A stretch of 64,000 nucleotides of DNA, from contig JAWQFM010000022.1 of the NCBI GenBank assembly GCA_033442325.1, forward strand, positions 712,746 to 776,745, read 5' to 3'. The translations under genes were made by a program, and so were the position numbers. Numbering within the stretch: the stretch's first letter is position 1; each line of letters opens with the position of its first letter. Of the stretch, positions 1 to 64,000 are shown piece after piece. This DNA comes from Salpingoeca rosetta. Taxonomy: Eukaryota > Protista > Choanoflagellata. Under the pieces are notes generated by a model. That model was given only the letters and a program-made list of their open reading frames with translations. It ran no database searches and was not told where the DNA came from.

Positions 1-942
1 CAGCCATTGGAGCAGTCGTCGTTGTTTCGTTTGTTTGGGTTGTTGAAGAATTGATGAAATTTTCCACCTATTTTCTTCATTTCAGTCGAGGACTGAAGTC
101 AGTCTCGCGCTCTCATGGGCGGTGGTTGGTGAACGAAAGCGACAACGCTTGTCGTGGGCACTAAAAGGCCACCCTGAGGTCTGCTACAACCCGCCACAAA
201 AAAACAAACACAACAACAAAACAAAACACCAATCAAACCATTGGAGGTGAGCATGATGAGAGGATGAATGTGGAGGGGTGGAGGGAACAGGACATGCTGC
301 GAACGTGGGTGGGCATGCACGAATGCACATCCTCACAACGAACATGGTCAAGAAAGATGGGACCAAGGGACAAAGAATGCACGTGCGAACAAGCACACCA
401 AACGAATGCACGTTACATCATACACACAGGAATGTGCATACGCACATACGCAGGCGTACATACACACATACGCAGGCGTACATACACACATATGCAGTCA
501 TATATGCACATACGCGAACACAACAACACCCCCGGACAGCCCATGTTTCAAAACGCGCACACGGACGACGTTTGACGTACGCATGTCAAAGCTCTCCAGT
601 TGCTGGAGAAGCGCGTCCAGCTCTGCATATCAAACCAACACAACACCCCACCGTGAGTTGGCAGCATGCAAAGAGAGTGTGGCGGCAGCAGCATGGGCAC
701 GAAACAATCGTGGGCAGCGGCATGACAGTCAACCCCACAGCACAGCAGCACGACCACCAAGCACTACACATGCACACACACCAGCGTCCTCAGCGTCAGC
801 CATTGGAGCAGTCGTCGTTGTTTCGTTTGTTTGGGTTGTTGAAGAATTGATGAAATTTTCCACCTATTTTCTTCATTTCAGTCGAGGACTGAAGTCAGTC
901 TCGCGCTCTCATGGGCGGTGGTTGGTGAACGAAAGCGACAAC
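1..942 (+). repeat. Direct repeat: 1-146 identical to 797-942
   Basis: cagccattggagcagtcgtc...gaaagcgacaac occurs at both positions. The left copy is cut by the window edge. Confidence 0.95.
147..803 (-). CDS. 5' fragment of a protein with an N-terminal LD motif (paxillin-like LDxLLxxL), truncated by a duplication junction
   Basis: ATG at 803. Exon 803-782 (MADAEDA, GTGTGT donor), exon 622-581 (ELDALLQQLESFDM, CAG acceptor, GTACGT donor) and probable exon 161-147 (LPTTS). A second copy of the same ATG context is at positions 7-1, running out of the window. Confidence 0.55.
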
Positions 943-960
943 ACCTACAAGCAAGCAAGA

Positions 961-3942
961 ATGAGCGACAGCAAAGGCACCACCACCACTGCCACTGCCA
1001 CGACGGCAGCACATGGGCACGGGTCCAACGGGCAGGAACCCTTTTCACAGCAACAACCACAACAGCTGTACCAGCAGCAACAGCAGGAACAATCACAACA
1101 ACAATCACAGCAGCCGCAACAGCCGCACCAGCAGTCACAGCAGTTTGCAAGCGACGAAGATGAGTTTGAGACGCACACGTTTCCAAACGCCAGCTTTCGG
1201 TTGGAAAAGCGGTTCAGACCAGACAAGATTGTCGGGTATGGCGCGTACGGCGTGGTGTGTGCTGCAACAGACACGGTGAGCCAGCGCCGCGTAGCCATAA
1301 AGAAGATCTCATCCGCATTCAAACTGCCGGAGATGACAAAGCGCACGCTGCGCGAGCTGCGGTTCCTGCGCCACTTCCACTCCCACAAGAACATCATCTC
1401 CGTCCTCACCATCGCCAAGCCGCCATCGGACCTGAGCCGCTTCAACGACATCTACGTCGTCATGGAGCTGCAGGAAACAAACCTGCATCGCATCATTCAC
1501 TCGAAGCAGCCGCTCTCCGAGGAGCACGTGCGCTACTTCATGTTCCAGCTTCTCAGCGGGCTGCAGTACATCCACGCTGCCAGCGTGCTGCACCGCGACA
1601 TCAAGCCAGGCAACCTGCTCATCAACAGCGACTGCTCCCTGAAGATCTGTGACTTTGGCATGGCCCGCGCAATGGCCAGTACCCCGGAGGAGCACGCGGG
1701 GTTCATGACCGCATATGTGGCCACGCGCTGGTACCGCGCACCAGAGGTGATGCTGTCGTTCAACCGGTACACGCAGGCCATCGACGTGTGGTCGGCGGCG
1801 TGTGTGCTGGGCGAGATGCTTGGCCGGCGCTACCTGTTCCCGGGCCAGGACTACATCCACCAGCTCGTGCTCATCCTCACGCTGCTGGGATCGCCATCTG
1901 CTGAGCTGAAACGGCGCATTGGTAGTGAGCTTGCACGGCGCTATCTTGACACCCTGCCACACCTTGACCCCGTCCCGCTTCGCCAAGTCTACAGAGACGC
2001 CAGGTGTGTGTGTGTGTGTGTGACGTGTGTGTGTGTGTTTATGTGTGTATGTGTGCATGTGTATGACGTGTGTATGTGTGCATGTGTGTGTGTGTGTACT
2101 TGTGTGTATGTGTTTTTGTGTGTACTTGTGTGTATGTGTTTTTGTGTGACACATGCATGTGTTGCGTTTAGATTCTGTGCGTGTGTGACGTGTGCCATGC
2201 ACAAAGCCTCATCCAGCCTGCAACCCCCGTGCCTTCCATTCCCTTGCCCCCGCCCCCAAACACCTGCCGTCGACAGTGACACCGTGCTTGATCTGCTGAG
2301 CAAGATGCTTCAGTTTGACCCCGCCCAGCGCTGCACCGTATCCGATGCCCTGCACCACCCGTTCTTCGCCAAATACCACAGCCAGATCCCATCGGCACCG
2401 CCGTCCGTGCCCGCCTTTGACTTTGAATACGAGGTGCGCGCGCGCGTGTGTGATTGTGTGATTTGTGTGATTTGTGTGATTGTGAGTAGCTGTGCATGCA
2501 TGTATGATTGTGTGCTTGTGTGATTTTGTGACTTTGATTGTGAGTATCTGTGTGTGTGTGTGTTGTTGTTGTTGGCTGCCTGTAACCCCTGCCTGTCTGC
2601 CATCTGTACCCGAGAAACGAACACTCGCACACGTGCATTTCAACTTGTGTCACCACGTGCAGAATCGTGCGACGACGGCTGCGGAGCTGAAGGACATGAT
2701 TGTGCAGGAGGTGATGCTGTACCACACACCAGGCACACCGGTATGACCGCTTCTGCTCATATTCACTCACATGATCGCCCTGACTTTGCATTTGTCCTCC
2801 GGCACGTTGCCTGGCATACACACTGTCCGTCGCACGCTGTTTGTTCTACGCCAACACATGGCCTCACCTGAACACGCCTTCGCTGCGGCCACAGGCATAC
2901 ATGAATGCCCAATTTGCTCTCGCGAAACGCACTGTCGTCCGCAGACCATCCAACCCGCCAACAGCAGCAGCAGCAGCATCATCGTCATCATCGTCGTCTC
3001 AAACCGGAAACACGCGAGCACCCGCAGCAGCGGCACCAGCAACAACGGAGAAAGCACCACGTGAGCATGGCGCAGCAAGTACCCGCAAACGCGAGGCATC
3101 ATCAACAATACCAGTAACAGGCGGGAGTGACGCGAGTAATGGTGGTGGTGCTGCAAGCCATGCAGGTGATGGCACACATGGTGGTGGTGGTGGTGGCGGC
3201 GGTGGTGGTGTACGCAGGAGCAGCGAGTCTGCCCACGAGCGGTTGAAGGCGATGTTGCGCAGCCGGCGGTCAGCGAGCAAAGAGCAGTCCCCACATGGGG
3301 TGGCAGCAGCAACAACAAGTGCAGTGATGACGGCGCTGTCGGGTGCGACGAAGACAACAAAGGCTTCAACGAAGAAAACAGGTGGCCGTGGCCTCGCTGC
3401 ACTTCAACAGCACGCAAGACAACAACAACAGCAGCATGATGTGGTGGGGTCTTCGGTATCCGGGGTAGGCGGCATTCAGGGCGCAGCTGCCAAGCGAACA
3501 GCGGCTGAGCGAAGCAATGAGCCTGCTCCAACACCGGCAACTGCGAGAACAGCAGCAACTGCGAGAACAGCAGCAGCAGGAGGAGGAGGAGGTGAGTATG
3601 GCACTGGTGCAGCTGTGATGGTTGGTGGTGACAGTGTTTCCACGACAACTGCAGTCCCAACAACGACAACAGCAGCAGCAACAGCAACAACAACAAGCGG
3701 GTCAGCCCCAACAACCACCGCAACTGTCACGACAACGGCGCCAGGGGTGGCATCGGCGGGAGACGTGGGTGGAGGCGACGAGCAGCCGCCGAAACGGAAG
3801 AAGCGCAAGGGCCGGCGACCGCTGAACAAAGCGTTGCACCCCGATCCAACGCCAGAGACACGCGCGTCTCTCGCAGAGTTTCGCCGTTACTTCCAGCGCG
3901 GCATGGTGTGTGCGTATGCGTTTGTGTGTGTGTGTGTGTGTA

Positions 3943-3973
<31 letters not shown>

Positions 3974-4386
3974 TTGTGTGTGTGTTTGTAAGCATGTGTG
4001 TGTGTTTGTTTGTAAGCATGTGTGTGTATGTGTGTATATGTGTGTATGTGTATATTTCGTGTATCGTGTATCCTGTCTCCTGTTGTGCATGGTGGGCTTG
4101 TCGGTTTGGTTTGTGGCCTGGACTCTGTGTGTGATATGCATGAGCCGCGTTACTTGACGCTCTCTCATCCTCATGCTGTCATCCTTCTGTTGTTGCGCTT
4201 CGATCCATATGCAGCAACAACCTCAACAACCCCAACAACAGCTGCTGCTGCAGCCAACACAGCCGCTGGTGTCACAATATGCACAGTTGTCTTCTGTCAA
4301 CGCCGTCACATCAACCGCCCCAGCAACAACAGCTGCTGCTGTTGTTGATGTGCTGACAACCGCGCGCCCAACAATGCCCGTGTACC

Positions 4387-4474
<88 letters not shown>

Positions 4475-4628
4475 GTCACCCATGCTGCCGTCATTCCCGC
4501 TGCCGATACCATTGCACCAGCATCAACAGCAGCACCTGCGCGGCACCAATTCGCCCACCACACGCTTCAGCCCCCTCTTCGACCCTGGAGGTGCGATTGC
4601 GCAGTCACTCCTGTGTTGTGATTTGTAA
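961..4628 (+). CDS. MAPK7: Mitogen-activated protein kinase, ERK5 (MAPK7)/Slt2-like, with a long low-complexity C-terminal tail
   Basis: Kinase motifs GYGAYGVV, VAIKKI, KRTLRELRFLRHF, HRDIKPGNLL, DFG and FMTAYVATRWYRAPEVMLSF. Exons approx 961-2003, 2277-2433, 2663-2740, 2895-3905 and 4215-4590/4628 join in phase. The 3' end may continue into the gap through a GTGCGA donor at 4591. Confidence 0.85.
4388..4475 (+). repeat. (CAA)n polyglutamine tract in the MAPK tail
   Basis: About 29 CAA/CAG codons. Confidence 0.9.
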
Positions 4629-4659
4629 TTCGTGCGAGCGGTGTCTGCCTGTGTGTGTG

Positions 4660-4734
<75 letters not shown>

Positions 4735-4762
4735 CCCTGTGTGCTCGCAATCTAGCTGCGCA

Positions 4763-5632
4763 NNNNNNNNNNNNNNNNNNNNNNNNNNNNNNNNNNNNNN
4801 NNNNNNNNNNNNNNNNNNNNNNNNNNNNNNNNNNNNNNNNNNNNNNNNNNNNNNNNNNNNNNNNNNNNNNNNNNNNNNNNNNNNNNNNNNNNNNNNNNNN
4901 NNNNNNNNNNNNNNNNNNNNNNNNNNNNNNNNNNNNNNNNNNNNNNNNNNNNNNNNNNNNNNNNNNNNNNNNNNNNNNNNNNNNNNNNNNNNNNNNNNNN
5001 NNNNNNNNNNNNNNNNNNNNNNNNNNNNNNNNNNNNNNNNNNNNNNNNNNNNNNNNNNNNNNNNNNNNNNNNNNNNNNNNNNNNNNNNNNNNNNNNNNNN
5101 NNNNNNNNNNNNNNNNNNNNNNNNNNNNNNNNNNNNNNNNNNNNNNNNNNNNNNNNNNNNNNNNNNNNNNNNNNNNNNNNNNNNNNNNNNNNNNNNNNNN
5201 NNNNNNNNNNNNNNNNNNNNNNNNNNNNNNNNNNNNNNNNNNNNNNNNNNNNNNNNNNNNNNNNNNNNNNNNNNNNNNNNNNNNNNNNNNNNNNNNNNNN
5301 NNNNNNNNNNNNNNNNNNNNNNNNNNNNNNNNNNNNNNNNNNNNNNNNNNNNNNNNNNNNNNNNNNNNNNNNNNNNNNNNNNNNNNNNNNNNNNNNNNNN
5401 NNNNNNNNNNNNNNNNNNNNNNNNNNNNNNNNNNNNNNNNNNNNNNNNNNNNNNNNNNNNNNNNNNNNNNNNNNNNNNNNNNNNNNNNNNNNNNNNNNNN
5501 NNNNNNNNNNNNNNNNNNNNNNNNNNNNNNNNNNNNNNNNNNNNNNNNNNNNNNNNNNNNNNNNNNNNNNNNNNNNNNNNNNNNNNNNNNNNNNNNNNNN
5601 NNNNNNNNNNNNNNNNNNNNNNNNNNNNNNNN
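4763..5632. other. Assembly gap (N run)
   Basis: N characters, with (TG)n on the left and (CA)n on the right. Confidence 1.
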
Positions 5633-5690
<58 letters not shown>

Positions 5691-5707
5691 CACAACACAC
5701 ACACACC

Positions 5708-7218
5708 GTTGCGCTTGAGTTGGCAGGACCGCCAAAGTCAAAGGTAAAGGCCACGGGTTTCTGTTGTTGCAATGACGGGCACCAGCCAATGCCATACCGG
5801 TTAGAGCGCGATTGAGAGATGCGTTTTGGTTAAGGTGGAGTTGGGATCGAGGTAAACGTTCCGCGTACAGAAAACAACAAGCAGCATTGTGCGCACAAAC
5901 GGTCGAAGACAAACCATCAACAGCAAGTGTGTGTGTGCGTGTGTGTAAACGGTTGCCTTTGAATCTGCAGATGCACACACACGCGCGCGCGCGCGCACAC
6001 ACACACACTCATGTGAACAGCTGTGCTTCTTCACCTTGACTGTTTGCCGCTGCACTGCCGTCTCCTGCACCGTACGCAGGGGCTCTGTGTACACATGCGC
6101 ACACGCGCACACGCAAGTGAGGCGAAGTTGTACATGAGAACTCACGTGCTGCAGATGATGACTCGCTTGAACAAAGCAACGCACATGGCGCAGGCTATTA
6201 CACACAAACATGCATCCACACAAAACACGCAGGTACACGGACACGCACACACGATGTGTTCGCAGTGCGCACCTCGTGGGGAGCCGATTGCGGTTGCAAA
6301 CGGAGGAATGTTCGTCGTGGCCTTTCCCCATGCCTTGCGGCGAGTGTCAAGCTTCGGCTAAAGTGAAGAAATGTGGTGCGAGAATGACACGATCACACAT
6401 GGGGGTCAAATGGCATGCAAGAGACAACCCGAAAGCGTCACACTCCCATGCAGCCAAACAGCCTCTCAGACACACAGCTGGTCTACACAAGCTGCTGGTC
6501 ATGCCACACAAACACACACGCACGCAAGCTTTTGCGGATATGCATGTGCACATGCGCGTGTACGCATGTGCACATATACACGCACCTCTGGTGCATCCAA
6601 CTCTGCCTTCTTCGTGGCCGGTGCTGCGTTGATGAAGTTTGTTGTCTCGAGGAAGTTGCTCGAGCGGAGATGGGGTGGCAGCGCAGCCTGCAGGAAAACA
6701 ACAGGAGTGTGAAACAGAGTGCGAGACAGACAGATGTAAGGGTGGACGTTGGTGTTATCACCAACATGGGATGAGAATGCCACAGTGTGACATACAAGAC
6801 ACGACACACACGCACACACGCGCGCGCACACACACACACACATACACACGCACATACATATACACACACTCGGATACACACACTCACCCATACCCATGCT
6901 CACACATATGAAAGCGCACAATTGCACACGAGCGAAGCATGCAAAGAGCAGGTATGTGCATGGGTGCTCGTGGAAGTCTCACGTTACGGCGCTTGAGTTC
7001 TTCAATTCGGCTGTCATCTGTCGGCTTGTAATAGTCCTTGCTTTGTGTCTGCTCCGCCCACGCCTGGCGGTGGTGCCGGGGGCCGGGCATGCGAGCCTCT
7101 TGTTGCTGTGGCGGCCGTGATTGCTGTGCTTGCAGCGGACTTGGCTGTGCGTGCGTGTGTTTGAAAAAGCGTGTAAATTCATATGTGTGTGTGTTTGCAA
7201 GGATACTTGCACAGAACA

Positions 7219-7255
<37 letters not shown>

Positions 7256-10027
7256 ACAAAGGGTCGCACAAAACAAGTGTGTGCGTCCTGACAGCATCAA
7301 AGTGGAAGGGCGGCAAGTGCATGACCCAAGCAGGTCTTCGAAGCAACCAAGACATCACGAATTGCATATACTTGACCGAAATTACCTGATGCTGTGCAGC
7401 AAGCTCACGGCGCATGTTCATGCTTGACTTTGGCGTGCTGACCTGGGCAACCGGCGTCTACATTGAACACAACCACCCGTGACACACATGTATGTGGTTT
7501 GCTGCTGAGTGTTCCAGGCCACAATGGCGGTTGCACAGACAAGACAAACCTAGTACACACCGCTGCGCTCGCTATGTTTCGCTCATCATGTCAACTTCGC
7601 ACGCATCTCCCAATTGCATGCGTTTGCATGGCATACGCACGCATTTGCACGTGTGCGCACGTCTGCACCCAATGTTCACGGCTCACATAGCTTACCGTGG
7701 CGGGAGATGCGTTGCGGCTTGCTTGTTTGAGCATCTCGGTCTTGCGCACCTCCACCTGCGTCTCGTGCTTGAGGCGTTCAATCAGACGGTTGTAATCGCG
7801 CAGCAGCAGCGTGTTCTGCTTCTTCTTTCGCGCCAATTCCTCCTGCGCGTCTGCCAGCTGCTGTTTGAGGTGGAACACCTGTGCCTGCGCTTCTTCCACG
7901 GCCTGACTGTTCTGTGAAGTGCTGTCTTGCTGCGCTTTGAGCTGGCTGCGCAGCTGGGCGTTTTCCCGCTCCGCCGCAGACACGCGCGCGCGCATGCGTG
8001 ACTGCTCAGACTGCAGGTCCTCCAGCTGCGCGCGTGTTGCTGCCAGTCGCTGCGACAGCGCATGCATCTCATCCGACTTTGCGGCGTTGTCGCTCGTGAG
8101 CGCCTCCACTTGATCCTCCAACTCCCGCACGCGTCCCGTAGAGCTCACCGCCTGTATCATGCGTCAGATGTGCGTACATGTGCCAATGTATGTGTCCATG
8201 CATGAGTCAGATGTGTGTTTCGGACAGGTACAGTCTGCGTGAGCACACCACAGAAGTGTGGTGGGGAGCACATGAGCACACACACACATCCAAACACATA
8301 CACGTACACACATACATACACACACACACACATCCAAACACATACACACACGCACGCACACACAAACACACGTACACACAGTAATTCCCAAAGTACAAGG
8401 GACACCTCCACTTGTGGCACACCTTCATCTGGTGCTGAGAGCAAGCGGATTTGTACTGCTCGCACGATTCCTGCAACTCGGAGATGGCTTGCTTCATTTC
8501 GTACTCCTTCACCTCAAACTCCTGTGACATCTGCAGCAGCCTATGGCACACAGCGAACCATGTGACACGCCAGCATACAACACGCGTGAGAAAAAACGGC
8601 TTTGTGCATCATGTGTGGTTATGTTGTGTTTGTGTGCGTGATTATGTTCTGCGTCAATATGCCAAATTGTATGCCGTGTGTGTGTGTGTGTGTGGATTTG
8701 TGAAGTGTGGCCGTGCGAGTGAATACGTCCTTCACTCCATCAGAACCAAAGATATGCGTTGCAAGTACCTGTCTCGCTCCTGCGACATGGAGGACACTTC
8801 TGCTCGCAGCTCGTTCAGGCTTGTGCGCAGACGCGCGTTGTCTGCCTCAAGTTCGGCTGCGTCGCTCTGCTTGGTCATGGCCTCCTGGCTCACTTGCTTC
8901 TGCACCACCGCCAGCTCTGCCTTGAGGGACTTCACCTGCGCCTCTGCATTCTCTGCCGCGTTTCTCTGGCCAAGCAAACACAAGAAACCGGTGTGTGCAT
9001 GCATGGATGTGTGAAAGGTGAGCATGTCAATTTGACACTGACAAGTTGCAAAAACCACAAATCGTGGTATCAGCGTTTTCACAGCTGCGTACACACAGCC
9101 GCACACACAAACAAACAAACAAACAAACAAACAAACAAACAAACAAACAAACAAACAAACAAACAAACAAACAAACAAACAAACAAACAAACAAACAAAC
9201 AAACAAACAAACAAACAAACAAACAAACAAACAAACAAACAAACAAACAAACAAACAAACATGCACACAAAACCTATTTTCAGACACCCATTTACACGTG
9301 GTGCAACTTACCCATGCTGAGAGCTCTCCCTCGAGCTCGCTGACACGTGTGCGGTCCTTCTGCAGCTCAGAGATGCGGCGGCGCGAAGACGACTCCTGGC
9401 ACTCCAACTTCTTCGCCAACACCGCCTTCTCCTCCTGCATGCGGTCACGTGCTTCAAGCGCGTCGCTCAGTTGGCGCTCAACAACACGCAGCTGGTCCAG
9501 CTCCTCGTTGGCGTGCTCCAGCTGCCGCTTCATCCTGACAACACACGCACATACACACATGCAGGCGATGTTGGGATGATCGTAAGCCAGGCGCAATTCA
9601 GTGGGTATGTGTGGATGTGTGCATGGGTATGTGTGTATCCTTTTGTGTGTGTGTGCGCGTGTGTGTGCGTGTGTATATGTATGCATGCGTGCATGCATGA
9701 ATGACAAAACTTTGGGAAAATGGTGCGAATTACTACAGCGTGTTGCACAAACATCTAGAAAGACACAAGCAGCCCCAGTTCAACACCATACCGGTCAAAT
9801 CTTCCGCGCACATCACGCAGCTCGTCGAGTTCCGTCCTGGCGTCCTCCAACTCCGCCTCAAAGCGATCAGCACGCTCAGCCTATTGATGGCGGATTGGTC
9901 GGTGTTCGCAGTGTGTGACGTGAGTTCGTGAGGTGGGGTGACAGTAGGGGTGCAGAATGAAGCAGGCATGGTGCAAGCATGTGTGGCTGATTGTTGACAT
10001 GTGGTGTTGCGTCAAAGCACAAACAGC

Positions 10028-10082
<55 letters not shown>

Positions 10083-10664
10083 CTCATGTCGTGAGCGTCA
10101 TTGCGAAAGCTCACCTTGATTGTGAGTGCTGCCACTTGCGCACTCCTCTCCTTCAGTTCTTCTTGAAGCTCATGCAGCTCTGCAACCAACCAAAAAAAAA
10201 AAAAAAAAAGACACCGGCAGATGTCAGCCACGTGAGGAATACCGAATACTTTTGAACCTCACGTCACAACTGAGACGAGGGCATTCCATACATGCGTGCA
10301 GAGCTGTACTCGCAACAGTCAAACGCTCACCTTCGCGGAGATCGTCGTTCTCAGTGTTGACGCGCTGTGTGTGGGGCCAACATGCCAGCAGGCAGCAATG
10401 ACAGGTAAACCAAAGTGTCAGCAAGCGGTTCAATTGTACATGCAAAGGCAATTGTTCACAAGTACACGCAAGGCAATGGTTCACAGGACCTCAAGCATCA
10501 CATGGGCACACAATGCATAACCACCTACAAGCGCAACACAACACACCCACACGCACGCGCACGCCACATACCACCCAACACATGCACATGTACACACAAC
10601 ACGCACGCCACACACCACACAACACAAACACACACACACGCACGCACGCACACACACACACACG

Positions 10665-10710
<46 letters not shown>

Positions 10711-11459
10711 CGCACACACCTCGAGGGCGCGCTTTGCGGCCTTTCGTGAGGAGATTGGTGTGTGGAGCAGGCGGTGCTGGTGGGGCGTGCGGAGCAGGCG
10801 GTGCTGGTGGGGCGTGCGCACCATGCAGCGCGAAGGCGGACGCATGCTGCCAACACGTGACGTGGGTGTTTGCGGCGTCTGTGGCCGACCGGGCATGCTC
10901 ATGCTCATGCTCATGCTGAGGGGGTCGCTGTGGCTGGCGTGGCTGTGGGCACTGGGTGACGCCGGTGACTGTTGGTCTGGTGACTCAGCGCCCATCTCTG
11001 GAGTGAGCAGCGATGCAGCGAGCTCACGAAGACTTTCGAGATGCTGCACGTGCTCGTCAGACATGTCTTGCAGCGCACTGAACAGTACAAGCAGGCACAT
11101 GGCAATGTGGTGATGTGAGGATGTGAGGGTGTTGGGTGTGTGTTGGTGTGTTTACTGCGCAAAGTCTGCGCAAATACGAAGCGAGAGAGAGAGAGAGTGT
11201 GTGTGTGTGTGCGTGAGTGTGTGTGTGTGTGTGCTCGGATTAAACACAGTGCTAACTCACTCATAGTATTTGATAGGCGCCTTCTCGTCGAGGGAGGCCA
11301 GGGTGAGGAGAGCAATCATCTGTAAAGCCAAAGTAACGGCAACAGCATAGAGGTGTCGGAGGGAAGGAGAGACGTGAGTGTAAGTGAGAGCGCATGCATG
11401 CGCCAGTTCATGCATGTGCACAAGCACCGACCACTGTGTGCGTTCACGCAAGGACAATT

Positions 11460-11517
<58 letters not shown>

Positions 11518-12397
11518 ACACACACGCAAATACCATAAATCCAACAAAACTTACGCACACACACACGCACAGGCTAACACAGCACCTTGATGATTTCTGC
11601 AGCGTTTCCTTGCTCAATTTGGTCTGTGTGAATGTGACCTCCAAGTCGCATTTCAAAGCATGCCTCCAGAATGGCCAAGACGGTCTTGCAGCTGCTCTCG
11701 CGCTGAGGCACAGGTGACTTCCAGCAGCTGAATGGCAGAGCAAGGAAGAAGGTTTGTGTGTGTGCGTGTGTGTGAAGGGGCGACGCTTGGCCACACATGT
11801 GAGTGGGTCGAATTAACTTGGGCGCATAAAACACTCATCGAGAGCCGCACGCATCTTGCACACAGAAGCGCAGCGCCAAATACAACCACAACCACAACCA
11901 CAACCACAACCACAACCACAACCACAACCACAACCACAACCACAACCACAACCACAACCACAAATACAATCACAAATACAATCACAAATACAATCACAAA
12001 TACAACCACAACCACAACCACAACCACAACCACAAATACAATCACAACCACGACCACACATAAACAAAACAAACACGGCTATTGCCACTCACATGGTGCG
12101 GGCCTCTTCCTCAAGGATCTTGCAGTCTGCAAGCGCAGTGAGGCTGCTGATCTCCTTGCCAGAGATCTTTGTCAGCTGCAGTATGGTTCATGATTAGTTT
12201 GTTGGTCGTGCCGTGTTGTGTTTGTAGTGAGAGGGCAGGAGCGTGGCTATGGTTCGCACGTGGTTGTTGCTGGAGACAGTCTGTACCGACACAGTGGCAT
12301 CTGGAGATGTTGCTATTGCGACGGCGCTGGTCACGCATCGATGCTCTTAGCATCGTGTGCTTACCCAGTCGATGAGGCAGGTGGTCATCTGCTCCAT
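5708..12397 (-). CDS. NuMA/Mud/LIN-5-like protein: HOOK-type CH head, coiled coil and NLM motif; 3' end lies in the gap
   Basis: Head exons: 12397-12365 [11 protein letters not shown]; ~12177-12092 [28 protein letters not shown]; ~11723-11587 ...[14 protein letters not shown]; ~11319-11261 [19 protein letters not shown]; ~11077-10720 SP/TP-rich. Coiled-coil exons lie between ~10360 and 7696. Tail exons: 7144-6983 ...[12 protein letters not shown] joined in phase 0 to 6687-6586 [14 protein letters not shown]...; 6064-6035; 5760-5708 KPVAFTFDF. Confidence 0.75.
9108..9260. repeat. (CAAA)n tetranucleotide microsatellite, intronic
   Basis: About 38 perfect units. Confidence 0.95.
11463..11515. 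repeat. (GA)n microsatellite, intronic
   Basis: Seen directly. Confidence 0.95.
11883..12056. repeat. (CAACCA)n/(CAAATACAATCA)n hexamer satellite, intronic
   Basis: Seen directly. Confidence 0.9.
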
Positions 12398-12646
12398 GGC
12401 TGCACACGCTCGTTGCTTGATTGCTTGTTGGACTGTCGGGGGGTTGCTCTGTGCTTTGGAGATTGTTCTGTTTTTGTTGACATTGACGTGTGTGACAGAG
12501 AGAGAGAGAGAGAGAGACGCAAAGGGAAACAAGAGGAAACGAGAGGAAACACAGACACACACACACAGACACACCCACACAGACACAGACACACACACAC
12601 ACACACACGTACACACACACACACACACAGAGAGACACCCACACAC

Positions 12647-12684
<38 letters not shown>

Positions 12685-12707
12685 CGACCTGGTTTGTCGT
12701 CGTCGTT

Positions 12708-12725
12708 TTCAAAATTTGGCGGCGG
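12708..12725 (-). promoter_or_regulatory. CDE/CHR-like element upstream of the NuMA-like gene
   Basis: Minus strand reads CCGCCGCC-AAAT-TTTGAA: GC-rich element, 4-nt spacer, TTTGAA, about 310 bp upstream of the ATG. Confidence 0.4.
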
Positions 12726-13130
12726 CCAGCGATTGCAGGTTGTAGAAAATTGGCAATATTCTTAGGACGCAAAACGGGCCGATGATGTGCCCGTAATCGA
12801 AGAAAGCCGTGCAGGCAGGTTTTCGGTTCTGCAAATGCGGCGTCTTGCCCATCTGAATCTGAGCGGGCTGGTTGGCGGCAAGAACGACTGAAAGGTCAGT
12901 GTTTGTCATTGCCATCAACCATTTTCCAAGCCAGTGTGCAATCCACAAACCCTGCGCCATCAATCCACTGCTGCCACACACACATTACCACCCCACCCAA
13001 TCACACGTGTGGTTGCTTCGCCGCTTCCATCCCGTCCATCCACATCTCCGTCCTTTCCATCACACTCAACACTTAACACCTTTCTTGCACCCGCACGTAC
13101 CCCCTCACACACACACACACACAGCGCGCC

Positions 13131-16100
13131 ATGATCTGTGGTCAAAGTAGTCGGTTAGCCCGGCTGGCAACAACACCCGTCTGGGTGCGCCATGCCTCGC
13201 TGATTACCCACCGCCATCAACTGAGCGATCCCCGCATCGCGCGCCGCGTCGTGATCAAGCTCGGCTCGGCAGTGATCACCCGGCAGGACGAAGTCGGTGT
13301 CGCCCTTGGCCGCATGGCCTCCATCATCGAACAGGCCTCTGAGCTCCAGCAGCAGGGCCGCGAGGTGATCCTCGTCACCAGCGGTGCCGTGGCCTTTGGC
13401 AAGCAGCTCCTGCAGCAGCAGCACGCGCTGTCGCGGTCCATTCGACAGACGCTCAAGGTTGGCGGCCGCCATACCCTCGGCGGCGTCGATCCCCGCGCCG
13501 CCTCCGCCGCTGGCCAGGGTGGCCTTGTCTCCCTCTACCAGTCCATGTTCTCCCAGTACGGCATCACCTGTGCCCAGGTGCTTGTCACCAAGAACGACTT
13601 CCGCGCCCGCTCCACCGTCAACAACCTCACCGATACCCTCAACGAGCTTCTTTCCATGAACGTCATCCCCGTCATCAACGAGAACGACGCCGTGTCCCCG
13701 CCAGGCATGCAGGACGCCGACCTTGACGGCGTGCTCAGCGTACTTGACAACGACTCCCTTGCCGCCAACGTCGCCAAGCAAGTCGGCGCCGATGCCCTCC
13801 TCCTCCTCTCCGACGTCGATGGCATCTACAGGTGCGTTTGTGGTTGTTGTTGTTGTTGTTATCTGTGTGTGTGTGTGCGTGTGTGTGTGCACGCGTGTGG
13901 TTTTGCGCACTCGCTCTTGCTCTTGCCTTTGCCCTTTGCACTTGTGCGCGATTGTTCCCTTTCCAACCCCCCTGCCCTGCCCTTTTTTGCGCATCTCCTT
14001 TCTTTCTCCTCACACACCCACTCCCCCAAATGCATGCATGCACACACGCAAACATGACCATGCACACACGCAAACATGACAAATCATCCATGGATTTGTG
14101 TGCAGTGGCCCTCCTGACAAGAAGACGTCCCGTCTCCTGGACCGGTACTGCCCGAGCAAGGACCCAGACGTCACCTTTGGCGGCGGCTCCAAGGTTGGCC
14201 GTGGTGGCATGCAGGCCAAGGTCGACTCTGCCACGTGGGCTTGGCGCAACGGCACCGCCGTCATCATCGCCAACGGAACCAAGCTCAACACCATCAAGGC
14301 CGTCACCTCTGGCGAGCGCGTGGGCACCTTCTTCACCAGCGAGGAGTCGATGCGCGCCAACGTGGAGGAGCAATGCAAGGCGGTCCGCAGCGGCGGCCGC
14401 AAGCTGTCCCAGCTGCCTGCCGACCAGCGCCGCGCCATCATTGAGCGCCTTGCAGACCTCCTTCTCGAGCGCGAGTCTGAGATTATGAAGGCCAACCAGC
14501 GCGACATCAAGGCTGCCGTTGCCTCCAAGACCTCCGATGCCCTCGTTGCCCGCCTCTCCCTCACCTCGTCCAAGCTCAAGTCCCTCGCTGACGGCCTTCG
14601 CCAGATTGCCGCCGGCTGCGATACGCACATTGGCCACATCCTCAAGAAGACAAAGGTCGGCTTTTGTTGCGGTGCTCATCCAGCTCGCTGCTTGCTTTGT
14701 ACGCACATGAGCTGTTGTTGTCTTTTGTTCTTTTGTTTGTTTGTGTTGGATGCATGTGTGCTTGGCTTTCCTGCTCAAAACAAGCCTTCCCTCATCCTCA
14801 CACCGATCCACAACCGCGCACACCCTCTCCCTTGTGCTCCTCCTCCTCCTCCTCCTGTTGGTTTGTTGCGGTGCAGATTGGCGAGGGTTTGGTGCTGCAG
14901 CAGGAGACTGTGCCCATTGGCGTGCTGATGGTCATCTTCGAGTCCCGCCCCGACTGCCTGCCCCAGGTCTCTGCCCTCGCCATCGCCAGCGGCAACGGCC
15001 TCCTCCTCAAGGGCGGCAAGGAAGCAAAGCACAGCAACGCATACCTCCACAGCCTCGGTACGCGCGCGTGTGTGTGTGTTTGCTTTGTGTGTTTGTGTCT
15101 GTGTGTGTCTGTGTGTGTATGGATGTGCGTCTGTGTCTGTGTCTGTCCGTTGCCTTGTATCTGTTGCGCTTGTGCCGGTGCATGTGCCATGTTCATCATT
15201 GAAGTGTCTCACATGTTTTTGTTTGTGTGCTCTTCGTGTTTGCAGTGCAAGAGGCGCTCTCGATGCACGTTGATCCCCAGACCGTCACACTCGTCAGCAC
15301 CCGCGAGGGTGTCTCCTCCCTCCTCGAGGTAAAGGCCGCACCCACTATGCACCCGTGTTGTTTCGTCCACACACGCCCGTGCCGCCTCCTTGTTGTACCC
15401 TCGTTTGCAATCCTGATGCATTCTCACATTTTTTCCTCCATACACGTGTGTGTTTTTTGTGTGTGGTTTCTGTACTTCAGCTTGAGGGCATGATTGACCT
15501 CATCATCCCACGCGGCAGCAACGAACTCGGTTAGCGCCTCACATCGTGGTTACTTGCATTGTTTGCTCGTGTCCTCTATATGTGCGTGTGTCTATGACTG
15601 CACTGGTGCGCGCCACTGTGTGTGTGTGTGTGTGTTGTTAATTTGTTTTGTTCATCCAGCCTCACACCCCATGTGTGCTGTTGTGCCCCTGCAGTGAAGA
15701 ACATCCAGGACCAGGCTGGCGGCATCCCCGTGATGGGCCACGCCGATGGCATCTGCCACGTGTACATGGACAAGGACGCCGATCCGCAGAAGGCCATCGA
15801 GGTTGTCATCGACGCCAAGACAGACTACCCTGCCGCATGCAACGCCATGGAGACGCTGCTCGTGCACCGCGACCTCGTCAACACGGACGCCTTCAACGAC
15901 GTTCTTCGCGGACTCAAGAAGGCCGGCGTACGTTCACGCCCTGCCGCCGTCTGTCTCTATCTGTCTCTGTCTGTCTGTATGAAGTCGCGCTACGAACCTT
16001 GTATTGGTGTGCATGTGCATGTCACTTTGTTGGCCCATGTGCACCCGTGTGTACTGTGCACGACTTTGATTCGCTCACGCTGATGTTGGCCGCGTGCGAC

Positions 16101-17433
16101 GTGTTGGGTGTGCGCAGGTGAAGGTGCACGTTGGTCCCCGCCTGGACGAGCTTGTTGCGCTTGGCGGTCCCCCTGTCGACGACTACCACATTGAGTACGG
16201 CGAGCTCGAGTGCACCGTCGAGGTCGTTGATGACACCGACGCAGCCATTAACGTGAGTACCGCGATGAAGTTGCGAAGACTGTGCCATGCTGGTGATTGA
16301 TTATGTTATGTTATCGTCATGCATATTGTGGTTCTGTTGCCGTGCCTGTTTTTGTATTTGCAGTTTTGCATGCCAAGCACTCCAGCAACACCGTTTCCTC
16401 CTCACACTTGACCTTTTCTCTTGCTCCTCTTCTTTCCCTTCCTCCCCCCCCCTTTTAGCACATTCACGACTACGGCAGCTCCCACACGGACGTGATCCTC
16501 ACAGAGAACAAGGACACCGCCAAGAAGTGCGTTGCGCGTGCGTGTGTGTGTGTGTGTGTGTGTTCGATGTCCTGAACACCCACCTCCTGCCTCTTTCCTT
16601 CTCCCACCACGACCGCGCAGTCTTTAATGAACCTCACACACGAATGGCGTATTGTCTTTCCTCGCTCTCCCCCCCCCCAAAAAAACCAAAAACGTTTTCA
16701 GGTTCCTGAACGAGGTTGACAGCGCGTGCGTCTTCTGGAACGCCAGCAGCCGCTTTGCCGATGGTCAGTGAGATGTCCTTGGTATCTCGAATGCCCATGC
16801 CTGTGTCACCCACCATTTGTCGCGTGCGCTACTGCCGACACATTGATTGCAGCGATATGGCCCACAAGCCGGTTTGGTAACTTCACACTCATCCCTCCTT
16901 TTTTCCTCCCCCCCCCCCCCACCACAAACAAATGCGACCATACGTGTGCAGGCTACCGCTTTGGCCTTGGTGCTGAGGTTGGCATCTCCACATCGCGCAT
17001 CCACGCCGTAAGTCGCCCTGGGGTGCACACGACATCACATTGCGCTACTCCGCCATGGCGAAGAGAAAATACCCGGCAGTGAATGTTGTTGTGGTCATGT
17101 TGTTGCTGCCCTTGTTCATCCGTACGCCTGCCTGGCTGGTGCACTCCACCCGCCATCTTGATCGTCCACACCATCGTTCATGCTCGTCTGCACCATCGCT
17201 CACACATTTTATTCCTCCCCCCTTCTCTCTCTCTCCTCGCTTTCTCTTCGTTTCCTCGTGCTTTTTTGTGTGCGAACCCCCAGCGCGGTCCCGTTGGCGT
17301 TGAGGGTCTGCTGACGACCAAGTGGAAGCTCGTTGGCCACGGCCACACCGTCAAGGAGTTCAACACGGGCGAGCTCGACTATGTCTTTGAGAAGCTGCCT
17401 CTCGACTCTGGTGACGCCGCAGACGACGCGTAA
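13131..17433 (+). CDS. ALDH18A1: Delta-1-pyrroline-5-carboxylate synthase (bifunctional glutamate 5-kinase/glutamyl-phosphate reductase)
   Basis: Motifs [99 protein letters not shown] and [14 protein letters not shown] across about 11 exons. Arg-rich N-terminus resembles a mitochondrial presequence. Confidence 0.97.
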
Positions 17434-17743
17434 ACCCCAGCGCAAGTCCCAAGTCATTTTTGTACCTCCCTCTCCCAAACAAGCCAAACTATTCCCCGTT
17501 GTGTTTTTGTGAGTGTATGTGAGTGTATGTGTGTCAGGTTGTTACACGTGTGTTGTTGGACAACGGCTGCCCCGCCTTTCCTTGTCTCTCCACCATCTCC
17601 ATTCTATGTGTAGTTTGACCGAAACCGTGTAGCTGTTGTGCTTGCGTCTCCACTTGTCTCCTGTTGTGCATGTGCGTGCGCTTTTCACACGCCGCTCTCT
17701 TGCAGCTCCCGTGTGTTCCGTGATGTCCTTGTCATGATAGTGT

Positions 17744-17813
<70 letters not shown>

Positions 17814-18512
17814 TTTCCCCTCTCCCGTGTCTGTCTCTCTTGTTGCTGCAAGCTCGAGCGAGTCACACCAGGCGCGTTATTTTCGCTGCTCATGTGTGTG
17901 AGTGTGCGTGTGTGCATTTTACACACAATCCAGGCGTACATGCATGTTGCTGTGCCTTTGCACCCCCGTATGCTTGTGGCGCCATGCGCACTATCGTATC
18001 CGTTACACAGTTGCGACGCAAGCCCACAACCGTCAGTCAGTCAAGCCTTTTGTGTGGAGGGGTGAGCATTGGGTGTTGGGTAGAGACAAAACCCAATCAT
18101 CAACACAGAGAAAGCATGCAAGCAATAGTGTGTGCCATGTTCAGTTGCTCGGTGCTGCTGTGGGTGTTTACTCTTGTGTGCAATACGAAGCAAGAACAAT
18201 CCACGAGAAACGTGGGGTGTGACAACAGTGATGAACGAGTTGGAAGATAGTGCCCACGCAGCAAACAGACAGGAAGCAAACAAGACACAAAGACACGCAC
18301 ACAATGTCGAACAATGTCAGACGAAACCACGCGCACGTACGAGCTCACGTGACACAGAACAGAGAGGCTAATGAGTCGAGTAGTGGATGGAACAAGAGTG
18401 CAAGAGAGGGAGGAGAGGAGGAGTTGGGAAGAGGACGTGTGTGTCGGCTTGCATGTTGGGTGATTGGATGTGTGGTAGGGCATGCAAGCACGGGTTGTGT
18501 GTGTGTCTCCGC

Positions 18513-20344
18513 TTATTCTGTCTTGCCAAACTGCTGCCCTTGTGTCTGTAAACGTCGAAATCAGGGAAGTGGAAGGGAAACGTATGCGTGTGTATGTGTG
18601 TGTAAAGATGTGTTTGCATGTGCATATGCATGTGAGTAGTGGAAGTAGTGACACTTTCCAGTGAAGAAAAGGCCACGACATGTCCAAAGCATCACATAGC
18701 ACACAGCACAGCACAGCACAAACTACACAACACACAGCACAGCACAAACTACACAACACACAGCACAGCACAGCAGAGAACAAGCACCAATGACAGGGCA
18801 CCTGGATGATGGCGACGATGATGCCAAAGAGGCCGATGGCGGTGCCGAAAATCTCCACAATGAGCAGCTTCACAAACAGCGACGCGTTCTGCGCATCAGA
18901 CAACGCGGCACCACTGCGCCCACGCAACGGAAAACAAACGGGAGTGATGGTAATAGCGGTGGTAGTCGTTGTGGTGGTGGTTGTGGTGGTGGTGGCGGCG
19001 GTGGTCGTGGTGAGATGAGAAGAAAAACAGCACACATTCACACGAGCACACAAACACTATTNNNNNNNNNNNNNNNNNNNNNNNNNNNNNNNNNNNNNNN
19101 NNNNNNNNNNNNNNNNNNNNNNNNNNNNNNNNNNNNNNNNNNNNNNNNNNNNNNNNNNNNNNNNNNNNNNNNNNNNNNNNNNNNNNNNNNNNNNNNNNNN
19201 NNNNNNNNNNNNNNNNNNNNNNNNNNNNNNNNNNNNNNNNNNNNNNNNNNNNNNNNNNNNNNNNNNNNNNNNNNNNNNNNNNNNNNNNNNNNNNNNNNNN
19301 NNNNNNNNNNNNNNNNNNNNNNNNNNNNNNNNNNNNNNNNNNNNNNNNNNNNNNNNNNNNNNNNNNNNNNNNNNNNNNNNNNNNNNNNNNNNNNNNNNNN
19401 NNNNNNNNNNNNNNNNNNNNNNNNNNNNNNNNNNNNNNNNNNNNNNNNNNNNNNNNNNNNNNNNNNNNNNNNNNNNNNNNNNNNNNNNNNNNNNNNNNNN
19501 NNNNNNNNNNNNNNNNNNNNNNNNNNNNNNNNNNNNNNNNNNNNNNNNNNNNNNNNNNNNNNNNNNNNNNNNNNNNNNNNNNNNNNNNNNNNNNNNNNNN
19601 NNNNNNNNNNNNNNNNNNNNNNNNNNNNNNNNNNNNNNNNNNNNNNNNNNNNNCACACACACACGAGCTTACACACGCACACGCACACACGCACACGCAC
19701 ACAAACACACACACGAGCTTACACACGCACACGCACACACGCACACGCACACAAACACACACACACGCACACAAACATGGGGACAATGCCCCACCTGATG
19801 AGGTTCTTGGTCTTGATGCGAGGAGCCATCACGCCACCGCCAAGGATGCTAGAGCCCGTGAGGAAGATGCCCCTGCGACGATGACATGGTGTGCGTGTGA
19901 GGAAGAAGAGGGACAGCAAAGCAAAGAGGCCTTCATACAAGCTGCGCACGGACAACGCGTGCTTTCGTTGACGCACGGAAAGCGTACCATGCGGCGCCCA
20001 CGACGGACACGGAGATGGCCAGGCCAACGCCAAGTGACGCCCACAAGTAAGGCGAGGTGGTCAAGAAGAAGCTGCAACACCAACCATGGCACACAAGAGC
20101 ACAGGCAATACCATGAGTTGTGAGCAGGAAGTCACAAGTACACGTGCACATGAATTGCACACAAGTGTTCATCACATGCACGCGTGTGTATGAGAAACAG
20201 CATTGTGGCACGCCGCCACAACCAAAAGCATCAGCGTACTCATCAAGGGTGAAGCGATACGACTGCCGGGTGATGGTCATCCATGTTGCTGTTCAGTTGG
20301 AACATGCATGTTGCGACAGTGAGCGAGTCAATTTTTGTGTGTGT

Positions 20345-20384
<40 letters not shown>

Positions 20385-20636
20385 AACTTCTTGTGGAGGC
20401 GTGTACAGCATGGTGAATGCGCAATGTGTTTGCTGGCGCATGAATGAGGGCATGGCCAGCAAGCGATTGCATGGGGTGCTGCTGCCCATCGCTCCAGCTC
20501 GTTAAAGTCTCTAATTCACACACAACAACACCATCGCGAATGCACGACAGCCACGGCACGCACCGACGCCGATGAAGAGGGCAGAGACGGTGATGATCAC
20601 GCCCCATGTGGCCGTGGAGACGGCTGACATGGCCAT
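18513..20636 (-). CDS. ATP6V0B: V-type ATPase proteolipid subunit c'' (Vma16)
   Basis: Exons encode [114 protein letters not shown] and [10 protein letters not shown]. The middle exon(s) fall in the gap. Confidence 0.93.
19062..19653. other. Assembly gap hiding part of the V-ATPase c'' coding sequence
   Basis: N run. The conserved segment expected after KNLI is absent. Confidence 1.
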
Positions 20637-20660
20637 GGTGCGAGCGGTGCGGGGTGTGTT

Positions 20661-20718
<58 letters not shown>

Positions 20719-21082
20719 TGGGTTGCTCTGTATTTGATGGTGGTGTGCGTGGTGGGTTTGCGGCCTCCAAAGTTGTTGCAGAAATATTGTGAAAAGCTTT
20801 GGTCAATTGTCATTTCGGCCTTTTTATAGGATATTGGATATGGAGGAAAAGGACGGTGCTGGTTGTGATTGTGGTGGTTGTGGTGGAAGTTGCAGATGCA
20901 AATGGGGAGACATAATGTAACAACAAAGGTGAAATGGGCGACAGTGACTCACTGGCATGCTGAATGGAAATGACGACGACAACACACACATGAGCACCCA
21001 TGAACGTTGACGCTGTCGTGTGTAACGTGAAAACTGAAGAAGAGAGCGGCTTCGAAGAGAACAGCCGACACAAGAGAGAGAA

Positions 21083-21113
<31 letters not shown>

Positions 21114-21165
21114 TGTGTGTGTGAAACAAACAGTGGATGAAAGTTGATGACATGGACCGGCTTGA

Positions 21166-25290
<4,125 letters not shown>

Positions 25291-26286
25291 CTTGCTCTTC
25301 GTTCACTGTTGCTGCCGCTGCTGCTGCCGCTGATAACAAGGAAAAGAAATGGCAATGCCTCGCCAACGCTTGGTGCTTGCCTTTCTTCTTGTCTTGCTCA
25401 ACAACCGGCCGTGTGGGTAGGTCCAGTCCGTGGCGGTGGTTGTGTGGTGCTTGATCAATGTTGTGGTTGTCATGTCACATCATCATTGCACTGCCATTGA
25501 CGCACTGTCTGCACCTTGCACATCACACCAAAGCGACAACGACACCATCCTTGGTGGCGAAGTCAGATAAACATTGGAAAACACAGTCAATCTTTGCACA
25601 AGGATTGAAGCGCGTCCACGCTCCTCACAAACAATTCCGCTCAGCCACGCTTCCTTCGGCTCAACACGCCCTCAACAACACGCACACACACACACACTCT
25701 CTCTCTCCTTGTCGCGATTCGATTGGCAAGCGTTCGGTTTGGTCTGTGTAATGGTGCAGGTTCAGCAAGAGCGTGCCGCTTTTCTCAACGCTGACACACA
25801 CACAATGCTCGACAAGCAAACACGCGACGGACATCTTGGTCTGCGCTGCAACTCATCCCACCCCACACAAGGGGGAGGAAGTGCGCGACAAAACACAAGA
25901 CCACAACGGCGGTGTACAGGCGAGCGGCTCGGCCAGCAAACAAACACGGCTGCTGCTGAAGCAAACAGCCACCACACGACACAAACAGCGGGAAATGCAC
26001 AAGGGGGATCGAGAGAGCATGTTTGCATACTGTACAGCAGTAGCAGTAGCGCCAGCCAATTAGAAGAACCACGGCGGCACAAGGACTCACATTATTTGAG
26101 AGAAGGCAAGAGAGAGAAGAGGGGGAAGAGAGAAGAGAATTACAAAGAGGGGAAACAAGCAAAGAGGCAGAACAAGCACATGCTCACTGCACATGCACGA
26201 ACAGCGCACTTGGCTCAAGAACAGAGCAAAGGCAACACATACAACTACAAAGTCTGTGAAGAAGACGTTGTTGTTGTTGTGGTCGT

Positions 26287-26658
26287 TTACTTGCCACCGG
26301 CGGAGGTGTACTTGGTGACGGCCTTGGTGCCCTCGGAGACGGCGTGCTTGGCAAGCTCACCGGGGAGGAGCAGGCGGATGGCCGTCTGGATCTCCCGGGA
26401 GGAGATGGTGGACTTGTTGTTGTACTTGGCCAGGCGGGATGCCTCGTTGGCGATGCGCTCGAAGATGTCGTTGACAAACGAGTTGAGGATGCTCATGGCC
26501 TTGGAGGAGATGCCGACGTCGGGGTGGACCTGCTTCAGGACCTTGTAGATGTAGATGCTGTAGGACTCCTTGCGCTTCTTGCGGCGCTTGCCCTCACCGG
26601 CGGCGGCCTTGGCCTTGCCTGCCTTCTTCTCGCCCTTCTTGGAAACCTTGGGTGGCAT
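26287..26658 (-). CDS. H2B: Histone H2B, intronless
   Basis: [42 protein letters not shown]...[22 protein letters not shown]. Confidence 0.99.
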
Positions 26659-26738
26659 CTTGGAGAGTTGGCTGTGGTGGTGGTAGTCGTCGAAGACGTG
26701 GGGTGCGGGGATGTGCTTGACTTGGCTGGTGGAAGTAG

Positions 26739-27629
<891 letters not shown>

Positions 27630-28270
27630 GCACCTCCACACTTGCCTTTTGTGTGTTACATTACGTCAGTGTACATGTGCGTACTGAGGCACTTGTTCTA
27701 ATCTCCCCTCCTTTGCTCCTTTGTCAATATTCTCCCACACACGAGTCCGTTGGGCTTGCTGCTTCCCCTCTTCGTTCGTGGTTTGGTTGAATCAGGTCTG
27801 ATTGACTTGCCTCTCTCGCTGTGTGTCATGCCGATGATGCTGCTCATCTCGGTGGCAATCTCGATTAATTGCCCAGTCTGATAATGTTTACCATGCGTGT
27901 TGGCCCTTGACTCGGGGTGTCCTCGCTCAACTGTGGGGTGTGGATGTTGCGCGCCTCTGTTTTCATGGCTTGGCTGCTGCGATCCCACCACGCGTTGACT
28001 GATGCTTACAAACCAAGTAAAGACCAACCAACACAACTACTGTCACTACCAAACAAAGTAATGAATGGGAGAAACAACTGTATTGAAAATAGGCGTGATT
28101 GTTACACAAGAGCGCGTGTGTGAGTGCTGAAAACCTCACACTAGCACCCATCTCTCTCTCTCTCCTATCAATCAACTTGACATCATGTCACCTCTGCCTC
28201 ACCATGAATGAAGAACGGTTTACTTTTATGACACACGCTTCCAACACAGCACAGTCGACATTCGGCCACA

Positions 28271-34245
<5,975 letters not shown>

Positions 34246-34614
34246 GGCTGCGGTGATGTGACACGGGGTTCTCGGGTGCTGGTGTGTGTTCCTTGTCGCC
34301 AAACCACGTGTGTATCTGTCTCTTGCCTTTTTTGTCGGCTGAAGATTTAATGCACAAATAACGACTGGATGGTGAAGATGGAAGGAGAACCGTGGCTGCA
34401 CATGCACGAACGTGACATGACACCAGGCAGTTGTGCTTGACGAGGTCACGCACACCACCCACACACCAGAGCCATCAAAGAGCCGTCAAAGCGGTGGAGA
34501 TCGGGGATACATAAAAACATAAAGATAGGCAGAAGCGAAGCCATGCAAGAGCCATGCGTTGCCGAAAGCGCATGTACATGGTTATTGGTGCTTCAAACCA
34601 CCGCCAGCCAGGCG

Positions 34615-35985
34615 CTATCTGGGGCGTTGCGGGTGCTGCGTGAGAACACTGGGGAAATCCATGATTAAGGCAGTCCATGAGCTACCACCACCACCACCAC
34701 CGTCGCCATCTCCGCCACCAATGTCGTCACCATCTGCAGCAGTGCTGCGTGCTGTGTCGTCAGTGATTGCCGTGGAGGCCTGTGCAAAGTTGAGGTGGAT
34801 GGTGGTTACCTCGAAGGGAGAGGTTCGCGTGGTAAAGGGAAGCGCGCTATCCATGCTTGCCGTCGTGCTGTCATCAACAGCACTTGTGAAGGGCCCGTAT
34901 GCCTGCTGCATGTGCCGACACAGCAGCGCCTGCCGTGCGTGATCAACGAGGCCCGACACTTGCAGCTCGCGCAGGTCGCCATCGCACAGTTGCTCGGACA
35001 CGCGGGTGAACGAGAGCAGGAACTGGACCGGGCTGGAGTCTGTGAGCCGCAGCTGTGTCGTGCGCTCGTCCAACACAGCGTGGTCAGTCAGGATGCTTGC
35101 TGAGAACAGCGTGGACGTGTCTGTGTCGCACTTCACCTCGGGGCCCATCGCAATCGCAACATTCCCTCCTCCTCCTTCTCGCTGCATTGCCATTACTGGG
35201 TGCCATGGTCGTGCGAACCCGGCTTCAACGCCTTCGCCGTTCTCGTCATCTGTACCATCGTGGTCGTTCTCCTCGTCATCATCTGCATCCTCGTCCTCAT
35301 CGTCAGCGCGGGTGTTGCCGTCACCGTTGCTTTCATCGCCATCATCTCGTCTTGCATCGAGTGGCTGCTGTGCCATCTCAGATTCACCAGGTAACACGCC
35401 ATTACCGGCGCCGTCACCACCGCGGCTGTCCATGGCCGTGCCGCCTTGCGCTCTGTTATTGTTGGCGTTGGTCCAATGCACTGAAGACAAAGTACTGGTG
35501 CCAGCACCCTGCTGCTGTGTGCGCCATGGTGGCTCGCTGCCCGGGTGATGCTCGTCTCCCTGCGGGAGGTCGCTCTCCATCGCAAAGGGTGGCTGGTGCA
35601 CTCCGTGTTCCCGCTCCTGGGCATGTGTAGCCGCTGCCTCGGTGTTTGTTGTTAACGCGACAGGAACGCGTGTGTGGTCTTGCGTCACCTGGACATGCGG
35701 CCGTTGCCCCTGTTGCCCCTGTTGCCCCTGTTGCCCCCGTTGCTGTGACAGCGCAGAGGCAAGCGAAGCGGGAGAGTGGTACGAGCGAAAGCGTGGCCCG
35801 TCGTCATCGTCGTCGTCGTCGGTGGTGGTGTTGTTATCGTTGTCTGTGTGGCTGCGCTGCACTCGCTGGTGCTCGTCACCAACGCCCATGCCAACGCCAG
35901 GGACGGGGAATGGGAGGATGGTCGCAATGTACCCGAGCACCTTCCACAGCGCCACCTGGATGGCTGTAACCGCAGCATCCAGCAT
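34615..35985 (-). CDS. Hypothetical intronless protein (~456 aa): hydrophobic N-terminus, acidic disordered middle, possibly globular C-terminus
   Basis: Uninterrupted, GC-rich, repeat-poor ORF starting MLDAAVTAIQVALWKVLGYIATILPFP. No family recognised. Confidence 0.6.
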   Translation of the reverse strand: MLDAAVTAIQVALWKVLGYIATILPFPVPGVGMGVGDEHQRVQRSHTDNDNNTTTDDDDDDDGPRFRSYHSPASLASALSQQRGQQGQQGQQGQRPHVQVTQDHTRVPVALTTNTEAAATHAQEREHGVHQPPFAMESDLPQGDEHHPGSEPPWRTQQQGAGTSTLSSVHWTNANNNRAQGGTAMDSRGGDGAGNGVLPGESEMAQQPLDARRDDGDESNGDGNTRADDEDEDADDDEENDHDGTDDENGEGVEAGFARPWHPVMAMQREGGGGNVAIAMGPEVKCDTDTSTLFSASILTDHAVLDERTTQLRLTDSSPVQFLLSFTRVSEQLCDGDLRELQVSGLVDHARQALLCRHMQQAYGPFTSAVDDSTTASMDSALPFTTRTSPFEVTTIHLNFAQASTAITDDTARSTAADGDDIGGGDGDGGGGGGSSWTALIMDFPSVLTQHPQRPR

Positions 35986-36257
35986 CCTCCCTTTGACCCC
36001 AAAGGCAGAGCACAGAGCTGAAGTGGGAAGGGCGGTGGGTGAAAGGATGGTTGACGCACAATGGTTGATGTGATGTGAAGCAAGCGAGCACGCAATGGTT
36101 GCTGTGAAGCAAGTGAGCACGCAAGAGGAAGGACAGCGAAACAAGGAAATGAAAGAAGTCGTGGCAAACGACGACAAAAAGTAAGAAGAAGCAAGAAGCG
36201 GAACTTTGCGTGTTGTGATTGACAAGGTGGGCACAAGCAAGGACAGAGCAGTGGAGC

Positions 36258-41158
<4,901 letters not shown>

Positions 41159-41573
41159 CTTGCTGAGGCAACATGCGATGTGCTCACATGAGTATGTATG
41201 GAATACATGCGCGTGTGCTGTTGCTGTTGTTGTTGCGTCGCTTGATTGTATGATGATGGCATTTGACTGCATGATGAAATGATGGCATGTCTGTGCGAGC
41301 GTGTGTGAGCCGAGGTGCCTTCTGTGGATGTACACATGCACGTGCAGCTCTCGAGTGCCTCTGTAATGAACATCAACATACAACTGCACCACAACCAGCA
41401 CGGGACCTAAACCCTTCAAACCCGCGCATTTGAAAAAGCATGAACATGCCGATACCATCTGTGCATCATCAGCAACAACCGAAAGCGGCCACACTAACCA
41501 TCGCCAGCACAAGCATCAACGCCAACACTAGCACAAGCACCATCACCAATCAACTGCACACACGCCACCGCCA

Positions 41574-46833
<5,260 letters not shown>

Positions 46834-46861
46834 ATGCCCCATCCCACATTGCACCACATGC

Positions 46862-48498
<1,637 letters not shown>

Positions 48499-48557
48499 TC
48501 GCCTACGTGTTTGTCTGAGTCCATCTGTGTCTGTTGCAATTGCTTCACGTTTAGCCG

Positions 48558-48594
<37 letters not shown>

Positions 48595-48805
48595 GCGTTT
48601 TTGTTCTTGGTTCTTGGTTCTTGGTTCTTTAATGCACCCTTTTTCTTTTCCATCACCCTTTTGTTTTGGGATGCAAGTGCGCAGCGCAATCTGCCCCGTC
48701 GTGCGTTTGAGATACAACAACATGTCGCAAAGATGGCGTTCCTGCAGCAACTGCTGTGATGCGGTTTGCTGAGTTGCTGTGTGAGTGCACACACACGCAC
48801 GCACG

Positions 48806-48938
<133 letters not shown>

Positions 48939-49052
48939 TTTTGAATTTGGCGGCGCCACAGTTGATTCATTAATTTGTGGTGTTGTATACTCGCCTTAGA
49001 TACGACGACTCGCCAGCAGCCAGGACCAACACCACCACCAACACCAGCAGCC

Positions 49053-50037
49053 ATGTCGGGCAAGGCGAAGAGGAAGGTGAAGATCAAGAGCGATGTGAGC
49101 CTGCGCGACTACTTCCGCCAAAATGTCGAGAAGAAGCTCATCAAGTAAGTTGCTTGTTTGTCTGTGTGTCTGTGTGTCTGTGTGTCTGTGTGTGTGTGTG
49201 TGTCTGTGTGTGTCTGTGTGTGTCTGTGTGTGTGTGCATGAACGACTGAGTGTTCTGCAAAGCACCAGTGGCAATGTCATGATGCACGCTTGGGATGTTA
49301 TCGCTTTGCCGACTGTCATGCGTCGCACACATTCGCTCACTCTCTCTCGCACACACACACTCTCTCGCACACACTCTCTCTCGCACACACACACTCTCTC
49401 GCACACACTCTCTCTCGCACACACACTCACACACTCGCTCACTCACTTTCACTCTCTCTCGCACACACACACACACTCACATTCATTCGCGCACCCGCGC
49501 GCACACCCCATGCGCGCTCAGACAGATGCCGGAGGATGTGCTGAAGCAAACCACGCCGGCAACGGAGCTGCTTGAGAAGAAGAAAGAGTTGGCCGAGGTG
49601 GAAGATGCATTGGAGGCACAGAAGGAAGACTTTCGACTGCGCATGGAAAGCCTGAAGCAGAGGCGAGCGGAGCTAGAGCGCAAGGAGTACCAGCTGCAGG
49701 AGAACCTGCTCAAGTTTGACCGGTTCCTGAAGGAGAACGACGCGCGACGCGAGCGTGCCGAGCGCAAGGCCCAGGAGGAGAGCGAGGTTGCTGATCAGCG
49801 CGAGCACGAGATTGCATCGTTGACAGAGCAGCTGCACACGCTCAAGGACACAAAACAGCGACAAAAGGAGATTATCGCCCGCTACCAGAAGTTTGAGGAC
49901 TTCCTCAAGCAGGTGCTCACCAAGTCGGGCGAGTTTGCAGAGATCTCTGAACTCATTGACCGGCACGCCACACTCATCGCCACAAACAAGGTCTGTGCAT
50001 GCATGTGTGTGTGTCTGTGTGTGTGTCTGTGTGTGTA

Positions 50038-50086
<49 letters not shown>

Positions 50087-50741
50087 GCGTGCGTCTGCTG
50101 CACATGTGTATGGCCCTGTGTCTGGACGTCTGCGGGACGCACTTTGTGTATTCTTGCCGTGCCACCCCCTCCACACACTATGTCTGAATGCTTCTCCTCA
50201 CCCGCCTCACCAACCCGACCCCTTGCCTTACGCGCACGTGTTTCATTGGGAACACAGGATCTGCGGGAGCGGGAGCGCGAGAACCAGGCGTTGATGGACA
50301 AGCTGAAGCAGGAGGCGGCTGTGTTCCGCGAAGAAAACCGCGTCCACATCCTCAAGTGCAACAACAAGGTGGCACCACCACGCCCACGAGTGCTTGAAAG
50401 AGAGGGGGGGAGGGTGTTTGTGTATTTGTATGTGTGCGACTGAGTGAGTGAACGAATGAATGAGTGCGAGTGCGACAGTGCGAGTGCGTGAACGAGCAGT
50501 TGTATGCCCTGACTTCCTTCCCGGAGCGTTGTCTGGAACTACTTGACCCCCTGCCAACTCACATCCTTTTCCACCACGCACACACACACACACGTACGTC
50601 TGCGTTCCATTGTGCAGCTGTCTGTGTTGCAAGTCGAGAAGGAGAAAGCACAAACAGAGAAGCTGTATTGGGAAAACCAGTTTACTCAGGTGCAAAACGC
50701 GGCGTCAAAGCGAACACTCCTCCTCGGACAAATCAAGCTGT

Positions 50742-50816
<75 letters not shown>

Positions 50817-50991
50817 GCTTCAGTCTCCGTGCACAGCCAAGATATGCTGAATTCCTCCTTTTGTTTCATTCGCTTCATAACACCTCCACGCATACACACA
50901 TACGCCAGGGCAACGAACAACCTGTTCATGCTCATCCAGAGGAAAGCAAAACTCAACACGACAGAGGCCACGCCCACACAGCAGCTCGAAA

Positions 50992-51025
<34 letters not shown>

Positions 51026-51248
51026 ACAGCCACCTTCTCCTTGTTGTCTGCATGTACTTCCACGAGCGCGCGGACACGCACACATACACACACACACTAA
51101 CACACACTCTCTCTCTCTCACACTCACACACATGCACGCCCCTCTGCTGTTTGCGTTGTGCGGTGCATGCAACTGGCAGATCCAGCACTACATCCAGGAT
51201 CTGCAAGACATCATTGCAGAGTACGAGGAAGGCCTGTTGGAGGACTGA
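49053..51248 (+). CDS. CCDC42/CFAP73-family ciliary coiled-coil protein (DUF4200)
   Basis: SLRDYFR, TPATELLEKKKELAEVEDALEAQKEDF, LLKFDRFLKENDARRERAERKA, EFAEISELIDRHATL, AASKRTLLLGQIKL ATNNLF and QLEKIQHYIQDL across 6-7 exons. Confidence 0.88.
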
Positions 51249-51698
51249 TGGTATTGCTTGGTCATCATCATCATCACCATCAGTGTGATCGTGGTCGTTG
51301 GTGCTGGTGTTCAAGACGTGGCGTTGACGCGCGATGTTGCTGGTATTGGGGTATTGCTGGTGTACACATTCAGGTGGTGGTGGGATGTGTGCGACACGTT
51401 GTGATTTACGTTACAATTCGCCTGTGCAGTCGAGTCGCGTCGTTTGTTTCGATGTTTCGATGTGGATTAAACGCACCCCAACGACGCTGGTACAACAACC
51501 TCCTCGTATTGATCAGAAGAGCACCCTTTGCATGTGCTTCTTTGTGTGTGGTGCTGCGGTCGTGTTGTCTCATGGTCAGGGAATGGTTTACATTTTGGAG
51601 CACAAACCACACACACACACATCACCACACTGCCTATCTATTTGAGGACAAAGGATAAGACAAACCGTACATGGTGCCTCCATCTCCCCAAACACCAT

Positions 51699-51744
51699 CA
51701 CATCACATCACATCACATCACATCACATCACATCACATCACATC
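51699..51744. repeat. (CACAT)n pentanucleotide repeat between convergent 3' ends
   Basis: Seen directly. Confidence 0.9.
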
Positions 51745-51763
51745 AGCACTGATGGTTGGACGA

Positions 51764-53872
51764 TCAATCCACCTCCTCCATGCTCTGCTCCTTCTGTTTC
51801 TGTTTGGCCAAATACCTGCACACACAAACACAAACAGAACCGCACGTCCAACTGTTAGCGAGGGTGTCGAGCAATCAACACACAATGCGTCCATGGCCAC
51901 AGTTACGCCCACAGCTGCACGTTCACGGACGATGTACTCACACGTCCCCATCAATCACAGCCCTGGCGTGCACTCCACCCTACATGGACCTCACCACCAT
52001 CACCGCCATCACCATCACCATCGCTGCCGTACCCGCGGTTGTCCGGGTTTGAGTAGTACTCGAGATCTGCGCCCCGCGGCCGTGCCTGTGCCTGTGGACG
52101 AGACACGCGATGTGGCTGTACATATCCACACACATGCACATGCACACACACACACGAACGCACGCACGCACGCACACACACACACACACACACACGCCAG
52201 AAGCATGTGAGTGCTGACAGCGACAATAATGATACATACGTGCAGCAAAGCATTGTGCCATTCCAACACAAACACACATACACTTGTGCACAAACCCGCG
52301 ATGGGCACAACAGCACCAGCCCACCTTGAGGTGTGCCAGGAGCGTGCGCTGGTTGAAGTAGACGGTTGTGATGGAGCCGCCCGCCTCCTCAATGGCGCCA
52401 ATGGCCGACCTGCAACCAACCGTCGTGGTGATGACGACACACACGCACGCACACACACACACACATAGACACACACACACACAATGAGTGGAGAAAGGGG
52501 AGACAACATGCAGTGTATGACAGCTGCTGGATGCATCCATGGCAAGTGTTCGCATCTCTGTGTGTGTATGTGTGCATGTGCTGGCTGCGGAAGGCGATGA
52601 CATTGTAGCTCCTCCTTCATTCCACAGGTCTTGTCATCCCCCGCCCTTCGCTCAGGCACTGTCATCTCGCACGATGGTCACCACGCACTTTGATGCCCTG
52701 CTGACTTCGATGCTGATTGGATCTGAGAACCTCTCCTTCCCCTGCACGCGCGCAGTGCAGCACGAGCGTGAGCAAACACGCGCAGCGGTAACAGTCAATT
52801 TCGTGGCAGCAGTCACAGCTGCAGTAGCCATAGCAGCAACAGTCGCAGGTGTTACAGTGCGGTCACAATCACGCACGTGGGCATGGTGGTGTATGCTTGC
52901 GGGTGCAAGCGCACCAATACACGTACCCTGCCAAGGAGCTTCACACCATGCTTCACTTGACGGCCCACAACACCGGCATCCATGAGATGCTTCATGGTGA
53001 TGGTCTGTGAAGGGTCAAGCCTGCCCGCCTTGAGCACGCGACTGATATCATCTAGGTTCACCGTGTCATACTCCTTGGAATGGCTGCGCAGGCAGCCGAG
53101 GCGACGTGACAACAAAGCAAGTACATTGTCATGAAGGTGGTGCGTGAGCAGATGAGGCAAAGCTCGCGAAGCAGGCCCTTCATGGTGTTCACGAGTGCAC
53201 GCACAAACGAACCCATGAACACTCACATACTCACACACAACTACACACCTACACTCACCTACACTCACACCTACACCGACACACACCGACACACACCGAC
53301 ACACTCTCTCACACACTCACACAAACATCTACACACACTCTCTCACACTCCAACACATCTATGCAACTCACGGGTTGTGAAAGCCGTGCTTGGGCTGGGT
53401 TCGGTAGAACGGTGTTTGACCACCCGCAAAGAGGAGACGTGCACGTCCACTCGCGTGCTGGCCAGCACCCTTGTGGCCTTTTCCCGCTGTCTTGCCGCGC
53501 CGCGACGACCGCCCGCGGCCAGCACGGATTGCCTGCGATGGATGAATACCCAGTGCGCCAATTACCGCCTCCCGTGTGAGACGCATAAAGGAGAAGCAGA
53601 ACAAGAACAAGAAGAACAAGAAGCAAGAACAAGAAGAACAAGAAGCAGAACAAGAAGAACAAGAAGAACAAGAAGAACAAGAAGAACAAGAAGAACAAGA
53701 ACACAGCACAACACACAGCACAGCACAGCACAGCACAGCACAGCACACTATTCTAATGTCCCCTTTGCTACCACACAGCACACACACAACACACACGCAC
53801 GCACACACACACCTGTTTGGTGGCCCCAGCAGCCTTCTGCAGGTTGTGCAGTCCAAATCGTGCGCCGCTCAT
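51764..53872 (-). CDS. MRPL15: Mitochondrial ribosomal protein uL15m
   Basis: GLHNL...RAGRGRSSRRGKTAGKGHKGAGQ, FAGGQTPFYRTQPKHGF, GRLDPSQTITMKHL, HGVKLLG, ISIEVSRAS, AIGAIEEAGGSITTVYFN and EYYSNPDNRGYLA. Confidence 0.93.
53597..53745. repeat. (AGAACAAGA)n 9-mer followed by (CACAG)n, in MRPL15 intron 1
   Basis: Seen directly. Confidence 0.85.
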
Positions 53873-54181
53873 GCTGGCTGCTTGTGTGCGAGATGTGGTT
53901 GTAGAAACTTAACGAAGAATTCTCACCAACATTCGTCAAAGGCTGTGTTGACTGCTTGCTTTTGCTCTGCCACACTTTCCTCCTTGTTTGTGTTTCCACC
54001 ACCACCGCCTTTGCTCGCTCTCGATTGGATCAGCAAACTCCCCAGCCGCTACAGCACCCCCGCTTCCTTTCTTGTCCAAGACGCACACACACACACACAT
54101 ACACACGCGTGCCTCTTCATTGCTGTTGCCTCGCACGAACCACCAATTACCCAGAACCACAGCAAACAACAGCGAACAACA

Positions 54182-54613
54182 ATGGGACTGACGCCCGAGG
54201 AGAAGGCTGCCGAGGCCGAGCGCAAGAAGCTGGAGAAGGAGCGCAAGAAGGCTGAAAAGGAGGCGAAGAAGGCGGCAAAGAAGGCCGAGAAGGAAGCCAA
54301 GAAGCAGGCCAAGAAGGAAGAGAAGCTGCGTCGCAAGAGCAAAGGATCCCAGTCGTCCCCGCCACCAAGCGACAGTGACAGCAGCGGCGATGAAGACCAA
54401 GGGGACGAGGTTCGCCCATACGAGAACTTCTCTCCTCGCTTCGGACAGCAGGCCGCCCCGCCTAAGGAAGACAAGCCTGCCACCGCGGGCGGTAATGACG
54501 ACGATGACGATGGTGATGATGATGATGACGAGGGCCCCTTGCCTGAATCCACAAGCATCTCGGCTTACGAGAACTTTACTCCGGCCGGCCAGCGTGCAAA
54601 GCCGCCTTCGTAG
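54182..54613 (+). CDS. Small hypothetical protein (143 aa): K/E/A charged helix, acidic region and two YENF motifs
   Basis: Clean ORF MGLTPEEKAAEAERKK...RPYENFSP...SAYENFTP with the GC3-rich codon style of neighbouring genes. Divergent from MRPL15. Confidence 0.7.
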   Translation: MGLTPEEKAAEAERKKLEKERKKAEKEAKKAAKKAEKEAKKQAKKEEKLRRKSKGSQSSPPPSDSDSSGDEDQGDEVRPYENFSPRFGQQAAPPKEDKPATAGGNDDDDDGDDDDDEGPLPESTSISAYENFTPAGQRAKPPS

Positions 54614-54804
54614 GACCACCGCGCTCCTCCCCACATCATCGCGGTTGACTTTGCTTGGCTGTACCTCTGGTCAGTGCCGTGCATGTAGCCATGTGCTGAG
54701 TGTGGGTGATGTTATTGTGACAGTCACAGCGTGTTACTTCTCCTTTTGCGTTTGTGTTTGTGTTTGAGTGTCGTACGAGCGCGTGAGCTGGCTATCATGC
54801 GAAC

Positions 54805-54916
<112 letters not shown>

Positions 54917-55223
54917 TGTACCCATGTGCTGATTTGTTACGTTAGTCATTTTGCCAGCCGCAAATTACATGCATGTACAACCCACGCGAGCCAACGGCTA
55001 CCATTCACACCACAGCTTTGTTATCTTCCACACAAACCAGCGGGTCATGTCATGTCATGTATTCACTTGAACCAAAGCAACAAGTGGAGAGAAGCGAATA
55101 CGCGCACACACACACACACAGTATGCGCATGCGAGGAAACAAGGTCACGCATAACCAAACATTCAAGCGCATGCACACACAATGATGGCAGCTGGGGATG
55201 GCATGGACTGCAACATCTCCTGC

Positions 55224-60057
<4,834 letters not shown>

Positions 60058-60155
60058 GGTGCTCTTGTTTGTGCTTGTGATGCCCTAGATGCTCGGGTCC
60101 GCGACTGTGAGACGCGAGAGTATGAGAGTTAGTGAGAGAAAGAGAGAGTGTGTGC

Positions 60156-60186
<31 letters not shown>

Positions 60187-60259
60187 TGTGTGTGTGTGTG
60201 TGTGTGTGGAGTTGTTTTTGTGGTCTGTCGTTCGAGCGGGCTGTGGTGACGATAATTGG

Positions 60260-60276
60260 TTCAAGATTTCGCCAAA
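60260..60276 (-). promoter_or_regulatory. E2F/CHR-like element upstream of CPSF6
   Basis: Minus strand reads TTTGGCG-AAAT-CTTGAA, about 200 bp upstream of the ATG. Confidence 0.35.
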
Positions 60277-60587
60277 TTCTCCACATCGCCGCCAGTCGTG
60301 CCACTGTGCGAATGGTGCACCCACAACAAACTCAACCAACCAAACCGCTCAACTATTTCCATCACAGCACCGACGAGGTCGTGTTGTGTGACAACTTCAT
60401 TTACTCGGTTGTGCTTGCCCCCACACCGCTTTGGGTGGCCGTGTTTTACTGTGATACCAAGGAAAATGGCACAACAACAACAACAACAACACCACCACGC
60501 AGCGGAGTGTACACTGGCAAGTAGAAGAGGAGAAAGAGGAGAAAGAGGAGAAAGAGATGCAATAGCCGGCGCGGCGAGTCGCAGGGT

Positions 60588-63063
60588 TTACATGCGGATG
60601 GCAGCGGCAGCGCGCTCCTTCTTGATGGCGGCGGCACGCAGGCGGTGCACCGTCTTGGGGCCGAGCTGCTGGCCACCCCAGCTGCGGCGGATCTCGTCGA
60701 AGCGGTTCTTGTAGCCCGTGTTGAGCGTGTCAACGAGCTTGCGGAAAGCCTCCTCGTCCTTGGGGCGGACGTCGGTCAGGGCGACGCACGTGGCCTTCTT
60801 GTGGTGCACCAGCTGGCCAAGACGCGACTTGCCCTGTGCGTGCGTGCGTGCGTGCGTGGGGGGGGGGGTTCGGTGGATGAGATGCGAGCAGCAAGCGTGG
60901 CGCGTGCACGCGTACGTGCATGCCGGAGTGCGTTGGATCGGCCGTTAACTTGCTCAAGACAAACGTTTCCCCTCCAACAAAGCACACGCAGCGTCGAAAC
61001 GCCGCCACACCATAACCACCAACAGCATCAACAACAAACAAACCTTGACGATGCAGTATGGCACGTCGAGCTTGCGGCAGAGAGCGGGAAGGAAGACAAC
61101 CAGCTGTGGCAAACAAGGAGTGAGTCAGACAAACCATAGGGATGAGTGTGGGGTAACACAGTGGTCATCGAAGAAGAAAGCACCACAGCTAGACTTGCTT
61201 CCGCATCTCACTCAAGATTGTTGACTCAAGCCAGTAATGGCAAGAGACACATGAGAGAGAAAAGAGTGCGAACGCCAAGAAGAGTGCGTGCTGACAGTGG
61301 TGATTGCCATGTGTGCGTATGCACAGCATGAACAATCAACAAACGCTTCGCACACAACGAGAAGGCAAACACATGGCCTTTCTTTGGAAGGAAAAAAACC
61401 ATGTGCTGCTCTCATTGTGTGCAAGAGCGCTCAGGAAATGCAAATGGTCAACATGTGCTGCTGGGTGTTGGAGGATGGAGGGGACAGCAAAGGGGAAGGC
61501 AGCAGGCTGCACAAAGCAACCCACAAAGCGCCATGGCATGGCACCTTCCACTTGCAGCCAACCAACCAACCGATCAATAAACCAGCAAGCACACTCGCAA
61601 GTTGCAATCCAAAACGTCTTCTAGCCCCACGGACAAAACCGAAACGAATCCCAGACCACAGGTCAGGCCAGAACCAACAAAGGAGCAGCAACACAAGAGA
61701 ACTTGTGAACTGTCCAGGTGGAAACATGGCTGGTGACCACAACGTGGACATGAGCGTGGGCCACTGTCTTCATATAAACGGATCATCGAAGCATGACGCT
61801 CAATGTGGCGCTGGGGGCAGTGTGGTGCCTGTGGCATCCGCGTTGGGGAAGAGTGCTGAGGAAGTGACTGCAAACCCGCGAGCAGGCGAGCGAGCGAGTA
61901 CACATCTCCCAGTCACGCCAACACCGGCGAAATGGACACAGACACACGCACATGCGCACCAAGTGCACACAAAGAGCCGCTTCTAACCCCACATGGCTTT
62001 CATTCCGAAAAAATCAGAATGTGAGGGTCATGCCACCACGCTGCGCGTGGGGCAAGTTGCCTCAAAAAGCCAGCCATTCATGCACAACGGCAGCCAAGGA
62101 GAACCATCGCAGACCATCACACGTGCAACGACAAAGCGTCGCTGACACCGCGCAAGTGGTGCTGGAGGCCATGGCGCTGTGTGATGATGGTCAAACACAA
62201 CGAGTCGAAGTACACAAGCAAAGGAGCAGGAAAGGTGCACCGACAACAACAATCGCAGCAAGGTGCGTGCGTGCACGGGCATGGTGGCATGGCGGTGGTT
62301 GTGGTTGGAACACGCACTGGAGCCCATCAAATAAAAGACAAAGCAGGTGCGCTACCAAAACAAGACCAGACCACATGCAAGGGCAAGCAAGGGACGCCAC
62401 ATCACCAGTGATGCCAACGTTTTCACAGCACCCATCAAAGACATGCAAGAGTGAACCACAAACCACACACAACCACGCACGTCACTCAACAGCCATTGAT
62501 CTGGGGTGCAGGGTTGGCCGGCGTGTGCTCACCTCAATGGGGTCAACGTCGTGTGCGATGACAACGAGGCGGGCCTTGCGCTGCTCGATGAGAGCGGTGA
62601 CGTGGTTGAGACCGTACTTGAGGACGACGGGCTTGTCGCCGACGTTGGCGGTGTCCTTGGCGGCCTTCTCCTCGGCGAGCTTGCGCAGACGCTGCTTCTT
62701 CTGGGCCTTGTCCTCTGGCTTGTACTTCTGGAGCAGCTTGAAGAGCTGGGTGGCGGTGGCCTTGTCAACCGTCTGGGTGAACTGGTTGATGGAAGGAGGG
62801 ACCTTGAGGCGCTTGATGAGCACGCGCTCCTGGCGCTGGAGGCGCACGTACTTGGGCCACTTGACAAAGCGGGTGAGGTCGCGCTTTGGCAGGATGTCCT
62901 GGCCGATGCTGAAGTCGCGGGGGCGAGCGGGGAACATCTTGTTCTCGATGGCCTTCTTTGCCTTGAGGGCCTGCTCACGCTTCCTGGCCTTCTCTTCGGC
63001 CGGGTTGACCTTGACCTTGATCTTGCCGCCCTTCTTGGAGCCCTTACCCTTACCCTTGGCCAT
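60588..63063 (-). CDS. RPL7A: 60S ribosomal protein L7a (eL8)
   Basis: [50 protein letters not shown]|[18 protein letters not shown]|GKSRLG. Exons 63063-62533, 61103-61044 and ~60834-60588. Confidence 0.98.
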
Positions 63064-63135
63064 GGCTGCTGTTGGGGTGCGTGTGTGCGGTGGTGGTGTT
63101 GAGGAGGAAGGTTGGAAGCTGCGCACGCGGATGGT

Positions 63136-63144
63136 GGAAAAAGG
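63136..63144 (-). promoter_or_regulatory. TCT/5'TOP-like polypyrimidine initiator of RPL7A
   Basis: Minus strand CCTTTTTCC about 75 nt upstream of the ATG. Confidence 0.45.
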
Positions 63145-63517
63145 CACGGCCAGCACTCAAGCGCAGTGAAGCTGATATTTTTGTGTGGTGTTTCTCTCCC
63201 AATTTTTTGCTTGTGGGCTCGGTTTCCCTGAGTCAGCACTTTTTCAGCGAGAGGGTTTGTGTGTATGTGTGTGTGTGAGAGTGCGTGAGTATGTGTGTAT
63301 GTGTGTGTGTGAGAGAGAGAGAGTGTGTGTGTGTGTGTGTGTGAGCGAGAATGTGTCTGTGTGTGTCTGTGTGCGTCTGTGAATGTGGCTTGCGGCGCGT
63401 TCTGTCTGTCATCATCACCTGTTGTTCACTTCATCTCACACGCTGCACTTTTTCGCCGTTGGCCATGCAGGATCCATACGCATACACACGCAACACTACA
63501 AGCAACACAGGACCATC

Positions 63518-63943
63518 ATGTTCGGCTACGGTGCACGAGGTGGCAAGGGTCGCTGCTACCAGTTTTGGCAGGATCTCATGACCTGCGTCGAGGTGTGTGT
63601 GTGTGTGTGTAATTGTGTGTGTGCATGTGTGTGTGAATGTGTTTACACGCGTGTGTGTGTGTGTGTGTGTGTGTGTAAATGTATGTGGGTGTGCGTGTTT
63701 GCATTTGTGTGTGAGCGCGTGTGAGTTTGTGTGTGCAAACGTGTGTAATTGTGTTCCTCTGTGTTTGATACTCTCTATTACATGCACACACTCACACTCA
63801 CACACACACACGCATTCGATGTCCACACTACTACCACCACTGACACTGACACATTCGTGGGTTTTCAGAACAACAAATCTGACAAGAAGCAGTGCATCCC
63901 ATTCCGTGAGGATTACATCGAGTGCTTGCACAACAGGAAGGAG
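63518..63943 (+). CDS. NDUFS5: NADH dehydrogenase iron-sulfur protein 5 (15 kDa subunit), partial, continues beyond the window
   Basis: Exons 63518-63592 MFGYGARGGKGRCYQFWQDLMTCVE and 63869-63943 NNKSDKKQCIPFREDYIECLHNRKE, with a twin CX9C pattern. Confidence 0.9.
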
Positions 63944-64000
63944 GTGAGGCCCACACCAGTTTGTGCGTGTGTGTGTATGGACTGTGTGTGGTAGCACAGT

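Follow-up and report, generated by a model that had tools for sequence, protein, structure and literature searches.

A probable compact relative of NuMA, Mud and LIN-5 in the choanoflagellate Salpingoeca rosetta, with an NLM-like motif split by an intron

The gene PTSG_08124 of Salpingoeca rosetta is expressed, and its product is probably a compact dynein adaptor of the NuMA/Mud/LIN-5 family; a NuMA relative of this kind in a choanoflagellate would mean that the NuMA-dynein module is older than animals. The gene lies on the minus strand of the window, a 64,000-nt stretch of the forward strand of contig JAWQFM010000022.1 (assembly GCA_033442325.1, positions 712,746-776,745), and 18 of its exons are visible (Table 1). 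The splice model starts with an ATG at 12397-12395, has GT..AG at every exon border and yields a single stop-free reading frame of 794 aa, with the last visible exon stopping at 5707. All the strings quoted in an initial annotation made from the DNA letters occur in this product (LIDWLTKI at aa 8-15, a 10-residue string at 23-32, an 18-residue string at 79-96, and the NLM-like string at 686-711), and the host, which that annotation had supposed might be a choanoflagellate, is one. It had also described the gene as hidden; however, the same product was already in public databases as S. rosetta hypothetical protein PTSG_08124 (XP_004991145.1, F2UI24, 783 aa), so the gene was not hidden.

Table 1. 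Positions in the window of the visible PTSG_08124 gene, its exons, its protein regions and the adjoining assembly gap.
Feature	Positions	Strand	Basis or remark
PTSG_08124, whole visible gene	5707..12397	-	splice model, public protein identity, RNA-seq junctions of exons 9-18
Exon 1	12397-12365	-	
Exon 2	12175-12093	-	
Exon 3	11727-11586	-	
Exon 4	11319-11261	-	
Exon 5	11077-10720	-	
Exon 6	10364-10331	-	
Exon 7	10179-10115	-	
Exon 8	9880-9792	-	
Exon 9	9534-9312	-	
Exon 10	8965-8769	-	
Exon 11	8540-8423	-	
Exon 12	8151-7696	-	
Exon 13	7457-7386	-	
Exon 14	7144-6983	-	
Exon 15	6687-6586	-	
Exon 16	6357-6273	-	
Exon 17	6084-6035	-	
Exon 18	5760-5707	-	
Head, Hook/CH-like helical domain, aa 1-132 (exons 1-4 and start of exon 5)	10999..12397	-	ESM Atlas look-alikes
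Disordered basic linker with S/T-P sites, aa 133-213	10756..10998	-	composition
Coiled-coil rod, aa 214-616	7705..10755	-	proline-free, coiled-coil Pfam matches
Basic C-terminal tail, aa 617-794 and beyond, pI 10.3	5707..7704	-	carries NLM-like motif
NLM-like motif, first half, aa 686-697 (12 residues), end of exon 14	6983..7018	-	splice model, alignment
NLM-like motif, second half, aa 698-711 (14 residues), start of exon 15	6646..6687	-	splice model, RNA junction
Assembly gap, 870 N	4763..5632	.	hides last coding exon(s) and 3' UTR of PTSG_08124

Expression and splicing were followed in two raw stranded RNA-seq runs and in transcript contigs from two other studies. The last nine junctions, joining exons 9-18, were seen in RNA-seq, eight of them as 5760|6035, 6084|6273, 6357|6586, 6686|6982, 7144|7386, 7457|7696, 8150|8422 and 8539|8768, and the ninth, 8965|9312, from the consensus of loose read ends. 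The 6686|6982 junction lies inside the NLM-like motif, and the initial annotation had staked its reading on its use; it is used, being spanned by 17 + 3 reads and two transcript contigs. Depth in the intron bins was zero, and first mates mapped to the plus strand, which is where a standard stranded library should place them for an mRNA transcribed from the minus strand. For exons 1-9, which encode the head, the junctions are supported by the open frame, by splice sites of the canonical type and by identity to the public protein rather than by reads. The public protein is identical to the new model over aa 1-759, whereas its final 24 residues are contradicted by RNA-seq. The frame enters the assembly gap without a stop, and a transcript contig of 2,693 nt extends about 313 nt past exon 18; the true C-terminus is within the gap, and the full protein would have about 800-900 aa.

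Both the predicted structure of the head and its language-model features are Hook-like. Among the ESM Atlas predicted structures, three independent Hook-domain clusters resemble it (a NUMA1 fragment at TM 0.78, HOOK_N at 0.74 and HOOK3 at 0.73), compared with TM <= 0.39 for unrelated clusters, and its features score 0.91 against HOOK_N, with 192 of 256 in common. Sequence searches with the head, including the profile comparison with the NuMA HOOK domain that the initial annotation had proposed, gave no match at E <= 10 to Pfam HOOK_N (PF19047) or HOOK_N_NuMA (PF21670), nor, by phmmer against the PDB, to the NuMA chains (including 6qja, NuMA 1-157) or the HOOK3 chains. No NuMA similarity was found by a Pfam search of the protein that included PF21670, by phmmer with the rod start or the tail against a PDB set that includes 6qja, the N-terminal NuMA fusion chain of 9hhl (889 residues) and the 6hc2 NuMA peptide ending DDWNRIAELQQRNR, or by further database searches for known NuMA/Mud/LIN-5 members; significant sequence or profile homology to these members was not found. 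These blank formal searches, together with a low-confidence AlphaFold2 single-sequence model of the head (pLDDT 46), from which a fold search is meaningless, would fit an unrelated coiled-coil protein with a nonspecific helical bundle for a head and with motif matches due to chance. That explanation appears highly improbable given the gap in TM between the Hook-domain clusters and all others, the features shared with HOOK_N, the collinearity of the motif matches and the shuffle test of the NLM-like motif described below.

A Hook-like head, a dimeric coiled coil and a length of about 700-850 aa are also features of HOOK1-3, and the protein could be a dynein adaptor of a different Hook-domain type, related to HOOK or CCDC88 but particular to its lineage and serving other cargo, with a tail that came to resemble the NLM by convergence or chance. 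Whole-protein language-model features place HOOK clusters at the top (0.94, 0.93, 0.93) and the NuMA cluster at rank 26 (0.89), the head alone is nearest to HOOK_N, about 800 aa is a typical HOOK size, and the NuMA-specific profiles are without a match. Within the head, however, comparison with PDB-verified pieces leans toward NuMA. Human NuMA 11-40 matches best at aa 8-31 (p ~0.03) and NuMA 90-109 at aa 79-91, whereas the HOOK3 piece equivalent to NuMA 11-40 fails to align, scoring no better than shuffles; the helix at aa 79-91 fits HOOK3 about as well as NuMA (scores of 26 and 27). The HOOK coiled-coil family PF05622 does not match PTSG_08124 at E <= 10 but does match, above its cut-off, an exon of a separate S. 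rosetta HOOK gene on another contig (37 bits, E 2.3e-9; G000:C30), and PTSG_08124 was accordingly rejected as a canonical HOOK. HOOK proteins, unlike PTSG_08124, are not known to have a long S/T-P linker between the Hook domain and the coiled coil, which follow each other directly, and an NLM-like tail is likewise not a HOOK feature. With these differences, and with an NLM-like match expected by chance in few proteomes yet found in one of the few proteins that combine a Hook-like head with a coiled coil, a HOOK or CCDC88 relative is considered unlikely, although clearly less so than an unrelated protein.

The region between head and rod, in its sequence layout, appears to match NuMA and not HOOK. 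The linker of about 80 aa is strongly basic (pI 11.8), and ten S/T-P sites, candidates for CDK phosphorylation, occur in aa 131-213, in agreement with the SP/TP-rich linker of the initial annotation; it closes with T212-P213, where the proline-free rod begins. In human NuMA, S200-P, S203-P and T211-P212 stand just ahead of the coiled coil, which begins at the conserved P212 and carries an acidic patch at 231-240 (10.1101/2025.07.19.665708, 10.1101/2024.11.26.625568); this human sequence was verified in PDB 9hhl_1. The first 30 residues of the S. rosetta rod are similarly a basic stretch followed by an acidic patch, D232-D233-L-R-E-E-L-H-E-L, at the same spacing (D232-L241), and they resemble the NuMA HBS1 region, although Q215, near the start of human HBS1, has no equivalent. 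Human NuMA 211-240 set ungapped at aa 212 scored 30, ranking second of 764 placements, while its best gapped match fell elsewhere in the rod. The long central coiled coil characteristic of the family, also called in the initial annotation, is present as 403 residues with no proline and only three glycines, and its Pfam matches are to coiled-coil families only.

The tail carries the NLM-like motif (aa 686-711), which is split by the intron at 6688-6982 and shares with human NuMA the core R-I-x-E-L-x-x-R-N-x3-P-P-H-L ... L-E within a basic C-terminal region. The human counterpart of its first half, DDWNRIAELQQRNR, was verified in PDB 6hc2_B, the verified part being the first 14 residues of the human NLM, 1915-1928 (6hc2_B, 3ro2_B). 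With a human string verified over those first 14 residues, the 26-aa ungapped alignment scored 62 (BLOSUM62), a value reached by none of 20,000 shuffles and corresponding to a Gumbel p of 2e-6 per protein, or about 0.02 chance matches per proteome. The PDB-verified half alone gave p ~0.01 and found its best match in the whole protein at the same place, aa 686-697, so that the two NuMA head pieces and this half match collinearly (aa 8-31, 79-91 and 686-697). An NLM motif in the C-terminal tail, as in NuMA, Mud and LIN-5, therefore appears to be present on alignment to a human string verified in its first half, and the match is better than chance. The second refuting condition of the initial annotation, a head grouping with HOOK1-3/CCDC88 and a non-significant NLM match, was withstood for the NLM half only. 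The further assignment in that annotation of the gene as a NuMA ortholog fared unevenly: the Hook-like head, the linker and rod layout and the NLM match speak for it, while the blank Pfam and PDB searches and the ranking of HOOK above NuMA by language-model features do not.

Comparison with the known systems brings out how a compact NuMA-family member would differ from its animal counterparts. Human NuMA (NUMA1, 2115 aa) appears alike in its N-terminal Hook-type head, in an S/T-P linker that ends with T-P at 211/212 (212/213 in PTSG_08124), and in its rod start and tail, and unlike in its rod of about 1500 residues, of which the S. rosetta rod has about a quarter. The human protein also has an NLS, a second microtubule-binding domain and a clustering motif, none of which was identified in the visible part of PTSG_08124, and its relationship to PTSG_08124 went undetected by sequence searches. 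In vertebrates an acidic LGN-binding stretch precedes the NLM, and no counterpart was found before D686; the Pins-binding region is not conserved in sequence even between flies and vertebrates (PMC12505299). The S. rosetta motif is split after R-R-N, whereas the human exon end probably falls about 16 residues later (exon 24 starts at 1944), and the arthropod NLM lies within one exon that ends at the last K/R of the motif (PMC12505299). LIN-5 and Mud, the invertebrate proteins recognised as family members, share with NuMA no obvious sequence conservation outside the NLM, and the Mud N-terminus is assigned a Hook domain by InterPro (PMC12505299). PTSG_08124 was likened to LIN-5 and Mud through such descriptions. 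Caenorhabditis elegans LIN-5 has 821 aa. A family member of about 800 aa, the size of PTSG_08124, is therefore functional.

As a NuMA-family adaptor, PTSG_08124 would dimerise through its rod of about 400 residues, its head would bind helix 1 of the dynein LIC, and the rod start (T212-P213, basic stretch and acidic patch) would contact the dynein heavy chain and dynactin, with the S/T-P-rich linker ahead of it probably acting as a switch under CDK control. Microtubules would be bound by the basic tail, where the NLM-like motif lies, and dynein would then be coupled to their ends at the spindle poles and perhaps also at the cortex. The analysis itself shows the structure, expression and splicing of the gene, the arrangement of domains and the motif matches, while each of these binding steps, and the spindle role, is something we infer. 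Of the presumed partners, dynein LIC is encoded in S. rosetta by a gene whose helix-1 exon reads VLANFFNSLLQQK, and a Pins/LGN orthologue has been reported in choanoflagellates (PMC8576264). Dlg has also been traced to choanoflagellates in the literature.

NuMA/Mud/LIN-5 is treated as an animal protein in the literature consulted, and none of the papers searched names a choanoflagellate NuMA or the locus tag PTSG_08124. Yeast Num1 is a functional analogue only, and plants are without NuMA (PMC8047419). If PTSG_08124 is a true orthologue, the spindle-orientation set would have been complete before animal origins. We tentatively suggest, while holding it somewhat doubtful, that the whole NuMA-dynein module (Hook head, CDK-type linker, proline-capped HBS1-like rod start and NLM microtubule-binding tail) may already have existed, in compact form and without the LGN-binding peptide, in the single-celled organism from which choanoflagellates and animals descend. 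If so, spindle-pole focusing would be ancestral and cortical LGN/G-alpha-i coupling a later animal addition, with a roughly four-fold lengthening of the rod on the line to vertebrates. A rod of about 400 residues would also bear on the coiled-coil length needed for dynein-adaptor function. The rosettes of Salpingoeca rosetta arise through serial division of cells, and the organism is open to editing and transfection, so that with a true orthologue it could be tested there whether pole focusing or cortical pulling came first in NuMA.

Exons were placed by their GT..AG borders on the minus strand in the region from 12700 to 5400, and the 18 spliced exons gave a single open frame of 794 amino acids, with the ATG at 12397 and no stop through the end of the last visible exon at 5707, which runs out in (GT)n and is followed by the assembly gap. 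The product contains all the protein strings quoted in the initial annotation (aa 8-15, 23-32, 79-96 and 686-711), and the last of them is split by the intron at 6688-6982, as had been claimed. Used as the query of an exhaustive HMMER search, exon 12 recovered, besides coiled-coil noise, a 783-aa protein whose residues 468-619 correspond to exon 12. The 783-aa protein is PTSG_08124 of Salpingoeca rosetta (XP_004991145.1, UniProt F2UI24), which carries the annotation "hypothetical protein" and is the sole member of its 90% cluster; its public entry is identical to the 794-aa model over aa 1-759 and divergent thereafter. The host is therefore a choanoflagellate, as had been hoped. The gene had also been described as hidden, which it is not, since its spliced product has been in public databases for years without an assigned function.

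Location of the PTSG_08124 domains, human-fragment matches and related loci (aa, residue of the 794-aa model; plain numbers, nucleotide positions in the window)
Feature	Location	Observation
Head	aa 1-132	Acidic, helical
Linker	aa 133-213	pI 11.8; ten S/T-P sites within aa 131-213; C-terminal end T212-P213
Rod	aa 214-616	Zero proline, three glycines; Pfam matches to generic coiled-coil families only
Tail	aa 617 onward	pI 10.3; NuMA-LIN-5-Mud (NLM)-like motif at 686-711
NuMA 11-40, best match	aa 8-31	L..W ... L.DC.I; score 31, p ~0.03
HOOK3 piece matching NuMA 11-40		Not at equivalent position; score 21, no better than shuffles
NuMA 90-109, best match	aa 79-91	Score 27
HOOK3 matching helix, best match	aa 80-91	Score 26
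NuMA 1915-1928, best match	aa 686-697	Score 33, p ~0.01
RNA-seq junctions	5760/6035, 6084/6273, 6357/6586, 6686/6982, 7144/7386, 7457/7696, 8150/8422, 8539/8768	All CT..AC on the + strand, i.e. GT..AG on the minus strand
Assembly gap	4763-5632	870 N, bordered by (GT)n and (CA)n runs; conceals ~313 nt of mRNA (last coding part and 3' UTR)
(GTTT)n repeat	9107-9261	Long; inside the gene region
Intronic islands	5927-5946, 6505-6526	~20 nt each; high read depth on both strands; linked by 'opposite strands' joints; loose ends into (GT)n/(CA)n
Variant position	6511	A>C in ~90% of reads
Possible neighbouring gene	2600-4560, + strand	TTG/CTG runs abundant in the minus-strand text; suggests a convergent gene with long poly-Q (CAA/CAG) tracts ending near the gap
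Dynein light intermediate chain (LIC) gene region	G000:C7:1173540-1176853	On another S. rosetta contig
Probable canonical HOOK gene	G000:C30:594484-598746, minus strand	On another S. rosetta contig; introns full of microsatellites, homopolymer-codon runs

Read evidence from two raw stranded RNA-seq runs and from transcript contigs of two other studies covers 5708-9106 and contains the eight junctions listed in the table; intron bins have zero read depth, and first mates map almost exclusively to the + strand. The junction splitting the NLM-like motif is used, being crossed by 17 reads in one raw run, 3 in the other and one contig in each contig set. In addition, loose read ends at 8966 match the end of exon 9 and so confirm its junction with exon 10, and the junctions of exons 9-18 agree with the 794-aa model. 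The RNA-seq contradicts the C-terminal 24 residues of the public protein (GAHCEH...KQSR): the public model omits the 6084/6273 junction, whereas reads and contigs use 6273/6084 and 6035/5760, leading to ...GSPREPLRTVQ... with no stop before the gap (window 6035-6272, minus strand). A single 2,693-nt contig spans the mRNA and extends about 313 nt past exon 18, so the true C-terminus and the 3' UTR lie inside or just past the gap. Contigs running through the introns at 6330-6632 and 7429-7725 have a depth of 9-12, compared with 850-1600 where the transcript is spliced, and thus reflect a small share of unspliced transcripts or some DNA carry-over. The reads on the two intronic islands appear to come from a multi-copy element that is flanked by microsatellites and lies elsewhere, rather than from the PTSG_08124 transcript.

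The head matched no Pfam family at E <= 10, HOOK_N and HOOK_N_NuMA included, and phmmer of the head against PDB sequences found neither NuMA (6qja, 9hhl) nor HOOK3 (5j8e, 6b9h). A six-frame genome search with the Hook-head families PF19047 and PF21670 also returned nothing, as expected from the shortness of the exons. The ESM Atlas model of residues 1-135 superposed with a TM of 0.78 on a NUMA1 fragment cluster, 0.74 on HOOK_N and 0.73 on HOOK3, the unrelated clusters after these Hook ones reaching TM <= 0.39. By language-model features, the nearest clusters to the head were those of HOOK_N (0.91, with 192 of 256 features in common). Because of these superpositions and feature scores, the head probably has a Hook-type fold, for which the ESM Atlas comparison is good evidence. 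The AlphaFold2 prediction of the head made without an alignment (pLDDT 46), for which Foldseek against the PDB gave meaningless rows only, adds no support.

In the same feature comparison for the whole protein, the top ranks went to HOOK clusters from fungi and animals (0.94-0.93), with a NuMA cluster at rank 26 (0.89), which counts against the NuMA reading. The main rival explanation, considered unlikely, is that PTSG_08124 is another Hook-domain adaptor whose tail motif arose by chance or convergence. The HOOK coiled-coil family PF05622 does not match PTSG_08124 and does match two collinear exons on contig G000:C30, one of them with 37 bits (E 2.3e-9), above the curated cut-off, and no further family comes close there. 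S. rosetta thus possesses a HOOK besides PTSG_08124, which is a second protein of the Hook-plus-coiled-coil type. For a comparison of motifs, human NuMA 11-40, 90-109 and 211-240 were taken as found exactly in 6qja_A and 9hhl_1, NuMA DDWNRIAELQQRNR as found exactly at the end of 6hc2_B, and two HOOK3 pieces as found exactly in 6b9h and 5j8e; each piece was aligned to all 794 residues and the scores were compared with those of shuffles. The positional matches of NuMA 11-40, 90-109 and 1915-1928 are collinear and lie where expected. NuMA and HOOK3 match the helix at aa 79-91 about equally, so this helix is general to Hook domains.

Without gaps, the 26-residue tail segment at aa 686-711 can be aligned to the human string given in the initial annotation, with a BLOSUM62 score of 62 that none of 20,000 shuffles equalled (maximum 51), corresponding to a Gumbel p of ~2e-6 per protein and ~0.02 per proteome of ~11,700 proteins. 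Proteins that combine a Hook domain with a coiled coil are very few, and the match falls in the basic tail of one of them. Over its second half (V-C-P-P-H-L-K-T-C-Y-P-L-E), the human string is consistent with what we take to be the NuMA sequence; the human motif strings and supplementary alignments were sought in the full-text literature and none were found. The NLM lies inside microtubule-binding domain 1 (PMC8047419) and no other stretch is obviously conserved in sequence across vertebrate and invertebrate members (PMC12505299). Human NuMA has an acidic LGN-binding stretch just before the NLM, whereas PTSG_08124 has no counterpart of it.

The start of the rod offers a further comparison. The human NuMA coiled coil starts at the conserved proline P212, preceded by a conserved T211, S200-P and S203-P, and an acidic patch (DELELE) at 231-240 contacts the dynein heavy chain (10.1101/2024.11.26.625568; 10.1101/2025.07.19.665708). 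The S. rosetta rod begins at T212-P213, with S/T-P sites preceding it and D232-D233-L-R-E-E-L-H-E-L following at the same spacing. We know of no such S/T-P linker before the rod in HOOK proteins. Placed ungapped at the T212-P213 position, the human 30-mer scored 30 (rank 2 of 764 placements); its best gapped match falls at another place in the rod, and a phmmer search of the PDB with aa 195-300 did not find NuMA. The likeness to the human rod start is suggestive and partly post hoc. Spindly-type L-x-x-E-hydrophobic patterns occur at aa 355 (LEGEL) and 432 (MSQEF), from which no conclusion follows, such patterns being common in the rod.

Regarding potential partners, the helix-1 exon of the S. 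rosetta LIC gene, its C-terminal exon, reads VLANFFNSLLQQK, close to what we take to be helix 1 of animal LIC1. When the head was modelled in complex with this exon, the score was 0.02, which is evidence neither for nor against binding. A Pins/LGN orthologue has been reported in choanoflagellates.

Homologue searches gave only PTSG_08124 itself, whether the query was the head, the tail or the whole protein; a metagenome scan with the public protein found none, ESM Atlas gave no usable match for the tail, and Pfam on single exons and on the whole public protein returned generic coiled-coil families only. A precomputed PF24161 (CCDC39) label on PTSG_08124 was rejected as coiled-coil noise. A 165-aa metagenome protein that is identical to exon 12 at 41% of 88 residues (E 1e-6 in a search of 1.8 billion proteins) was rejected as an orthologue; it is encoded on an 885-nt ERZ840577 contig, and its other half lies on the 71% GC, probably bacterial MDTG01096312.1. 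This match shows how far coiled-coil similarity can mislead.

The proposal of a NuMA ortholog is partly supported, by the Hook-like head, the used junction and the NLM-like match, but the language-model features favour HOOK and no sequence search matched NuMA. Full-text literature searches found no paper naming a choanoflagellate NuMA or PTSG_08124. A review of NuMA describes an animal family that plants lack and to which yeast Num1 is no more than a functional analogue (PMC8047419). PTSG_08124 is probably a compact dynein adaptor of the NuMA/Mud/LIN-5 family.

What the first reader, a model, noticed from the sequence alone, without database searches (positions are those of the whole stretch)
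6586..7060. NLM core conserved but the LGN/Pins-binding EPE motif is absent
Seen: the residues before the conserved core are [11 protein letters not shown]. Known: animal NuMA/Mud carry ...QDEPEQLDD/EDE-type acidic residues at this position, and these dock in the LGN/Pins TPR groove next to the microtubule-binding segment. Inference: this may be an ancestral, microtubule-binding NuMA not yet wired to the Galphai-Pins cortical pathway. That would be a testable step in the origin of oriented cell division.
Basis: partly seen in the sequence, partly recalled or inferred. Interest (0 to 1): 0.8.

Follow-up and report, generated by a model that had tools for sequence, protein, structure and literature searches.

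The report
Choanoflagellate NuMA-like protein lacking EPE
The window holds an expressed, unnamed Salpingoeca rosetta gene that looks like a compact relative of the animal spindle protein NuMA; it really lacks the acidic Glu-x-Glu patch that human NuMA uses to dock on LGN/Pins, but worm LIN-5 lacks that patch too, so this does not show that the protein is uncoupled from Pins.

Summary
Observation confirmed. The gene is PTSG_08124 of Salpingoeca rosetta (XP_004991145.1, "hypothetical protein"), on the minus strand. RNA-seq joints show that exon 7144-6983 (...[31 protein letters not shown]) is spliced directly to exon 6687-6586 ([14 protein letters not shown]...). No extra exon lies between them, and there is no Glu-x-Glu anywhere in the 176 known residues after the coiled coil.

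The protein has a Hook-like N-terminal domain, about 370 residues of coiled coil, and a C-terminal NLM-like motif. It is best read as a compact (about 800 aa) member of the NuMA/Mud/LIN-5 family. It is invisible to HMMER and Pfam searches and is not mentioned in any paper of the held library.

The inference "not yet wired to Pins" is not established.
- C. elegans LIN-5 has SPDSLPDF with two phosphoserines where NuMA has EPEQLDDW.
- Fly Mud's acidic stretch lies about 30 residues further upstream.
- Conservation N-terminal of the NLM ends abruptly outside vertebrates.
- S. rosetta has a Pins orthologue.
- In ungapped register with the crystallised human peptide, S. rosetta keeps Trp for Phe1888, Asp for Glu1896, and the Arg-Ile anchor.

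Binding could not be tested here. No orthologue could be retrieved. The true C-terminus lies in an assembly gap. The scan has a sibling note on this same gene (s1-440279), and nothing on other DNA.

The parts
5633..12397 (-). Whole gene PTSG_08124 (S. rosetta): ATG at 12397, 18 exons, ORF still open where it meets the assembly gap
   Evidence: Gene model from RNA joints, GT..AG checks and public protein P0001 = XP_004991145.1.
10720..12397 (-). Exons 1-5 (12397-12365, 12175-12093, 11691-11586, 11319-11261, 11077-10720): Hook-like N-terminal domain followed by a Ser/Pro-rich linker
   Evidence: ESM Atlas, residues 1-125: features score 0.91 to HOOK_N clusters; structure TM 0.80 to a NUMA1-fragment cluster (PF21670) and 0.76 to HOOK_N. 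Pfam HMMs give no hit. My own AF2 model is poor. No reads were laid on these exons.
7696..10364 (-). Exons 6-11 (10364-10331, 10179-10115, 9880-9792, 9534-9312, 8965-8769, 8540-8423, 8151-7696): central coiled coil
   Evidence: Translation. Only coiled-coil families match weakly in Pfam. Joints for 8541-8768 and 8152-8422 are read in RNA. Exons upstream of 8966 rest on splice-site logic and the public model.
7386..7457 (-). Exon 12 (72 nt): [24 protein letters not shown], start of the basic, Ser/Thr-Pro-containing linker
   Evidence: Joints 7457|7696 and 7144|7386 in RNA.
6983..7144 (-). Exon 13 (162 nt): PSPLQ...[31 protein letters not shown]. This is the stretch that in NuMA would be the LGN-binding peptide, plus the first half of the NLM.
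7013..7045 (-). [11 protein letters not shown], the residues the finding is about (P0001 677-687); no Glu-x-Glu
   Evidence: Register table against the human peptide.
7058..7060 (-). Trp codon (P0001 W672), 17 residues before the Arg-Ile pair, the same spacing as human Phe1888
   Evidence: The role of Phe1888 is from PMC3438535.
6983..7018 (-). [12 protein letters not shown]: first half of the NLM-like motif, including the Arg-Ile pair that equals human Arg1905/Ile1906
   Evidence: Best local match to PDB 3RO2_B/6HC2_B peptide.
6688..6982 (-). Intron that splits the NLM-like motif (GTGAGA...CTGCAG); no read depth inside
6586..6687 (-). Exon 14 (102 nt): [34 protein letters not shown]. It holds the second half of the NLM-like motif (6687-6646). 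It also holds the start of the only acidic patch of the tail, AELDAPEPKLD, which runs on into exon 15.
   Evidence: The match of PPHL..LE to human NuMA rests on memory.
6273..6357 (-). Exon 15: [28 protein letters not shown]
   Evidence: Joints 6357|6586 and 6084|6273.
6035..6084 (-). Exon 16 ([17 protein letters not shown]), missing from the public gene model
   Evidence: Joints 6084|6273 and 5760|6035 in RNA. Comparison with P0001.
5633..5760 (-). Exon 17 ([19 protein letters not shown]...). It runs without a stop through a (TG)n tract to the edge of the gap.
4763..5632 (.). Assembly gap (N run) that hides the 3' end of the gene. One transcript contig has about 239 nt more than the assembly shows.

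Best explanation
PTSG_08124 is the Salpingoeca rosetta member of the NuMA/Mud/LIN-5 family, in a compact form of about 800 residues, close to the size of LIN-5.

Inferred way of working:
- The N-terminal Hook-like domain and the following coiled coil engage the dynein light-intermediate chain and dynactin, as in NuMA.
- The coiled coil makes the protein a dimer.
- The C-terminal 'tip' with the NLM-like motif ([12 protein letters not shown]|[14 protein letters not shown]) binds microtubules.

The stretch just before the NLM really has no Glu-x-Glu. I read it as the fast-evolving short linear docking segment of the family, not as proof of an unwired ancestor. It keeps the frame of the human LGN-binding peptide: Trp at -17 for Phe1888, Asp at -9 for Glu1896, Asp-Asp, and Arg-Ile at 0/+1. 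It is rich in Ser, Thr and Tyr. If it docks on S. rosetta Pins, it would do so weakly or only after phosphorylation, as LIN-5 does with pSer659/pSer662.

Shown here: expression, exon structure, the sequence, absence of ExE, and partial similarity to the crystallised human peptide.
Inferred: family membership, dynein and microtubule binding, and any Pins docking.

I put family membership at about 0.8. I put the 'degenerate or conditional Pins docking at this stretch' part at about 0.4, and that is the confidence given below.
For: Identity and expression:
- RNA joints and depth.
- Public protein P0001 = XP_004991145.1 of S. rosetta.

Architecture:
- Hook-like N-terminus.
- Coiled coil.
- NLM-like motif at the right place, directly after the coiled coil and linker.

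Human peptide FYMGTCQDEPEQLDDWNRIAELQQRN verified in PDB 3RO2_B and 6HC2_B.

Register table, with contact roles of Phe1888, Gln-Asp-Glu 1894-1896, Glu-Pro-Glu 1896-1898 and Arg1905/Ile1906 taken from PMC3438535:
- W/F at -17
- T/T at -13
- D/E at -9
- D/D at -3
- R/R and I/I at 0/+1

Literature:
- LIN-5 uses SPDSLPDF with two phosphoserines in place of EPEQLDDW. The authors note that exact residues of this site are poorly conserved (PMC5053539).
- Conservation N-terminal of the NLM ends abruptly outside vertebrates, and Mud uses a differently placed acidic stretch (PMC12505299).
- S. rosetta and M. brevicollis have Pins orthologues very similar to metazoan ones in sequence and domain architecture (PMC4718807).
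Against: - No statistically significant sequence homology to any NuMA-family protein was obtained. HMMER on the longest exon found only the gene itself plus coiled-coil noise. Three word-indexed searches found only self. Pfam gave nothing, and the PDB only coiled coils.
- The Hook fold rests on ESM Atlas comparisons only. My AF2 model was too poor to test it (pLDDT 46).
- The second half of the NLM comparison rests on a human sequence recalled from memory.
- At the positions of human Asp1895 and Glu1898, S. rosetta has Lys and Tyr, and the whole linker is net basic. That argues against docking in the basic TPR groove.
- An aromatic residue at -17 is expected by chance about 6% of the time.
- No phosphorylation data exist.
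Confidence: 0.4

Rival explanations
1. This is a NuMA that binds microtubules (and dynein) but has no link to Pins. Coupling of NuMA to the Pins TPR groove arose later, in the animal stem, when an acidic short motif was gained next to the NLM.
For: - No ExE anywhere in the 176 known tail residues. The upstream linker has 4 acidic against 9 basic residues, with Lys and Tyr at the places of human Asp1895 and Glu1898.
- In S. rosetta another animal link of Pins is also missing: its Dlg GK domain does not bind its own Pins linker (PMC4718807). Stepwise assembly of the complex therefore has a precedent.
Against: - The absence of ExE at the aligned place is shared with LIN-5, which does bind GPR-1/2.
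- Mud's docking stretch is also not alignable.
- A Pins orthologue with a well-conserved TPR domain exists in S. rosetta and needs ligands.
- The aromatic, Asp and Arg-Ile frame is kept.
- Polarity (ancestral or derived) cannot be set from one species.
- The C-terminus is incomplete.
Confidence: 0.3
2. Not a NuMA relative at all. It would be a lineage-specific Hook-domain coiled-coil dynein adaptor (HOOK-like or CCDC88-like) whose C-terminal tail resembles the NLM by chance.
For: - No significant hit to any NuMA-family sequence or model.
- The tool-verified part of the motif match is only 12 residues. 3.2% of shuffles reach its score somewhere in this Glu/Leu/Arg-rich protein.
- HOOK_N clusters score as well as the NuMA cluster.
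Against: - The match lies in the tail at the NuMA-like position, where 0.7% of shuffles reach it.
- If my recalled human sequence is right, the match continues ungapped for 26 residues (z = 9).
- Pfam HOOK (PF05622) and HOOK_N give no hit.
Confidence: 0.15
3. It is a NuMA relative that does bind Pins, but through another part of the tail. Candidates are the acidic patch AELDAPEPKLD 14 residues after the NLM, or the part of the C-terminus hidden in the assembly gap.
For: - AELDAPEPKLD is the only acidic cluster of the tail.
- The annotated C-terminus is wrong, and up to about 239 nt of mRNA are unassembled.
- The position of the docking stretch relative to the NLM differs between NuMA and Mud.
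Against: - In NuMA, Mud and LIN-5 the docking site is N-terminal of the NLM.
- ELD..PEP is not an ExE.
- Most of the missing 239 nt are probably 3' UTR.
Confidence: 0.1

Closest known systems
Human NuMA (NUMA1), C-terminal 'Tip': LGN-binding peptide plus NLM / microtubule-binding domain 1
   Same: - Order of parts: Hook-type N-terminal domain, long coiled coil, disordered linker, then the NLM.
- [12 protein letters not shown] aligns ungapped with DWNRIAELQQRN of the crystallised peptide, including the Arg1905/Ile1906 equivalents.
- An aromatic residue lies 17 residues upstream and an acidic residue 9 upstream.
   Different: - About 800 residues against 2115.
- No Gln-Asp-Glu/Glu-Pro-Glu: S. 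rosetta has S-K-D-Y-Y there.
- The linker is net basic.
- No detectable match to the NuMA LGN-binding domain, clustering motif, NLS or second microtubule-binding domain.
- The NLM is split by an intron at a different place from the human exon 23/24 border.
C. elegans LIN-5
   Same: - Compact size (821 aa by my recollection).
- Coiled coil plus C-terminal NLM.
- No Glu-x-Glu at the docking core. LIN-5 has SPDSLPDF, and its charge comes from Asp plus phosphoserines (PMC5053539). S. rosetta has DYYKPTDD(S), with Asp plus Ser, Thr and Tyr.
   Different: - LIN-5's binding site (638-667) was mapped experimentally and its phosphorylation shown. Nothing is known for S. rosetta.
- The Ser-Pro-Asp-Ser GSK3/CK1 pattern is not present.
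- The LIN-5 sequence could not be fetched here for a direct alignment.
Drosophila Mud (Mud-Tip: Pins-binding domain plus NLM)
   Same: - The tip is encoded by a few consecutive exons.
- Sequence N-terminal of the NLM is not alignable with NuMA.
- The S. rosetta tip exons 12-14 are all in-frame multiples of three, so they could in principle be skipped as in the fly 'Tipless' isoforms.
   Different: - Mud has an acidic stretch (NLAMEDEE; EDE 1939-1941) predicted to fill the Pins TPR channel. S. rosetta has no acidic stretch upstream.
- In arthropods the NLM lies in one exon; here it is split.
- No exon-skipping joint was among those listed.
HOOK1-3 / other Hook-domain dynein adaptors
   Same: N-terminal Hook (CH-like) domain followed by a coiled coil.
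   Different: - No hit to Pfam HOOK or HOOK_N.
- The C-terminal tail carries an NLM-like motif instead of an organelle-binding region.

Membership tests
NuMA/Mud/LIN-5 | N-terminal Hook (CH-like) domain that binds dynein light-intermediate chain | tested here: met
   Met at fold level only. ESM Atlas, residues 1-125: features 0.91 with 179 of 256 shared to HOOK_N clusters; structure TM 0.80 (120 residues aligned) to a NUMA1-fragment cluster carrying PF21670, and 0.76 to HOOK_N. Caveats: Pfam HMMs give no hit. My own AF2 model (pLDDT 46) gave no usable match. Binding was not tested.
NuMA/Mud/LIN-5 | Long central coiled coil (dimerisation) | tested here: met
   Residues about 215-618 of P0001 match only coiled-coil families and chains. 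The heptad-rich sequence is seen.
NuMA/Mud/LIN-5 | C-terminal NLM motif (about 30 residues) within the microtubule-binding tip | tested here: met
   The first 12 residues match the PDB-verified human peptide (7 of 12 identical, ungapped; 0.7% of shuffles in the tail). The further 14 residues (PPHL..LE) match a human sequence recalled from memory (z = 9). That sequence was not verifiable with these tools.
NuMA/Mud/LIN-5 | Acidic Glu-x-Glu type stretch N-terminal of the NLM that fills the LGN/Pins TPR channel | tested here: not met
   No E-x-E in the 176 tail residues. S-K-D-Y-Y stands at the place of Q-D-E-P-E. This feature is not universal in the family: LIN-5 has SPDSLPDF with phosphoserines.
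NuMA/Mud/LIN-5 | Statistically significant sequence homology to family members | tested here: not met
   Only self in three word-indexed searches. HMMER with exon 11 found self plus coiled-coil hits. Nothing in Pfam or the PDB. No full-length or NLM-profile HMMER search was possible.
NuMA/Mud/LIN-5 | Binding to Pins/LGN TPR, to microtubules and to dynein-dynactin | not testable with these tools
   No multimer prediction is on offer, and no access to the S. rosetta Pins sequence. Needs the bench or AlphaFold-Multimer.
HOOK family | Pfam HOOK coiled-coil/C-terminal region (PF05622) after the Hook domain | tested here: not met
   No hit at E <= 10.

The most novel reading that the evidence does not exclude
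NuMA existed in the common ancestor of choanoflagellates and animals as a Hook-domain, NLM-bearing spindle protein that was not coupled to Pins. Both proteins were present, but the acidic docking motif next to the NLM, and with it cortical Galpha-i/Pins/NuMA force generation, was added only on the animal stem. This would parallel the late origin of the Dlg-Pins link.
Probability: 0.25. Interest if true: 0.8.

Novelty: new member of a known kind. Interest (0 to 1): 0.45.

Why it matters
The Galpha-i/Pins(LGN)/NuMA complex is the core machine for oriented cell division in animals. How it was assembled in evolution is an open question.

Work on S. rosetta has shown that Pins is present but does not bind Dlg there (PMC4718807). 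In the library searched, no paper names a choanoflagellate NuMA.

This gene gives that missing third partner a candidate: an accession, an RNA-supported exon structure, and a defined peptide of about 35 residues. The Pins-NuMA link can now be tested directly in the closest living relatives of animals, by pull-down, by AlphaFold-Multimer, or by the genome editing available in S. rosetta.

The absence of EPE by itself is weak evidence, because the docking segment evolves fast within animals too.

Tried and rejected
- **Reads over the whole gene.** I laid 5660-9100 instead, so exons upstream of 8966 have no read support.
- **PDB search with the S. rosetta peptide.** The 50-residue peptide around the NLM gave no hit at E <= 10. 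The crystallised NuMA peptides end only 7-8 residues into the NLM, so this says little.
- **Orthologues.**
  - Three word-indexed protein searches (C-terminal 640-760, N-terminal 1-125, whole length) returned only the query.
  - Two metagenome scans found nothing.
It returned the gene's own public model plus coiled-coil hits.
  - One hit, P0003 (41% identical, 165 aa), lies on an 885-nt metagenome contig, too short to reach the NLM.
- **Family and fold searches.**
  - Pfam on the whole protein and on four parts gave only coiled-coil noise.
  - ESM Atlas on the tail gave nothing usable.
  - AF2 of residues 1-125 without an alignment gave pLDDT 46. Foldseek and VIA-align on it gave only chance-level rows, so I do not use them.
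- **Text sources for the human NLM.** Searches for strings of the human NLM to verify my memory found nothing. A PDB search with the recalled second half also found nothing.
- **Human peptides typed as queries.** I also typed the recalled second half, and inside the script.
- **Rejected idea.** That an unmodelled exon between the coiled coil and the NLM supplies an ExE. The joints are direct and intron depth is zero.
Full report
**What is there**

The finding lies in a multi-exon gene on the minus strand. I laid two raw RNA-seq runs and the transcript contigs of two further runs on 5660-9100. This gave eight introns, all GT..AG on the minus strand: 5761-6034, 6085-6272, 6358-6585, 6688-6982, 7145-7385, 7458-7695, 8152-8422 and 8541-8768. 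First mates lie almost only on the + strand. In the usual stranded libraries that means an RNA from the minus strand.

The spliced reading frame runs as follows.
- It starts in a coiled coil.
- Exon 12 gives [24 protein letters not shown].
- Exon 13 gives [54 protein letters not shown].
- Exon 14 gives [34 protein letters not shown].
- Three more exons follow.

The core itself is split by intron 6688-6982. That joint is read by 17 and 3 reads and by two contigs. Read depth inside the intron is zero in all four runs. The refuting condition "an unmodelled exon supplies an ExE motif" is therefore not met for the region before the NLM.

**Which gene**

An exhaustive HMMER search with the longest exon (7696-8151, minus strand) returned a 783-residue protein that contains this exon. 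The exact look-up names it XP_004991145.1 / EGD76773.1 / F2UI24, "hypothetical protein PTSG_08124 [Salpingoeca rosetta]". The window is therefore from the choanoflagellate S. rosetta.

The public model agrees with my RNA-guided model except at two places.
- It uses an acceptor 39 nt further upstream for exon 3. This adds 12 residues inside the N-terminal domain, and I have no reads there.
- Its last 24 residues are contradicted by the RNA joints 6273|6084 and 6035|5760. The real tail continues [17 protein letters not shown]|[19 protein letters not shown].

The real tail then runs without a stop through a (TG)n tract into the assembly gap 4763-5632. One transcript contig has about 239 nt more than the assembly shows. 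The true C-terminus is unknown.

The public model also contains a 34-nt micro-exon (10364-10331) that I had missed. It fits the reading phase, and I accept it.

**Is it a NuMA relative?**

Sequence searches do not say so.
- Pfam gives only sub-threshold coiled-coil families.
- The PDB gives only coiled coils.
- Three word-indexed searches return only the query.
- Two metagenome scans found nothing.

The case rests on architecture.

(i) N-terminal domain. For residues 1-125, the ESM Atlas gives HOOK_N clusters by language-model features (0.91). By structure it gives TM 0.80 to a cluster of NUMA1 fragments carrying PF21670 (HOOK_N_NuMA) and 0.76 to HOOK_N. My own AlphaFold model without an alignment was too poor to add anything (pLDDT 46).

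(ii) Coiled coil. About 400 residues of coiled coil follow.

(iii) The NLM-like motif in the tail. I verified with the PDB that the human LGN-binding peptide reads FYMGTCQDEPEQLDDWNRIAELQQRN (3RO2_B, 6HC2_B).
- Its best local alignment anywhere in the S. rosetta protein is DWNRIAELQQRN with [12 protein letters not shown].
- That alignment is ungapped, with 7 of 12 identical.
- 3.2% of shuffled peptides do as well somewhere in this Glu/Leu/Arg-rich protein, and 0.7% in the tail alone.
- From memory, human NuMA continues RVCPPHLKTCYPLE. With that added, the match is 26 residues, ungapped, z = 9.
- I could not verify the added part. No PDB chain and no held paper carries it.

Taken together I put family membership at about 0.8.

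**The missing motif**

In the human complex the peptide runs along the TPR channel. The contact points below are from PMC3438535.
- Phe1888 sits where Trp sits in Inscuteable.
- The Gln-Asp-Glu triplet (1894-1896) occupies the place of Inscuteable's Glu-x-Glu.
- Glu-Pro-Glu (1896-1898) lies two residues out of register.
- Arg1905 and Ile1906 insert into an acidic and a hydrophobic pocket.
- The C-terminal part forms a helix against the first TPR helices.

Anchored on Arg-Ile without gaps, S. rosetta reads as follows.

| Position relative to Arg | S. rosetta | Human |
|---|---|---|
| -17 | Trp | Phe1888 |
| -13 | Thr | Thr |
| -11 to -9 | Ser-Lys-Asp | Gln-Asp-Glu |
| -8 | Tyr | Pro |
| -7 | Tyr | Glu1898 |
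| -3 | Asp | Asp |
| 0 / +1 | Arg-Ile | Arg-Ile |

A Lys and two Tyr stand in the acidic core. There is no E-x-E in the 176 tail residues, and the 66-residue linker before the motif has 4 acidic against 9 basic residues. But the outer frame of the peptide is kept, and one of the central acidic positions is conservatively kept (Asp for Glu1896). An aromatic at -17 would occur by chance about 6% of the time, so this is a hint and no more.

**Why the inference does not follow**

The premise that animal NuMA/Mud carry acidic ExE residues "at this position" holds for vertebrates only.
- Finegan et al. 2025 report that the LGN-binding domain is found in vertebrates and one hemichordate. They report that conservation ends abruptly N-terminal of the NLM in invertebrates. 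They also report that Mud's candidate docking stretch (NLAMEDEE, EDE 1939-1941) lies in a Pins-binding domain (1928-1982) that only reaches the first ten residues of the NLM. That puts it some 30 residues further upstream than in NuMA (PMC12505299).
- Portegijs et al. 2016 mapped the GPR-1/2 site of LIN-5 to residues 638-667. They align its core SPDSLPDF with human EPEQLDDW. Two of the four negative charges come from phospho-Ser659 (GSK3) and phospho-Ser662 (CK1). They note that exact residues are poorly conserved (PMC5053539).

An animal member that demonstrably binds its Pins-like partner thus also lacks EPE. The S. rosetta stretch ([13 protein letters not shown]) has six phosphorylatable residues. 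Ser688 (Ser-Arg-Ile-Glu) fits a minimal CK2 pattern; this is my own reading and is untested.

On the partner side, Anderson et al. [quoted passage not shown] They also showed that S. rosetta Dlg does not bind S. rosetta Pins (PMC4718807). That gives the stepwise-assembly idea a precedent. It equally means that a conserved TPR domain is present and needs ligands.

**Verdict on mechanism**

- Shown: the gene is expressed, the exon structure is as given, and the tail has an NLM-like motif and no ExE.
- Inferred, about 0.8: it is the choanoflagellate NuMA/Mud/LIN-5 homologue. It would work as a dimeric dynein adaptor with a microtubule-binding tip.
- Open: whether it touches Pins.

| Reading | Weight |
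|---|---|
| The pre-NLM stretch is a degenerate or phosphorylation-dependent docking site, as in LIN-5 | about 0.4 |
| Chance motif in an unrelated Hook-domain protein | about 0.15 |
| Docking elsewhere in the tail, including the part lost in the gap or the only acidic patch AELDAPEPKLD (P0001 725-735) | about 0.1 |

None of this can be settled with the tools at hand. There is no multimer prediction, no access to the S. rosetta Pins sequence, and no orthologues.

**Novelty and interest**

No paper in the held library mentions PTSG_08124 or a choanoflagellate NuMA. The two papers that treat the spindle-orientation complex in choanoflagellates deal with Dlg, Pins and KHC-73 only. The gene is therefore a new, very divergent member of a known family.

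Its value is that it makes the Pins-NuMA link testable in the sister group of animals. The specific point of the finding, the absence of EPE, is real. It is also ordinary for non-vertebrate members, so I score the finding in the middle.

The scan holds a sibling first-reader note on the same gene (s1-440279) and a withheld follow-up. It has nothing on other DNA.

**Housekeeping**

I also used both in my own scripts.

Noticed in passing
window 5633-6272 (minus strand): The public gene model's last 24 residues ([24 protein letters not shown]) are contradicted by RNA joints 6273|6084 and 6035|5760. Two real exons encode [17 protein letters not shown] and [19 protein letters not shown].... The ORF then runs through (TG)n into the assembly gap 4763-5632, so the stop codon is unknown.
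   Followed up: partly
window 6586-7457 (exons 12, 13, 14): The three exons that encode the linker and the NLM-like tip are 72, 162 and 102 nt, all multiples of three in phase 0. They could be skipped in frame, as the 'Tipless' Mud isoforms are in Drosophila. No skipping joint was among those listed by the read tool, which left five joints unshown.
   Followed up: partly
window 11586-11730 (minus strand): There are two in-frame acceptors 39 nt apart for exon 3, both CAG|CTGC. The public model uses the upstream one, which puts [12 protein letters not shown] inside the Hook-like domain. No reads were laid here, so which one is used is open.
   Followed up: no
L001:170-667 (ENA metagenome assembly ERZ840577, contig of 885 nt): P0003, 165 aa, is 41% identical to the coiled-coil exon 11 (for example VAAERENLQLRAHIK against [15 protein letters not shown]). 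It may be a fragment of the orthologue in an uncultured relative. It is too short to reach the NLM.
   Followed up: partly
window 9107-9261 and many introns (for example 6780-6900, 7200-7250): The introns of this gene are filled with microsatellites ((CA)n, (ACGC)n, a GTTTGTTC-like repeat). The one at 9107-9261 stops the read-laying tool. Reads from other CA-repeat loci pile up at 5927-5946 and 6505-6526 and give false 'opposite strand' joints and the A>C at 6511.
   Followed up: no
window 268-2523 (+ strand): The neighbouring gene encodes a MAP-kinase-like protein with a long Gln-rich N-terminus. Its activation loop reads T-A-Y (FMTAYVATRWYRAPE) rather than TEY, TGY or TPY.
   Followed up: no
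window 13131-17433 (+ strand): The neighbouring gene on the other side looks like delta-1-pyrroline-5-carboxylate synthase (glutamate 5-kinase part, then the reductase part). This is read from the ORF translations only.
   Followed up: no
other pieces of the same genome (scan notes s1-436323, s1-440509): First-reader notes describe a Pins/LGN-type TPR protein with a degenerate SH3 in place of GoLoco motifs, and a GoLoco motif fused to an SH2 domain. If real, S. rosetta has more than one LGN-type TPR scaffold to test against the PTSG_08124 tail.
   Followed up: no
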